The position numbers and the translations under genes were made by a program. Below, one piece after another: positions 1 to 64,000 of a DNA stretch of 64,000 bases; within the stretch, counting starts at the first letter, position 1, and every line of letters begins with the position of its first letter. The stretch is taken from assembly GCA_963799505.1 (NCBI GenBank), contig CAWCXM010000012.1, positions 1,601-65,600 of the forward strand. The letters are read 5' to 3'. The stretch is from an uncultured Alphaproteobacteria bacterium. Lineage in GTDB: Bacteria > Pseudomonadota > Alphaproteobacteria > Rhodobacterales > Rhodobacteraceae. Under the pieces are notes generated by a model. That model was given only the letters and a program-made list of their open reading frames with translations, was not told where the DNA came from and ran no database searches.

Positions 1-579
1 GCGGTCCTTGGGCAGATGGCGGGGGTGGACGTGCTTTGCGCCAATGCCGGGATTGCGGGGCCTACGGCGCTCGTCGAGGATGTGGCGCTGAGCGATTGGC
101 GGGCCTGTGTGAGCGTGAACCTCGAAGGTGCGTTTCTGGCGGCGAAACATGCGGCTCCGGTGATGAAGCGGGCGGGCGCCGGGGCGATTGTGCTGACCTC
201 ATCGACCGCGGGGCTCTTCGGCTATCCCAACCGCGCGCCCTATGCGGCGGCGAAATGGGCGATCATCGGGCTGATGAAGACACTGGCGATGGAATTGGGG
301 CCTTTCGGGATCAGGGCCAATGCGATCTGTCCGGGGTCTGTCGAGGGGCCGCGCATGGAAGGCGTGCTGGCGCGGGAGGCCGCAGCCAAGGGGATGACCC
401 GCGATCAGGTCTATGCGGGCTATGCGCAGGGCACGTCGATGCGGTCTTTTGTGGAGGCGCGGGACGTGGCGGAGATGGCGGTGTTTCTGGCGTCCGACCG
501 GGCCAGGATGGTGTCGGGGCAGGTGATCGCGGTCGATGGGCATACGGAGAACCCGGACCCCAGGGTGGGGCCTGCCTGA
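1..579 (+). CDS. SDR-family oxidoreductase, 5'-truncated by the window edge
   Basis: Frame 1 is open from base 1. The translation AVLGQMAGVDVLCANAGI...YAAAKWAI...DGHTE carries the NAG and YxxxK motifs typical of short-chain dehydrogenases. Confidence 0.85.
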   Translation, partial: AVLGQMAGVDVLCANAGIAGPTALVEDVALSDWRACVSVNLEGAFLAAKHAAPVMKRAGAGAIVLTSSTAGLFGYPNRAPYAAAKWAIIGLMKTLAMELGPFGIRANAICPGSVEGPRMEGVLAREAAAKGMTRDQVYAGYAQGTSMRSFVEARDVAEMAVFLASDRARMVSGQVIAVDGHTENPDPRVGPA

Positions 580-580
580 G

Positions 581-655
581 CGCGTTGCGCGGGGGATCGA
601 GACCCGGGGCGCTGCCCCGGACCCCGGAGTTGCAGGGGAAAAATGAAGTGGATGG
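581..655. repeat. GC-rich intergenic REP-like element (CCGGGGCGCTGCCCCGG hairpin ... CCCCGGAG ... AAATGAAG)
   Basis: It shares the motif blocks GGGGC-CTGCCCC, CCCCGGAG and ATGAAG with a second intergenic copy at about 48076-48140. It contains a 7-bp stem, ccggggc/gccccgg. Confidence 0.5.
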
Positions 656-659
656 GGCG

Positions 660-1520
660 CTACCTGATGAGGGCGCGCAGATCCGTGAGGATGTCGGGGA
701 AGTCGCGGGCGGAGGTTGTCGCCTCGCGCACGAGACGGTCGAAATCATCGGTGAAGGTGCTGACGCGGGCGCGGTCGCGGAAGGCCATGTAGTGGCCGCC
801 GGTATAGATGACGGCGAGCAGGGGGCCAAAGACGGTGACCGGTGCCGACCAGAGTTTGCGCGCGTCGAACTGGTAGAGGCGCAGGCGCGGATAAAGCTGG
901 CGGCTGAGCGCGATCAGGTGGTCGGTCTGGGCCAGGCGCAGGGCGGCTGGCAGGCCACGGTAGTAGCCGGTGCCACGCAGGAAGCTGTCGATTTCAAAGA
1001 GCGGGAGGGCGATTTCGTATTCCGAGCCGCTGTCCCGCATCCAGTCGAGCCTGTCGCGGGAGGCGCCGATGGCCTGTTGCGTGGTGCGACCCAGATGCGG
1101 GCCGTATTCCCAGAACAGCATGTCTTCGGTTTTCAGCATGTCGGGCAGGGTCGCGGGGACATGGCGGATCTTGTAGCCCGCCGCCTCGCGGTGCCAGGCG
1201 TAGATCTGTTCGTCGACGAGGGCGCGGGGGGCCTGTGACACCGTGAGACTGGTGGAGACGAGATCGGCCGCGCTTTCGGGGCGGTCCGAGAGGCCAAGAA
1301 GCCAGTCGGTGGAGACGCCGAGAGCCGCGGCACTGGCGGCGATCACATGGGCGCCGGGCAGGCGCGTGCCGGTATCGGTAAGTGCTTGCGACAGGGTGGA
1401 GCGGTCCACGCCGATCGCGCGGGCAAGCGCGCTTTGGCTGAGGCCGGAGGTCGCCAGCGCCTGGGTCAGGCGGGCACGGCAGGTGGCGGCACGGGTGGAT
1501 TTGCTGATCTTTAGTGTCAT
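660..1520 (-). CDS. XRE-family helix-turn-helix transcriptional regulator with a C-terminal uncharacterised domain
   Basis: ATG (cat at 1518-1520) gives MTLKISKS..., and LSQSALARAIGVDRSTLSQAL is a classic HTH_XRE. The longer 439-aa ORF upstream of this ATG is low-complexity R/Q-rich and unlikely to be coding. Confidence 0.8.
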   Translation of the reverse strand: MTLKISKSTRAATCRARLTQALATSGLSQSALARAIGVDRSTLSQALTDTGTRLPGAHVIAASAAALGVSTDWLLGLSDRPESAADLVSTSLTVSQAPRALVDEQIYAWHREAAGYKIRHVPATLPDMLKTEDMLFWEYGPHLGRTTQQAIGASRDRLDWMRDSGSEYEIALPLFEIDSFLRGTGYYRGLPAALRLAQTDHLIALSRQLYPRLRLYQFDARKLWSAPVTVFGPLLAVIYTGGHYMAFRDRARVSTFTDDFDRLVREATTSARDFPDILTDLRALIR

Positions 1521-1628
1521 ATGATGATCTTTGTCACAGTTTGCGGGCTTTGTTAACAATTTTCGGAATGGGCAGGTGCTGCAAACACAGGGAGATTGGG
1601 GGCGGAAATTGAAGTGAAGTTGCCCTGA

Positions 1629-2603
1629 ATGCCCAACGACCTGTCGCCGATCCCGGCCAACCTGCCGCCGCTGCCACGGACGAGTGGCGCGTTCGTGAAA
1701 CGGATCGAGAGCACAGGGCTGATCCGGGAGTGGCCGACGACGCTGCTGCTGGGGGTGACGGCGGCGGTTTGGGCCGGGGCGCTTGCGCTGCCGCAGGGCT
1801 GGGGGTTTTGTCAGGTCGGTCTGTTGACGCTGGCGCTGGTCCTGCATTCGTCGCTGAGCCACGAGATCCTGCATGGCCATCCCTTTGCCGCGCGCCGGGC
1901 GAATACGGCGCTGGGGCTGTTTCAACCGGGCCTGTTCATTCCCTACCTGCGCTTTCGCGATCTGCATCTGGCGCATCACCGCGACGCGCGGCTGACCGAT
2001 CCTTACGACGATCCGGAGAGCAACTACCTTGATCCGGATGTCTGGGACAGGCTGGGACCACTGGCGCGGGGGGTGCTGATGTTCAACAACACGCTTCTGG
2101 GCCGGATGCTGGTGGGGCCGCTGATCGGCACTGTCGTGTTCCTGCGCGCCGATCTGCGCGCGATGGCGTCAGGGGCGCGGGACGTGATCTGCGCCTGGGC
2201 GGCGCATGTGCCGGGTGTGGTCCTGACCCTGTGGCTGGTGGGCCAGTCGACGGTATCGCTCGGCGGTTATCTGGCGGCGGCCTATGCCGCGCTGTCGGTG
2301 CTGCGTATCCGTACCTTTCTGGAGCATCAGGCCCATGAGCGCGCCGCCGGCCGCAGCGTGATCATCGAGGATCGCGGGCCACTGGCGCTGCTGTTTCTCA
2401 ACAACAATTTCCATGCGGTGCACCATGCGCATCCGGGTCTGCCGTGGTTCCGGCTGCCGGGAGCTTACCGCGCGCGCCGCGCGCGCTTTCTGCGGATGAA
2501 CGGCGCCTATGTGTACCGGTCCTACGGGGCGATCTTTGCGCGGTATTTCCTGCGCAGGAAGGACCCGGTGGCGCATCCGCTCTGGCGGGGCAGGGCGGAA
2601 TGA
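1629..2603 (+). CDS. Membrane fatty-acid desaturase family protein
   Basis: Three histidine boxes are present: HEILHGH, HLAHHRD and HAVHHAHP. Hydrophobic segments are also present. Confidence 0.85.
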   Translation: MPNDLSPIPANLPPLPRTSGAFVKRIESTGLIREWPTTLLLGVTAAVWAGALALPQGWGFCQVGLLTLALVLHSSLSHEILHGHPFAARRANTALGLFQPGLFIPYLRFRDLHLAHHRDARLTDPYDDPESNYLDPDVWDRLGPLARGVLMFNNTLLGRMLVGPLIGTVVFLRADLRAMASGARDVICAWAAHVPGVVLTLWLVGQSTVSLGGYLAAAYAALSVLRIRTFLEHQAHERAAGRSVIIEDRGPLALLFLNNNFHAVHHAHPGLPWFRLPGAYRARRARFLRMNGAYVYRSYGAIFARYFLRRKDPVAHPLWRGRAE

Positions 2604-2618
2604 TCTTAAAGCGGTGAC

Positions 2619-3536
2619 ATGAGTACGCCGCTTCCCGATCTGTGGATCCTTGTCACCCTTGCCGCCGCCGCCTTTCAGACGGTGCGGTTCATGCTGCAAA
2701 AGCATCTTGCGACCGATACGCTGTCGGCAGGCGGCGCGACATTTGCCCGGTTTCTGTATTCGATGCCGTTCATTATCGTGCTGCTGCTGGCCTATCTGGG
2801 TCTGGGCGATGTGACGCTGCCACGGGTCGGTGCAAGCTTCTGGGGGTTTGGCCTGCTGGGCGCGGTGTCGCAGATACTGGCGACGGTGTGCGTGGTGCTT
2901 TTGTTCAAGCAGCGCAATTTTGCGGTCGGCATCACCTTCAAGAAAACCGAGGTCATTCAGACGGTTCTGGTGGGCTGGGTAGTGTTGGGTGAGGGGGTAT
3001 CGGCCCTTGGGTTCGCCGCCATCGCGCTGGGCATCGTCGGGCTGCTGATCCTGTCGGGGGCCGAGGGCGCAAGGGGCATCAAGCTGTCCGATCTGGGCAA
3101 CCGTGCGGCGGCTTTGGGGATTGCCAGCGGGGTGCTGTTTGCCTTTTCCGCCGTCAGCTATCGCGGGGCGACGATGGCGGTCGGCACGGAGGATGCGGTG
3201 CTGCGGGCCGTTGTGACGCTGGCGGCGGTGGTCACGATGCAGACGGGGTTGATGCTGGTCTGGCTGCGCCTGCGCGAACCGGGTGAAATCGGCGCGGTCT
3301 GGGCTGCACGGCGCGTGGCATTGTGGATCGGGCTGACGAGCATGGGCGGTTCCTTGTGCTGGTTCATCGCCTTTGCCTTGCAGAACGCGGCCTATGTCAA
3401 GGCGCTGGGGCAGGTGGAACTGGTCCTGTCGGTGCTGGCGTCGACGCTGTTTTTCCGCGAACGGATCACGGGGCGGGAATGGGTCGGGATGGGGGTGCTG
3501 CTGGGGTCGATATTGATGCTGGTGTTGGTGATTTGA
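2619..3536 (+). CDS. DMT/EamA-like multi-pass membrane transporter
   Basis: The 305-aa protein has about 10 hydrophobic helices in a two-half EamA-like architecture. Confidence 0.7.
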   Translation: MSTPLPDLWILVTLAAAAFQTVRFMLQKHLATDTLSAGGATFARFLYSMPFIIVLLLAYLGLGDVTLPRVGASFWGFGLLGAVSQILATVCVVLLFKQRNFAVGITFKKTEVIQTVLVGWVVLGEGVSALGFAAIALGIVGLLILSGAEGARGIKLSDLGNRAAALGIASGVLFAFSAVSYRGATMAVGTEDAVLRAVVTLAAVVTMQTGLMLVWLRLREPGEIGAVWAARRVALWIGLTSMGGSLCWFIAFALQNAAYVKALGQVELVLSVLASTLFFRERITGREWVGMGVLLGSILMLVLVI

Positions 3537-4022
3537 AGGGTGGTGAGCGGACATTGGCTGCATCATGCGCTGAGGTCGGCTTTGCGGACTTTCCGGTAAT
3601 TCACTTTTCGGGCTTCGCTGACGCAGCATTCGTTCGCACGCGCGGCACGTTCATCGCTGTGTCGCAGCGGATGTCGCCAGACCGGTCGTTCAGGGGCCCC
3701 GATTGTGCCTGAACCAAGACCGAACTTTCGCCGCACGCTTCGCCAATATGAAAGATGCGGACTTTGTTGCCGTTGGCCACTTCGACTCGAAGGTCCGCTT
3801 ACTCCGTTTAAAACTAACGAAGGAGAACTGTCAAACTTTGCAAGGTCGTCACGAATTAGGTTACTGTTTTTATTAACAAATCTTGAGGATTCAGCTGTTG
3901 GGAAATTGGCGATTATCAATCATAGCGAAGAGCCCGGTCACTAGATCAACTGTGGAATTTGGTGGACGACGTGGCTAGCCACAGTAAGGAGCCCAAAACG
4001 TCAAACGCTGCGAGCGTTATGA

Positions 4023-4601
4023 TTGACCTATCGTAATCACGTAGATCAAGTTATTCTCACTAAAAAAGCATTGTGGAGATTGAAATTGAGCGGAGATATT
4101 AAGCTTCCTGCGCCTCTAGTCGCAACACTTTCACTGGCATGGACTGGCGAACCATTGCGCGGCTCCAAAATCAAAGGGTTTATCAAGTCACCAGAAATCG
4201 AGAAGTATTTTGCAAACTGTTATCATTGTGCATTTGACTTTATTTTCAACGAGAGCTTTCCACTTCATCCAAAGCACTCTGAATCGATTTTTGATGGTTC
4301 AAAATCAATTTTTCTTGGCACCGCAGTGTTTGAGCCAAATCCAGGTCTCGGTCCTTGTCAGTATGATGCCATGTATTTTCTTTTTGATGATGAAGACGGC
4401 ATATCTACCCATCTCCTACAAATTCATATAAGGGCAAGACATGCTCGTAGCTCAGTTGATAAGATCTTTCTGGAGCACTTTTGTGCTTACGCCAACCAAT
4501 TCATTTCTCCCAACGAAAACCATGTTGAAGCGGGCTCAGTCGATGATCCGGCGCTGAACCTATGGTCGATGCTCTTCGCAACAGGAGGACTGGTCGATTA
4601 G
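4023..4601 (+). CDS. Hypothetical protein in the low-GC island, no recognisable domain
   Basis: It is a 192-codon ORF with a TTG start in the ORF track, so the real start is uncertain. It is the longest ORF in an AT-rich stretch and has no motif I recognise. Confidence 0.3.
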   Translation: MTYRNHVDQVILTKKALWRLKLSGDIKLPAPLVATLSLAWTGEPLRGSKIKGFIKSPEIEKYFANCYHCAFDFIFNESFPLHPKHSESIFDGSKSIFLGTAVFEPNPGLGPCQYDAMYFLFDDEDGISTHLLQIHIRARHARSSVDKIFLEHFCAYANQFISPNENHVEAGSVDDPALNLWSMLFATGGLVD

Positions 4602-5106
4602 GGGGAAATCTGAACGGCGCAAGTATGCCTTAGCGCACAGCTTTTGCCACTGTATCAGTCGAAAGGAAAGACGAGCGGATTTCAAGCAGCCCTTCTACTC
4701 CCTGTTGTATATTGCAACAACGGCACAGACGAGGAAAAGAGAGTATAGAAAACCGTGTGGGCGCTGCAAGATCGAATTTTACAGAATGTACCTGCTGTAA
4801 TCCCGATCGGAAGGATTTTCTTCCCGATATCCACCACTTCGATACGTCGCGTGTGGATGTTGTGGGCTACTACGAAGAAATAGGGACACTCACCGTACAG
4901 ATACTCGTCATATTGGCTCGGACCACCAAAGTCACGGCGGTGTTGGCCAGTGAACGAGATAGGTGTAGCAAAGGAGCTTTCAGGGTCACGGTTGAGTAGT
5001 TCCAAGCTATTGCATAACTAACACTCCAGCAAAGGACAGCGTAGTAGAAGAAACGTGTTTTGGTGCCCGTTTTATATACGTAACGTGCGTAGATTATGTC
5101 CATTGC

Positions 5107-5514
5107 TTGCGTTCGGGACGGTTTGAGATGACTGCCTATATGGCGGCAGTTGAGAAGATGCATGATAAATTGGCGCACCTTTTGCCAAAGCAGCTGGACG
5201 CAATTCTTCTGGAAGACCACTATGAAGCAGGGTTGGCATTCAGCCTTCTTTCTCGGTGCCGGAGAGCAGGATTTGTAAACTTCGCCCATCTGCCGCTTTC
5301 TGCCAGGTTCTCATATTTTGAAAAAGGTGTGGATGAATCACGTCAGCAAATTCTGGAAGCCGCAGCAATGATCGGAAGCTCGGCGATTGTTACACCGTCA
5401 TGTTATTCGAAGAGAACTGTACGCAATGTTTATCCGGTGTCGAACGGGCGTATTTTTGTCGCACCCCTCGCTGTGAACAATGAGGAGCAAGAACCTCTGC
5501 GGTTGGAGAATTGA
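5107..5514 (+). CDS. Hypothetical protein in the low-GC island
   Basis: It is a 135-codon ORF co-directional with the neighbouring island ORFs, with no recognisable motif. Confidence 0.25.
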   Translation: MRSGRFEMTAYMAAVEKMHDKLAHLLPKQLDAILLEDHYEAGLAFSLLSRCRRAGFVNFAHLPLSARFSYFEKGVDESRQQILEAAAMIGSSAIVTPSCYSKRTVRNVYPVSNGRIFVAPLAVNNEEQEPLRLEN

Positions 5515-5633
5515 CAGTTGCTCGCTTCAGCGAGGGTGTGAATGTTTTCTGGCCTTGCCAAACGATGCAGAGCGCACAAGCACCTGGCTCAAGGACAGAG
5601 ATGCACATCGCGCCCAATTGAAGGATATTCTTT

Positions 5634-6629
5634 TTGCCCAATAGAACCCAATCAACCGCAATTGCTCTTTATCTCCATCTGCCTTGGGTGATGGAAAACG
5701 CCGATGTTGAAGATGTAATCCGTGAGAGCCTGTTTCCCTTATTATCGGCCCATGCGCGCACTCGTGCGCCGTTGACGCTTGCAATAACCGGCGCGTTTTT
5801 AGAACGTTTACCAGCGCTCTCGCCTGCTACATTGGAGCTCTTGAGGCAATTAATCTGCGACGAGGTTGTGGAGATAGCCGCAACCTTTTTCCATGAGGTA
5901 TATCCCCACTTCTTGAAGTCAAGTCACCTTGCGGCACAACTGAGCAAGGACATTGCGCTTAAGCAGACACTTCTCGGTGTAACCCCAAAATGTTTTTATC
6001 CAGCCAATTTTGCTTGGTCACCCATATTACCGCATGTAGTTACTTCGTGCGGGATAAGCAGCGTTATTCTCGACCAGGCCCATCTCAATGTCGTCGGAGC
6101 CATGCAGGATTGGAAATGGAATGCACTGGGCCAATCAGGCTCCTTAGTTCCCGCGGCCTTGCCGAAAGACACAATCCGAAGAATGTGGGTTTTGTTCGAT
6201 AATGACATCCCAATCCTTGATCTGTTCTTTGTGGACCGTGATAGAGTGAAAGCCTTTTCGATTTGGTGATACAGGAAGATTCACAACCCGTTGCCAAAGG
6301 TTCTCGTCCGATGACCCGTCAGGTTCTGATTGGGCCATCGGGGCTGACGATACTCGCGGATGATGGAGACCGCATTAATGCACTTTCCGCTTGGCTTATG
6401 AGCAGAACTTGCGGCGGCACGCTGCTTTTTGTCTACTATCAGCAACATTTCTGACGATCGCACGGGGCGGTTGGACTACCTGCCTGGCTTTTCACTTGGC
6501 GATACCTTCGATTTTTGGCTCTCTGGCCCAGAAAGCTTACACTGGTTGAGCATTCTTGACGAAGTCGAAGATAATCTAGATGGAAATCACAGATCACTTG
6601 GCTTCCTGATCCACCATTGCGCGCACTAG
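5634..6629 (+). pseudogene. Glycoside-hydrolase family 57-like gene, fragmented over three frames and 3'-truncated
   Basis: The N-terminus IALYLHLPWV resembles the GH57 HxHLPYV start. The reading continues from frame 0 (5634-6269) to frame 2 (6263-6454) and back to frame 0 (6429-6629). The 3' end runs into the inverted-repeat arm at 6603. Confidence 0.35.
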
Positions 6630-6755
6630 CTCCAACGGCCAGTCGCCATGTCTTCTCCGCACGTCGGGCCTCTCAGGAAGGCTGCGGAGGACCCCCCTTG
6701 CGGAACGCGTGTCGATCACCGTGTTCGGCGATACTCTGGTCACCGCCCACATCGG
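6603..6755 (-). repeat. Inverted-repeat arm b' (copy of the serine-hydrolase 3' segment 8190-8340)
   Basis: The reverse complement reads ...tgtgggcggtgaccaga.tat.c.ccgaa.acggtgatcgacacgc...caatggtggatcag.aa. It is near-identical to the plus-strand 8190-8340, with a few substitutions and indels. Confidence 0.8.
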
Positions 6756-7181
6756 CCGATCAAGTCGACCATATTGACGTGTTGAGATATGCGGGCGGTC
6801 GTGGAAACGGCTCGGAAACATGAACCGGCACCCGATCATCTCAGGAGATCGCACCCACGCAATGACGGTATCTCTTGTGTTTTCAGTGACTTCGAACTGA
6901 ACGGGTTTCTTGGTTTTACTCTGGACTATTGAAACGCGTTCGCGAACGCGGTCATCTTTGACCAAATCGGCCGCGGCGAGTTTGACCAGATCACAGCCGC
7001 GCAGTTTGCTATCAATCGCAACGTTGAACAGCGCAAGGTCACGAAGATAACCCGAAAGTTCAAGCCGCGCCCGGATGGCCGACACTTGTTTAGGAAGAAG
7101 GGGACGTTTTTGGCCGATGATCCGGCCCTTGTTCCAGGCTCTGTGTTTTGGGGTAACTGCGGGAAGTTGAACTCTTGGCAT
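6756..7181 (-). pseudogene. Tyrosine recombinase/phage-type integrase, C-terminally truncated
   Basis: MPRVQLPAVTPKHRAWNKGRIIGQKRPLLPKQVSAIRARLEL...DSKLRGCDLVKL...HISTRQY matches the short integrase family common in alphaproteobacteria. The sequence after RQY switches to hydrolase-derived DNA, so the catalytic HxxR...Y end is missing. Confidence 0.75.
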
Positions 7182-7257
7182 AATATGCCCTCCAATCCTC
7201 CCTCCAAACCCAGACATCAGCACCGCGCTGACAAAGAGAGCATAGCATCCAGCTGAA

Positions 7258-7535
7258 TGGCACCACAGGCGGGTTTCCAGCCGGTCACAAAATTCTGACC
7301 GAACAGTCGACTGACCGCCCAGTTCAGGACATCCGCCTGCGGCGTCTGGTACCTCGAACACCGACCCATGCGCGCGCCCCTCGATGCTGGTCAGTGTGGT
7401 GGCATAGGCATAGAGGCTCTTTGGTCCGTCCCAATCGACCGCCTTGATGCCGGCCCCTAGAACCGCGACGTAATCGGTGGAACTCTGCGTCGGAGCCGTC
7501 ATAGTCCTCGCTGAATTTCGGCGATGCCGTCATTC
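7258..7535 (-). repeat. Inverted-repeat arm a' (copy of the serine-hydrolase segment 7795-8072)
   Basis: The minus-strand translation MTASPKFSEDYD..DAEFH..YVAVLGAGIKAVDWDGPKSLYAYATTLT..EGRAHGSVF mirrors the plus-strand MTASLKFSEDYDDPDAEFHDYVAVLGAGIKAVDWDGPKSLYDYATTLTKLEGRAHGSVF. Nucleotide identity is about 90% or more by eye. Confidence 0.85.
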
Positions 7536-7794
7536 GACCAGGGTGGCACTCTCGTGATTCGCGACGCTGATTGGTTCACAAGGACAGGATCGTCTACGAA
7601 CGTTACCTCAACGGCATGACGCCGGACACGCCGCACATCATGTTCAGCTGCACCAAGTCCTTCGTCGGCCTCTTCGCATTGATGGCGATCGAAGAGGGGC
7701 TGGTCACGCGGGACACCCCGATCGTGGACATCATACCGGAACTCGACAACGGATCGGGTTTTTCCGATGCCACCTTCGGTCAGGTCCTCGACAT

Positions 7795-8072
7795 GACGGC
7801 ATCGCTGAAATTCAGTGAGGACTATGACGACCCCGACGCAGAGTTCCACGATTACGTCGCGGTTCTAGGGGCCGGCATCAAGGCGGTCGATTGGGACGGA
7901 CCAAAGAGCCTCTATGACTATGCCACCACACTGACCAAGCTCGAGGGGCGCGCGCATGGGTCGGTGTTCGATTACCAGACGCCGCAGGCGGATGTCCTGA
8001 ACTAGGCGGTCAGTCGACTGTTCGGTCAGAATTTTGTGACCCTGCTGGAAACCCGCCTGTGGTCAAAACTCG
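7795..8072 (+). repeat. Inverted-repeat arm a (partner of 7258-7535)
   Basis: See arm a'. This arm lies inside the hydrolase pseudogene. Confidence 0.85.
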
Positions 8073-8189
8073 GCATGGCCGGCGAGGCCTATGTCCTTCT
8101 GGATGCCATGGGCAACCTCGTTGCCGGGGGTGGGCTGAACGCCACGGCAGAGGACATGGCGCGCTTTGCCGCGTCAATGCTCCGGAATG

Positions 8190-8340
8190 GCCGTGTGGGC
8201 GGTGACCAGATTATCCCCGAAACGGTGATCGACACGCTTTCGCAAGGGGGGTCCACCGAAGCCTTCCTGAGAGGCCCGAGTGCGGAAGAAGACATGGCGA
8301 ATGGCCATTGGAGCTATTGCGCACAATGGTGGATCAGAAA
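8190..8340 (+). repeat. Inverted-repeat arm b (partner of 6603-6755)
   Basis: See arm b'. This arm lies inside the hydrolase pseudogene. Confidence 0.8.
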
Positions 8341-8585
8341 CACGCCCGGGTCGGAAGCGATCATCGCGCTCGGGGTGCACGGCCAATGGATCTAATTGAC
8401 CGAAGCACAGAGGAGTTGCGGTATCAAGCGATCGGAGATCGCGATGCGCACTGGTCGCATTTCCGACACTGTCATCCTGAGTTCCCGCACCAGAAGCGAA
8501 CGGTTCGGCTCCCGCGGACCTGACTTCGACGCTAGCATTGCCTGGCACGCATGGCCACTGCTGACACCGCTCATGTCAGCTTCGG

Positions 8586-10178
8586 GCTTATTTTGTTGAA
8601 GAACTCTTGCTTTGGAGCAAGTCATTTGATTCACTCATTATTGTAGGATGAGGAGGGATTTGACGATGATGGGTGTTCAAGAAGCTCCGGCGCGGTTGTT
8701 TTATGACTTTGAGCTTGAGGCACATGTGCCCGCCAATCACATCCTGCGGGAGATTGATCGGTTTCTCGATGTCAGGCACCATTCATCAGCAGCTTGCTCC
8801 GCATTACAGCCATCTAGGCCGGCCTTCGGTTGACCCGGAACTGATCGTGCGGATGTTAGTGGTTGGGTATGTTTCGGCATTCGATCAGAGCGGCGTCTGT
8901 GCGATGAGGTTCATTTGAACCTGGCATATCGGTGGTTCTGTCGCCTCGATCTGAACAGTAAAGTGCCCGATCACAGCACCTTCTCAAAGTACCGCCACGG
9001 CAAATTCCGGGACAGCGATTTGCTCCGGTCAGTGTTCGAAGCCACCGTTGCGCGCTGCATTTCTGAAGGTCTCGTTGGCGGCCACGGCTTTGCCGTTGAT
9101 GCCAGTTTGATTGAGGCAGATGTCGACAGGATGAACTCCACTGCACAGTCGGATTGGGACGTATCGGCAATCAATCCGGACGATGCACCGCGGGCAGTCA
9201 GGGAGTATCTCGACGTTCTTGACGACAAGGCGTTTGGTGCATCGACCCCGGTCAAACCTAAGTTCACGTCTCACTCCGATCCGGCCAGCCAATGGACTGC
9301 AGCGCGCAAAGGTCCGGCGATCTTTTGTTATTCGAACAACTATCTGATCGATACGGATCATTCCGTCATCGTCGATGTCGAGGCAACACGTTCCATCAGG
9401 CAGGCCGAAGTGGGGGCCGCGCAAACTATGATTGATCGCACGGAAGAGCGTTTCAGCGTCAAACCAGACTGGCTGGTCGCAGATACCGCTTACGGCTCGG
9501 CGGAGAATCTGGCGTGGCTGACAAAAAAGCGCAGCATCATTCCCTTCATCCCATTGATCGACAAATCAGAGCGAACAGATGGCACATTCTCTCGTTCAGA
9601 CTTCGAATGGGACGAAGACAATGACCGCTATACCTGCCCTGAAGGCCAGCACCTGTTGCAGTCTCGCCGGACCTACTCCGACCCGCGCAGGAAAGAACCA
9701 AAAACCGGGCGGCGCAGATACCGCGCCACCAAGGCCACATGTGATGCCTGCCCGTCGAAGTCGAAATGCTGCCCAAACACAAACACCCGCTTCATTGGCC
9801 GCGAGGAACATGAAGATGCGCGTGACTTTGCCCGACTGGCTGCCAAGTCTCCCTTCAACCCCAAGGCCCAGGCCAAACGCAAAAAGGTCGAGATGCTATT
9901 CGCCCACCTCAAACGCATTCTTGGCCTAGGACGGCTCCGGCTTCGAGGGCCCTGCGGTGTACAGGACGAATTTACGCTCGCAGCAATCGCCCAGAACCTC
10001 CGAAAACTTGCAAAACTAAGACCCAAGACCGCCGAAACAAGGATCATGATATGATCTGAACCGGCAAAACGACAGACCAACAAGCCGCCCAGTACAACGG
10101 GCGGAACAGAAAGCCTGCGACCAACGCCGCAAGGCGGCTAACCTCCCAAATCACGGCGACTTCTTCAACAAAATAGGC
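8586..10178 (+). mobile_element. IS5/IS1182-superfamily insertion sequence (about 1.6 kb, most like the IS1182 family)
   Basis: A perfect 15-bp terminal inverted repeat, TATTTTGTTGAAGAA, lies at 8589-8603, with its reverse complement at 10161-10175. It encloses a single long transposase reading frame. Confidence 0.8.
8666..10054 (+). pseudogene. IS1182-like DDE transposase with two compensating frameshifts
   Basis: MMGVQEAPARLFYDFELEAHVPANHILREIDRFLDV is in frame 2. It is followed by HQQLAPHYSHLGRPSVDPELIVRMLVVGY in frame 0, and then FGIRSERRLCDEVHLNLAYRWFCRLDL...DHSTFSKYRHGKF...LRLRGPCGVQDEFTLAAIAQNLRKLAKL back in frame 2. The shifts are near 8775 and 8868. An AGGAGGG RBS sits upstream of ATG 8666. 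Confidence 0.8.
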
Positions 10179-10265
10179 TCAAAGCCGCCATTCGCCGCAT
10201 TTTACACCGACGTCCGCCCCTGCCCGACCACTACCTTGGTCACGCGACAGGAGACCGCACACCCC

Positions 10266-10961
10266 TTACCCCTCCATCGGCCTGCCACGCAGTCTGAGGA
10301 ACAGGCTTTCCTCGTCGTTGTTCTTGAAAAACGGCACGCTGGCGGGTGGATTGCGGTCCTTTGCGCGGGCTTCGACTTCGGCCATGACGACTTCGGTGAT
10401 GAAGGGCATGTCGAAACTGCGGGCCTCGGACAGGGGCACCCATTGCAGGTGCGAAAGCTCGTCGCAGGCGGCGTCGAAGTCGTCGAGGTCGCTGGCGATG
10501 TCATCGGCGTCGACCAGAAAGAAGCGCGCGTCGAAGCGGCGCGGGCGGCCGGGGGGCGTCAGGGCGCGGAAGGTGAATTGCAGGGGTGCCGCATGGGGCA
10601 CATGGCCGGTGGCGGCGAAGGTTTCCCAGTCGGGGGGCGGGGGAATGTCCCAGGTGCCGGGACGGCCCAGGATCAGGCCCGTTTCCTCCCACAATTCGCG
10701 GATGGCGGCGACGGCGATGGCATGGGCGAGCGTCGGGTCGGCGTCTTCGGTCAGCCGTGCGGCGCAAAGATCGGGCAGGGGGGCGGCCAGCGGGATATGC
10801 GCGTCCCCCGGATCGACCGCACCGCCGGGAAAGACGAACTTGTTGGGCATGAACACCGCCTTGGCGCCCCGCTGGCCCATCAGGATGCGTGGGCTCTCAT
10901 GGCGGTCGCGCAGCACGATCACCGTGGCCGCGTTCCGTATCTGGCTTTTGTCGATGGTCAT
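10266..10961 (-). CDS. NUDIX hydrolase
   Basis: A Nudix box is present: GGAVDPGD...AAIRELWEETGL. Confidence 0.85.
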   Translation of the reverse strand: MTIDKSQIRNAATVIVLRDRHESPRILMGQRGAKAVFMPNKFVFPGGAVDPGDAHIPLAAPLPDLCAARLTEDADPTLAHAIAVAAIRELWEETGLILGRPGTWDIPPPPDWETFAATGHVPHAAPLQFTFRALTPPGRPRRFDARFFLVDADDIASDLDDFDAACDELSHLQWVPLSEARSFDMPFITEVVMAEVEARAKDRNPPASVPFFKNNDEESLFLRLRGRPMEG

Positions 10962-11000
10962 GCGCGCCCTCCTGGTCTGTGGTGTGACCGGAGGGTGGGA

Positions 11001-11420
11001 TCAGGTGACAGTGCCGAAACCGCCCATCCCGCGTGCCCATTGAAAGCCGATCATGGCCCCCTTCAGTCGAGGCAGAAGGTAGAGGGAGAGGCCGACACAT
11101 CCAACCGCAAAAATCGTGAAGAGGGTCAGAGGTTCGGGCCGCCAGGTCACGAAGACCCAGTGCAGCATGGGGGCCATCAGGTGCCCGACGAACAGAATGG
11201 TGAGATAGGCGGGCCCGTCATCGGCGCGGTGGTGGTGAAATTCCTGACGGCACACGGCGCAGTGGTCGTTGACCTTGAGGTAGCTTTTCAGCAGCGGGCC
11301 GGAGCCGCACCTGGGGCATTTGCCGCGCCAGCCGCGCAACATGGCACCCCAGCGGGAGCGGTCGGTTTCGGTGTCATCTGTGGATGAGCGGTCTGCGACG
11401 GGCTGCGCGAAATCAGGCAT
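11001..11420 (-). CDS. DUF983-family zinc-ribbon membrane protein
   Basis: CPRCGSG...CAVC is followed by two TM helices. An AAGGAGA RBS precedes the ATG (cat at 11418-11420). Confidence 0.75.
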   Translation of the reverse strand: MPDFAQPVADRSSTDDTETDRSRWGAMLRGWRGKCPRCGSGPLLKSYLKVNDHCAVCRQEFHHHRADDGPAYLTILFVGHLMAPMLHWVFVTWRPEPLTLFTIFAVGCVGLSLYLLPRLKGAMIGFQWARGMGGFGTVT

Positions 11421-11615
11421 GTCGTCTCCTTTGTTGTGCTTCATTTGCGCTTGTTGGTTCGAAAAATAAAGGGTGGAGGTGGCGGTTGCGGCGCGATGTC
11501 GCGACTTTTTTCCCGAACCGTTGCAATTTCTGCGACGGAACACCGGGGATGGCCCGTTTGAAGGGTATGTGGCCAGACAGAACAGGCCATCGACAGAGCA
11601 TACAGGAGAACGACG

Positions 11616-12263
11616 ATGATGAAGTCAAATGTGAAGATCGCGGTGCTGAGCGGATTGATCGCGGTGGGGGCCATTGCCGCCAACGCCCAGACCGGTCCTG
11701 CCAAGGGCGACCGCGCCGCGATGTTCGGGCAGATCGACACCGACGGCAACGGCGCGCTGACACAGCAGGAACTGCAGGCGCACGCAGAGGCCCGGTTCGC
11801 GCGGATGGACACCAACGGCGACGGGATGTTGAGCATGGACGAGATGCAAAGCCAGCGTGAGGCAGGGCGGGGCCGGATGATGGCGCGGCTGGACACCGAC
11901 AATGACGGTTCATTGACGGCGGCAGAGCTGGAAGCGGCAGGCAACGGCAAAGGCGGCAAGCGCGCGCAGAAGATGCTGGAACGGCTGGATGCCAACGATG
12001 ATGGCACGCTGGACGCGGCCGAGCTTGAGGCAGCGGCGGCCAAGCGTGATGAAAAACGCGGCGAGCGTGCGCAGAAGATGCTGGAGCGGGTCGACACCGA
12101 CGGTGACGGCATGGTGTCCCTGGCCGAGATCACCGCACGACGCGACCCCGCCAGAATGTTCGAGCGGCTGGATGCGGACAAGAACGGTGCGATCAGCGCC
12201 GAGGAGTTCGCGCAGGCCCGCCACCACGGCGGCAAGCGCCACAAGGACGGCGACAAGGGCTGA
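11616..12263 (+). CDS. Secreted EF-hand calcium-binding protein with six DxDxDG loops
   Basis: A signal peptide MMKSNVKIAVLSGLIAVGAIAANAQ is present. The loops are DTDGNGALTQQE, DTNGDGMLSMDE, DTDNDGSLTAAE, DANDDGTLDAAE, DTDGDGMVSLAE and DADKNGAISAEE. The unit RAQKMLER(L/V)D is repeated internally. Confidence 0.85.
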   Translation: MMKSNVKIAVLSGLIAVGAIAANAQTGPAKGDRAAMFGQIDTDGNGALTQQELQAHAEARFARMDTNGDGMLSMDEMQSQREAGRGRMMARLDTDNDGSLTAAELEAAGNGKGGKRAQKMLERLDANDDGTLDAAELEAAAAKRDEKRGERAQKMLERVDTDGDGMVSLAEITARRDPARMFERLDADKNGAISAEEFAQARHHGGKRHKDGDKG

Positions 12264-12319
12264 TGGTCCTGGCCGGACACTCTTGTCACGGGCGTCCGGC
12301 CCGCTTAGCCACTGGCGTG

Positions 12320-12907
12320 ATGTCTGACCCCTTGTCCTCTGACGCCGGTGACGGTGAAGCAGCATTGCTGCGCCGCTATGCGGCGGGCGACCCGGCAGCC
12401 GCACGGCTGTTGGCGCAGGCGCTGACGCCGCGGCTTTATGGTCACGCGTTGCGTGTGCTGGGGGACGGGGCAGAGGCCGAGGATGTCACGCAGGAGGCGC
12501 TGCTGCGGCTGTGGCGGATCGCGCCGGACTGGCGGACGGGGGAGGCCAAGGTATCGACCTGGCTGTACCGGGTGGTGGCTAATCTGTGCACCGACCGGCT
12601 GCGCAAGCGGCGCAGCACCGGGATGGACGACATTGACGAGCCTGCCGATCCGACCCCCGGTGTGGAGGCGCGTCTGCAGGCGGTGGCCCGCCATGATGCG
12701 TTGCAGCGGGCGTTGAACGATCTGCCGGACAGGCAAAGACAAGCGGTGGTGCTGCGCCACATCGACGGGCTGACCAACCCCGAGATCGCGGAGATCCTGG
12801 ATGCCGGGGTCGAGGCGGTCGAGAGCCTGACGGCACGGGGCAAGAGGGCGCTGAGCCTTGCATTGGAAGCACAGCGTGAGGCATTGGGATATGAAGATGA
12901 TGGATAA
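12320..12907 (+). CDS. ECF-type RNA polymerase sigma-70 family factor
   Basis: Region 2 (EDVTQEALLRLWR...WLYRVVANLCTDRLRKR) and region 4 (LPDRQRQAVVLRHIDGLTNPEIAEIL) are present. Confidence 0.9.
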   Translation: MSDPLSSDAGDGEAALLRRYAAGDPAAARLLAQALTPRLYGHALRVLGDGAEAEDVTQEALLRLWRIAPDWRTGEAKVSTWLYRVVANLCTDRLRKRRSTGMDDIDEPADPTPGVEARLQAVARHDALQRALNDLPDRQRQAVVLRHIDGLTNPEIAEILDAGVEAVESLTARGKRALSLALEAQREALGYEDDG

Positions 12908-13259
12908 CGACACACCCACGGATGCCGGGCTTGACGCCTTGTTCGACCGCGCCCGCGCGGCGCCCCCTGTCGTGCCGGATGCGCTGATGGCGCGGGTGCT
13001 GGCGGATGCGGCCGCAGCGCAGCCGGTGCGGGGCGGATCGCGTGCAGGCTGGCGCAGGTGGGTCGCGGCATTGGGCGGCGCACCGGCGCTGGGCGGTCTG
13101 GTGACGGCAAGTTGTCTGGGCTTCTGGCTGGGCTTTGCGCCGCCCGACACGCTGCCCGACGTGGCGGGACAGGTCTGGGGCGTGGAAACGGTCGTCGAGG
13201 ATGACAGCTGGGACGGGATCGAACTGATCGCCTTCGGCTGGGACATCGAGGAAGGATAA
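12891..13259 (+). CDS. Putative anti-sigma factor, single-pass membrane protein
   Basis: It overlaps the end of the sigma gene. One TM helix is present (GGAPALGGLVTASCLGFWLGF). The start codon is uncertain (12891, 12897 or 12900). Confidence 0.55.
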   Translation: MKMMDNDTPTDAGLDALFDRARAAPPVVPDALMARVLADAAAAQPVRGGSRAGWRRWVAALGGAPALGGLVTASCLGFWLGFAPPDTLPDVAGQVWGVETVVEDDSWDGIELIAFGWDIEEG

Positions 13260-13262
13260 GGG

Positions 13263-13772
13263 ATGGATCAAGCAGCGCCAAAGCGGGGCAAGGGCCGGGC
13301 GATGAAAGTGGTGCTGGCCCTGTCGCTTGCGGTGAACTTTGTGGTTCTGGGGCTGGCCGCGGGGGCCGCCTGGCGGTTCTCGGGCGAGGACCGCGACGGG
13401 CGGCGCGGCCCGCCTGCGGTGCAGAGCTATGGTGCGCCCTATATCCGCGCCCTGCCGCGCGAGGTGCGCCGTGAATTGGGACGCAGCCTGCGCCGGGATG
13501 CCGGACTGCCGGACCGGTCGGAACGGCGTGATCAATATGCCCGCGTGATCGCGCTGCTGCGCGATGCGCAGTTCGATACGCAGGCCGTGCGGGAGATTTT
13601 CGAGGCGCAGCGTCTTGGCGCGGACAGCCTGCAGACGCGGGCGCAGGACGGCTGGATCGCGCTGGTCGCGCAGATGGGGCAAGCGGAACGCGCCGCTGTG
13701 GCCGACCGGCTGGAAGAGCAATTGAACCGCCGCGGCAAGAAGCGCGACCCCGACGGCCCCCCTGACCGCTGA
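13263..13772 (+). CDS. Periplasmic Spy/CpxP-like ('heavy metal sensor') protein
   Basis: It has an N-terminal TM/signal segment and a helical, R/E/Q-rich body. Its position immediately after the sigma/anti-sigma pair is typical for this family. Confidence 0.55.
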   Translation: MDQAAPKRGKGRAMKVVLALSLAVNFVVLGLAAGAAWRFSGEDRDGRRGPPAVQSYGAPYIRALPREVRRELGRSLRRDAGLPDRSERRDQYARVIALLRDAQFDTQAVREIFEAQRLGADSLQTRAQDGWIALVAQMGQAERAAVADRLEEQLNRRGKKRDPDGPPDR

Positions 13773-13836
13773 CAGCACCGCTTGCCCCACCAACGGGCGC
13801 AGGGTAGGGACGTTTGACCGAAAGCGGAGCGGACCT

Positions 13837-14328
13837 GTGAAATTTGAAGATGAGAACGAGGTTCTGGCGACCGTCAGCGCATCGACGGGGCGGCGGGTTC
13901 TGGGACTTGGCGCGCTGGGCTTGCTGGGGGTGATGATGATCTACATCGCGCTGGACCGGTCGCCGGCGGTGGGCTGGCAGGTCTTTTTTGTCGGGATCGG
14001 GCTGGGGGCCATCTGGCTGGCCGATGCCATGCGCCGCGCCACGGCCAGCAAGATCGAATTGACGCCGCTGGTGCTGCGCGACGCGGATGGCACCGTGATC
14101 GCGCGGGTTGCGGATATTCAGGGCATGGACCGGGGCTTTTTCGCGTTCAAACCGTCAAACGGTTTCCTGCTCAAGACCGCGACGCCGGGCAGCCGCCAGT
14201 GGCGGCCCGGTCTGTGGTGGCGCACGGGGCGGCGCATCGGCATCGGGGGCATGACGCCGGGGTCGCAGACCAAGTATATGTCGGAAATTCTGGCCGCGAT
14301 GATGGCCACCCGCGACACCATCAGTTGA
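13837..14328 (+). CDS. Hypothetical membrane protein (two N-terminal TM helices plus a soluble domain)
   Basis: It is a 163-codon ORF with a GTG start. The helices are LGLGALGLLGVMMIYIAL and VFFVGIGLGAIWLA. Confidence 0.55.
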   Translation: MKFEDENEVLATVSASTGRRVLGLGALGLLGVMMIYIALDRSPAVGWQVFFVGIGLGAIWLADAMRRATASKIELTPLVLRDADGTVIARVADIQGMDRGFFAFKPSNGFLLKTATPGSRQWRPGLWWRTGRRIGIGGMTPGSQTKYMSEILAAMMATRDTIS

Positions 14329-14344
14329 GCGACAGATGCGAAAC

Positions 14345-14374
14345 GGCCCGCACCGGGAAGGATGCGGGCCATTT
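14345..14374. terminator. Hairpin between convergent genes, likely a bidirectional terminator
   Basis: ggcccgca (14345-14352) pairs with tgcgggcc (14363-14370) in a perfect 8-bp stem, followed by ATTT. Confidence 0.45.
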
Positions 14375-14398
14375 GATCTGATCAGCGCGCGCCGTGTT

Positions 14399-14956
14399 TC
14401 AGTTGCACTGTTCCCAGCAGACGCGGGGTGCAAAGCGCGGGCGCGTGAACACGAAGTTCTTGATCTCGCGTTGCTCCAGCCCGGTGGCGAAGGGCGGATC
14501 GTATTCGCTCCATGTCTCGACCAGCATCACGCGTTCGTTGTCGGGCATGACAGGCAGTTTGGTGCCCCAGTCGCGCACGTCCTCGTTGGTCAGTTCCACC
14601 ACGGACCCGGCAGTCTTGGACCAGTCGCGGAAGAAGCGGTCGCCCGCGGCGTCATAGACCAGCGAGGTGACGCGGATCGCCGATTTGCCCTGGCTGCGCG
14701 ACAGATATTCGTAAAGCTGCAGCGATCCTTCGATATAGGCCGTGTCGATCGGTGCCGTCTCGCGGGAGATGGAGTCGCCGATGGTGAAGGCGGCCTTCTG
14801 GTGGATGCTGTAGTTCCGGAAGGTCTCGAAGATCGAGAAGACCGACAGGAAGGTCCAGAACATCATCGGCATGATGATCATCGCTTCGATGGCGATGGTC
14901 CCATCCTCGCGCCGGCCAAACCCGGCCAACGCGGACTTTATGCGGTTGAAAAGCAT
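14399..14956 (-). CDS. TadE/TadF-like pseudopilin-type protein
   Basis: The N-terminus RREDGTIAIEAMIIMPMMFWTFLSVF is a TadE-like hydrophobic segment. Confidence 0.7.
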   Translation of the reverse strand: MLFNRIKSALAGFGRREDGTIAIEAMIIMPMMFWTFLSVFSIFETFRNYSIHQKAAFTIGDSISRETAPIDTAYIEGSLQLYEYLSRSQGKSAIRVTSLVYDAAGDRFFRDWSKTAGSVVELTNEDVRDWGTKLPVMPDNERVMLVETWSEYDPPFATGLEQREIKNFVFTRPRFAPRVCWEQCN

Positions 14957-15498
14957 TATCCTGGCTCCTGTACGAAGGCGGCACTTGAAATCAGTCGGGC
15001 CTCATTGGGCGCTTGCCCCTCGAGCATCTCCTTGCCGAGACCCGTGGTGGGGAAGAGCGGCTTGAAGCGGATGCAGGCCCGCATCATCATCATCTGGTTT
15101 TCCTGTCCAAGGGTGAATCCCTGGATCGGCTTTGCGGGGTCTGCCACATCGACGCAATCGGCGGTCTGGTTGAACTGCGCGAACTGGCGCGGGTTCACGG
15201 TGGTCATTTCCAGGCGCAGGGTCTCGTCGCAGTTTTCCAGCCAACCCACGTTCTGACAGATCAGGTTCTTGATGTCGTCATGGGTGTGGGTGACGCTGGT
15301 GTTCAGGCGGATGTGGCGCACCGCAATGTCGAGGCCCCGGTCCAGATACATCTGGCGCATGGAGTAGATACCCATTTCCACCGACATCAGGAAAGCCCCG
15401 AAGAGAAGCGGCACGAAGATGCAGAATTCGATCAACATGGCCGAGCCGTCCTCGCTGCGGCGGAAGCGCCGCAGCCGATTTTTCAAAGACTGTATCAT
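14956..15498 (-). CDS. TadE-like protein
   Basis: The N-terminus RSEDGSAMLIEFCIFVPLLFGAFLMSVEMG is TadE-like. Its stop abuts the downstream paralogue. Confidence 0.7.
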   Translation of the reverse strand: MIQSLKNRLRRFRRSEDGSAMLIEFCIFVPLLFGAFLMSVEMGIYSMRQMYLDRGLDIAVRHIRLNTSVTHTHDDIKNLICQNVGWLENCDETLRLEMTTVNPRQFAQFNQTADCVDVADPAKPIQGFTLGQENQMMMMRACIRFKPLFPTTGLGKEMLEGQAPNEARLISSAAFVQEPG

Positions 15499-16952
15499 TG
15501 TGTGAGCCTCAGCTGGTTGATCTGCCGTGCAATCGCTTCGAATGCCTCGGTGATCTCGATACCTTCCACCCGGAAGAAGTGGCTGGGCGAGGAGGCGCAG
15601 TTGCGCATCACGTTGGCACCGTGATCCGTCACTTCGAAACCGATGGACCAGATGACGATCTTCTTGTCCTTGGCGGCGCTACAGACACTGGACAGCAGCG
15701 CATCTGCCTGAGAGGGCGAGTACTTGTTGTACTTCCACATCCAGTGGTCACGCGACCGGACATAGCGGTCCAGATACCAGTTCAGGGGATAGTTGCTCCA
15801 GTGCAGCCTGTGGTTGTAGTTGGCGTAGTACCGGTTGTCGATCCGCTGCGTGGTGACGTTTTCGCCGTCGGTCATCAGGATGATGGTCTTGAGCGTGTCG
15901 CTTGAGCTGGGGTTGTCCGCTGGCGGGAAGTCAGCCGGGCGGTCGCGGAACACAGGGTCGAGACCCGTGCGTGTCGGCAGAACCTGGTTGAACGAGCGCC
16001 ATGCAGGATCCAGCATCGCCACACCCCATTTCATCCCCAGATGAATGGCCGTGTTGGCCCGTGGCTCGAACTGGTTGATCTGCGCCTTCAGAGCGGCCTT
16101 GTCCTGCGAAAAGACGGTAATCTCTTCGAAACCCCGTTTCGGGCAGCCGGGGTTGTCGATGTTGTCTTCCCCATTGTTGCGACCGTTCCAGGAGTAGCCC
16201 GCATCGAAATGCTGCATGTGGGTGTAGGATGGCCCCGAATTGCCGTACCGGATCGACGTGGTGAGAAAGTCACTGTCGGCAAAGTCCACACAGGACGACC
16301 ATTCGTGCTGGCGGGTCACCTTCATCCGGCTGAAGATATCAGCGCCGGCGTTCACCTGCGCAGTATAGGGGATCACGGAAACCGAGATGAGATCCCGGTT
16401 CGCCGGGGTCAGCACCGCATCCAGAAACGCCCCCGCAGCAGCGTGCAGGTTGGGCATCTTGTTGTTTTCGCGCATGGAGCCCGAAATATCGAGCACCATC
16501 GAAATCTCGACCTTCTCGACCTTCTCTTCGGCGGTCGAGAGGGCAGGCACGGTCAGCGTGTTCGTTCCGAGGTAATCCATGAACTGGGTGTTCATCGTTG
16601 TGCTGGCATCGACCGTGACGGTGCGGAAGTTGATCCCTTCGTCCACGGTGACCTTGGAGACATAGTCGGCCATGCCGGATTTCGCGAAATAGTCGCGGAC
16701 CACCGATTCAGGGTCCAGTGTCTGGTCGAGGTCGGCCGCGGCAAGCACGGCACGGTCCGCCACCGCCTGAATGCGGGTGCGTTCCATCTCGTGGCGCATC
16801 ATGTCGACGCCGATGCCACCGATCATGACCATACAGAAAATCATGAAGCAGGCAAAGATCGTCACGCTGCCTTCCTCCTGCTTTGCAAAGCTGCGCGACA
16901 GGGCGAGCAACTCGTTTGCATGGAAGCGTTTGTTCCGTGGATCTCGTTTCAT
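15495..16952 (-). CDS. TadG-like protein with a von Willebrand factor A domain
   Basis: The N-terminus QEEGSVTIFACFMIFCMVMIGGIGVDM is TadG/Flp-pilus-assembly-like. A vWA MIDAS motif VLDISGSM is present. The ATG is cat at 16950-16952. Confidence 0.75.
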   Translation of the reverse strand: MKRDPRNKRFHANELLALSRSFAKQEEGSVTIFACFMIFCMVMIGGIGVDMMRHEMERTRIQAVADRAVLAAADLDQTLDPESVVRDYFAKSGMADYVSKVTVDEGINFRTVTVDASTTMNTQFMDYLGTNTLTVPALSTAEEKVEKVEISMVLDISGSMRENNKMPNLHAAAGAFLDAVLTPANRDLISVSVIPYTAQVNAGADIFSRMKVTRQHEWSSCVDFADSDFLTTSIRYGNSGPSYTHMQHFDAGYSWNGRNNGEDNIDNPGCPKRGFEEITVFSQDKAALKAQINQFEPRANTAIHLGMKWGVAMLDPAWRSFNQVLPTRTGLDPVFRDRPADFPPADNPSSSDTLKTIILMTDGENVTTQRIDNRYYANYNHRLHWSNYPLNWYLDRYVRSRDHWMWKYNKYSPSQADALLSSVCSAAKDKKIVIWSIGFEVTDHGANVMRNCASSPSHFFRVEGIEITEAFEAIARQINQLRLTQ

Positions 16953-17299
16953 AATCGTTAACCTTTCCAGCCGGCCCCTTTTGGAGCACCCCAGTCCTGG
17001 GGCGGACTTTTCCGTTGAACCCTTGTGATCCCGGAACGTGGCGAAAATTAGGCAAATCATTGGCAAATATAGACTTTTTAGGTTGGGTTTGTGCCGCAAT
17101 CCTGCCATCGGGATGCCTCTGTTGCGCGCGGGTGAACAATGCGGCCACGCGCAGGTGAAAAGGCCGACATGGTTGACGGGCGGGCGTTAACGATAAATCA
17201 AGTCGTGGACAGCACATGGTTCTGGTAGAAAGACACCAGGGCAGGCCCGGTGCGTTCGGCACGCGGGGCGCTGTCGCAACATTCAGGGGGGAGACCGCG

Positions 17300-18730
17300 A
17301 TGCAGCCGACCAACGAGCCAAGTTTCAGAGACAGTGTGGACATCATGTTCAACCGTGCCGTGGCACTGATGGACCTGCCACCGGGGCTTGAGGAAAAGAT
17401 CAGGGTCTGCAACGCGACCTATACCGTCCGCTTCGGTGTGCGCCTGCGTGGCAAGATCCAGACCTTCACCGGCTACCGTTCGGTCCATTCCGAACACATG
17501 GAACCCGTGAAGGGTGGCATCCGCTATTCACTGGGCGTGAACCAGAACGAGGTGGAGGCGCTGGCGGCACTGATGACCTACAAATGCGCCTTGGTCGAAG
17601 CGCCGTTCGGCGGCTCCAAGGGCGGATTGTGCATTGATCCGCGCGAATACGACGAGCACGAGCTGGAGTTGATCACGCGCCGCTTCGCCTATGAGTTGAT
17701 CAAGCGCGACATGATCAACCCCGCGCAGAATGTGCCCGCGCCCGACATGGGCACCGGCGAACGCGAAATGGCGTGGATCGCGGACCAGTACAAACGCATG
17801 AACACGACCGACATCAACGCCGTGGCCTGTGTGACCGGCAAGCCGACGCACGCGGGCGGCATTCAGGGCCGGACGGAGGCGACAGGCCGGGGCGTGCAAT
17901 ATGCGCTGCACGCGTTTTTCCGCGATGCGCGAGGACTGGACAAGGCGGGCCTCAAGGGGCCGCTGCGCGACAAACGGGTCATTGTGCAGGGTCTGGGCAA
18001 CGTGGGCTATCACGCGGCCAAGTTCCTGTCGGAGGAAGACGGCTGCAAAATCACCGGGATCATCGAGCGCGACGGGGCCTTGCACGACGAAGCGGGTCTG
18101 GACGTGGAGGCGGTGCACCAGTGGATCACCAAGCACGGCACCATCGAGGGCTACCCCGACAGCCAGCTTGAGCCGGAAGGGGCCAGGCTGCTGGAGGCGG
18201 ACTGCGACATCCTGATCCCGGCGGCGTTGGAAGGGGTCATCAATCTGGGCAATGCCGACCGCATCAAGGCACCGCTGATCGTCGAGGCCGCGAACGGCCC
18301 CGTGACGGCGGGGGCGGACGAGATCCTGCGCGACAAGGGCACGGTGATCCTGCCTGACATGTATGCCAACGCGGGCGGTGTGACGGTCAGCTACTTCGAA
18401 TGGGTGAAGAACCTCAGCCACATCCGCTTTGGCCGGATGCAGCGCCGACAGGAGGAATCGCGTCATCAGCTGGTCGTGGACGAACTGGAGCGGCTGAGCG
18501 CGGACTCGGGCGTCGGCTGGGAACTGAGCCCCAACTTCAAGGAGAAATACCTGCGCGGGGCGGGCGAGCTGGAACTGGTGCGTTCGGGTCTGGATGACAC
18601 GATGTCCAGCGCCTACGAATCGATGGCGCAGGTCTGGCACGAGCGCGAGGACGTGCAGGATCTGCGCACCGCCGCCTATCTGGTGTCCATCGGCAAGGTG
18701 GCCGCCAGCTACCGTGCCAAGGGGCTCTGA
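17300..18730 (+). CDS. Glu/Leu/Phe/Val dehydrogenase family protein, glutamate dehydrogenase-like
   Basis: The catalytic region KCALVEAPFGGSKGG and the Rossmann motif VQGLGNVGYHAA are present. The protein is 476 aa. Confidence 0.9.
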   Translation: MQPTNEPSFRDSVDIMFNRAVALMDLPPGLEEKIRVCNATYTVRFGVRLRGKIQTFTGYRSVHSEHMEPVKGGIRYSLGVNQNEVEALAALMTYKCALVEAPFGGSKGGLCIDPREYDEHELELITRRFAYELIKRDMINPAQNVPAPDMGTGEREMAWIADQYKRMNTTDINAVACVTGKPTHAGGIQGRTEATGRGVQYALHAFFRDARGLDKAGLKGPLRDKRVIVQGLGNVGYHAAKFLSEEDGCKITGIIERDGALHDEAGLDVEAVHQWITKHGTIEGYPDSQLEPEGARLLEADCDILIPAALEGVINLGNADRIKAPLIVEAANGPVTAGADEILRDKGTVILPDMYANAGGVTVSYFEWVKNLSHIRFGRMQRRQEESRHQLVVDELERLSADSGVGWELSPNFKEKYLRGAGELELVRSGLDDTMSSAYESMAQVWHEREDVQDLRTAAYLVSIGKVAASYRAKGL

Positions 18731-18887
18731 GGCTTGCACGGAGTTGCCGATGACATGGTCCCCTGCGCGGTCACAGGTCGCGCAGGGGCAAATCCACGCC
18801 GCGAAACGCCTATCGGCCCCAGATTGCCATTGATACTGCTGTCCTTGCCTGTTTGGGTATGGGCACAGGACACCGGGGGTATAGGGT

Positions 18888-20142
18888 ATGCGGTTTTCAG
18901 GATTGCGCGTGCTGCGCGAAGGCTTGACCGGCAACAAGGGCTGGGGGCCGCACTGGCGCGACCCGGAGCCGAAGGCGGCATACGACGCGGTGATCATCGG
19001 CGGCGGCGGGCACGGGTTGTCCACCGCCTATTATCTGGCCAAGAACCACGGCATGACCAACATTGCGGTGCTGGAAAAGGGCTATCTGGGTGGTGGCAAC
19101 GTGGGGCGCAACACCACCATCGTGCGGGCGAATTACGGCCAGCACGGCAATTCGGAGTTCTATTCCCATTCGCTGAAGCTGTGGGAAGGTCTGGAAGAAG
19201 ACCTGAATTACAACGCGATGCATTCGGCGCGCGGGATCATCAACCTGTTTCATTCAGACGGCCAGCGCGATGCCTTTGCCCGGCGCGGCAACATGATGAT
19301 CAATCAGGGCGACGATGCGGAACTGCTGGACCGCGAGGGCGTGCGGCACCTGCTGCCCTATCTGGATTTCGACAATGTGCGCTTTCCCGATCTACGGCGG
19401 TCTGTTGCACCGGCGCGGTGGCACGGCGCGCCATGACGCGGTGGCCTGGGGCTATGCGCGCGGCGCGGACCAGCGGGGGGTGGACCTGATCCAGCAGTGT
19501 GAAGTGACGGGGATCGACATCGAAAACGGTGTGGTCAAAGGCGTGCAGACCACGCGCGGTGCGATCAAGGCAAAAAAGGTGGGGATCGTCGTTGCGGGGC
19601 GTTCGGGGCAGGTGGCGGCAATGGCGGGCATGCGCCTGCCGATCGAGAGCCACATCCTGCAGGCCTTTGTCACCGAAGGGCTGAAACCGGTGATCGACCA
19701 TGTGGTCAGTTTCGGCATGGGGCATTTCTATATCAGCCAGTCCGACAAGGGCGGGCTGGTGTTCGGGGGTGATCTGGATTTCTACGCCTCCTATGCGTCG
19801 CGCGGGAACATGCCGATGATGGAGCATGTGATGGAGGCGGGCATGACCCTGATGCCGATGATCGGCAAGGCGAAGGTGCTGCGCTCCTGGGGCGGGATCA
19901 TGGACATGACGCCCGACGGCAGCCCGATCATCGACAAGACCGATACGGAAGGTTTGTTCATCGACTGCGGCTGGTGCTACGGCGGGTTCAAGGCGGTGCC
20001 GGGATCGGGGTTCAGCTTTGCCCATCTGATGGCGACGGGTGAGCATCACGCCCCTGCGGCGAAGTTCCGGCTGGACCGGTTCCGCACGGGGCGCGGATTG
20101 ATGGACGAAGAGGCCACGGGGTCTCAGCACAATCTGCATTAG
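18888..20142 (+). pseudogene. soxB: Sarcosine oxidase beta subunit, interrupted by a +1 frameshift
   Basis: The FAD motif DAVIIGGGGHGL is at the N-terminus (frame 0, ORF 18888-19436). The C-terminal 250 aa are in frame 1 (ORF 19315-20142). The junction is at the CCC run 19386-19388: ...DNVRFP | IYGGLLHRRGGTARHDAVAWGYARGA. Deleting one base restores a 417-aa protein. Confidence 0.9.
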
Positions 20143-20171
20143 TGCGGGGCTGTGAGGGCGGAATGAGTTGT

Positions 20172-20687
20172 ATGGGAAAGATGAAGTCGGGACGGTGCGC
20201 CTTGGGCGGGATGGTTGCGCTGGGGGTGACCGGGGCCGCGCTGGCCGCGCCCGAAGGCTGTTTCGAGCGGCGGTACGATGCGGCGCATCTGGCGCGGAAC
20301 CCGGATCAGGTTGTGGCGGAAATATCGGTCGCCTTCGGGGATTTCGACGGGGATGTGACGCCCTGGATGGATGTTCGGGTGCGGGCCGCCGATCAGGGCC
20401 ATGCGGCGCAAGCGGGGCAGGGCGGTGGGCTGTTTGACAATATCGCGCGGTGCAGCCCGTCGGATGCCACGCTTTATGGCTGGTCCTGTTCGGTGGAATG
20501 TGATGGTGGCACCCTGAACATCGAGGCGCTGGATGATCGCAAGCTGGTCATGTCGACCGGATTTTTTCTGGTGGGGACCGGCGACGATTGCGGCGGCGAG
20601 ATGGATCTGGCCGAACAGCCGACGCAGACCGTGACCTATCGGTTGAGCCGGGTGCCGGACCAACGCTGCGCCGGACGGTGGGAGTGA
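20172..20687 (+). CDS. Hypothetical secreted cysteine-containing protein inside the sox operon
   Basis: A signal peptide MGKMKSGRCALGGMVALGVTGAALAAP is present, and no domain is recognised. It fills the soxB-soxD gap on the same strand. Confidence 0.5.
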   Translation: MGKMKSGRCALGGMVALGVTGAALAAPEGCFERRYDAAHLARNPDQVVAEISVAFGDFDGDVTPWMDVRVRAADQGHAAQAGQGGGLFDNIARCSPSDATLYGWSCSVECDGGTLNIEALDDRKLVMSTGFFLVGTGDDCGGEMDLAEQPTQTVTYRLSRVPDQRCAGRWE

Positions 20688-20733
20688 TGGTCCGGTTGAA
20701 AACGCTGTCGGCCAGGTCCGAGGGAGACGAGAC

Positions 20734-21015
20734 ATGAGAATTGACTGTCCGATATGCGGGTCGCGGGACCGGCGGGAGTTCTACTATCAGGGTGCGGCGG
20801 TGATGCTGGCCCGGCCAGCGCCGGACGCGGGCGAGGCGGCCTGGGACAGCTATCTGCATCTGCGGGACAATCCGGCGGGCGCGACGGAGGAGTTGTGGCA
20901 GCATGACGGCGGCTGCGGCAGCTGGCTGGTGGTGACGCGGGATACGGTGAGCCATGCGATTTCGAAGGTGGAACAGGCGGCGGATGTGAAACGCGCGATG
21001 CGGGCGGCGTCATGA
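20734..21015 (+). CDS. soxD: Sarcosine oxidase delta subunit
   Basis: MRIDCPICGSRDRREFYYQG is a zinc-ribbon start. The protein is 93 aa and overlaps the soxA start by 4 nt. Confidence 0.9.
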   Translation: MRIDCPICGSRDRREFYYQGAAVMLARPAPDAGEAAWDSYLHLRDNPAGATEELWQHDGGCGSWLVVTRDTVSHAISKVEQAADVKRAMRAAS

Positions 21016-23949
21016 GGGTTGCGGGCAAGGGGCTGATCGACCGCAGCAAACCGCTGCGCTTCACTTTCGACGGCAAGACCTATCGCGGGTTTGCGGGGGA
21101 TACCGTGGCCTCGGCGCTTCTGGCCAATGGGGTGACGTTGATGGGACGGTCGTTCAAATACCACCGCCCGCGGGGGGTGCTGACCGCCGGCAGCGAGGAG
21201 CCGAACGCGTTGATCACCACGGGCAGGGGCGCGCGCGCCGAGCCGAACGTGCGGGCGACGGTGCAGGAGGTCTATGACGGCTTGGTGACACGCTCGCAGA
21301 ACGCCTGGCCGTCCCTCGATTTCGATGTGATGGCGGTGAACGATCTGGCGGCACCCTTTCTGGGGGCCGGGTTCTACTACAAGACGTTCATGTGGCCGAG
21401 GCGGTTCTGGGAAGCGATCTATGAGCCGGTGATCCGCAAGGCGGCGGGTCTGGGGGCGCTGAGCGGGGCGTCCAATCCCGATACCTATGAGCGGGCCTAT
21501 GCATTCTGCGATCTGCTGGTGATCGGCGCGGGGCCTACGGGTCTGATGGCGGCGCTGACGGCGGCACGGGCGGGGGCGGATGTGATCCTGGCCGATGAGG
21601 ACAGCCTGATGGGCGGGCGGCTCAATGCCGAGACCGGCGCGGTGGGACATACCTCAGGCGCGGTCTGGGCGAAGGGGATCGTGGCGGAACTGGCCGGGAT
21701 GGACAACGTGCGGCTGATGCCGCGCACCACGGTGACGGGCGCCTATGACGGCGGCATGTACGGGGCGCTCGAACGGGTGAACCAGCATACGTCACGGCGC
21801 GGGGGCGGTGCGCCGCTGGAGGCGTTCTGGCGGATTTCGGCAAGGCAGTCGATCCTGGCGGCGGGTGCGCTGGAGCGGCCCGTTGCCTTTCAGAACAACG
21901 ACCGGCCCGGCATCATGACGGCAGGCGCGGTGCGGGCCTATCTCAACCGTTGGGGTGTGAGCCCCGGCAAGCGGGTCGCGGTCTTTGGCAACAATGACGA
22001 TGCGCATCGCACCGCGCGTGATCTGGTGGCGGCGGGGGTGCATGTGGTGGCGCTGATCGACAGCCGGCACGATGCAACGGTCAAAGGGTTTGACGGGCAG
22101 GTCTTCAAGGGCGCGCAGGTCTGCAATTCCGGCGGGCGCAAGGAACTGGAAAGCATCACGGTGCGCACCGCGACGGGCGAGGAGGCCTTGCAGGTCGATT
22201 GTCTGGCCATGTCGGGCGGCTGGAACCCGACGGTGCATCTGACCTGTCACATGAACGGGCGGCCGACCTGGCGCGAGGACATCCAGAGTTTTGTGCCGAC
22301 ACCGGGGCGCGATTCCGCACATGACGGTGGCCGGGGCGTGCAACGGGGTGTTTTCGACCCGTGGCTGTCTGAGCGACGGGGTCGAGGCGGGCAAGGCGGC
22401 GCTGAAGGCGCTGGGCAGGAAGGCGGCAGAGGTCGAGGTGCCGGAGGCGGAAGATGCGCCCTATGCGCTGGCACCGCTTTGGGCGGTGGCCGGCAAGGGG
22501 CGCGCCTGGCTCGATTTCCAGAACGATGTGTCGGTCAAGGATGTCAAACAGGCGGCGGTGGAGAACTTTCGCTCGGTCGAGCATATGAAACGCTATACCA
22601 CGCAGGGCATGGCGACGGATCAGGGGAAGAATTCCAACGTGGCGGCGCTGGCCATTCTGGCCGATGCGACGGGGCGCGGGATACCCGAGACGGGGACGAC
22701 GACCTTCCGGCCACCCTATAGCCCTGTCGCGATTGCGGCGATGGGCGCGGGGGCGCAGGGCCATGGATTTGCGCCCGAGCGGCATACGACATCGCACAAG
22801 CGCACCGTTGAAATGGGCGCACCGATGATCGAGGCGGGGCTGTGGTACAGACCCAGCTATTTCCCGAAGGCGGGAGAAACGACCTGGCGCGAGTCCTGTG
22901 ACCGGGAGGTGGGATATGTCCGCAAGGCGGTTGGTGTCTGCGATGTGTCCACCCTGGGCAAGATCGACATTCAGGGGCCGGACGCGGGCCAGCTGCTGGA
23001 TTTTGTCTATACCAATATGTTTTCGACCCTGAAGGTGGGGCGCGTGCGCTATGGTCTGATGCTGCGCGAGGACGGGATGGTGATGGACGACGGCACCACC
23101 GCGCGGCTGGGCGAGCATCACTTTGTGATGACGACGACCACCGCGGCGGCGGGCAATGTGATGCGGCATCTGGAGTTCGTGACGCAATGTCTGCATCCCG
23201 AATGGCAGGTGTCCTTTACTTCCGTGACGGAGCACTGGGCGCAGTTTGCGGTGGCCGGACCGAAGGCGCGGGATCTGCTGAACGGGCTTCTGGATGCGCC
23301 GATCGACAATGACAGCTGGCCGTTCATGGCCTGCGGGGAGGTGTCGATTGGCGGTGTTGCGGGGCGGCTGTTCCGCATCTCCTTCTCGGGCGAGCATGCC
23401 TATGAGGTGGCGGTGCCGTCACGCTATGGGGCCGCGCTGTTTGACGAATTGGTGAAACGGTCGCAGGCGCTGGGTGGCGGACCCTACGGGATGGAGGCGC
23501 TTAATGTGCTGCGCATCGAGAAGGGGTTCATTACCCACGCGGAGATCGAGGGGCGGGCGACGGCCTTCGACATCGGCATGGCGCGGATGGTGTCGGCACA
23601 GAAGGATTGCATCGGCAAGACGATGGCGGCCCGGCCCGGTCTGGTGGAGGAGGCGCGCCCGCAACTGGTTGGCCTGAAACCGGTGTCGGCGGACGGCAAG
23701 ATGACCGCAGGTGCGCATCTGTTCGAGCGGGAGGCGGAAGCGGTGCGGGTCAATTCGAAAGGGCATGTGTCCTCTGTCGGCTATTCGCCGGATCTGGGCA
23801 GGATGATCGGGCTGGGGTTCTTTTCGAACGGCCCGGCGCGGCGGGGCGAGGTGATCCGGCTGGTGGATCATCTGCGCGGGGTGGAGACGGAGGTCGAGAT
23901 CTGCTCTGCGGTCTTCCTTGATCCGGAAGGGGAGCGGGCGCGTGGTTGA
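21012..23949 (+). pseudogene. soxA: Sarcosine oxidase alpha subunit, interrupted by a +1 frameshift
   Basis: About 430 N-terminal codons are in frame 0 (ORF 21012-22721). The remainder is in frame 1 (ORF 22291-23949) and includes the aminomethyltransferase-like C-terminal domain. The junction is at the GGGG run 22304-22307. Deleting one base gives a 979-codon gene. Confidence 0.9.
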
Positions 23950-24484
23950 ACTGAAGGAAACGAGCGCCTGCGCGGGGCTTTTGCCGGTCACCATCGGGTC
24001 GGTGACGCTTGAGGAAATGGCGGCGGAGCGCATGACCGCGATAGCGCCGTTCGGCGATGGGTCGGCATTCAGCGGGGTTCTGGAGAAAGCCCATGGGATG
24101 GCCTGGCCCGCGCCGAACCGGAGCACCGGCAAGGACGGTGCGCGGTGCATCTGGTTCGGGCGCGGCGAGGCGCTGCTGATCGGGCCGGCGCCGGACGCCG
24201 CCCTGCGCAAGACGGCGGCGGTGGTCGATGTGTCGGACGCCTGGGCGGTGGTCAGCCTGCAGGGGGCGGGTGCGGTCGATGTGCTGGCGCGGCTGGTGCC
24301 TGTCGATCTGCGGGCGGGCACGTTCAAACGCGGGCATACGGTACGGACACAGGTCATGCATATGTCTGCGTCGATCACGCAGGCCGGACCGGACCGGTTC
24401 AGGATCATGGTGTTCCGCTCGATGGCGGGCACTTTGGTCCACGATCTCAAACAGGCTATGGCGGCTGTGGCGTCACGCGGTTAA
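23942..24484 (+). CDS. soxG: Sarcosine oxidase gamma subunit
   Basis: Size and position follow soxA as expected. A GTG at 23942 overlaps the soxA TGA. The alternative upstream start at 23918 is the one listed in the ORF track. Confidence 0.75.
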   Translation: MVELKETSACAGLLPVTIGSVTLEEMAAERMTAIAPFGDGSAFSGVLEKAHGMAWPAPNRSTGKDGARCIWFGRGEALLIGPAPDAALRKTAAVVDVSDAWAVVSLQGAGAVDVLARLVPVDLRAGTFKRGHTVRTQVMHMSASITQAGPDRFRIMVFRSMAGTLVHDLKQAMAAVASRG

Positions 24485-24517
24485 TATGGTCCGAACGATG
24501 GGTAGGGAGTACAGGGT

Positions 24518-24829
24518 ATGATGCGATTGAGTGCAATGGCGGTGTTGGGTCTGACCCTCGCGGGGGGGCCGGTTTCGGCGCAGACGACTGCGGAAAAGGC
24601 CGAGACCTGCGGCCATCAGGCGGCAGTCGTCGCCGCGATCCAGCAGGCGCGGCTGGACCGGGTCCGCGAACGTCAGGTGCAGGCCTATGTGCTGGAGAAG
24701 GCCAATTGGCCCGAGAACTACAACACCGCGATCCCGCTGCTGACCCCCTGGGTCTACGAGATGAAGATGCGCGACGTCCGCAATCAGGATCTGGCCGCCG
24801 CCTGGACGGAGCTGTGCTTGCAGCAGTGA
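24518..24829 (+). CDS. Small secreted hypothetical protein
   Basis: A signal peptide MMRLSAMAVLGLTLAGGPVSAQ is present. The protein is 103 aa with two Cys. Confidence 0.55.
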   Translation: MMRLSAMAVLGLTLAGGPVSAQTTAEKAETCGHQAAVVAAIQQARLDRVRERQVQAYVLEKANWPENYNTAIPLLTPWVYEMKMRDVRNQDLAAAWTELCLQQ

Positions 24830-25061
24830 TGGGGATGGGGGGTTAAAGGGGCGCGGGGAGTGGAAGTTCGCTGCGGGTTGCGCCAAGGGCAGCTATGCGC
24901 AGGGAGCCGACCCTGCAAAGTTGCGAACCGTGGTCGCCCATCGAGACACGACGGCCCAAACCGGACACTTAACGGCGCACTACACTTCAGCGACCGCAGT
25001 CTCCATAGCGGAAAATGACTCACTCGACGCCCTTACTTTGATCCATACGAACTCATGCTAC

Positions 25062-25709
25062 CTAAGCAGCCATATAGCCCTTAAGATGAACTTTGTTTTC
25101 TAGCAAGTCGCTAAACATTCTCATCAATCCGATCGTTCGGTCTGCTAGTTCATCCAAGTCATCTTTAGCAATGAATGTATCTTCGCCATGGGCAATGGCG
25201 TTGCGCCTCTTTAGGAGGATCGCATCAATGAAGTTTTCATGCGTTTCAAAGTCGTCGCTTGGTATTTCACAAATTAGGCAAATTTCACGCATAACCTCTG
25301 AGTTTAGGTTGGACCTTGTGTTTACGAGATCATCATTCACACGGGAGAACCGCTTATTTGATGCCGATAGAATATCATCTAACAAAGCGCATCTTGACGC
25401 AGCGCTAGTTCTACTTGTTGAGAGCGCCGATAGTCTTGGGAGGAAGTAGTTTTTTAAGAACTGCGGGCTTAGCCTTGCATACTCAAACTTGCGCAAAGCA
25501 ATATGAGTTAGGTATAGCTTTGCAGAAGTTCTAACATGCCCTTCCCAGTGGGCATAGGCCACTGCAACCAATGCTCTTAGAAGTACTTTCTCCAAGGAGT
25601 GATCCGCTCGTCGGATCGCCGTCTTTAGATCAGAAATTTCGAGGATGCGCCACGTTCTGTCAGATGTGACCAACTGAGTGAAATCATCGGCAGTGTAGGG
25701 CTTGCTCAT
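25062..25709 (-). CDS. HEPN-domain protein (MAE_28990/MAE_18760-like), predicted RNase effector
   Basis: The 215-aa all-helical protein has a C-proximal LKRRNAIAHGED, giving the Rx4H HEPN motif (R169...H174, nt 25188-25205). Its ATG overlaps the upstream TGA (ATGA at 25706-25709). Confidence 0.75.
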   Translation of the reverse strand: MSKPYTADDFTQLVTSDRTWRILEISDLKTAIRRADHSLEKVLLRALVAVAYAHWEGHVRTSAKLYLTHIALRKFEYARLSPQFLKNYFLPRLSALSTSRTSAASRCALLDDILSASNKRFSRVNDDLVNTRSNLNSEVMREICLICEIPSDDFETHENFIDAILLKRRNAIAHGEDTFIAKDDLDELADRTIGLMRMFSDLLENKVHLKGYMAA

Positions 25710-26851
25710 GGCCTAAACCACGTGTCGCCAAAAGGAACGGTTTTCTGAATTCTAGTGGTGCCGCGCATTCCAGGTGACACAAAACTAGCAACTTCCGCTT
25801 GGCTCCAAAATGCTTGGGACTTTTCTTTCACAAACCGAACTGGGTCGTTGTGTTGTTGAATAGCTGTGAGGTTTTTTGCAACTCCGACTGCGATTGCTTC
25901 TAAACCGACTAGACCCACACGACCATTGTACGTGCCGCTGTCAAACCGCCGTAGTGCATCTCCCCCAGCGGCTTGATGCAACAGGTCGATTGTCGAGTTG
26001 ATTGTTGTAGTCGCCTTTGTAACTTCACCAGTTGTGGCCAGCTCTACAATTCCCTCATCAATATATTCGCCGACATCCAACTTTCCATCGTAATCTACAA
26101 ACGTGTGAACCAAAAATCTGACGGCCATCTCAATATGCCGTTGTTTTTCTGTTTGATTCTCGCCGAGGCCAGTTACGGCTAGAAATTTATCGGCCTCTGC
26201 CGCTAATTTTATTGCGCGATAGTAATTGGCGTTTACCATCAAAATAATGCAGTTTCTGATTTCCTGTTCATTAGCCGCGGTTCCACCAGCATTCAGTCTC
26301 TGAAACAAGTCGAACTTAGTCATGCTGTCACTTGGGCGCTTAAGAATCTCAACGCCAATCCGTGACCGCTTTATGGCTAATTGTAATCTGCGATCCAATT
26401 CAACTTGGTCTGCTTCAATCACTCCTTCGATTGCTGTGCTTTTTTCCCAAACAACATTGTGTAGGGATGGCAAATATTTCGTCAATTCCAAGATTGATGG
26501 TGGGCTGACAGCACCCTCTTCGTTCTTGAGTTTGCCCATAAACTCAAGAATAGTCGATAAACGTTGGAGACCATCCACCAACTCCCATTTTCCGTTTTCG
26601 AGCTCGTACACGAAGATTGATGGCAATGGGATTCCAAGAAGGAGCGACTCAACCAATTTTGACTTCTGACCAATTTCCCACCGAAAAAGTCTTTGGAATT
26701 CAGGCGCAATAATGATGTCTCCCTCATCATAGAGGTTTACCAGTTCACCGATGGACATCTGAAACGCGTCGGTCCGTACGTTGCGTTGGGCGGTATCAAT
26801 TTCGTCTAATAGCATTCGCTTCGTTTCCAGTGCATGTTTGGATGCAAGCAT
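25706..26851 (-). CDS. DUF262 (ParB/Srx-fold, GmrSD-N-terminal-like) domain protein without a DUF1524/HNH nuclease domain
   Basis: It carries the signatures APEFQRLFRW (aa 49-58) and ELVDGLQRLSTILEF (DGLQR at nt 26561-26575). The protein is 381 aa, and the C-terminal half shows no His-Me finger motif. Confidence 0.8.
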   Translation of the reverse strand: MLASKHALETKRMLLDEIDTAQRNVRTDAFQMSIGELVNLYDEGDIIIAPEFQRLFRWEIGQKSKLVESLLLGIPLPSIFVYELENGKWELVDGLQRLSTILEFMGKLKNEEGAVSPPSILELTKYLPSLHNVVWEKSTAIEGVIEADQVELDRRLQLAIKRSRIGVEILKRPSDSMTKFDLFQRLNAGGTAANEQEIRNCIILMVNANYYRAIKLAAEADKFLAVTGLGENQTEKQRHIEMAVRFLVHTFVDYDGKLDVGEYIDEGIVELATTGEVTKATTTINSTIDLLHQAAGGDALRRFDSGTYNGRVGLVGLEAIAVGVAKNLTAIQQHNDPVRFVKEKSQAFWSQAEVASFVSPGMRGTTRIQKTVPFGDTWFRP

Positions 26852-27392
26852 TTAAAAGCTTAGCATTTTTCGCGATCTTAGAGCGGTTTGGAGCGGAAGC
26901 AAATCATCTCTGGCGCTGCCCTTCAAGTTCTCGCGCCAGCAGCGGTGCCCACCAGTTCGTACGAGATTCGGCATCGGGGTTGGGAAAGTACGATGTCTGA
27001 CGCAACCAACTCTTCCTTATACTCCGTGGTGCCGCTGGGGCATCAAAAGTTTAAGACCTTAATATGGCACCAGCTTCCAATTGAGAACAGGAGAACCAAT
27101 GTCTGTTTCCTGCATCCTGCGAATAGCTTGTCTCACCTGCAGCGAGTGTCCGGAGTCCACCTTCCCTGTCATATTCTGCAAGCGCGAACGCCGGGGCGAC
27201 CGTGTCCGCTTCGGGCTGGGAGCGGTCGTTAGACGCGCGTCGCACCGGGGTCCGCTTCGGGCCGCTCGCGTTCATTCATTGTACATCGCCCCACGCCCAA
27301 CACCCCCCCCTCCGTTCTCCCGGATCGCTCCGCCCGGTCCCGCGCGTCTGCCATCACTGGACTCTCGCCAGCCGCGATCAATATAAGGGACC

Positions 27393-29357
27393 ATGAGCCT
27401 GCCACCCGGATTTCTGGACGAATTGCGTACACGCTCGAGCCTGTCACAGGTTGTGGGCCGCAAGGTCATGTGGGATGCGCGCAAGTCCAATCCGGGCAAG
27501 GGGGACATGTGGGCGCCGTGCCCCTTCCATCAGGAAAAATCCGCCAGTTTTCACGTCGATGACCGCAAGGGGTTCTATTACTGCTTTGGCTGTCACGCCA
27601 AGGGGGATGCGATCTCCTTTGTGCGCGAGACGGAGAACGTGGGCTTCATGGAAGCGGTGGAGATCCTGGCGCGGGAGGCCGGGATGCCGGTGCCCAAACA
27701 GGACCCGCGCGCGCAGGAGAAGGCGGACAAACGCACCGAACTGGCCGATGTGATGGAACTGGCGGTGCGCTGGTTCCGGTTGCAGCTCAAGACCGGTGCT
27801 GCGGCGGAGGCGCGGGCCTATCTGGGGCGGCGCGGGCTGGATGAGGCCGCGTTGGAGCGCTGGGAGATCGGCTTTGCGCCCGACGCCTGGCAGGGGCTGT
27901 GGGATGCGCTGAAGGGCAAGGACATTGCCGACGAGATGATCATCGGCGCGGGGCTGGCCAAACCGTCCACCAAGGGCGGCAAGCCCTACGACACCTTTCG
28001 CGGGCGCATCATGTTCCCCATTCGCGATGCACGGGGGCGGGCGATCGCCTTTGGCGGCCGGGCGATGGACCCCAACGACAACGCGAAATACCTCAATTCG
28101 CCCGAGACGGAACTTTTCGACAAGGGCCGCAGCCTTTACAACGTGAAGGAGGCGCGCGCGGCGGCGGGCAAGGGGCAGCCCTTGCTGGTGGCCGAAGGCT
28201 ACATGGACGTGATTGCCTTGCAGCAGGCGGGGTTCGAGGCGGCGGTGGCCCCGCTGGGCACCGCGATCACCGAGCACCAGTTGCAGATGCTGTGGCGGAT
28301 CGACCCCGAGCCGATCATCACGCTGGATGGCGATACGGCGGGCCAGCGCGCGGCCCTGCGGCTTGTCGATCTGGCGCTGCCGCTGATCGAAGCGGGCAAG
28401 TCGCTGCGTTTTGTGATGATGCCCGAAGGCCAGGACCCCGATGATCTGCTGAAAGCCGCCGGAAAGGGCGCGTTTCAGAAGCTGATCGACGGGGCGGTGC
28501 CGATGGTGCAGCTTTTGTGGCAACGCGAAACCGAAGGCCGGGTGTTCGACAGCCCCGAACGCAAGGCGGCGCTCGACAAGGCGCTGCGCGACAAGATCAT
28601 GCTGATTCGCGATCCGTCGATTCGCAGCCATTACGGGCAGGAGATCAAGGATCTGCGCTGGAAGCTGTTTCGCCCGCAGACCGGCGGGCGCAAGGCCGTG
28701 GCGCGGGGGCAGGGCACCTGGGGCAAGACCGCGCCCTATATGGCCAGCCCGTCGGCCAAGTCGTCGGTGCTGGGCGCCGCAAGCGACAGCCGGACCACAG
28801 AGTATCTGCGCGAGGCGGTGGTGCTGTCGGCCTTTGTCACCTGTCCCGAGATCACCCATGATTTCGAAAGCGGGCTGGAGGCGATGCGCTGTGCCGATCC
28901 GACACACCGCACATTGCGTGATCTTTTGCTGCGTCACGCGCATGAGGGACAGGCGGTGTTGCGCGAAAAGATTTCCAGCGCACTGGGACCGGACGCCCTT
29001 GAAAACCTGCTGTCCCAGCGCCACGTTGCCATCACACCATGCGTCCGCAATCCAGGCGATATCGAAATGGCCAGCCTGACGGTGGCCGAGGAACTGGCCA
29101 AGCTGGAAGCGGCACGCGGGCTGGATGCCGAGATTGCGGAAGCGATGGAAGACCTGAGCGGAGTGGCCGATGAAGGCGTGACATGGCGGCTGAGCGAGGC
29201 GGCACGCGCCGCCGATCTGGCCATCCGGTCGGGACAGGAAGACACGGCAGAATACGATCTGGGCGACAACGGCGCCCGCATTTCGAAGGATGAACGCAGC
29301 GCCTGGGACACGCTGCTGGAGACCATCAGGTTTGACAAGTCGAAGGGCCGAAGCTGA
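27393..29357 (+). CDS. dnaG: DNA primase
   Basis: The zinc finger CPFHQEKSASFHV...YYCFGCHAKGD and the TOPRIM motif VAEGYMDVIAL...TLDGDTAGQRAA are present. Confidence 0.95.
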   Translation: MSLPPGFLDELRTRSSLSQVVGRKVMWDARKSNPGKGDMWAPCPFHQEKSASFHVDDRKGFYYCFGCHAKGDAISFVRETENVGFMEAVEILAREAGMPVPKQDPRAQEKADKRTELADVMELAVRWFRLQLKTGAAAEARAYLGRRGLDEAALERWEIGFAPDAWQGLWDALKGKDIADEMIIGAGLAKPSTKGGKPYDTFRGRIMFPIRDARGRAIAFGGRAMDPNDNAKYLNSPETELFDKGRSLYNVKEARAAAGKGQPLLVAEGYMDVIALQQAGFEAAVAPLGTAITEHQLQMLWRIDPEPIITLDGDTAGQRAALRLVDLALPLIEAGKSLRFVMMPEGQDPDDLLKAAGKGAFQKLIDGAVPMVQLLWQRETEGRVFDSPERKAALDKALRDKIMLIRDPSIRSHYGQEIKDLRWKLFRPQTGGRKAVARGQGTWGKTAPYMASPSAKSSVLGAASDSRTTEYLREAVVLSAFVTCPEITHDFESGLEAMRCADPTHRTLRDLLLRHAHEGQAVLREKISSALGPDALENLLSQRHVAITPCVRNPGDIEMASLTVAEELAKLEAARGLDAEIAEAMEDLSGVADEGVTWRLSEAARAADLAIRSGQEDTAEYDLGDNGARISKDERSAWDTLLETIRFDKSKGRS

Positions 29358-29491
29358 GGAACCGTGTTCTTTTGGCAGGCACTTTAGGAAAAAGCAGGAT
29401 ATCGGGTTTAAGAATCACCGCGAAAGCCGCATGATTCGGAGATATCGAATCACTCTTACTGATTCGCGCTATGGCGCTGGAGGGACATCAT

Positions 29492-31477
29492 ATGGCCGCT
29501 AAAGATACCAACGAAGACGCCAAGAGAGACGACAACGACAGCGGTCATTCGCTGGACATGAGCCAGGCCGCCGTCAAGAAGATGATCTCGGAAGCCCGCG
29601 AGAAGGGCTATATCACCTATGATCAGCTGAACACCGTCCTGCCGCCGGATCAGGTTTCCTCCGAACAGATCGAGGACGTCATGTCGATGCTGTCCGAGAT
29701 GGGCATCAACATCATCGAAGACGAGGACGCCGAGGAAGAAGACGCCAAGGGCGGCACCGACCTTGCCACCACCGACAGCAACAAGGAAGTCGCGCTGTCC
29801 TCGGGCACGTCCGAAAAGCTGGACCGTACCGACGATCCGGTGCGCATGTACCTGCGCGAGATGGGCAGCGTCGAACTGCTGAGCCGTGAGGGCGAGATCG
29901 CCATCGCCAAGCGCATCGAGGCGGGCCGCAACACGATGATCGCAGGGCTTTGCGAAAGCCCGCTGACCTTTCAGGCCATCACCATCTGGCGCGACGAACT
30001 TCTGTCCGAGGACATTCTGCTGCGCGATGTGATCGACCTTGAGGCGACATTCGGCGACCAGCTTGGCGAGGACGGGCAGACATCTCCGGTGGTGCCCGCG
30101 GCGGGTGCGGCCTCTGACACGAAATCCGAAGACAGCAGGCAGGAACTGGATGCGGATGGCAATCCCATCAGCACGGATGACGATGAGGACGAGGACGAAC
30201 AGGCCAACATGTCGCTGGCCGCGATGGAAGCCGCGCTGAAGCCGCAGGTGCTCGAGGCGCTGGACATCATCGCCGCCGACTACGCCATGCTGAGCGAGAT
30301 GCAGGACAGCCGTATTTCCGCGACCCTGAACGAGGACGGATCCTTTACCAAGAAGCAGGAAACCAAGTACCAGAAGCTGCGTTCGGAAATCGTGCTGCTG
30401 GTCAATGAACTGCACCTGCACAACAACCGTATCGAAGCGCTGATCGACCAGCTTTACGGCATCAACCGCCGGATCATGCAGATCGACTCTGCGATGGTGA
30501 AGCTGGCGGATCAGGCACGGATCAACCGGTCCGAATTCGTCGAGGCCTACCGTGGCTACGAGCTTGATCCCAACTGGATGGAGCGGATGGCCGACAAGTC
30601 CGGGCGCGGCTGGCAGATGTTCATCGAGCGCTCTTCCGACAAGGTCGAGGAATTGCGCGCGGACATGGCGCAGGTCGGTCAATACGTCGGTCTGGACATC
30701 TCGGAGTTCCGCCGCATCGTGCAGCAGGTCCAGAAGGGCGAGAAAGAAGCCCGTCAGGCCAAGAAGGAAATGGTCGAGGCGAACCTGCGTCTGGTGATCT
30801 CGATCGCCAAGAAATACACAAACCGCGGCTTGCAGTTCCTTGATCTCATTCAGGAAGGCAACATCGGCCTGATGAAGGCGGTGGACAAGTTCGAATACCG
30901 CCGCGGCTACAAGTTCTCGACCTATGCGACATGGTGGATCCGTCAGGCGATCACGCGCTCCATTGCCGATCAGGCGCGCACGATCCGTATTCCGGTGCAC
31001 ATGATCGAGACCATCAACAAGCTGGTGCGCACGGGCCGCCAGATGCTGCACGAGATTGGCCGCGAACCCACGCCGGAAGAACTGGCCGAGAAGCTGCAGA
31101 TGCCGCTGGAAAAGGTCCGCAAGGTGATGAAGATCGCCAAGGAGCCGATTTCACTGGAAACACCCATCGGCGACGAGGAAGACAGCCAGCTGGGCGATTT
31201 CATCGAGGACAAGAATGCGGTGCTGCCCCTGGACAGCGCGATTCAGGAGAACCTCAAGGAAACCACCACGCGGGTTCTCGCCTCGCTTACCCCGCGCGAA
31301 GAACGCGTGCTGCGGATGCGTTTCGGCATCGGGATGAACACCGATCACACGCTGGAAGAAGTGGGCCAGCAGTTCAGCGTGACGCGCGAACGGATCCGCC
31401 AGATCGAAGCCAAGGCGCTGCGCAAGCTCAAGCACCCCAGCCGGTCGCGCAAGCTGCGGTCTTTCCTGGATCAGTGA
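29492..31477 (+). CDS. rpoD: Primary RNA polymerase sigma factor
   Basis: Regions 1.1 to 4 are present, including [87 protein letters not shown] precedes ATG 29492. Confidence 0.95.
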
Positions 31478-31506
31478 TCGCGAGACACAATGACACGACA
31501 CCGAAA

Positions 31507-31530
31507 GGCGGGCACGATGCCCGCCTTTTT
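31507..31530 (+). terminator. Rho-independent terminator after rpoD
   Basis: The stem ggcgggc/gcccgcc (7 bp) has loop acgat and is followed by TTTTT (31526-31530). Confidence 0.75.
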
Positions 31531-31610
31531 CGTCATGTGACGCAGCTGTGATTTTGACGTGACACCGGTGCGGCCTATCTCTGAATCAAAGCAATACCGG
31601 AGTGCCGATC

Positions 31611-32054
31611 ATGCGTTTTCCTCTTTATCCTGCCCTCGCGGCCCTTGGTCTGGCGCTGCCGCTGGTCCCTGCCGCACAGGCCCAGACCTTTGAGGCCGTG
31701 AACAGGCTTCAGGTCGTCCCGATCAGCAACACCGATTTCGAGGTGATCGAGGCCTACGGTGAAGGCGCGCGGGGCATGTGGTGCGCGGCGGCCGATTACG
31801 CCATGCACGGGCTGCAAAGACGCAGCGGGCGGATGTACATCAAGTCGCCTCGGGGCGCGTCCGTAACGGGCGGCGGGCGCAGCGGCGCGATCTTTACGTT
31901 GGATGAGGCGTCCTTGCCCGGCGAACCGACGCGGTCCTATTCCGTGAATACCACCACACCGGGGCTGAGCCTGCCAATCCAGCACGCCTATCAATTCTGC
32001 GCGGACTATCTGATTGATATCGAAGACATCCTGTTCCGTCACGGAAGGTACTGA
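31611..32054 (+). CDS. Small secreted protein, paralogue 1 of a tandem triplet (conserved MWCAAADYA ... QFCAD)
   Basis: It has a signal peptide ending AAQAQ, and a GGAG RBS precedes ATG 31611. Conserved blocks are shared with the next two genes. Confidence 0.65.
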   Translation: MRFPLYPALAALGLALPLVPAAQAQTFEAVNRLQVVPISNTDFEVIEAYGEGARGMWCAAADYAMHGLQRRSGRMYIKSPRGASVTGGGRSGAIFTLDEASLPGEPTRSYSVNTTTPGLSLPIQHAYQFCADYLIDIEDILFRHGRY

Positions 32055-32056
32055 AA

Positions 32057-32449
32057 ATGATACGCACCGCCCTTGTTCTGACCCTTGCGCTGGCGGCACC
32101 CGTCGCAGCACAGGATTTTCGCGCCGACAACCGCGTGAATGTGACCGCCGTGCCGGGCGGTTTTGCCGTGGCTGACGGCGGTGGCTTCGGCGCACGCGGC
32201 ATGTGGTGTGCGGCGGCGGATTACGCGCGGCGGGTTCTGGGCGCGTCCGGCGTTTCCCGCGTCTACGTCGCCGAAGGACGCGCACCGGGGCTGGGGCAAC
32301 GCGCACCCGTGAAGTTCACCACGGACCCCACCGGCCTGACACCATCGCCGGTCTTCATCGTGGGGGCCTCCCTGCGCCGCGCGGGCGCATCGCTGTCGGT
32401 TGATCACGCCATCCAGTTCTGCGCCGACGCCAGGTTGAGCCGCAGATGA
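32057..32449 (+). CDS. Small secreted protein, paralogue 2
   Basis: It has a signal peptide ending PVAAQ. It shares GARGMWCAAADYA and AIQFCADA with paralogue 1. The gap to paralogue 1 is 2 nt. Confidence 0.65.
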   Translation: MIRTALVLTLALAAPVAAQDFRADNRVNVTAVPGGFAVADGGGFGARGMWCAAADYARRVLGASGVSRVYVAEGRAPGLGQRAPVKFTTDPTGLTPSPVFIVGASLRRAGASLSVDHAIQFCADARLSRR

Positions 32450-32850
32450 GGTGGCTGGTCCTTGCGATTGCTCTGGCTGTTGGCCCTGTGGTGCTGCTGG
32501 CCTCGACGCAGAGCGAGGAAGACCGCATGGTCATCAACAGGCTGAACGCCACGGATTTCGAGGTGGTGCAGGGCACGAATTATGGCCCTGCGGAATACTG
32601 GTGTGGTGCCGCCACCTTTATCGAGCGTCGGGCAGGTTTGTCCGAAACCACGCCCGTCTATGTAAAACGTCCGCAATCGGCCAGCCTGACGGTGCCGGGG
32701 CGGAACGGCGTGGTTTTTTCCACCAGTAACGCAGGCTTGCCCGCTGCGCAGTCGCGTGTGACGCTGACGGTGGATCAGCCCGGTGCCACGCTCAAATCCG
32801 CGCAGGCGCGCCGGTACTGCCGCGATGCGTTCACCCGGTCAACAAAGTAG
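32446..32850 (+). CDS. Small secreted protein, paralogue 3 (more divergent)
   Basis: NRLNATDFEVVQG...YWCGAATF...YCRDAF aligns to paralogues 1 and 2. It has an ATGA overlap with paralogue 2. Confidence 0.6.
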   Translation: MRWLVLAIALAVGPVVLLASTQSEEDRMVINRLNATDFEVVQGTNYGPAEYWCGAATFIERRAGLSETTPVYVKRPQSASLTVPGRNGVVFSTSNAGLPAAQSRVTLTVDQPGATLKSAQARRYCRDAFTRSTK

Positions 32851-32892
32851 CGCCGGATTGCAACCGGGATGCGCTTGCGCAAGACTGGCGTG

Positions 32893-33306
32893 ATGCAGAC
32901 CACCTTTGACATAGCGACACGCGGACCGGGGCTTTACGAGGTCACCCGGCAGGTTGCGCGCTGGGTTCCCGGGGGCGATGGCCTGCTCACGCTGTTTGTC
33001 CGCCACACGTCGGCATCGCTTCTTGTTCAGGAAAATGCGGACCCCGAAGTGCAGACAGACCTGCAGGCCTATTTCGCGCGGTTGGTGCCGCCGACCACCG
33101 ATCCTGAAATGGCCTATCTGACCCACACCTATGAGGGGCCGGACGACATGCCGGGGCATATCAAGGCGGCGATGCTGCCCGTCAGCCTTTCCATTCCCGT
33201 CCAGCAGGGCAAGATGCGCCTGGGGACATGGCAGGGGATTTACCTGTTCGAACACAGAAATGCGCCGCACACCCGGCAGGTGGCGGCGCATTTTCGCAGC
33301 GATTGA
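32893..33306 (+). CDS. yjbQ: YjbQ/UPF0047-family protein (secondary thiamine-phosphate synthase enzyme)
   Basis: It matches the family with LTLFVRHTSASLLVQENADPEV...MPGHIKAAML...GTWQGIYLFEHR. Confidence 0.85.
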   Translation: MQTTFDIATRGPGLYEVTRQVARWVPGGDGLLTLFVRHTSASLLVQENADPEVQTDLQAYFARLVPPTTDPEMAYLTHTYEGPDDMPGHIKAAMLPVSLSIPVQQGKMRLGTWQGIYLFEHRNAPHTRQVAAHFRSD

Positions 33307-33312
33307 TCAATC

Positions 33313-33984
33313 CTAGCCAACCGGCATCAGATGGATTTCGCGGATCGACGCATGGGCCGGTGCCTCCAGCGCGTGAAGGACGGCCTGGGCCACATCATCG
33401 GGCTGCAGCTTGTCGGGCTTGGCCTCGTCGAAAAAGGCGGTGTTCACCATGCCGGGGGATACCACCATGCATCGGCCCCCCCATTCGGCCATCTCATCCG
33501 CCAGATTGCCGGCGAAGCCGTGGATGAACCACTTGGTCGAGCCATAGATCGACCCCTTGAGGTGACGACGTCCGGCAAGTGATCCGGTGACGACATATTG
33601 TCCGGTGGTCTTGCGCAGATGTGGCAGGGCGGCGTGCGCGGTATAGAGCGCACCCATGATGTTGAGGTCCACCATGCCCTTCCAATCCTGCGGATCACCG
33701 TTTTCGGTGCCCGCCTGCGACGTCCCGCGCCCGGCGTTTGCAAACACGGCGTCCAGACCGCCGAATTTTTCGACGAGTTTCGCGATGGCGTCCTTCTGGG
33801 CGTCGTAGTTCGTCGCGTCGCCGGTCAGGACCAGCGCCTGATCGCCGATGTCAGCCGCGATCTGGTTCAGTTTGTCTTCGCTCCGGGCGAAAAGCCCGAC
33901 GTTCCAGCCAGCCGCTGCGGCGGCCTTGGCTGTGGCTTCGCCGATGCCGCTTGAGGCACCGGTGATGAAAAGTGTCTTTGACAT
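33313..33984 (-). CDS. SDR-family oxidoreductase
   Basis: TGASSGIG and YGSTK motifs are present. An AAGGAGAC RBS precedes the ATG (cat at 33982-33984). Confidence 0.85.
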
Positions 33985-34168
33985 GATGGTCTCCTTCGGA
34001 AGTGAGTCACCCTCCAACGCCTCAGGTCGGGATCGGTTCACCGGCTTTCGACCCCAGATGTTGCGGCTCATTTCGCCCCTACCCAAAACCCTGCGGACGC
34101 CGTATACCTGTTGGGAATTGTGCCAGTTGCCCCACAAGAGGGCACAGACTTTAAGGAAAGGCGAAGCG

Positions 34169-34636
34169 ATGCGCTGCCCGTTTTGCGGAAATATCGACAC
34201 TCAGGTAAAGGATTCGCGGCCAGCGGAGGATCACGTGTCGATCCGGCGGCGGCGGTTCTGTCCGGCCTGTGGGGGTCGCTTTACCACCTACGAACGGGTG
34301 CAGCTGCGCGATCTGGTGGTGATCAAGAGCTCCGGCAAACGCGAGGATTTCGACCGCGACAAGCTGGAACGTTCGATCCGCATCTCCATGCAGAAACGCC
34401 CGATCGACCCCGAACGCATCGACCAGATGATCAGCGGGATCGTGCGGCGTCTGGAAAGCATGGGCGAGACCGATATCGGGTCCAAACAGATCGGCGAGAT
34501 CGTGATGGAGGCGCTGGCGCGGATCGACACCGTGGCCTATGTCCGGTTTGCCAGCGTTTACAAGAATTTTCAGGCGGCGGACGATTTCGATAAATTCGTC
34601 CAGGAACTCCGGCCCGAGCAGCCGCCGGAAGAGTGA
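34169..34636 (+). CDS. nrdR: Transcriptional repressor NrdR
   Basis: [17 protein letters not shown]...[17 protein letters not shown] is the zinc ribbon, followed by an ATP-cone. Confidence 0.95.
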
Positions 34637-35724
34637 GCGACACCCGATTTATGGCGCTCGCCCTCAGCTTGGGGCGGCGCGGCATGGGCCGGACCTGGCC
34701 CAACCCCGCTGTGGGCTGTGTCATTGTGCGCGACGGGACCATCGTCGGGCGCGGCTGGACCCAGGACGGCGGCAGGCCCCATGCGGAGACGCAGGCGCTG
34801 GCACAGGCAGGGGATGCGGCCAAGGGGGCTACGGCCTATGTCACGCTGGAACCCTGCGCCCACCACGGAGAGACCCCGCCCTGCGCGCAAGCCCTGATCG
34901 ACGCGGAAGTGGCCAAGGTCGTTGTCGCCGTTGCGGACAGCGATCCGCGTGTGGACGGGCGCGGTTTCCGGATGCTGCGCGATGCGGGGGTGGAGGTGGT
35001 GATCGGCTTTGGCGCGGAAGCGGCGGCGCGGGACCACGCAGGGTTCACCTCGCGGACGGATAGCGGGCGACCGTTCCTCACGCTGAAACTGGCCAGTTCC
35101 TTTGACGGGCGCATCGCCACAGGCACAGGCGAAAGCCAGTGGATCACCGGCCCTGCCGCGCGGCGGATGGTCCACGCCATGCGCAGCCGCCATGATGCGG
35201 TGATGGTGGGCGGCGGCACGGCACGCAAGGACGATCCAAGTCTCACTGTGCGCGATCTGGGCATCACCCGGCAACCGGCCCGCGTGGTGGTCTCGCGCAA
35301 GCTGGACCTGCCGTTGATGGGCAAACTGGCACATACGGCGGCAGAGGTGCCGCTGATCCTGTGTCATGGCCCCGACGCGGAATCGTCACTGATCAGGACC
35401 TGGGTCGATCTGGGGGCGAAGCTGTTGCAATGCCGGGTGCGCGGCAGCCAGCTTGATCCGGCGGATGTCATGCAGCAGCTTGGGGGGCATGGCCTGACGC
35501 GGGTTTTCTGCGAAGGGGGCGGGGCGCTGGCGGCCTCGCTGATCGAGGCGGACCTGGTGGACGAGATGGTCGGCTTTACCGCCGGTGTCGTGATTGGCGC
35601 CGAAGGGCTGCCGGGGATCGGGGCGATGGGGTTGTCCAGGCTGGATCAGGCACCGCGCTTCGATCTTGTGTCGACGCGCCAGATCGGGAACGACATCTGC
35701 CATATCTGGGCGCGGTCCGGTTGA
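34633..35724 (+). CDS. ribD: Bifunctional riboflavin biosynthesis deaminase/reductase
   Basis: The CMP/dCMP deaminase motif HAETQAL...[14 protein letters not shown] and the C-terminal reductase domain are present. The GTG start overlaps the nrdR stop. Confidence 0.9.
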
Positions 35725-37761
35725 TCAGCGCCGCCAGAGGTGGGCTTGCGTGGCGAGGAGCCCCTGAAGTTTCGACAGGATGCGGTTCGCGGGTCCGGGG
35801 CGCGGGATATCGCCTGTGGCCAGCCGTTCTACGATAACCTCGACCGGGCAGGGCAGGCCGGTTTTCGGGTCGCGGTAGCGGGGATAGTCGATCAGGGCGG
35901 CATGGACCAACCCTTCGAGAGAGGGTTCCGCCCTGCGGCGCGGCGGGACATCGCCCAGATCGGTCGTCAGGGTCCACCCAGCATAGAAGGGCGCGCCGAA
36001 GGTCGTGACGGGCAAGCCCCGCAAGAGCGCCTCGAACCCCAGAAGCGAGGTCATGGTCCAGACTTCATCGACCTGGGACAGCAGGGCGATGGGATCGGTG
36101 TTGGGCAGCACCAGATCGGCCAGATCGCCCGCGTTCACATCACCGCTGCGCAAGCCTGCTTCGACGTCCGGGTGTGGTTTGTAGAGGATCACGGCGTCGG
36201 GCCGCGCGGCGCGGACGGCTTGCAAGAGGCCAAGGTTGGTTGCGACGGTCCCCGCGCCCGTGCGGATGGACGCGTCATCCTCGACCTGTCCCGGCACGAG
36301 GATGCGCGGGCCGTCCGGCAAGGCGCTGAGGTCGGGCAGGGGAGCGGTGAGATTGTATTTGCTCAGGCCCGCCCGGGTCAGGGTTTCGATCAGCCTTGCC
36401 GCCCGGTCCCGCTGATCGGGGCGCAGGGTGGCGCGGGCCTCGATCCATTTCTCCAGACGGCTGGGTTGAGACGGGTCGTAGTAGATGCCCAGATCGTCAC
36501 AGACCAGCGACAGCGGCGGGATCAGATCGGCCCCCAGCCCTTTGGAGCGCAGAAAGCCGTCCTCGACGCGGGCGGCATCCGCATGCCCCACCTGTGCCTT
36601 GCCGGCCCAGACCATCCACGGGCGGCCCGACCGGCGGGCCTGTTCGGGATCGTCTTCGAAGAGGACCGGTTTGTAGGCACCGAAGAACTGCTGCAACGGT
36701 TTGCGCTTCCACATCCGCATGGCGGACGCGGTCCAGCCCGCGTGATCCTCGCGCCATTGGCGCGTCTCGGCGGCGAGGGTTTCGACGGCGTCTTCGAGCG
36801 TACACAGGCGGTCGCGGAAGGGGTCGTACCACTTTGGGTAGAGGATCATCGCGGCGGCGAACAGTTGCGGCCGGGTCAGGACGCGCTGGCGGCGCGGGAC
36901 GGGAAATTCGTCCAGGGTCAGACCCCAGCCTGCATAGAAGGGCTGGCCGAAGACGCGGGGTTTGTGACCCGCAAAGATCGCCTCGAACCCCATTTGGGAG
37001 GACACCGTATAGACGCCCACAGCCCCCTCGAACAGCGCCCAGGGGCTGACGGGCGTGTCCAGCAGCGTGATCCGGTCGTTTGTATCGGCTTCGGTGAAAT
37101 ATCCCGGGCGGAACCCTTGGGCGGTTTCGGGATGGGTCTTGATGATCACCGGGCATCCGGGGTGTTCTTCCTGCGCGAAGACCAGCATTTCCATAAAGCG
37201 CGCCCGGTCTGCCCCCGATGCCGTCACGGAAGCGTCGCCTCTGGTCTGGTCGATCACCAGCACGTAGCCGGGTGGCGGCGCGGGCGTATTGGGGTCGAAG
37301 GCCGTGTATTTGGTCAGATGCGCGTCGGCGATGCGGGCGATGGCACCGCGCGCACGGTTCAGAAGGTCCGTGTTATCAAGCGGATGGGTGGCCAGGAGCT
37401 CTTCCAGCTCGCTCGGCGTGGTGGGGTCGAAATGCACACCTTTGGCGTCGATCAGCAGGCCCAGAGGCGGGGAACCGGTACGGCCCGGATGCAGCGAGCG
37501 CAGGAAGGCATCCTCCACCCGGACCAGAGGCGCGTCGTACTTCGCAGCCACCGCCAGCCCGCGATGGGCGGTCGGGGAATTGCCCCAGATCGCCACATGA
37601 TCGCCCTGCCTTGGCAAACCGAGGTGCAGGGAATTGCCCGAAAGCTGCAGGATGCGCCGCACCCGGCGTTGGGTCAGAAAACCGCCGTTGTAGATGAAAA
37701 GCCGCCGATCCCTGAGGGGACCGGCGGCGGGGGTATCGTAAATCTCAGGCCCGAGGCCCAT
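35725..37761 (-). CDS. kpsC: Capsular polysaccharide biosynthesis protein, KpsC-like (two Capsule_synth domains)
   Basis: The 678-aa protein has duplicated blocks RVEDAFLRSL / RVEDGFLRS, and ...FGQPFYAGWGLT / FGAPFYAGWTLT. Confidence 0.7.
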   Translation of the reverse strand: MGLGPEIYDTPAAGPLRDRRLFIYNGGFLTQRRVRRILQLSGNSLHLGLPRQGDHVAIWGNSPTAHRGLAVAAKYDAPLVRVEDAFLRSLHPGRTGSPPLGLLIDAKGVHFDPTTPSELEELLATHPLDNTDLLNRARGAIARIADAHLTKYTAFDPNTPAPPPGYVLVIDQTRGDASVTASGADRARFMEMLVFAQEEHPGCPVIIKTHPETAQGFRPGYFTEADTNDRITLLDTPVSPWALFEGAVGVYTVSSQMGFEAIFAGHKPRVFGQPFYAGWGLTLDEFPVPRRQRVLTRPQLFAAAMILYPKWYDPFRDRLCTLEDAVETLAAETRQWREDHAGWTASAMRMWKRKPLQQFFGAYKPVLFEDDPEQARRSGRPWMVWAGKAQVGHADAARVEDGFLRSKGLGADLIPPLSLVCDDLGIYYDPSQPSRLEKWIEARATLRPDQRDRAARLIETLTRAGLSKYNLTAPLPDLSALPDGPRILVPGQVEDDASIRTGAGTVATNLGLLQAVRAARPDAVILYKPHPDVEAGLRSGDVNAGDLADLVLPNTDPIALLSQVDEVWTMTSLLGFEALLRGLPVTTFGAPFYAGWTLTTDLGDVPPRRRAEPSLEGLVHAALIDYPRYRDPKTGLPCPVEVIVERLATGDIPRPGPANRILSKLQGLLATQAHLWRR

Positions 37762-37766
37762 GTGCG

Positions 37767-38900
37767 TCAGCCGCCCGAAAGCGTGGTCAGACCGGCGGCG
37801 GAGGAGGCAGTGCCGGTAATCGCCGAGATCACCTTGTTCCACTGGGTGAACGGCGCTTCGGTGACATAGAGCGTGTCACCGTCACGGATCACGAAATCAC
37901 GGGCCATGAACATGCCGTTGGGTTTGGTGAGATCGAGAACGTAGACCATGCGCTGTGCGCCCTGCAGATCGCCCCGGCCCAGGACCTGTGCGGCCACTTC
38001 CGCCGGTTCGTTGCGGAACACGAAGACGCCCGTCGGGTCCGCCGTGGCGGCATTCAGGCCACCGACCTGCGCGATGCCTTCCAGCGCCGAAAGGGTCTGC
38101 GATTCGAAGGGCACCTGCGCCTGACCGCCGGTCGCCCCAAGGGCGGTGAAGGAGCGTGTGTCTTCCTCGACCAGAATGCGGTCACCGCCGCGCAGGGCGA
38201 TGTCGAGTTGCGGGTGATCATAGAGATCCTGCAACCAGATCTTGCCGCGCTGGGAGCCGCGAATGACGGTGATCTGCGCGATTTCAGGCACGATCGTCAC
38301 GCCGCCCGCCTGCGCCAGCATGGTGCCCAGCGTCCGCGTGGGCCGTTCGATGGCATAGACCCCCTGCGCCCCGACCGATCCGATCAGCGACACGGTCGAT
38401 CCGTCACCGGCAGCGCGGCGGACCTCGACCTGGGGGTCCGGGGTCTGTTCGCCCAGACGGTTGGTGATGATGCGGCGGATGGCGTCGGGCGTGTTGCCCG
38501 CGGCCTTGATCCGGCCCGCGTAGGGAATGAAGATGAAGCCAGCGCCGTCGACCTGCACTTCTTCGAGAACCGTGGCGGGTGCGCCTTCGACACCCAGAAG
38601 CGGATCATCGACGTTTTCATAGACGGTGATGCCCAGCACGTCACCGGGCCTAATCGTGTCCGACCCAAGCTGTGACGCGTTCTTGAAGGCATCGGAGAAC
38701 CCGAGTGCAGGGACCACGGCCGTAGCGCGTGTTACCCGGTCATTGACCGACACGACAAAAGCGTCGCCTTCTTTCTGAACCGAACCCGCGAAAATCTGAC
38801 GCTTGTTGGGGCCTACCTGAGGCAAGCCACATGACGATACGACGGCCAACGCCGCAACGGTTGCGATGGGACGCGCCCACCGTGAATATACGGATTTCAC
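37767..38900 (-). CDS. Polysaccharide export outer-membrane lipoprotein (Wza/OPX-like, Poly_export plus SLBB)
   Basis: A lipobox VVSSCG is present, along with IRPGDVLGITVYE and the repeated SLBB-like segments GDRILVE and GDTLYV. Confidence 0.75.
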   Translation of the reverse strand: MKSVYSRWARPIATVAALAVVSSCGLPQVGPNKRQIFAGSVQKEGDAFVVSVNDRVTRATAVVPALGFSDAFKNASQLGSDTIRPGDVLGITVYENVDDPLLGVEGAPATVLEEVQVDGAGFIFIPYAGRIKAAGNTPDAIRRIITNRLGEQTPDPQVEVRRAAGDGSTVSLIGSVGAQGVYAIERPTRTLGTMLAQAGGVTIVPEIAQITVIRGSQRGKIWLQDLYDHPQLDIALRGGDRILVEEDTRSFTALGATGGQAQVPFESQTLSALEGIAQVGGLNAATADPTGVFVFRNEPAEVAAQVLGRGDLQGAQRMVYVLDLTKPNGMFMARDFVIRDGDTLYVTEAPFTQWNKVISAITGTASSAAGLTTLSGG

Positions 38901-39016
38901 TGCCCGGTCTCCTCGACCTGTTCAACTCTGCCTCAAGAAATCGCCGGTTTTCCGGCGTTATTTCAGCCAGCCTAGCGCAGGGGATTTCGAAAATCCAGCA
39001 TCGTGAAGCCCTTAGG

Positions 39017-40315
39017 TCAGGTGACGATGCGCAACTGTTGCCGTGGGGCCGCGGTGCCGGATTGGAGCGCGTCGTAGGGATCTTCGGCCGAGAGCATCAT
39101 GTCGACCACCTGGCGCAGCAGTTGGCGGCGACCGCGTGCGGCATAAAAACCACCCGGAATCTGTGATGTTTCAAGCAGATAGCGGCGGTAGTCCTTGTAG
39201 GCCTTGTTGTCTGGCCGCGACGCACCGGCAAAAAACTCTGCCAGAGGTTGATCGGACACGAATTCAGGTTTGGCATAGACCGCGCGGCCGAAGACCTTGA
39301 GCGGAATACCGCGCCAGAGCACCTGTTGACCAGCAGTCGAATTGACCGTGACGGCGCTGCGCGCATCGTTGAGAAGCTGGGCCAGCTTGCCGCCGCGTAC
39401 ATAGTGGACACGGGCGGAAACGCCGAGTTTGCGGGCCAGACGCCGCAGGTCGCGGCGCACGGGGACGCGGCCATCCTCCAGCGGATGCGCCTTGACCACG
39501 AGGTGATGATGTTTCGGTGCCCCTTCGGCAAAGCCCCGGATCACCAGTTCCAGAAAATCCGACATCGTGTCGAAGGGCGAATGCATCTGAAAGGAGCTGT
39601 CATGTTCCAGTTGCAAGAGCGCCAGATGATAGGGGAAACCGCCAAGCCGGATGCGCAGGGTGGCGATCAGACGGTCCGCCGACAACAGCGGCATCAGCAG
39701 CAGGCGTTTGACGTAAAGCGCGAATTCCTTGGTCACCGGCAGGCTGCGATGGGGCCGGAAGTTGCGGTAGTCGCCGTTTCGGAACATCACGAACCAATGA
39801 TAGAGCGCGCCATAGAAGATATGCTGGCGCATGTCGCCCCAGTGGCCGGGGGGCAGGGGCGCTTCCATGTCGGATTGCGCGAGGGCCGTCTGCATCTGCG
39901 GGATCGTCATGTCCATCAGCCGCGAGTTGCCGTTCGATCCGCCACGCTCGTAGGTGACCCAATAGGGGCGCATGTAGCCTTCCTCGAAGACATGCACGGT
40001 GATGCCGCGGCGCTTGGCCTCGGCTACGGCCTGCGCGTGGATGGGACGGGTGTCGCCGTAAAGCACAATGTCGGTGACGTTCTTTTCGGTGATCATCGTC
40101 TCGAACGTCTGCGCCCAGTCGGCAGCGGTGCCGCGATAGGGGATGTAGCTGCGTGGATGGAACCAGAACGCCCGGTCGCCCGCGTTGAACCCCACGCGCC
40201 AGACTTCGGCCCCCGCCAGCCGCAGCATCTTGCCCAGCCGGTGAAAGAAGGGCCCGTGCGGCCCTTGCAGGAACAGGAAGACCCGCTGTTGTGTGGCTTT
40301 CGCGTTCATCATCAT
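39017..40315 (-). CDS. kpsS: Capsular polysaccharide biosynthesis protein, KpsS-like
   Basis: FLFLQGPHGPFFHRLG...VFEEGYMRPYWVTYE...HHHLVVKAHPLEDG matches a single Capsule_synth domain. There is a triple ATG at 40309-40315. Confidence 0.7.
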   Translation of the reverse strand: MMMNAKATQQRVFLFLQGPHGPFFHRLGKMLRLAGAEVWRVGFNAGDRAFWFHPRSYIPYRGTAADWAQTFETMITEKNVTDIVLYGDTRPIHAQAVAEAKRRGITVHVFEEGYMRPYWVTYERGGSNGNSRLMDMTIPQMQTALAQSDMEAPLPPGHWGDMRQHIFYGALYHWFVMFRNGDYRNFRPHRSLPVTKEFALYVKRLLLMPLLSADRLIATLRIRLGGFPYHLALLQLEHDSSFQMHSPFDTMSDFLELVIRGFAEGAPKHHHLVVKAHPLEDGRVPVRRDLRRLARKLGVSARVHYVRGGKLAQLLNDARSAVTVNSTAGQQVLWRGIPLKVFGRAVYAKPEFVSDQPLAEFFAGASRPDNKAYKDYRRYLLETSQIPGGFYAARGRRQLLRQVVDMMLSAEDPYDALQSGTAAPRQQLRIVT

Positions 40316-40442
40316 CCTTGCTATGCCGATGTTGTGACCAGATAAACACCATAATGCGGGCAAAAATATGGCGTGCCCCCCGCTTGCCTTGGGGTTGCCC
40401 TGCCGCTACCTCGGTTGTGACAAAGTGCGAAAAGGGGCTGTT

Positions 40443-41030
40443 ATGTTTACCGGGATCATCACGGATGTGGGCAAGGTCGCCGCCCTGACGCAGGAAGGCG
40501 ACCTGCGGGCGCGGATCACGACGGGGTATGACACCTCGCGCATCGACATGGGCGCGTCGGTTGCCAGCGACGGTGTCTGTCTGACGGTCGTGGGCCTGGG
40601 GCCGGACTGGTACGAGGTACAGATCTCGGCCGAGACGGTGGCCAAGACCAACCTCTCGGACTGGACGGTCGGCAGGCGGGTGAACCTCGAAAGGGCGCTG
40701 AAGGTCGGGGACGAGTTGGGCGGGCACATCGTGTCGGGCCATGTGGACGGCGTGGCCGAGGTGATCGCCATGACCGACGAGGGCGACAGCACGCGCGTCA
40801 CGCTGCGCGCCCCGCGCGACCTGGCACGGTTCATCGCGCCGAAGGGATCGGTTGCGCTGAACGGGACGTCGCTGACCGTGAACGCGGTCGAGGGATGCGA
40901 TTTCGGGATCAACTTCATTCCGCACACCAAGGAGGTCACCACCTGGGGCGATACGGCGGTGGGCGACCGGATCAATCTGGAGATCGACACCCTGGCCCGC
41001 TACGTCGCGCGTCTGGCGGAAATGTCATGA
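40443..41030 (+). CDS. ribE: Riboflavin synthase (alpha chain)
   Basis: MFTGIITDVG...GASVASDGVCLTV...GGHIVSGHVDG...SVALNGTSLTV shows the duplicated lumazine-binding repeats. Confidence 0.95.
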   Translation: MFTGIITDVGKVAALTQEGDLRARITTGYDTSRIDMGASVASDGVCLTVVGLGPDWYEVQISAETVAKTNLSDWTVGRRVNLERALKVGDELGGHIVSGHVDGVAEVIAMTDEGDSTRVTLRAPRDLARFIAPKGSVALNGTSLTVNAVEGCDFGINFIPHTKEVTTWGDTAVGDRINLEIDTLARYVARLAEMS

Positions 41031-41600
41031 GGGCCGGGATCGGGCACAATCAGGGGCCGACAATGGAAAAGGGCCAGAAATGGCGTACCTTCCAATGGCA
41101 AAAGGCGCGGCAGGAGGCGATGCCGAAGGCGATCCCGCTGATGGTCGTCAAGATGCACGTGGCGCGGGCGCACCAGCTGGGGCTGGACTATCCAACCTAT
41201 GCCGCCGTGCGCAAGGCCACGGGGCGCGACATCATGGGATTGCTGTTTTCGTCCAACGCCTTGCGGGTGGTGCGGGCAGAGGCCCCGTATATCCCGGTGC
41301 CGCGACGACGAGGTCGTCAGCGCCGTGACGGGCGCGCGCAAGCTGGCGCTGGTTCATGCGCCGCTGAGCGCGGACATGGTGCATCTGGCCAATCCGGTGC
41401 TGGATGGCGCAGGGACCGCCCCGAAATTCACCGACAGCTGGAGCGCGATGCGGGATCATCTGGGCGGCTTCGTGAGCGAGCAGCGGCTGAACCGCGATCA
41501 GGTCCTGATCATCGGCGACACCGCGTTGGAGAGGGACTGGACGGCGGCAGCGCAGGCGGCGGGCTATGTCGAGGCGTCACGCTATTTCGCGCGCGCCTGA
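41027..41600 (+). pseudogene. Conserved hypothetical protein of the rib cluster, interrupted by a +1 frameshift
   Basis: The N-terminal half MRAGIGHNQGP...ALRVVRAEAPYIPV is in frame 2. The C-terminal half RDDEVVSAVTGARKLALVHAPLS...YFARA is in frame 0. The junction is near 41300, and deleting one base gives 190 aa. The ATG overlaps the ribE TGA. Confidence 0.55.
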
Positions 41601-41706
41601 GGGTGGCCCGGAGCGCCACCTTACGTAAGGTGGTGGCTTTGGCCCACCGCTGGTCAAGACGGCAGGCTTGGGCTATGTCAGGCGCAGCCAGACGCGAGGA
41701 CAGACG

Positions 41707-42828
41707 ATGAATTTTGAAACCCCCGGACCCGTCGAAGAAGGCCTGTCGCAGGCCATATCTCCGATCGAGGAGATCATCGAGGAAGCGCGGCAGGGGCGCA
41801 TGTTCATTCTGGTCGATCACGAGGACCGCGAGAACGAGGGTGATCTGGTGATCCCGGCACAGTTCGCCGATGCCGACGCGATCAATTTCATGGCGACCCA
41901 CGGGCGCGGTCTGATCTGTCTGCCGATGACGGCGGAGCGGATCAAGACGCTGGGCCTGCCGATGATGGCGGTGAACAATTCCTCACGGCACGAGACCGCC
42001 TTTACCGTGAGCATCGAGGCCCGCGAAGGCGTCAGCACCGGCATTTCGGCAGCCGACCGTGCCCTGACGGTCGCCGTGGCGATCAATGAACAGGCGGGTG
42101 CGGTGGACATCGCGACACCCGGCCATGTCTTTCCGCTGCGCGCGCGCGATGGCGGTGTGCTGGTGCGGGCGGGCCATACGGAGGCGGCGGTCGACATCAG
42201 CCGCCTTGCGGGGCTGCACCCGTCGGGGGTGATCTGCGAGATCATGAAGGACGACGGCACAATGGCCCGGCTGCCGGATCTGGTCAGCTTTGGTGCCGCA
42301 CACGGGTTGAAGATCGGCACGATCAGCGATCTGATCGCCTATCGCCACAAGCACGACAATCTGGTGGTGGAGCGCGACAGCCGCACCGTGACCTCGGCCT
42401 ATGGGGGCGAGTGGCAGATGAAGGTCTTCAGCGACCAGATGACCGGCACGGATCACGTGGTGCTGACCAAGGGCGACATCACAACGGACGCGCCCGTGCT
42501 GGTGCGCACCCATGCGATCAACGCGTTGGAGGATATTCTGGGACTGGGCCCGAGCCCTGCGGACGAATTGCCCCGCGCCATGCAGATCATCGCCGAAGAA
42601 GGCCGGGGTGCGGTGGTGCTCTTTCGCGATCCCTATCCGCGGCTGCGTCTGGACGACGAGGACGAAGGTCCGCGCACGGTCAAGAACACCGGGCTGGGCG
42701 CGCAGATCCTGTCGACGATGGGTCTGAACCGTTTGATCCTGCTGACCGACAACCCCGAAACGCGGTATCTGGGTCTGGATGCCTATCACATCGAAATTCT
42801 GGGCACGCGGCCCATCACGGAAAGGTAG
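41707..42828 (+). CDS. ribBA: Bifunctional 3,4-dihydroxy-2-butanone-4-phosphate synthase / GTP cyclohydrolase II-like protein
   Basis: It matches with VDHEDRENEGDLVIPAQ...HGRGLICLPM...TAFTVSIEA...GHVFPL. Confidence 0.9.
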   Translation: MNFETPGPVEEGLSQAISPIEEIIEEARQGRMFILVDHEDRENEGDLVIPAQFADADAINFMATHGRGLICLPMTAERIKTLGLPMMAVNNSSRHETAFTVSIEAREGVSTGISAADRALTVAVAINEQAGAVDIATPGHVFPLRARDGGVLVRAGHTEAAVDISRLAGLHPSGVICEIMKDDGTMARLPDLVSFGAAHGLKIGTISDLIAYRHKHDNLVVERDSRTVTSAYGGEWQMKVFSDQMTGTDHVVLTKGDITTDAPVLVRTHAINALEDILGLGPSPADELPRAMQIIAEEGRGAVVLFRDPYPRLRLDDEDEGPRTVKNTGLGAQILSTMGLNRLILLTDNPETRYLGLDAYHIEILGTRPITER

Positions 42829-42831
42829 AAC

Positions 42832-43383
42832 ATGGCCTCATCCCAAGATCACACGGTCCTGCCACGGCCCGAGTTCGACAAGCCCGTGAAGGTGCTGATC
42901 GTCGTGTCGCCCTATTACAGCGCCATCGCGGCGGACCTGCTGGCGGGGGCCAAGGCGGAACTTGAAGCGGCGGGGGCCAGCTATGACGTGGTGGAAATGC
43001 CAGGTGCGCTGGAAATCCCCACAGCGATCAGCATCAGCGACCGACGCAACAATTATGACGGCTATGTCGCGCTGGGCTGTGTGATCCGGGGCGAGACGAC
43101 CCACTACGAGACCGTGTGCAACGACAGCAGCCGCGCGCTGTCGATGCTGGGGCTGCAAGGCCTGTGCATCGGCAACGGTATTCTGACCGTCGAGAACACG
43201 AAGCAGGCCGAGGTGCGCGCCGATCCCAAGGATCAGAACAAGGGCGGGGGCGCTGCAGCGGCGGCCTTGCATCTGATTGCCCACGCCCGTAAGGGAGCGG
43301 AAACCAGCAAGGGCATCGGCTTCAAGCCACGCGGCGAAGACACGCTGATGGCGGGCGATGCGGACGGAAACTCGGTAGCATGA
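42832..43383 (+). CDS. ribH: 6,7-dimethyl-8-ribityllumazine synthase
   Basis: It matches with VPGALEIPTA...GCVIRGETTHYE. Confidence 0.9.
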   Translation: MASSQDHTVLPRPEFDKPVKVLIVVSPYYSAIAADLLAGAKAELEAAGASYDVVEMPGALEIPTAISISDRRNNYDGYVALGCVIRGETTHYETVCNDSSRALSMLGLQGLCIGNGILTVENTKQAEVRADPKDQNKGGGAAAAALHLIAHARKGAETSKGIGFKPRGEDTLMAGDADGNSVA

Positions 43384-43862
43384 ACACCCCCGCGCCCGGC
43401 CTGTCGGGCAACCAGAAACGCAAGATGAAATCCGCAGCGCGGCTCTATGCCGTGCAGGCGTTGTTTCAGATGGAGCATTCGTCCCAGACCGTTGAACGCG
43501 TGCGCAACGAGTTCATCGAGCACCGTTTCGGCGCGACGCTGGACGGGGATGAATTCATCGACGGCGACATAGACCACTTTGCCCATGTGCTTGATACGGC
43601 GGTCAATTATCAGGCTCCGATTGACCAGATGACCGACCGTGCGCTGGTCGCGAAATGGCCGATCGCGCGGATCGACCCGACCATCCGCGCGCTGTTTCGC
43701 GCCGCAGGGGCGGAGTTGCGCGATACGGGCACGCCGCCCAAAGTGGTGATCTCCGAATATGTCGACATTGCGCGGGCGTTCTTTCCCGATGGCAAGGAAG
43801 CCAGCTTTACCAACGCGGTGCTGGACCACATGGCCCGGGAGGCGCGGCCCGAGGCGTTCTGA
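43380..43862 (+). CDS. nusB: Transcription antitermination factor NusB
   Basis: It contains RLYAVQALFQME and has the conserved position after ribH. The protein is 160 aa. Confidence 0.9.
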   Translation: MNTPAPGLSGNQKRKMKSAARLYAVQALFQMEHSSQTVERVRNEFIEHRFGATLDGDEFIDGDIDHFAHVLDTAVNYQAPIDQMTDRALVAKWPIARIDPTIRALFRAAGAELRDTGTPPKVVISEYVDIARAFFPDGKEASFTNAVLDHMAREARPEAF

Positions 43863-43915
43863 ACGGCTTTGCGAAACAGGTTTCATTGCTAAGCTGCGCG
43901 GTGAAAGGATTTCCA

Positions 43916-44158
43916 ATGCCGGCTGTCTTTCGTTTCTACATCACGCAGTGTCTGATCGGCTTTGCCGTCGCAGCGGCTTTCGTGGCTGCCTTGCTCTGGC
44001 TCAACGTCGGCAACCTTTGGCACCTCATTTCGACCTCGGACATCGGGGGCATGGCGCTGGTCGTGTTCTGGCTGTTGAACGGGATTGTCTTTGCCGGTGT
44101 GCAGACCGGCGTGGCGGTCATGCTGTTGGCAGAGGATGAAGATCAAGGTCCGACCTAG
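43916..44158 (+). CDS. Small two-TM membrane protein (hypothetical)
   Basis: The 80-aa protein has helices CLIGFAVAAAFVAALLWL and MALVVFWLLNGIVFAGV. Confidence 0.5.
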   Translation: MPAVFRFYITQCLIGFAVAAAFVAALLWLNVGNLWHLISTSDIGGMALVVFWLLNGIVFAGVQTGVAVMLLAEDEDQGPT

Positions 44159-44435
44159 GGCCTGTCGCAAAACACTGGACGCGTTCGGGCGAAACAGCGC
44201 CGTCGCGGACTGATCTTGCAGGGGGTCAGTGTGACGGGACCACCATTGCCGGTCAGTATGTATTCCCGAGGACCTGTATGTACAGGTGGGCGCCAGGTAA
44301 CCTAACCAGGGCTAGGACAGAGCCAGCTCCCTCGGATTTGCTTAAGGCCACTGGAATGTAACGTCTCACGAACAGGGCAGAACCCGCCACGCCTCATAGG
44401 TAGGCTGATGCGAGGGCTGCGACAAGGGGCGAGCG

Positions 44436-45204
44436 TCAACTCTCATCCGGATCGGCGATAAATCCGTAGGCGCGCAGTTCTTCGGGCACCAGCACGTAGA
44501 TTTCATCGGGTGGTGTGACCAGGGCGTGACGCATCACCAGAGGGTCGATGCCCATGTCGTCAAGATATCCCATGACCTCGCCCTGACCGCGCTGGATGTC
44601 TTCCACCGCAACGAAGGCGGGCAGCAGGGTGCTTTCGCCAAAGTAATGCTGATGCACGCCCGACCGACGCTGTGTCCGGTATGTCGCGTTCCGTCCCGGC
44701 GGCAAGGACGTAGGGACAGGCGGAATAGCAGATGTCGCCGTCCCGCATGGCGGTTTGCAGACCGGCCTCGCGCAGGAAACGGCCCAGTTCGAGCGCATCG
44801 CGCACCGACCCGCCCGGAGAGTTGAGGATGATCCGCTCGGGTGAGGTGGGCAGGGCCGCGATGTCCTTGGCCATGCGCGCCCCGTCACCGCCCGCGATGG
44901 AGCCTTCCAGAAGGACGCTCGCACCGGCTTCCACCACTGTCAGCACCAGCCGGTCGGGCAGGGGGGTGGAAGGCATCGGGCGGCCGGGTGCGGGGGCGCG
45001 GTCCTCACGGTAGCGGCGCGTCTGGTCGCCGGGGCGGATGGGTTCGGTCAGGGCAGGGGCGCGGGGGCCGAAGCTGGGCATCCGCAACCCGTCGCGCAGA
45101 TCGCCCCAGAACAGAAGCCCTCCCAGGCCAAGCTGGAAGATCAGAATGCCCGTCAGCACCCGACCGATCGGGCTGCGTCCTTTGGCAGGGGCGGCGTCGC
45201 TCAT
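44436..45204 (-). pseudogene. Periplasmic ClpP/NfeD-like serine protease-fold protein, interrupted by a 1-nt insertion
   Basis: The N-terminal 180 aa (ORF 44560-45204, ...ILNSPGGSVRDALELG...ICYSACPYVLAAGTER) and the C-terminal part (ORF 44436-44924, GVHQHYFGESTLLPAFVAVEDIQRGQ...) are in different frames. The junction is at the CCC run 44659-44661. Confidence 0.6.
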
Positions 45205-46484
45205 GAGGATTTCAGCTTGGTCAGCTGCGCGGCGGGTTCCTTGGGCGCGGGTGCCTCTCTGACGCTGTCGCCGCGCATCGTCAGGTCCACGTCGCGCAGG
45301 GCATCCACGGCGGCGCGCAATTCGGCCAGGGTGAGCGTATCGGCCAGGTCTGCATCTTCGCGCCCGGACCGGATCGCGGTCTGCGTGATGGCGAGGATGA
45401 AGACCAGCACCGCAGGCAGCAGATCAATGGCGATGGCCCCGGCCCATGAGGGAATGAAATTACCGGCGTAGAGGATCACCGCGTCGGCGCTGGAGATGGG
45501 GGTATATGTCGTCTCGGTCGGGGGCGGCATGGCCATCACGGCCTGCGCCGCGCGTTCCAGCGTGGCGGCGCGCTGGGCCAGCACATCAAGGACGGAGGTG
45601 ATCGTGGCCGTCTGCGCCCCGCGATTCTCTGCCGTGCTTGCGTCAAGTTCCGGCAGCACGACAGAAGCCGCGAGGTCTTGCGCCGCGCGTTCGACGAGGG
45701 CCGCGACGGAGAGTTGGCGCAGTTGCGTGATCAGCCCGGCGAGCCGGACGGAGTTTTCGGAAAACTCGACCGAGCGGACCTCGACCGGGCCGGGTTCGAC
45801 GGTGAGCGCGCGCATCCGGCTGAGGATCTGGTTGCCTTCGACAAAAGCCTGTTCGACCAGCGGGGTCTGGCTGGCGATCTGGGTCTCGAGACTGCTCAGT
45901 TCGGCGGATTTCTGGCGCAAGACGCGAAAGACGGCACCACGGCCCGCGAGGCCGGAAAGGTCTCCGGTTGCTTCCTGCTCGCTCAGGTCTTCAAAGCTTT
46001 GCCGGACGCGGGCGACATCGCGTTCCAGCCCCTGGGCGGAGATGGCGATTTCGTGGGCGCGTTCCAGCGAGGTTTGGTAGTCCTGGACGGTGCGGGCAAG
46101 ATGTTGTTCGACGGCAGCGGAACCGGCAAGGGCGGCGGCGTTGAGCCAGCTTGACATGGCGATGATGGCCAGCGACCCAAGACCCATCGCGCCGATAAGT
46201 CCGGTGCGCGCCCGTGCGCCGCGTACCGCCGGAAAGAGGCGCAGCATATAGGACCAGAAGACGAAGATGCCGACGGACACCGCCACGGAATAGGCGATGG
46301 CGGCAAAGGCGGACATCGCGCCCGTGTTGTCGAGCAGGGAGGACACACCGAGATAGGTATAGATGCCGGAGGCCGTTGCAAGCACGCCCAGAGCCGTTCC
46401 GGTGAAGGTGTCGAGCCAGCCGAGGTGGCCTTCAAGCTCCTGTGCGTATCGCACGCCCCGTGCGTTGGTGTTCTTGTCAGACAT
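45201..46484 (-). CDS. Hypothetical membrane protein with a long central coiled-coil
   Basis: The 427-aa protein has 3-4 N-terminal TM helices, about 200 aa rich in heptad-like A/E/L/Q/R residues, and C-terminal TM helices. It has an ATGA overlap with the downstream ClpP-like gene. Confidence 0.6.
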   Translation of the reverse strand: MSDKNTNARGVRYAQELEGHLGWLDTFTGTALGVLATASGIYTYLGVSSLLDNTGAMSAFAAIAYSVAVSVGIFVFWSYMLRLFPAVRGARARTGLIGAMGLGSLAIIAMSSWLNAAALAGSAAVEQHLARTVQDYQTSLERAHEIAISAQGLERDVARVRQSFEDLSEQEATGDLSGLAGRGAVFRVLRQKSAELSSLETQIASQTPLVEQAFVEGNQILSRMRALTVEPGPVEVRSVEFSENSVRLAGLITQLRQLSVAALVERAAQDLAASVVLPELDASTAENRGAQTATITSVLDVLAQRAATLERAAQAVMAMPPPTETTYTPISSADAVILYAGNFIPSWAGAIAIDLLPAVLVFILAITQTAIRSGREDADLADTLTLAELRAAVDALRDVDLTMRGDSVREAPAPKEPAAQLTKLKSS

Positions 46485-46593
46485 GCGATTTCCCTGCGTC
46501 ACCCGGTTTGTGACAAGATAGGGGTTCACGCAGGAAATACCATTCCATCGCAAAAAGCTTGCATCTGTTCACGAAATGTTCATCTATTTGGGC

Positions 46594-47064
46594 ATGACAT
46601 CCATCGCCTTTCAACCGACCTCGCCGCTTCTGCAACCCGGACAACTGCTGGCCCGTGGCGTGGCGCGGCATCTGGTCAGCCACGGCTTTGCCTGCGTGGA
46701 GGAACTGGTTCCCGCACGGGGATTGCGCGTCGATGTGATGGCGCTGGGCCCGAAAGGCGAGATCTGGGTGGTGGAATGCAAGTCCTCGCGCGCGGATTAC
46801 ATCTCGGACGCGAAATGGCGGGGATACGTCGAATGGGCGGATCGTTTTTTCTGGGCGGTTGATTCGGATTTCCCGACGGAACTGCTGCCGGACGAGACAG
46901 GACTGATCATCGCGGATGCCTATGGCGGAGAGATCATCCGCATGGGGCCGGAAACGAAACTGGCCCCGGCGCGGCGCAAGGTGATGGTGCAGAAATTCGG
47001 CGTCACGGCAGCGCGGCGTCTGCATTTGCTGCGCGATCCCGACATGCTGCCGGAGTGGGACTGA
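46594..47064 (+). CDS. mmcB: MmcB-family DNA repair protein (DUF2161, restriction-endonuclease-like fold)
   Basis: It matches with RVDVMALGPKGEIWVVECKSSRADY...KWRGYVEWADRFFWAV. Confidence 0.75.
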   Translation: MTSIAFQPTSPLLQPGQLLARGVARHLVSHGFACVEELVPARGLRVDVMALGPKGEIWVVECKSSRADYISDAKWRGYVEWADRFFWAVDSDFPTELLPDETGLIIADAYGGEIIRMGPETKLAPARRKVMVQKFGVTAARRLHLLRDPDMLPEWD

Positions 47065-47259
47065 TCAGCGGTTCTTGCGACCGCCTGCGACACGGTTGGC
47101 GGCTGCGGTGATTTCCTCGGCGATCTCGAAGGCTTCCTCGGGCGTGAAATCCATCGGGATTTCGAAACCCTTGCCTTCGACAAAGAGCCGTACCATGCCT
47201 GCATCCGTCGGGCCGATCTGCAGGTTCGCCTCAATATCGCGTTCGTCGTTGATACCCAT
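47065..47259 (-). CDS. Small acidic hypothetical protein (64 aa)
   Basis: It is a clean ATG ORF that abuts the convergent mmcB stop. Confidence 0.5.
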   Translation of the reverse strand: MGINDERDIEANLQIGPTDAGMVRLFVEGKGFEIPMDFTPEEAFEIAEEITAAANRVAGGRKNR

Positions 47260-47339
47260 GCCATCCGTCCTTGATTTTGGAGCATAGCGCTATCCCGCCG
47301 GGGATTGAAAAGCAAGCGGGCATGGACCTATGCTGCGCC

Positions 47340-47822
47340 ATGAGCAGCACCGAGATACGCAGATTTACAGCAGCGGACCGGGATTGGCTGGTGGCCGAAC
47401 ACCGCGACCACTATGCGGCGGCCGAAGGCTTCGACGCGGGATTTGGCGTGCTTGTGGCCTCCATCATCGACGATTTTCTGGCAGATCATGATCCCGCCCG
47501 CGAAGCAGGATTTGTGGCCTGGAAGGAGGGGCAGCGTCTGGGGTCGATCTTTTGCGTGGGTCTGGATCAGGAGACAGCCAAGCTGCGCCTGTTCCTCCTG
47601 ATCGAAAAGGCGCGTGGGACGGGGCTGGGACGGCGGATGCTGGACACCTGCATGGGGTTCGCGCGCGACAGTGGCTACACGCGGATGAAACTCTGGACCC
47701 ACGAATCCCACCGTGCCGCCGGGGCGCTTTATGCCAGAACGGGCTGGACATTGACGTCATCCGAACCTGTCACCTCCTTCGGGCAGGCTTTGGTCGAGCA
47801 GCATTGGGAAATCACCTTGTAG
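47340..47822 (+). CDS. GNAT-family N-acetyltransferase
   Basis: The acetyl-CoA binding motif RGTGLGRRML and a typical GNAT C-terminus YARTGWTL are present. Confidence 0.8.
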   Translation: MSSTEIRRFTAADRDWLVAEHRDHYAAAEGFDAGFGVLVASIIDDFLADHDPAREAGFVAWKEGQRLGSIFCVGLDQETAKLRLFLLIEKARGTGLGRRMLDTCMGFARDSGYTRMKLWTHESHRAAGALYARTGWTLTSSEPVTSFGQALVEQHWEITL

Positions 47823-47888
47823 GTCGGGTAATTCGTCGGGCCTTTGGTCTTGCAATCTGCGGCACCGGCAGCTAAATCGCTTGCGTGT

Positions 47889-47965
47889 GCCGCCTTAGCT
47901 CAGTTGGTTAGAGCACTGGTTTGTGGAACCAGGGGTCCCCCGTTCAAGCCGGGGAGGCGGTACCA
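47889..47965 (+). tRNA. tRNA-His (anticodon GTG) without an encoded G-1; G1:U72, A73, encoded CCA
   Basis: The cloverleaf folds by hand as acceptor GCCGCCT/AGGCGGT, D stem GCTC/GAGC and anticodon stem CTGGT/ACCAG with loop TTGTGGA. The T stem is CCCCG/CGGGG with loop TTCAAGC, and the 3' end is ACCA. The base at -1 is T. Confidence 0.9.
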
Positions 47966-48075
47966 CTTTTCCACAAGATCGCAGATTGTTGGAAAGTGTC
48001 GGGTGAGTGTCCTTTTGCAGAAAAGGTATGGCCCGACCGGATGTGTTCACAGGATACGCCAGACCCTTTTTCACC

Positions 48076-48140
48076 CGCGCTGGGGCTCTGCCCCGTCGGC
48101 AAAGCCGACTCCCCGGAGGTGTATTGGAAAGATGAAGCTG
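48076..48140. repeat. GC-rich intergenic REP-like element, second copy
   Basis: gcgctggggctctgccccg...ccccggaggtgtattggaaagatgaag shares its motif blocks with 581-655. Confidence 0.45.
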
Positions 48141-48142
48141 GG

Positions 48143-48427
48143 TCAGTCGATCTGAATGGTTTGACGCAATGTGCCGGAAAGCCTGTCGTAGACGAGGATC
48201 TGGTCGCTGTCCGTCACGACCGCGTACCAATCGACACTTTGCGTGAACGCCTGCGCCTTGACCCCCGCAGGCAGGGCGATCTGATCAGGCAGCAGCAGCG
48301 TGTCGCGGTTCAGGCGCGTGACAAGCAGGCCGATCACCACTAGAACCCCGCAAATCATCACGGCGGTCAGCACCGTCACCAACCGCCGCAGGAACCGCAG
48401 GTTTGCCGGCTCAATCGGATCATCCAT
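48143..48427 (-). CDS. Small single-TM hypothetical protein (94 aa)
   Basis: MDDPIEPANLRFLRRLVTVLTAVMICGVLVVIGLLV is followed by a short soluble domain. Confidence 0.5.
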   Translation of the reverse strand: MDDPIEPANLRFLRRLVTVLTAVMICGVLVVIGLLVTRLNRDTLLLPDQIALPAGVKAQAFTQSVDWYAVVTDSDQILVYDRLSGTLRQTIQID

Positions 48428-49460
48428 GTCAGTCCACCGCACCGTTACATTTACCTTCGGCGAAGCGCCGCCGCCCCGTCTTGATAAGGCGCTGGCGCGG
48501 GATGTGCCAGAGGAGGCGAACCTGTCGCGCACGCGGCTGGGCAAGCTGATCGAACAGGGCGCGGTGCGGATCGCGGGTCAGGTGGTGCGCGACCCCCGGG
48601 CGAATGTGAGCGAGGGGCAGGTGGTCGAGGTCGAGATCGAGGAAGCCGAGGAAAGCCATATCAAGCCCGAGAATATCCCGTTGGAGGTGGTGTTCGAGGA
48701 TGACGATCTGGTGGTGATCAACAAGCCTGCGGGCATGGTGGTGCATCCGGCCCCCGGTACGCCGTCTGGCACGCTGGTCAATGCGCTGATGGCCCATTGC
48801 GGGGATAACCTGTCCGGCGTGGGGGGCATGAAGCGGCCCGGCATCGTGCACCGGATCGACAAGGACACCAGTGGGTTGCTGGTTGTCGCCAAGTCCGATG
48901 CGGCGCATCACGGGCTGGCCAAACAGTTCGAGAAACACACGGTCGAGCGCTATTACAAGGCGCTGGTCTATGGCGTGCCGGATGCCAACGATCCGCGACT
49001 GCGCGGCATCAGGGGTGCATCCTTCGAGCCCGGCAATATCCTGAAGATGACCACGCAACTGGCGCGCCATCGCACCGACAGGCAGCGGCAGGCGGTGCTG
49101 TTCACCGGTGGCAGGCACGCTGTGACGCGGGCACGCACGGTGGAAAGCTTCGGCACGCCGCCGGTGCTGGCGCTGATGGAATGTTGGCTGGAAACCGGAC
49201 GAACCCACCAGATCAGGGTGCACATGGCCCACGCGGGGCATGCGTTGGTGGGGGATCCGACCTATGGCGGCCGGCGAAAACTGCCGAAGGCGGCCTTGCC
49301 TGACATCGCGGCGGAGGCGGTCAGGGCCTTTGACAGACAGGCGCTGCACGCGGCCGTTCTTGGGTTCGAACATCCGGTATCGGGCGAAAACGTGCGATTC
49401 GAGGCGCAACTGCCCGAAGACATGGTCGAACTTCTTGAAAAAGTGCGGCTTGCTGTGTGA
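48426..49460 (+). CDS. rluD: RluA-family 23S rRNA pseudouridine synthase, RluD-like with an S4 domain
   Basis: The catalytic motif GIVHRIDKDTSGLLVVAK and the motif THQIRVH are present. Confidence 0.85.
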   Translation: MSVHRTVTFTFGEAPPPRLDKALARDVPEEANLSRTRLGKLIEQGAVRIAGQVVRDPRANVSEGQVVEVEIEEAEESHIKPENIPLEVVFEDDDLVVINKPAGMVVHPAPGTPSGTLVNALMAHCGDNLSGVGGMKRPGIVHRIDKDTSGLLVVAKSDAAHHGLAKQFEKHTVERYYKALVYGVPDANDPRLRGIRGASFEPGNILKMTTQLARHRTDRQRQAVLFTGGRHAVTRARTVESFGTPPVLALMECWLETGRTHQIRVHMAHAGHALVGDPTYGGRRKLPKAALPDIAAEAVRAFDRQALHAAVLGFEHPVSGENVRFEAQLPEDMVELLEKVRLAV

Positions 49461-49624
49461 ATTAAAGGCAACCCGCCGCGCGATCTGACATCGTTTAACG
49501 CGATGTTCACATTTCCTCCACCATGGTGAACAAAACCGACACCCAAAGTCTTGTATATGGAGAGGTCGCTCACCATATGGATGTTAAGCCCGTAAACATC
49601 GGGAATTCAGGGAAAGGGAAAATC

Positions 49625-50521
49625 ATGGCCAATTACGCAAATCTGCCGGCACCGACGCCGGAAGGTGGTCTGAACCGCTACATGCAGGAAATCCGGAAGT
49701 TCCCGCTTCTGGAGCCTGAGGAAGAATACATGCTCGCCAAAGCCTGGGTCGAGCAGGAAGACACCGAAGCGGCCCACAAGATGGTGACGTCACACCTGCG
49801 CCTCGCGGCCAAGATCGCGATGGGATACCGCGGCTATGGATTGCCGCAGGCGGAGGTGATTTCGGAAGCGAATGTCGGTCTCATGCAGGCGGTCAAACGC
49901 TTCGATCCGGAAAAAGGGTTCCGGCTGGCGACCTATGCGATGTGGTGGATCAGGGCGTCGATCCAGGAATACATCCTGCGGTCCTGGTCGCTGGTCAAGC
50001 TGGGCACGACCTCTGGGCAGAAGAAGCTTTTCTTCAACCTGCGCAAGGCCAAGAACAAGATCGGCGCGCTGGAAGAGGGTGATCTGCGCCCCGAAAACGT
50101 GAAGACCATCGCGACGCAACTGGGCGTGACCGAGGCGGAAGTCATCTCGATGAACCGGCGCATGTCGGGCGGGGATGCGTCTTTGAACGCGCAGGTCGGT
50201 TCCGAAGGCGAAGGCACGATGCAATGGCAGGACTGGCTTGAGGACGAAGACGCCGATCAGGCCGGTGATTACGCGGAACGCGACGAGCTTGAGACCCGTC
50301 GCGAGATGCTGGCCGATGCGATGGACGTGCTGAACGAGCGGGAGCGGGATATCCTGAGCCAGCGTCGGTTGAGCGACGAGACCATCACGCTGGAAGATCT
50401 GAGCGCGAAATATGACGTCAGTCGCGAGCGGATCCGCCAGATCGAGGTACGGGCGTTCGAAAAGCTGCAAAAGCGGATGCGCGATCTTGCGAAGGAGAAA
50501 GGCATGTTGGCCACGGCCTGA
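49625..50521 (+). CDS. rpoH: Heat-shock sigma factor RpoH (sigma-32)
   Basis: The RpoH box GQKKLFFNLRKAK is present, along with regions 2 and 4 (ATYAMWWIRASIQEY and [10 protein letters not shown]). Confidence 0.9.
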   Translation: MANYANLPAPTPEGGLNRYMQEIRKFPLLEPEEEYMLAKAWVEQEDTEAAHKMVTSHLRLAAKIAMGYRGYGLPQAEVISEANVGLMQAVKRFDPEKGFRLATYAMWWIRASIQEYILRSWSLVKLGTTSGQKKLFFNLRKAKNKIGALEEGDLRPENVKTIATQLGVTEAEVISMNRRMSGGDASLNAQVGSEGEGTMQWQDWLEDEDADQAGDYAERDELETRREMLADAMDVLNERERDILSQRRLSDETITLEDLSAKYDVSRERIRQIEVRAFEKLQKRMRDLAKEKGMLATA

Positions 50522-50548
50522 CCTGCCCTCCGACTTGACGGAACGCAG

Positions 50549-50579
50549 ACCCTGCCCGCATCATCGGGCAGGGTTTTTT
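50549..50579 (+). terminator. Rho-independent terminator after rpoH
   Basis: The perfect 10-bp stem accctgcccg/cgggcagggt has loop catcat and is followed by TTTTT. Confidence 0.8.
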
Positions 50580-50597
50580 CATGGAAAGGATCACCAC

Positions 50598-50867
50598 ATG
50601 GCCGGTGGATGGGCAAAGGACGGCGCTGTGTCCGAACAGATCGAAGCGTCGATCAACGATGAACTGGCGCGGCTGAAGTCGCGCAAGTCCCTTGTGGGTG
50701 AAAGTCTGACCCATTGCGCCGAATGTGAGGAGCCCATCCCGCAGGCGCGGCGCGACGCGCTTCCGGGCGTCAAACTGTGCATTGATTGTGTGCGCGAGCG
50801 CGACAGGAAGGTCGAATTTCGGGGCGGGATCAACCGGCGCGGCTCGAAAGACAGTCAGTTGAAGTAG
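50598..50867 (+). CDS. DksA/TraR-family C4-type zinc-finger protein
   Basis: The pattern CAECEEPIPQARRDALPGVKLCIDC is present. The protein is 89 aa. Confidence 0.8.
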   Translation: MAGGWAKDGAVSEQIEASINDELARLKSRKSLVGESLTHCAECEEPIPQARRDALPGVKLCIDCVRERDRKVEFRGGINRRGSKDSQLK

Positions 50868-50956
50868 TTTTGATGCGGCTTTCGTGATAGGCTGATGGTC
50901 ATTCAATACCTCCCTCAGCCGCCGTGTCGGGTGGCATCCTTGCTTGAGGATCTGTT

Positions 50957-51985
50957 TTGCGCGACCGTCTGACATTTTTTGCAACCGTGTTTTTGGTGTT
51001 CGGCCAGATGGCTGCTGCCGGTCCGGCCTGTGAGGCGCATCCGGGCTTCACCGCCATCGACGCCTCTCATCCGATGACCGAACTCACGCCGAGGGGCGGG
51101 GTGCCCGGGCTGACGGCTTTGCGGCAGATGGGTGTCGATACGATCATCCGGTATTACGACAATGTGGCCGAAACGCTGCCTTGCAAGACGCTGGTGCCCG
51201 AAGAAACCCGCGCAATTCTGGACGCGGGTTTCAGCGTCCTTGCGGTGTTTCAGCACAACAATGACAATCCCTTGACGTTCGTCACGCCGGGGCGGGCCAC
51301 CCTGGATGCGCAGCGGGCGATCGAACTGGCGCTGGCGAACGGCCAACCCAGCGGATCGGCAATCTATTTTGGTGTCGATGGGGTGGATGGTGCGCTGGAA
51401 TCGGCCAATTACGAATATGCCAAAAGCGCCGGCGGCCCGATCAGCCCATCGCGGGAGGCGACGCTGAAGACCAGCATGGGGGCAGGGGCCTACCGCAAGC
51501 ACAAGGAGTTCTACGATATCTACCTTCAGGACGGGACACGGCATTTCGGCGGCACCTTGGGCAAACATGGGCCGAACGACATCCTGCCCCATATCGAAAG
51601 CTATTTCCGGGAGTTGAAAGGCATCTTTGAGAGGTTCGGCGACCAGACCGGCCTGCGTTTCAAGCTGGGTGCCTATGGGGGCGGGCTGGTGTGCGAGCAT
51701 CTGATGCGGCAGGGCCTGGCCGAATACTGCTGGCTGTCGCAATCAAAGGGGCTGGCGGGGTATGCCGCGTTTGACGCATCGAACCGATGGGTCATGCGGC
51801 AAGAACTGACGACGGTCTGCAAAGGCTGGAAGTTTCGCACGGGCGGCGATTTCCAGTTTGATTTCAATACGGTGAACCCGCGTACGCCAGATTTTGGCCA
51901 ATGGAACACGCAGACCGACTACGCCATCCCGTTCAGCAGGCCGCTGAAACGGGACGGCGTGGGGTGCTATGCCTGGAGCGATTAA
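50957..51985 (+). CDS. Secreted DUF1906 / glycoside-hydrolase-like domain protein
   Basis: It has a signal peptide (TTG start in the ORF track). IIRYY...AGFSVLAVFQ...AIYFGVDG resembles the Rv2525c-like GH-fold family. The assignment is tentative. Confidence 0.45.
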   Translation: MRDRLTFFATVFLVFGQMAAAGPACEAHPGFTAIDASHPMTELTPRGGVPGLTALRQMGVDTIIRYYDNVAETLPCKTLVPEETRAILDAGFSVLAVFQHNNDNPLTFVTPGRATLDAQRAIELALANGQPSGSAIYFGVDGVDGALESANYEYAKSAGGPISPSREATLKTSMGAGAYRKHKEFYDIYLQDGTRHFGGTLGKHGPNDILPHIESYFRELKGIFERFGDQTGLRFKLGAYGGGLVCEHLMRQGLAEYCWLSQSKGLAGYAAFDASNRWVMRQELTTVCKGWKFRTGGDFQFDFNTVNPRTPDFGQWNTQTDYAIPFSRPLKRDGVGCYAWSD

Positions 51986-53802
51986 TCCTCCATCGCTTCC
52001 AATTCGTCGATGAAGCCCGAGATCATCGACAATCCCTTGTCCCAGAAGGCCGGGTCCGAGGCATCGAGGCCGAAGGGCGCCAGCAATTCCTTGTGGTGCT
52101 TTGATCCGCCAGCCTTGAGCATGTCGAAGTATTTGTCTTCGAACCCCGGCTCACCTTCGGCATAGACCGCATAGAGCGCGTTCACCAATCCGTCGCCAAA
52201 GGCATAGGCATAGACATAGAAGGGCGAGTGGACGAAGTGGGGGATGTAGGCCCAGAAGGTTTCGTATCCATCCATGAATTCAAAGGCCGGTCCCAGCGAT
52301 TCCGCCTGCACCGACATCCAGAGCGCGTTGATGTCATCGGGGGTCAGTTCGCCGCCGCGCCGCGCGGCGTGAAGCTTGCATTCAAAGTCATAAAAGGCGA
52401 TCTGGCGCACGACCGTGTTGATCATGTCCTCGACCTTGCCGGCCAGCAGCACCTTGCGTTCCGCGTCGGATTTGGCCCCGTCCAGCATCTTGCGGAAGGT
52501 CAGCATTTCTCCGAAAACACTTGCCGTTTCCGCCAGCGTCAGCGGCGTCGATGACAGCATCTCGCCCTGGCCAGCGGCCAGCACCTGGTGCACGCCGTGA
52601 CCAAGTTCGTGCGCCAGGGTCATGACATCGCGGGGTTTTCCCAGATAGTTCAGCATCACGTAAGGATGCACGTCCGTCACGGTGGGATGGGCAAAGGCAC
52701 CGGGGGCCTTTCCGGGTTTCACGGCGGCATCAATCCAGCCCTTGTTGAAAAACGGCTTGGCCAATTCGCCCATGCGCGGATCGAAGGCGTTGTAGGCGTC
52801 CATCACCGTGCGTTCGGCGGTGGGCCAGTCTACCAGCTTGGGGTCTTCCAGCGGCAGCGGCGCGTTGCGGTCCCAGACCTGCATCACATCCAGCCCCAGC
52901 CACTTGCGCTTCAACTCGTAATAGCGGTGAGAGAGCTTCGGATAGGCCTTGACCACCGCGTCGCGCAGCGCCTCGACCACCTCGGGCTCCACCTGATTGC
53001 TCAGATGGCGGCCCGTCTGTGCGGTCTCCATCCCGCGCCAGCGGTCGATGATTTCCTTTTCCTTGGCCTGGGTGTTGTGGATGCGGGCGAAGGTCTTGAT
53101 ATTGCTGGTGAAGACTTCCGCCAATTCGCGCGCGCCTGCCTCGCGGTTGGACCGGTCCGGGTCGGTCAGCAGGTTCAGCGTGCCTTCGATGCCCAGCGTT
53201 TCGCCGTTCACGTCGAATTGCAGGCCCGCGATGGTTTCATCAAACATCCGCTCCCAGGCGTCGCCGACGACGCCCAGATCGTGCATGAACTTCTCAAGCT
53301 CGTCGGACAGCTGATAGGGTTTCATCGCGCGGATGCGGTCGAAGATCGGCTTGTAGCGGGCCAGATCGTTGTTCTGATCCAGCAGCTTTGCCAGATGGTC
53401 GTCGGGCAGCTTGTTCAATTCGAGGGTGAAGAACACCAAGGGTGTGGTGAAGTTGGTGATCTTTTCCTGCATGTCCGACATGAATTTGGCGCGGCCCGAA
53501 TCCGTGGTCAGCTGGTAATAGCGCAAACCAGCGAAGGACATGATCCGCCCGGCAATCTGATTGATCCGTTCGTTGCGCAGCACGCAGTCCAGCAACCCGG
53601 CGGCGTCCAGACCGGCAAGCTTGCCCTCGTAATCGGCGGCGAAGCTGGCGCAGGCGTCCTCGAGCCAGTCCAGATCGCGCTTGAGTTCCGGCGCGTCCTC
53701 ACCGGTGTACAGGTCACTCAGATCCCATTCCGGCAGGTCGCCAAGGTTCTTGTTGCCGCCACCGGCATTGGCGTCACGGACGGGGAAGGGAAGCTGGAAC
53801 AT
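51982..53802 (-). CDS. pepF: M3-family oligoendopeptidase F
   Basis: The zinc motif HELGHGVH is present. The protein is 606 aa. Confidence 0.9.
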   Translation of the reverse strand: MFQLPFPVRDANAGGGNKNLGDLPEWDLSDLYTGEDAPELKRDLDWLEDACASFAADYEGKLAGLDAAGLLDCVLRNERINQIAGRIMSFAGLRYYQLTTDSGRAKFMSDMQEKITNFTTPLVFFTLELNKLPDDHLAKLLDQNNDLARYKPIFDRIRAMKPYQLSDELEKFMHDLGVVGDAWERMFDETIAGLQFDVNGETLGIEGTLNLLTDPDRSNREAGARELAEVFTSNIKTFARIHNTQAKEKEIIDRWRGMETAQTGRHLSNQVEPEVVEALRDAVVKAYPKLSHRYYELKRKWLGLDVMQVWDRNAPLPLEDPKLVDWPTAERTVMDAYNAFDPRMGELAKPFFNKGWIDAAVKPGKAPGAFAHPTVTDVHPYVMLNYLGKPRDVMTLAHELGHGVHQVLAAGQGEMLSSTPLTLAETASVFGEMLTFRKMLDGAKSDAERKVLLAGKVEDMINTVVRQIAFYDFECKLHAARRGGELTPDDINALWMSVQAESLGPAFEFMDGYETFWAYIPHFVHSPFYVYAYAFGDGLVNALYAVYAEGEPGFEDKYFDMLKAGGSKHHKELLAPFGLDASDPAFWDKGLSMISGFIDELEAMED

Positions 53803-53864
53803 GGGACATCCTTAATTCTGTTTCGCAATATCTATGCGCGCCGGCGGGCAGGGACAACCACCGC

Positions 53865-55463
53865 CTAGCCATAGATGCGCAGCATGTCGTTCAGATCATC
53901 CAGCGTGTTGGCCTCGGCCAGCGGTTTGTCCTTGCGCCAGCGCTTCATGCGGGGAAAGCGCAGGGCGACACCGGACTTATGGCGGCTGGAGGCCTGAATG
54001 CCCTCGAAGGCGATTTCGAACACATGATGCGGCGTGACCTGCCGCACGGGGCCAAAGCGTTGCAGGGTGTTCTTCTTGACCCAGGCCGTGATCTCGCGGA
54101 ATTCCTTGTCGGTCAGACCGGAATAGGCCTTGGTGAAAGGGACCAGATCGTCGCCATTTCGCACGGCAAATGTGAAATCCGTAAACAGGTTGGCCCGGCG
54201 TCCCGATCCGGATTGCGCATAGATCATCACGGCGTCGATGGTCAGCGGGTCCAGCTTCCATTTCCACCAATCGCCCTTCTTGCGCCCCGCAAGATAGGGG
54301 CTGTCGGCGCGTTTCAGCATGAGCCCTTCGGCGTTTTCGTCGCGGGCGACGGCCCGGAGATCGGCCAGATCGTCCCAGGTCTGGAATGCGTGCTGAGGCG
54401 AGAGCTTCACCGGCGCATCCTCCGGCAGCTCGGCGCAGGCAGCCTCGAGCAAGGCGCGGCGTTCCGCGAAAGGTCTCTGGCGGATGTCGTCGCCCTGCCA
54501 TTCCAGCAGGTCATAGGCATGAAGCACGACGGGTGCCTCGGCCAGCAGCTTTTTCGGGACGGTCTTGCGCCCGATCCGGGCCTGCAGGGCGTTGAAGGAG
54601 GCTGGCCCGTCCGCGCGGGGGTGCCAGACCAGCACTTCGCCATCCAGCACCGTGCCGGTGGGCAGGTGATCAATCGCGCGGGCCAGTTCGGGGAAACGGT
54701 CGGTCATCAACTCCTCCCCACGGGACCAGACAAAGTAGTTGCCGTCGCGCAGAATGAGTTGGCCGCGGATACCATCCCACTTCCACTCCGCCCTCCAATG
54801 CGCTGGATCATCAAGACTTTCCGGCCCATCTTCAAGCGCGTAGGCAAGATAGAAGGGATAGGGGCGCGATGCGTCGGCACTGGCGTCTTCGGCTTCGATC
54901 AGCCCGTGCCAAGTGTCCGTATCGGGGTGCCAGTTGCCCATCAGGCGGTGCGCCAGTTCCGGCTCCGGCTTGCCCGTGGCCTGCGCCAGCGCGCGGGTCA
55001 TCAGCTTTTGGCTGATGCCGACACGGAAACCGCCGGTGATCAGTTTGTTGAACAGGAACCGCTCGGCCCCGCCCAACCGCTGCCATGCATCCAGAACAAA
55101 AGCCTTGCGCTCGGGTTCCTCCTGCGCTGCCAATGCCCGCAGATCGGTGATCCACTGCGACAGCGAGCGGTTGTCTGTTGTCGTATTGGGGGGCAGCACC
55201 AGCGCGATGGTTTCGGCCAGATCACCAACGATGGCATAGCTGTCTTCGAACAGCCACAGCGGCACCTCCGCCACCTCCGCCGCCCATTCGCGCAGGCGCG
55301 TGGTGGTGACGGCGCGTTTGGGTCGGCGGCCCGAAAACAGGGCGACCGTCCAGATCTTGTCGGCCTCGTCCGCATGGGTGAAATAGTCGGCCAAAGCCGC
55401 GACCTTGACGGTTGTCTTTGTGCTTTGGTCGATGGTGTTGAAGAGCGCGGCAAAGCGGTTCAT
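53865..55463 (-). CDS. ATP-dependent DNA ligase (ligase-associated / cisplatin damage-response type)
   Basis: The adenylation motif EWKWDGIRGQ (KxDG) is present. The protein is 532 aa and overlaps the upstream exonuclease gene by 4 nt. Confidence 0.9.
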   Translation of the reverse strand: MNRFAALFNTIDQSTKTTVKVAALADYFTHADEADKIWTVALFSGRRPKRAVTTTRLREWAAEVAEVPLWLFEDSYAIVGDLAETIALVLPPNTTTDNRSLSQWITDLRALAAQEEPERKAFVLDAWQRLGGAERFLFNKLITGGFRVGISQKLMTRALAQATGKPEPELAHRLMGNWHPDTDTWHGLIEAEDASADASRPYPFYLAYALEDGPESLDDPAHWRAEWKWDGIRGQLILRDGNYFVWSRGEELMTDRFPELARAIDHLPTGTVLDGEVLVWHPRADGPASFNALQARIGRKTVPKKLLAEAPVVLHAYDLLEWQGDDIRQRPFAERRALLEAACAELPEDAPVKLSPQHAFQTWDDLADLRAVARDENAEGLMLKRADSPYLAGRKKGDWWKWKLDPLTIDAVMIYAQSGSGRRANLFTDFTFAVRNGDDLVPFTKAYSGLTDKEFREITAWVKKNTLQRFGPVRQVTPHHVFEIAFEGIQASSRHKSGVALRFPRMKRWRKDKPLAEANTLDDLNDMLRIYG

Positions 55464-56473
55464 GCGTCCTCTCCCTTGTCCAGCGTTTCCCCTTCGAACT
55501 GCGTCGGGACCACCTGCGCCTGCCACCCGTTTTCGTTAAGGTATCGCGTGAATATATCCGTGTAACCATGTGTAACGTATATATTTTCCGCCTCTGTTTG
55601 TTTGATTGCCCAAAGCAGCCCGGACCAATCTGCATGATCCGATATCACGAAGCCCCGGTCACCCGCGCGACGCCTGCGGATGCCGCGCAGAGCCATCCAG
55701 CCAGAGGCAAAGCCGCTTTCCTGCGCACCGAATTTGCGCGCCCAGGCACTGCCCAATGCGGACGGCGGCGCAATCACGATCGCACCGGGATGATCCTTGG
55801 GGTTCAGATCACCGTCGGCCAGAACGGTGTCAGGCAGGGCAAACCCCTGTGCGCGCAACACACGATTGGTGTTTTCGACCGCCGTATGGGTCAGGATCGG
55901 GCCGATGCCGGGGTCAAGCATCTTGATCAACCGCTGCGCCTTGCCCAAGGCGTAGGCCCCCAGAAACGCGGTTTTCCCCGCCGCCTTGCAGTCCGCCCAC
56001 CAGCGGTTCAGGTCGGCCGCCACCGAGGTTTGATCCTGCCAGCGAAAGACCGGCAGACCAAAGGTGCTTTCGGTGATGAAATGGTGACAGCGGATCGGCT
56101 CGAAGGGTGTGGACAGGCCGTCGTCGATGACCTTGTAGTCACCCGATGCCACCCAGATTTCGCCGTCTACCGCGACGCGGATCTGCGCCGATCCGGGGAC
56201 GTGGCCCGCCGGATGAAAGGACACCTCCGCATCACCGATGCGGCGAACTTCCCCATACCCGATGCCCTCGGCCGTGATGTCGCCCAGACGGTGGCGCATC
56301 ACAGGCAGGGCATCATGGGTCGCCAGATAGCGGCCCATGCCCCAGCGGGCATGATCCGCGTGGCCGTGGGTGATCAGCGCACGGTCTACGGGACGCCAGG
56401 GATCAATGTAGAAATCCCCCGCAGCGCAGTAGATGCCGTTTTCAGTGAAGGTAAGGACGGGTGCGCGTGTCAT
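55460..56473 (-). CDS. Ligase-associated DNA damage response exonuclease (metallo-beta-lactamase / beta-CASP fold)
   Basis: The motif ITHGHADH is present, and the gene is operonic with the ligase. Confidence 0.85.
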   Translation of the reverse strand: MTRAPVLTFTENGIYCAAGDFYIDPWRPVDRALITHGHADHARWGMGRYLATHDALPVMRHRLGDITAEGIGYGEVRRIGDAEVSFHPAGHVPGSAQIRVAVDGEIWVASGDYKVIDDGLSTPFEPIRCHHFITESTFGLPVFRWQDQTSVAADLNRWWADCKAAGKTAFLGAYALGKAQRLIKMLDPGIGPILTHTAVENTNRVLRAQGFALPDTVLADGDLNPKDHPGAIVIAPPSALGSAWARKFGAQESGFASGWMALRGIRRRRAGDRGFVISDHADWSGLLWAIKQTEAENIYVTHGYTDIFTRYLNENGWQAQVVPTQFEGETLDKGEDA

Positions 56474-56523
56474 GCAGCAGACCTAAGCCGACAGATCCGT
56501 TTGCAAAGCCTGAACCGCAAGGA

Positions 56524-57471
56524 TTACGCCGTTGGTGTGCCCAGAAACAGCTTTTGTATCGCATCGAGCACCGGCTTGCGGAGATTGTCCGTCTCCATCA
56601 GGATCTCATGCTCGGCACCATCCACCGGGACAAGACGACCGGCCGGCCAACTGTCCATCCGCGTGTGGATCGGCGGCAGCGCCACGATGCGCTCATTGCT
56701 GCCCAGAAAGGTGATCGCAGGCAGATTCGGGGCGGAGCGTTGGGCAAGGTGCATGGTTTCGGCCAGGGCCTCGCGCAGCCAGATATAGCTGGGACCGCCC
56801 AGGGAGAGATCGGGGTGTGCGTTCAACTGATCGCGCATCATGTCATACATCTGCGCATCAGTGGTCAGCATGTTGTCCTCGAAGGGCGCGGTGAGGACAT
56901 AGGGCATCTGCGTCGTGCCCGGCGGCAACAGGTGGCCCTTGCCGAAGTGCGGCATCATGCTGGACAGGAACGTCGCGAAGGGGCGCAGATGCGGCTTCAT
57001 GTAGATGCCCCACATCGGCCCGGTGAAGGCGGCGGCCTGCACCGCCAGTCCTTCCATGATCGCACGCAGACCGATGCATCCGCCCATGGAATGGGCCAGC
57101 AGGAAATAGGGCCGCGGCAGGCTCAGCGCCCGCGCGGCCCGCATCATCGCTGCCACGTCCTTTTGATAGTCGCTGAAGGCGTCCACATGGCCGATCAACT
57201 CGTCCGTGATCAGCCTGTCGGCCAAACCCTGGCCGCGCCAGTCGATCGCCATTGTCGCCAGACCGCGTTCCGCCAGTTCGGCGGCGGTGGAGCCGTATTT
57301 TTCGATGTATTCAGTCCGTCCGGGAAACAGCAGCACCGTCCCCCTGGCTCCCGCAAGGGGCCAATGCCCGACCCTGATCCGCTTGCCGTCCGACGTGACG
57401 GCCCAATGCGCAACCCCGCCGTCAGGGCCGGGATGCACATCTGTAAACAGGGGGGCCGGGCTAAGGTCCAT
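56524..57471 (-). CDS. Alpha/beta hydrolase (lysophospholipase-like)
   Basis: The nucleophile elbow AHSMGG and the segment LLFPGRTEYIEKY are present. Confidence 0.8.
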   Translation of the reverse strand: MDLSPAPLFTDVHPGPDGGVAHWAVTSDGKRIRVGHWPLAGARGTVLLFPGRTEYIEKYGSTAAELAERGLATMAIDWRGQGLADRLITDELIGHVDAFSDYQKDVAAMMRAARALSLPRPYFLLAHSMGGCIGLRAIMEGLAVQAAAFTGPMWGIYMKPHLRPFATFLSSMMPHFGKGHLLPPGTTQMPYVLTAPFEDNMLTTDAQMYDMMRDQLNAHPDLSLGGPSYIWLREALAETMHLAQRSAPNLPAITFLGSNERIVALPPIHTRMDSWPAGRLVPVDGAEHEILMETDNLRKPVLDAIQKLFLGTPTA

Positions 57472-57761
57472 CAGGCAAGGACAGCCGCCAGCTTCATCGC
57501 CATGCCCATGTCGCCATCAACCTTGAGCTTGCCGGTCATGAAGGCAGAGGTCGGGTTCGTCTCACCGTCCAGGATTTCCTTGAAGGTATCGGCATCCGCA
57601 CTCAGCGTCACATCCGCCGGTTCGTCCGCCGCGCGCGCGCCGTCACTGTCCATCATCACGCAGCCTTCGCCCTCGATGTCGAACTTCGCCGTGCCGTCAA
57701 AGTTCGCCCCGGCCAGTTTTTCGTTCAGTACAACAACCGCTTCGTTCACAATATCGCTCAT
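57471..57761 (-). CDS. SCP2 sterol-binding domain protein
   Basis: The C-terminus AFMTGKLKVDGDMGMAMKL is typical of SCP-2. Confidence 0.8.
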   Translation of the reverse strand: MSDIVNEAVVVLNEKLAGANFDGTAKFDIEGEGCVMMDSDGARAADEPADVTLSADADTFKEILDGETNPTSAFMTGKLKVDGDMGMAMKLAAVLA

Positions 57762-57836
57762 CTCGTGCCCTTTTTGGCAAAATGGCTCCGGTCACGTCTG
57801 GATTTGTGGCGGCAGCCTGTTACATTCAGTCTTGTT

Positions 57837-58394
57837 ATGCGCATCTTACCCGTCAACCTCAAACGTCACCTTGCGGCACTTGTGCTGCCAGTGTTGCTGT
57901 GTGGCCCGGTTTCGGCCGAACCTGCACCACCCGAACTCCTTGAAAAGCTGCAGTCGGCGACCGAACAGGAAGCCGCGCGCGTGGTGAAGGAGATCGAACT
58001 GGAGTGGTCGAAATCCGGTTCCGCCGCGATGGATCTTCTGCTCCGGCGCGGGCGCGACGCGATGAAAGACGGCGAATTCGCGCTGGCGATCGACCATCTG
58101 ACAGCACTCACCGATCACGCACCACGCTTTGCCGAAGGCTATCATGCAAGGGCGGAAGCGTATTTCCGGGCTGAGCTCTATGGCCCCGCGCTTGACGATC
58201 TGGAAACCACGCTGGCGCTTGACCCGACACATTTCGACGCGATCTTCGGCCTTGCCGTGCTGTTTCAGGAATTCGGCGACCTCAGGAAAGCCGCCGATCT
58301 CTACCGCCGTGTGCTGGCGCTTCACCCAACCCATGAAAATGCATCGCAGGCGCTGACCCGGCTGCGGCGCGACGGCATTGGCCGCGAACTCTGA
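57837..58394 (+). CDS. Secreted tetratricopeptide-repeat protein
   Basis: A signal peptide and TPR-like helices are present (YHARAEAYFRAELYGPALDDLETTLALDPTH...). Confidence 0.7.
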   Translation: MRILPVNLKRHLAALVLPVLLCGPVSAEPAPPELLEKLQSATEQEAARVVKEIELEWSKSGSAAMDLLLRRGRDAMKDGEFALAIDHLTALTDHAPRFAEGYHARAEAYFRAELYGPALDDLETTLALDPTHFDAIFGLAVLFQEFGDLRKAADLYRRVLALHPTHENASQALTRLRRDGIGREL

Positions 58395-58406
58395 TCGGGG
58401 ACCACA

Positions 58407-61387
58407 GTGTCGCAACAGCGCAGGGTCGTGGCCGTCTTGGGCCCGACCAATACGGGCAAGACCACCTATGCCATAGACAGGATGCTGGCGCATCGCACCG
58501 GTGTCATCGGTCTGCCGCTGCGGCTTTTGGCGCGCGAGGTCTATGACCGGATCGTAGCACTTCGCGGGCCGTCGGTGGTGGCGCTTGTCACGGGCGAGGA
58601 ACGCATCGTGCCGCCGCGCACGCAATACTGGGTCTGCACGGTCGAGGCGATGCCCGAAGGCATGGGGGCTGATTTCGTCGCGGTCGACGAAATCCAGCTG
58701 TGCTGCGATCCAGAGCGCGGTCATGTCTTTACCGACCGGTTGCTGCGCGCGCGGGGCCTGCACGAAACCAATTTTCTGGGCTCGGACACCATGCGCGGCA
58801 CCATCGCGGCACTGGTGCCGGGGGTGGAGTTCATCCACCGCGAGCGCATGTCCGAATTGATCTATTCAGGTCAGAAAAAGATAAGCAGAATGCGGCCGCG
58901 CAGTGCAATAGTCGGGTTTTCGGTTGAGAATGTATATGCCATCGCAGAGCTGATCCGCCGTCAGAAGGGCGGCGCGGCGGTTGTGATGGGTGCGCTTTCG
59001 CCCCGCACACGCAATGCGCAGGTGGATATGTACCAGAATGGCGAGGTCGATTTCCTGGTGGCAACGGACGCCATCGGGATGGGCCTGAACCTTGACGTGG
59101 ACCATGTCGCGTTTTCGGCGCTCAGCAAATTCGACGGGCGGCGGATGCGGCCCTTGGCCCCGAACGAGCTGGCCCAGATTGCGGGCCGCGCGGGGCGCGG
59201 GTTCAAGAGCGGGACGTTCGGCACCACGGGCGATGCGCCGGCGCTCGATGACGGTGTGGCACGGGCGATCATGGACCACAGCTTTACCCCGCAGCACAAG
59301 GTCAACTGGCGCAACCACGCGCTGCAATTCGGCTCCATCGACCGGCTGATCGCCACGCTGGAAGAGAAACCGGACAACGACAGACTGGTGCGCGCCCGCG
59401 AGGCGGATGATCTGCGGGCCCTCAAGGCTCTGGGGCAGGTGGACGAGGTGTTTGCCCGCTGCACGGATGGTCCATCGGTGAAACTGTTATGGGATGTCTG
59501 CCGGATCCCCGATTTTCGCGGGATCAGCCACGCCGAGCATGCCAGCCTTTTGGAAAGCATTTTCAATGACCTGCACCAGCGCGGCACGATTCCCGACGAC
59601 TGGCTTGCGCGACAAATCAAGCGCATTGATCGAACCGATGGCGACATTGATGCGTTGTCGAAGCGATTGGCGTTTATCCGCACCTGGACCTATGTCGCGC
59701 AGCGCAAGGGTTGGACGAGGGACGAAAGCCATTGGCGCGGGGCGACCCGTGTCGTAGAAGACAGACTGTCGGACGCATTGCACGAGCGTCTGACCCAAAG
59801 ATTTGTAGACCGGCGCACATCCGTGCTTTTGCGCCGGCTAGGACAGAAGGAAGCTATGGTGGCCGAAGTTAACGAGACCGGAGAGGTCACAGTCGAAGGC
59901 GAGTTTGTGGGAAAGCTGGATGGTTTCCGCTTCCGTGCCGACAAGGGTGCGGGTGGGGCGGAGGAAAAGACCATCAAGTCCGCCGCGATGCAGGCGCTTG
60001 CCCCTCAATTTCACCTTCGGGCCGACCGTTTCTATAACGCTCCTGACACCGAGATTGATTTCACGGAGCAGGGGGGCCTCATGTGGGGCGCGTCTGCCGT
60101 GGGCAAGCTGGTCGCCGGAACCGACGGGCTGAAGCCTCAGGTGCAGGTTTTCGTTGACGATGTCGCCGGGCCGGAAGTTGCCCAGAAAGTCGAACGCCGG
60201 TTGCAGCACTTCATCGACCGCAAGGTCGCCGCCCTGTTCGAGCCGCTGATCGCGCTGTCCAAGGACGAGGCGCTCACGGGTCTGGCCCGGGGGTTTGCGT
60301 TCCAGCTGGTCGAGAACTTTGGCATCCTGCCCCGTTCCGCCGTGGCCGAGGACGTCAAGGCGTTGGATCAGGACGCCCGAGGTGCATTGCGCAAGCATGG
60401 CATCCGTTTTGGTCAATTCACCATTTTCATGCCGTTGCTTGTTGAAACCAGCACCGACGCGCCTGCGGCTTGTTCTGTGGTCGCTGACCAAGGGATTGTC
60501 CGAATTTCCCGAATCGCCGCCCTCCCGGTCTGGTGACGATCCCGGTCGAAGCTGGCGCTCCCGAGGGTGCCGACACCATGGCGGGCTACCGCAACGCGGG
60601 CAGTCGCGCGATCCGCATCGACATGCTGGAACGCCTCGCGGACATGCTGCGCGGCGAGGATTCGCGGGCCGGGTTCGAGGCCAAGGCCGATATGCTGTCG
60701 ATCACGGGCATGACGCTGGATCAATTCGCCGATCTGATGGGCGGGCTGGGCTACAAGGCCGAAAAAGGCGAGCGCGCCAAGGTCAAGGCGGTCGATACGG
60801 TCACGCCGAAGGACGGCAGCCACAAGATGATGGGGGCCGAGGCCGATACAACCGTTCCGGAAGAGATCGTCGGTGACATCGCGGCGGACGATGCGCCCGA
60901 CAAACCCGTAATGGACGTGGCGGCAGAACAGCCAGCCGGTGGCATCATCGAGGGTGCGCAAACGCCACCCCCTGCGGACACGCCCGCAGATGTTGCTGCA
61001 ATGCCCGCTGATGGCATCGCACCTGTTGCGTCAGAAACGCCGGAAACGCCTGAAGTCTCCGACCACATCCCCGATACCGTGGCCGAGGAAACCGCGATCG
61101 GTACGGCCCCCGACGCCGAGATCGCAGGGGCAGAGATGGAGGCGTTCTACACCTTCACCTGGGGCCGCGCCCCGCGCGGCGCTGCAGGACCGCGCCGCGA
61201 TGCTGGCGAGAAGCCGCGCGGCAAGGGCAAGGGCAAACCGCCCGCGAAGGGCCGCAAGGGACCGCCTCGGGGCGAGGCCGCCGGCAAATCGCAAAACTTC
61301 TCGGCCCGTCCACCAAAGAAGGAAAAGGCGATCGACCCGGACAATCCTTTTGCCGCGGCCCTGATGGGTCTGAAGGACAACAAGTAA
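58407..61387 (+). pseudogene. Suv3-like ATP-dependent helicase-related protein (about 992 aa), interrupted by two 1-nt insertions
   Basis: Walker A GPTNTGKT and the motif AVDEIQ are present. The reading passes from frame 0 (to FMPLL, 60440) to frame 1 (LKPAPTRLRLVLWSLTKGLSEFPESPP, 60442-60522) and then to frame 2 (PGLVTIPVEAGAPEG..., from 60524). The extra bases are apparently g60441 and t60523. Confidence 0.8.
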
Positions 61388-61774
61388 TTGACCGAACCGT
61401 CCGAAAAACTGCGCGTGGACAAATGGTTGTGGCACGCGCGGTTCTTCAAGACACGGTCGCTGGCCGCAGCCCGGATCAAGACCGGATCGGTGCGGATCAA
61501 CGGCACGATTACCCACAAGACATCGAGCGTTGTGCACCCGAGCGACGTGCTGACTTTTGCGCAGGGCGATCATATTCGCGTGATACAGGTCGATGTTCTG
61601 GGCGAACGGCGCGGTCCGGCGTCCGAAGCGCAGACGCTTTACACCGATCTGTCCCCGCCACAGCCGAAATCGCAGGACGATCAACCGCATAATCCCGGTT
61701 TTGACGGGAAAGGACGCCCCAGCAAGAAGGATCGTCGGACCCTCGATCTTTCTAAGGCCCGGCACCTTGAATGA
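61388..61774 (+). CDS. RNA-binding S4-domain protein (Hsp15-like)
   Basis: LRVDKWLWHARFFKTRSLAAARIKTG is an S4 motif. The start is TTG in the ORF track. Confidence 0.75.
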   Translation: MTEPSEKLRVDKWLWHARFFKTRSLAAARIKTGSVRINGTITHKTSSVVHPSDVLTFAQGDHIRVIQVDVLGERRGPASEAQTLYTDLSPPQPKSQDDQPHNPGFDGKGRPSKKDRRTLDLSKARHLE

Positions 61775-61825
61775 TCCTGCCCCCTGATTTAGGCACATCT
61801 CATGCCAACCTGACAGAGACCCTCC

Positions 61826-62164
61826 ATGACCTATATCGTGAACGACAGCTGCATCGCCTGCAAATACACCGACTGCGTCGAGGTCTGCCCTGTCGACTGC
61901 TTTTACGAGGGTGAGAACATGCTGGTCATTCACCCCGATGAATGTATCGACTGCGGTGTGTGCGAACCCGAATGTCCGGCGGACGCGATCCGCCCGGATA
62001 CGGAGCCGGACATGGAAAAATGGGTGGAGTTCAACCGCAAGTATTCAGAGCTTTGGCCGGTCATCATCACCAAGAAAGACCCGCTGCCCGATGCCGAGGA
62101 ACGCGACGGCGAAGAGGGCAAGCTGGAGAAGTATTTCTCCGAAGCACCGGGCGAGGGCGGCTGA
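61826..62164 (+). CDS. fdxA: 7Fe ferredoxin FdxA
   Basis: [21 protein letters not shown]...[12 protein letters not shown] is present. The protein is 112 aa. Confidence 0.9.
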
Positions 62165-62479
62165 TTCGGCCCGACCTGTCGCAGGGCAGCTTCAGACCAC
62201 GGCAAAAACGCTTGTTTCAAAGGGAAACAGGCAATTTCAGCGCATTCCGCGCCGTTCTTTCGTCGGCCTTGATTTTGTGATATACTGATCTTCATGAAAA
62301 CGAGATTGGTCTTTCCGAGACGTGTGATCGTACAACCAAGCTGCCACAGGTTGACCTGACACTTTGATCCAAACGCATCCCGAACCGCACTTTACGGTGC
62401 TGTAGGCTTGCGTTTCTCTGTGTCCACACGCCAAGACCGGACCCACCTGCGGGGATGCCCGCGCCATAGGAGCCAGTAC

Positions 62480-62992
62480 ATGAGTAAGTCTAAAAAGCTT
62501 GATTTCCGCCCCAACGAATTCGTCGTCTATCCTGCCCACGGCGTCGGACAGATCGTGTCCGTCGAAGAGCAGGAAGTGGCGGGCATCAAGCTGGAACTCT
62601 TCGTGATTTCCTTCGAGAAGGACAAGATGACCCTGCGCGTGCCCACGCACAAGGCGACCGAGATCGGGATGCGGGCGCTGTCCAGCCCCGATGTGATCAG
62701 CCACGCGATGAAGACGCTCAAGGGCAAGGCCAAGGTCAAGCGGGCCATGTGGTCGCGCCGGGCGCAGGAGTACGAGCAGAAGATCAACTCCGGCGATCTG
62801 ATCGCCATCGCGGAGGTCGTGCGTGATCTGCACCGCACCGACGATCAGCGCGAGCAAAGCTATTCCGAGCGTCAGCTCTATGAAGCGGCACTGGAGCGGT
62901 TGACCCGCGAAGTGGCTGCTGTTGGCGGGGGCGACGAGGGTGCCGCCTCCAAGCAGATCGGCGATGTCCTGGAAAGCCGCATCGCGGCCTGA
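62480..62992 (+). CDS. carD: CarD-family transcriptional regulator
   Basis: It matches with FVVYPAHGVGQIVSVEE...KDKMTLRVP...WSRRAQEYEQKINSGD. Confidence 0.9.
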   Translation: MSKSKKLDFRPNEFVVYPAHGVGQIVSVEEQEVAGIKLELFVISFEKDKMTLRVPTHKATEIGMRALSSPDVISHAMKTLKGKAKVKRAMWSRRAQEYEQKINSGDLIAIAEVVRDLHRTDDQREQSYSERQLYEAALERLTREVAAVGGGDEGAASKQIGDVLESRIAA

Positions 62993-63017
62993 TTGGCGCA
63001 GAAGTGAGGATCCAAGG

Positions 63018-63045
63018 CGCCGCTTCCGAAAGGAGGCGGCGTTTT
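63018..63045. terminator. Hairpin terminator between the convergent carD and cobS genes
   Basis: The 10-bp stem cgccgcttcc/ggaggcggcg (one G-U pair) has a GAAA loop and is followed by TTTT (63042-63045). Confidence 0.65.
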
Positions 63046-63049
63046 CCGT

Positions 63050-63838
63050 TCAGGCGAGCGTGGCGACGCAGAGGAGCAGAAGTGCGGTTTCGGTGATCTG
63101 CTGCGTGGCCCCCAGGACATCGCCGGTCTGACCGCCGATCTTTGCCTTGGCCACCGCCGCACAGCCCGCAGCGGTCAACAGCGCGATCAGCGCAGCGCCC
63201 AACACAGGCGCAGGCAAGACGAAGAACAGCGCCATGAGAGAGAGCCCCAGCGCCCCACCAAGCGCTGCCGCTGGCGGCCTCCCGGTCTGGCGCGAGAGAC
63301 CGCCCGCGCGGACCGCAGGCAGCGCATACATCACCCCAACCATCATACCGCGCGACATCACTGCCACCCCGACAAGTGCCGCGGCCGCCGTATTGGCGTC
63401 AAACAGCGCCACCATTGCGATGACGCGCAGCCCCAGCGACAGGATCAGTGCGATGACACCATAGGTGCCGATCTGGCTGTCCTTCATGATCTCGAGCCTG
63501 CGCGCGGCGTCCCAGCCGCCCCAGAACCCGTCGGCACAATCGGCCAGCCCGTCCTCGTGCATCGCGCCGGTCACCACCGTTCCGGCCAGAAGTGCGAGCA
63601 GGGCCGCCGCAACGGTCGGCAGGGTGAGGGCCACCGCCGCCCAGCCGACACCTGCCATCAGCCCGCCGGTGAAGACACCGACCAGCGGATAGGCCCAGGC
63701 GGCGTGGGCCGGAGGACGCGGATCGCCGGGGGAAAACGTCAGGAATGGCAGAGGCAGGCGCGTCAGCAAGGCGAACGCCAGTGCCACGTCGCGCAGCGCG
63801 GGGCGGAAAGCGGGCAGAGCGATGTCGTTTCCGTTCAT
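63050..63838 (-). CDS. cobS: Adenosylcobinamide-GDP ribazoletransferase (cobalamin synthase)
   Basis: LTRLPLP...MHEDGLADCADGFWGG...KDSQIGTYGV is present in a multi-TM protein. The ATG is cat at 63836-63838. Confidence 0.9.
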   Translation of the reverse strand: MNGNDIALPAFRPALRDVALAFALLTRLPLPFLTFSPGDPRPPAHAAWAYPLVGVFTGGLMAGVGWAAVALTLPTVAAALLALLAGTVVTGAMHEDGLADCADGFWGGWDAARRLEIMKDSQIGTYGVIALILSLGLRVIAMVALFDANTAAAALVGVAVMSRGMMVGVMYALPAVRAGGLSRQTGRPPAAALGGALGLSLMALFFVLPAPVLGAALIALLTAAGCAAVAKAKIGGQTGDVLGATQQITETALLLLCVATLA

Positions 63839-63913
63839 GTTTATGCCTTTCGGCCCCTTCCTGTGCCCGGTTGCAATGGATAGACAGAACCCGAAACACA
63901 AGCCAGACCGAGC

Positions 63914-64000
63914 ATGACGATGACCGATGAATTTGCAACCCTGTCCGGGTTTCGCGCCATCCTGGCAGCCCAACCCGGTGCGGACGCGGGCCTGCGGAGC
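63914..64000 (+). CDS. cobT: Probable nicotinate-nucleotide--dimethylbenzimidazole phosphoribosyltransferase, N-terminal 29 codons only
   Basis: MTMTDEFATLSGFRAILAAQPGADAGLRS resembles CobT N-termini (F.SL..FR..L...PG.D). The gene is divergent from cobS and truncated by the window end. Confidence 0.45.
   Translation, partial: MTMTDEFATLSGFRAILAAQPGADAGLRS

Follow-up and report, generated by a model that had tools for sequence, protein, structure and literature searches.

The window, meaning the whole 64,000-nucleotide stretch of DNA analyzed here, contains two adjacent, co-directional open reading frames (ORFs) on the minus strand. One occupies 25706-26851 as a maximal ORF of 381 amino acids, and the other occupies 25062-25709 (215 amino acids). 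The first encodes a DUF262 protein and the second a HEPN protein, in that order and with no further component. They are translationally coupled by an ATGA overlap (25706-25709, minus strand), in which the DUF262 stop codon TGA shares bases with the HEPN start codon ATG. A first-pass annotation of this DNA had described such a co-directional, overlapping pair, and the ORFs and the sequence bear this out. It also gave the upstream protein 381 amino acids. That is correct for the maximal ORF, but the start is most likely Met13, at position 26815, because homologues are 369 to 371 amino acids long (one database protein is 100% identical) and DNA homology with other loci stops at 26816-26828, just 5' of that start. 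The predicted NsnA-like DUF262 gene would then span 25706-26815 on the minus strand and encode 369 amino acids. Both genes are intact in this genome, with every invariant residue present.

A 5' noncoding flank (26816-27100, minus strand; GC 0.50) presumably carries the promoter. ORFs within this flank had zero matches in a Pfam search. A simple promoter scan found no sigma-70-like site upstream of the operon; its two promoter-like sites were both inside the DUF262 gene. A simple terminator scan at the insert found none.

The gene pair lies at a site that is empty in close relatives

The pair is carried by a low-GC insert no longer than 2.5 kb. GC content is 0.44 to 0.50 over approximately 25000-27100, compared with 0.63 to 0.68 on either side and an overall value of 0.618 for the window. 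Judged against related genomes, in which the orf103-dnaG site is empty, the inserted segment extends over 24830-27356 at most. In one relative (L088), window positions 22500-24825 correspond to 2620-4948, and 27381-28500 correspond to 4989-6108. The site is empty in close relatives, with the junctions aligned in alignments A5 and A6. Therefore, the cassette was acquired horizontally, as had been proposed. The first-pass annotation had placed an AT-rich patch between soxG and dnaG. The low-GC insert is there, but a native-GC ORF of 103 amino acids (orf103, 24518-24829) intervenes downstream of soxG, so the insert sits between orf103 and dnaG. A search of the insert borders for mobility signatures turned up neither a tRNA nor a target-site duplication, terminal inverted repeat, or Rfam family, and the flanking sequence is unique, with no repeat of it anywhere.

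The upstream protein has a ParB/Srx-type NTPase domain and lacks a DUF1524 nuclease domain

The DUF262 protein matched PF03235 (GmrSD_N) in a Pfam profile search (4.8e-24). Among PADLOC profiles, NsnA (2.5e-53) scored higher than PD-T4-2_A (2.6e-33), and the latter aligned residues 33-354 of the protein with profile positions 39-335 of 363. A ParB/Srx-type NTPase domain comes first, then a helical C-terminal domain that is ParBDB-like, and the protein ends directly after it. There was no match to DUF1524/HNH, PF07510, or another nuclease profile even at E<=1, in line with the earlier statement that this protein has no His-Me domain.

Two motifs stand out in the sequence. FQRLFRW (26678-26698, minus strand) corresponds to residues 40-46 in the 369-amino-acid numbering, and Q41, R42, F44, R45, and W46 are kept in >=97% of 65 intact pairs. 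DGLQR (26561-26575, minus strand; residues 81-85) is invariant in the same 65 pairs, the most divergent members included. It corresponds to the DGQQR motif for NTP binding and hydrolysis in GmrSD, BrxU, and SspE (PMC10952713; 10.1101/2024.01.29.577857). An AF2 model of the protein (pLDDT 86.5) was compared by Foldseek, in which BrxU (7p9k; 2.4e-4), SspE (6jiv/7drs), and ParB CTPases matched by fold. A PDB sequence search with the DUF262 and HEPN proteins gave no significant match.

The downstream protein is a predicted HEPN RNase

The best Pfam match of the HEPN protein was PF18735 (HEPN_RiboL-PSP; 1.3e-34), and the second was PF18737 (MAE_28990; 1.1e-27). The first-pass annotation had likened it to the MAE_28990/MAE_18760 family, and the MAE_28990 resemblance stands as the runner-up, but RiboL-PSP is the best family. 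The matches of both proteins to DUF262 and HEPN profiles are far beyond chance. There are 1137 homologues of the HEPN protein, mostly of 215 amino acids.

The putative catalytic motif, Rx4H, is R169-N-A-I-A-H174 in LLKRRNAIAHGE (25188-25205, minus strand; RRNAIAH). R168, R169, N170, I172, A173, H174, and G175 are kept in >=97% of HEPN sequences, and R169x4H174 is invariant in the 22 sequences of alignment A1 and in the 65 intact pairs. A second block, YAHWEG (25539-25556, minus strand; residues 52-57), is invariant in the same two sets. The DUF262 and Rx4H signatures read from the DNA in the first pass (FQRLFRW, DGLQR, and R169x4H174) are all present. The AF2 model is entirely helical (pLDDT 85.5). 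Foldseek found no significant match for it in the PDB, only helical bundles such as AbiV (9bj6) and AF_0298 (2hsb) at E>1, so the assignment of an RNase fold comes from the sequence profiles and the motif.

The two genes are linked across phyla

The linkage survey covered 80 species-level genomes, which represent at least 8 phyla. The same pair was present at 78 of the 80 loci, with the DUF262 gene directly upstream, and 67 of the 78 paired loci had a 4-nucleotide NTGA overlap. The linkage is thus close to obligate; the first-pass annotation had suggested a neighborhood survey for co-occurrence and ATGA coupling as a check. A reverse survey with DUF262 as bait recovered the pair again, and in IMG/VR both genes were on all six contigs that had a relative. 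GenBank phages contained no homologue of the HEPN protein. Among the 80 loci there was no conserved third gene family, no conserved ATPase or methyltransferase, and no conserved small upstream ORF that might encode a regulator or antitoxin. A resolvase gene lies upstream at four loci, as a feature of one subclade.

Identity is about 60% across phyla (>=60% between classes), and the catalytic motifs are invariant even in members at 25 to 36% identity. Pairwise identities of the DUF262 proteins track those of the HEPN proteins (matrix correlation r=0.91, Mantel p=0.001; 65 intact pairs), so the two proteins co-evolve. GC content of the pair at the surveyed loci is on average 12 points below that of its own flanks. 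Its nearest neighbors are mostly housekeeping genes, not defense genes, with methyltransferases or restriction enzymes adjacent at a few loci. In a lambdoid prophage the pair adjoins the CI repressor, in Brucella it is carried on an integrase/VapE element, and on a Bacillus plasmid it has a BsuBI/PstI restriction enzyme and a GIY-YIG nuclease next to it. Culturable carriers include Tateyamaria, Pseudomonas, Brucella, Sphingobium, and Novosphingobium. One of the two genes is disrupted at approximately 15 of the 80 loci, and insertion sequences (IS) were found in either gene. Many of the apparent frameshifts come from metagenome-assembled genomes built from long reads, where they may reflect assembly errors.

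DISCUSSION

The pair is probably a self-contained, horizontally transferred two-gene anti-phage operon of the DUF262-HEPN class, the prototype of which is PD-T4-2 of E. coli. The most likely mode of action is that the DUF262 protein senses phage DNA and gates the HEPN RNase by means of NTP. No mechanism has been published for a DUF262-HEPN pair, PD-T4-2 included, which agrees with what the first-pass annotation said of this minimal architecture. That annotation missed prior work, namely, the anti-T4 phenotype of PD-T4-2 (PMC9519451) and the operon link between ParB and HEPN noted in 2013 (PMC3710099). Both were already published, so it overstated the novelty of the pair.

We infer the roles of sensor and killer, the trigger, the RNA target, and the abortive outcome as follows. 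The upstream protein, with its ParB/Srx-like NTPase domain (FQR...DGLQR) and its helical DNA-binding domain like those of NsnA, SspE, and BrxU, would be the infection sensor. It would bind phage DNA, possibly modified or replicating, and NTP binding and hydrolysis would provide the conformational switch. The ATGA-coupled start would allow the HEPN protein to be made at a fixed stoichiometry to the DUF262 protein. The HEPN RNase (R169x4H174) would be held inactive until the sensor is triggered, and it would then cut RNA of the host, the phage, or both, so that translation stops and the infection is aborted.

A more specific version is possible, but we hold it only tentatively. The DUF262 protein might be a ParB-type DNA clamp, gated by NTP (possibly CTP), that loads onto phage DNA and licenses the HEPN RNase directly, with no ATPase transducer in between. 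Added to this, the approximately 60%-identical 1.8-kb cassette, present in at least 8 phyla and usually lacking a mobility gene or target-site signature, might spread by an undescribed route. If the clamp proposal is true, then the pair would be the minimal form of a "DNA-sensing, RNA-cutting" immune switch. It would also be a two-part cousin of Menshen, in either an ancestral or a reduced state.

It is unlikely, in our judgment, that the pair is instead a toxin-antitoxin or addiction module. The HEPN protein would then be a constitutive RNase toxin and the DUF262 protein its antitoxin, with selfish spread and phage defense as a secondary effect. An upstream partner, ATGA coupling, and a downstream toxin are the typical layout of a type II operon, the cassette is often alone amid housekeeping genes with low GC and without mobility genes, and HEPN-MNT and AbiV are precedents for HEPN toxins neutralized by a partner. 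However, the partner does not look like an antitoxin: it has 369 amino acids, an NTPase motif that is invariant, and a DNA-binding domain. A distant HEPN gene also occurs solo on a 5.7-kb Enterobacter plasmid, and PD-T4-2, with its equivalent architecture, clearly has a defense phenotype. In a Novosphingobium capsulatum isolate, IS66 destroys the DUF262 gene while the HEPN ORF is intact. This is evidence against an unconditional toxin, although weak evidence, since the insertion probably has a polar effect. The toxin-antitoxin and defense models are not mutually exclusive.

We think it quite improbable that the system is restriction-like, with the ParB-like DUF262 protein as a nuclease that attacks (modified) phage DNA and the HEPN protein as a noncatalytic or regulatory accessory. 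Anantharaman et al. did name the partner a "ParB nuclease" and gave both HEPN families a restriction-modification-like context (PMC3710099). The DUF262 fold is nearest to those of the type IV restriction enzymes BrxU and SspE, and the few loci with adjacent methyltransferases or restriction enzymes fit as well. However, in GmrSD, BrxU, and SspE it is DUF1524 that cleaves, with DUF262 as the NTPase/sensor, and DUF1524 is absent here. Furthermore, the Rx4H motif and its neighboring residues are invariant across phyla, which is unexpected for a noncatalytic accessory, and the pair has no conserved methyltransferase neighbor. A nondefense role (RNA processing or DNA segregation of a mobile element) or decay into functionless cargo in this genome is the least credible reading and very improbable: the solitary position between soxG and dnaG, the disrupted loci, and the IS insertions would suit it, but both genes are intact here with all invariant residues, many of the apparent frameshifts may be the assembly errors mentioned above, and patchy horizontal spread across phyla under strong purifying constraint is typical of defense cargo.

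DUF262-HEPN is a validated anti-phage design, as shown for PD-T4-2. What is new here is a tightly conserved clade (369 plus 215 amino acids, with the NTGA overlap) across at least 8 phyla, whose members are stand-alone cassettes or reside on plasmids, in integrative elements, or within the immunity regions of prophages. The clade would be passed over by the current PADLOC models for PD-T4-2 and is therefore probably undercounted in defense censuses. Its compactness, strong conservation, and culturable hosts offer a practical entry to the control of an RNase by a ParB-like NTPase. For this genome, a small foreign insert beside dnaG is now soundly annotated.

Comparison with known systems

Three families were rejected because their defining components are absent. 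Menshen (NsnABC) shares with the pair a DUF262 protein that resembles NsnA along most of its length (ParB-DUF262 plus a ParBDB-type C-terminal region), and a Bacillus member of the clade covers positions 40-381 of the 385 in the PADLOC NsnA profile. The effector is a predicted RNase in both. However, here there is no NsnB ABC ATPase transducer (AAA_15 plus DUF3696) and no NsnC (inPIN plus a BECR-type effector). The downstream gene encodes a HEPN protein, a predicted RNase coupled directly to the predicted sensor gene, and the neighbors on either side are orf103/soxG and dnaG. The type IV restriction enzymes GmrSD, BrxU, and SspE likewise have an N-terminal DUF262 NTPase domain with a DGQQR-type motif and a helical region after it, and BrxU (7p9k) and SspE (6jiv/7drs) are the best structural matches. 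Theirs is a single polypeptide with a C-terminal DUF1524 His-Me DNase, whereas that domain is missing here and a separate predicted RNase takes the place of the effector. HEPN-MNT toxin-antitoxin systems were rejected as well, since the partner is a DUF262 protein and there is no MNT in the operon. More broadly, AbiD/F, AbiV, HEPN-MNT, RnlA, and DARNA resemble the proposed system in that an Rx4-6H HEPN RNase is the killing or arresting effector, restrained until infection. Their regulators are MNT, RNA antitoxins, the partner of AbiV, or fused sensor domains, and never a ParB-like NTPase.

Table 1 of Anantharaman et al. (2013) lists "operon with ParB" for the RiboL-PSP-HEPN and MAE_28990 families (PMC3710099), and by Pfam profile the HEPN protein of the window is a member. 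That entry is a neighborhood note only, without a system definition, coupling figures, or a phenotype.

The closest design is PD-T4-2 of E. coli ECOR65, a two-gene "DUF262, HEPN" operon that protects against T4 and whose native deletion sensitizes ECOR65 (Vassallo et al. 2022; PMC9519451). It occupies 338334-339873 of ECOR65 contig QOYX01000002, where PD-T4-2A is RCO39066.1 and PD-T4-2B carries no annotation. HHpred analysis of PD-T4-2B placed PF18735 (RiboL-PSP) best and PF18737 (MAE_28990) second (PMC9519451), a ranking identical to that of the window protein. Both systems have an A protein with PF03235, the order A then B, and no DUF1524, ATPase, or methylase, and the DUF262 protein here matches PD-T4-2_A over nearly the full profile. 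However, the HEPN partner has 215 amino acids here and PD-T4-2B approximately 165, about 50 fewer. The PADLOC PD-T4-2_B model did not match the HEPN protein of the window at E<=1 or eight divergent HEPN partners of the clade (including those of Pantoea and Bacillus) at E<=0.1. Therefore, going by the PADLOC profiles and the published description, the clade appears to be only a distant relative of PD-T4-2. A blastn search in distant mode with the Pantoea pair and the Enterobacter plasmid HEPN gene found no match in 5,426 E. coli genomes. Even so, the pair has its design in common with the anti-phage PD-T4-2, which places it in a mechanistically unsolved but known class of defense system.

A DUF262 gene and a HEPN gene overlap on the minus strand

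The first-pass annotation had described two minus-strand ORFs sharing an ATGA, and both are present. The DUF262 ORF spans 25706-26851 at its maximum (381 aa), the HEPN ORF spans 25062-25709 (215 aa), and the upstream stop and downstream start codons overlap at 25706-25709. All of the quoted motifs were found on the same strand: FQRLFRW (26678-26698) and DGLQR (26561-26575) in the DUF262 protein and R169x4H174 (25188-25205), within LKRRNAIAHGE, in the HEPN protein. However, the 381-aa start was probably placed too far upstream. Homologues are 369-371 aa long, one being 100% identical, and DNA similarity to other loci ends at 26816-26828. Therefore, translation probably begins at Met13 (26815), giving 369 aa.

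In profile searches, the sole significant match of the DUF262 protein was PF03235 (GmrSD_N; 4.8e-24). DUF1524/HNH had been reported absent, and it gave no match even at an E of <=1. The HEPN protein matched PF18735 (HEPN_RiboL-PSP; 1.3e-34) and PF18737 (HEPN_MAE_28990; 1.1e-27). For both predicted identities, these matches are decisive. Assignment of the HEPN protein to the MAE_28990/MAE_18760 family fits the second match and the NCBI name of its homologues ("MAE_28990/MAE_18760 family HEPN-like nuclease"), but RiboL-PSP is the better match.

The AlphaFold model of the DUF262 protein (pLDDT 86.5) shows a ParB/Srx-like alpha/beta domain at the N terminus, with a helical domain after it. Its nearest Foldseek neighbors were BrxU (7p9k; E of 2.4e-4, probability 1.0) and SspE (6jiv/7drs), then ParB CTPases. 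Against PADLOC models, the protein scored 2.5e-53 with NsnA and 2.6e-33 with PD-T4-2_A, and it is NsnA-like over most of its length. By its predicted fold, it matches the sensor/NTPase portion of GmrSD-family enzymes, minus the nuclease. The HEPN model is all helical (pLDDT 85.5), and a structure search found no significant PDB neighbor for it. Sequence comparison found no solved relative of either protein.

The two genes are almost obligately coupled across phyla

Database searches gave 1137 relatives of the HEPN protein, most of them 215 aa long, with 60-90% identity across Alpha- and Betaproteobacteria. With the HEPN alignment as bait and one genome per species, we obtained 80 loci, whose hosts were Alpha-, Beta-, Gamma-, and Deltaproteobacteria, Acidobacteriota, Verrucomicrobiota, Nitrospinota, Cyanobacteria, Gemmatimonadota, Bacteroidota, and Chloroflexota. 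The families co-occur: 78 of these 80 loci have a DUF262 homologue immediately 5' of the HEPN gene and in the same orientation, the exceptions being a contig edge and a truncated copy. The identical 4-nt NTGA overlap is found at 67 loci, and both genes are intact at 65. DUF262 as bait returned the pair again. Pairwise identity matrices of the two proteins are correlated (r=0.91, Mantel p=0.001, n=65). Even members with only 25-36% identity keep the DUF262 motifs FQRxFRW and DGLQR and the HEPN motifs YAHWEG and LLKRRNxIAHG unchanged. By these numbers, the coupling is almost obligate.

No further gene family accompanies the pair consistently (the next cluster is present at just 5 loci), and no conserved small upstream ORF was seen at the 80 loci. 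Among the 140 nearest-neighbor proteins, which fall in 144 Pfam families, are just 5 integrases, 4 resolvases, and a few methyltransferases. The pair has a GC content of 0.35-0.57. It averages 12 points less than the flanking DNA, and the deficit exceeds 3 points at 70 of 78 loci.

In one subclade (L069, L072, L074, and L075, ~4210-4840; uncultured Alphaproteobacteria, Stellaceae), a serine resolvase gene is directly upstream, the DUF262 and HEPN ORFs are separated by 2-13 nt rather than overlapping, and the DUF262 ORFs carry N-terminal extensions.

Relatives of the window have an empty site

The GC content is 0.44-0.50 across ~25000-27100, versus 0.63-0.68 in the flanks and a window mean of 0.618. 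The low-GC patch had been placed between soxG and dnaG, but orf103, a 103-aa ORF of native GC, stands between soxG and the insert. Flank matches were strong for DnaG, good for the SoxA C terminus, and borderline for SoxG. Marine metagenome relatives (DnaG 76-94% identical) keep the order soxA-soxG-orf103-dnaG, and their spacer measures just 6-130 nt. In one of them, L088, 40 nt separate the regions aligned with window segments 22500-24825 and 27381-28500. At ~27357, the start of the conserved block upstream of dnaG defines a sharp right junction. Therefore, the insert is at most 24830-27356, with its low-GC core at ~25000-27100. Its borders showed neither a tRNA nor a target-site duplication, and neither an inverted repeat nor an Rfam element. 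The empty site proves the suggested horizontal acquisition in this lineage, and the cassette has spread across phyla.

Other features were seen nearby. Upstream of the cassette, in the distal, GC-rich part of that region, is an imperfect 27-nt direct repeat (GTCCGCTTCGGGC...; 27204-27276) with 46 nt between its copies. The orf103 product (24518-24829) has a signal-peptide-like N terminus and no Pfam match, and marine relatives keep the ORF at this position between soxG and dnaG (e.g., L089, 3517-3846). In L089, a close relative, the orf103-dnaG spacer holds a different gene (3936-4391; 151 aa, cupin-like) instead of the pair. Within the lineage, this intergenic site varies. The gene for the sarcosine oxidase alpha subunit (21012-23949) appears divided between ORFs 21012-22721 and 22291-23949, which overlap in different frames and each have an out-of-frame-looking tail or head. 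This suggests a frameshift near 22300-22450, either from pseudogene formation or from an error in sequencing.

The pair travels on plasmids and prophages

Plasmids of Corynebacterium, Psychrobacter, Bacillus, and Leptospira carry the pair; its neighbors on the Bacillus plasmid encode a BsuBI/PstI restriction enzyme and a GIY-YIG nuclease. In Brucella, it is on an integrase/VapE-primase element. Six IMG/VR contigs have relatives, each with both genes; no homologue was found in GenBank phages. In a lambdoid prophage from IMG/VR (L168, 6826-9754), the pair adjoins a CI-like repressor, between recombination (exonuclease/ParB) and replication (O-like/P-like) modules, a position typical of prophage defense cargo.

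One housekeeping cluster (thioredoxin-TPR, LON substrate-binding, and Trm112p) adjoins the pair in both Sphingobium (L174, 2652-4394) and Brucella (L176, 9115-11189). This could mark a hotspot for insertion, or it could be coincidence. A 5.7-kb mobilizable Col-type plasmid of Enterobacter cloacae (L086) has a solo distant HEPN gene of this family (46-717; 26% identical product) with no DUF262 partner, alongside a RelE/ParE toxin-antitoxin pair.

A sensor-effector defense pair is the best-supported reading

In GmrSD, BrxU, and SspE, the DUF262 domain is an NTPase, its DGQQR motif is required for function, and the next domain binds DNA (PMC10952713; 10.1101/2024.01.29.577857; PMC12065111). The corresponding DUF262 elements are invariant in the pair, and by analogy we infer a sensor role, trigger, RNA target, and abortive outcome. 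The DUF262 protein would recognize phage DNA, and NTP binding and hydrolysis would switch its conformation. That switch would control the HEPN RNase, whose Rx4H site would cut RNA and arrest the infected cell. The ATGA coupling and tight coevolution argue for a stoichiometric complex of the two predicted proteins.

The main rival is a toxin-antitoxin or addiction module. In Novosphingobium capsulatum NBRC 12533 (L020, 2081-5239), the DUF262 gene is split by an IS66-family element that has a 543-aa transposase and 26-nt terminal inverted repeats, and the HEPN ORF is left intact. In Sphingobium sp. WTD-1 (L174, 7113-8608), the reverse is seen: the HEPN gene is the one broken by an IS (DDE_Tnp_1), next to an undamaged DUF262 gene. 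Insertions in either gene weakly disfavor an unconditional toxin, although polarity blunts this argument.

The pair is a distant relative of PD-T4-2

The candidate defense module is real and was rightly interpreted, but it is no new kind of system. Anantharaman et al. (2013, PMC3710099) had already tabulated an operon link with ParB for both the RiboL-PSP and the MAE_28990 HEPN families. PD-T4-2, from ECOR65, is annotated "DUF262, HEPN" and spans 1540 bp; it protects against T4, its native deletion sensitizes ECOR65, and its B protein best matches PF18735, then PF18737 (Vassallo et al. 2022, PMC9519451). Reviews list it with DUF262 and PF18735. Therefore, the window pair has the same architecture and domain families. 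The library searched contained no mechanistic study of PD-T4-2.

The two differ in that the window HEPN protein is ~50 aa longer, the PADLOC PD-T4-2_B model misses it and eight divergent relatives, and the window DUF262 protein scores higher on NsnA, from Menshen (NsnABC), than on PD-T4-2_A. By these sequence comparisons, it is a distant clade. Three other identities were rejected: Menshen, as NsnB and NsnC are missing; GmrSD type, as DUF1524 is missing; and HEPN-MNT.

The pair thus adds to the PD-T4-2-like DUF262-HEPN class a member that is new, clearly delimited, and widespread. The contribution of this analysis is the quantified coupling, the cross-phylum spread with empty-site proof, and the range of vehicles. 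Current PADLOC models would not call this clade, which is well suited to working out how the class that includes PD-T4-2 operates.
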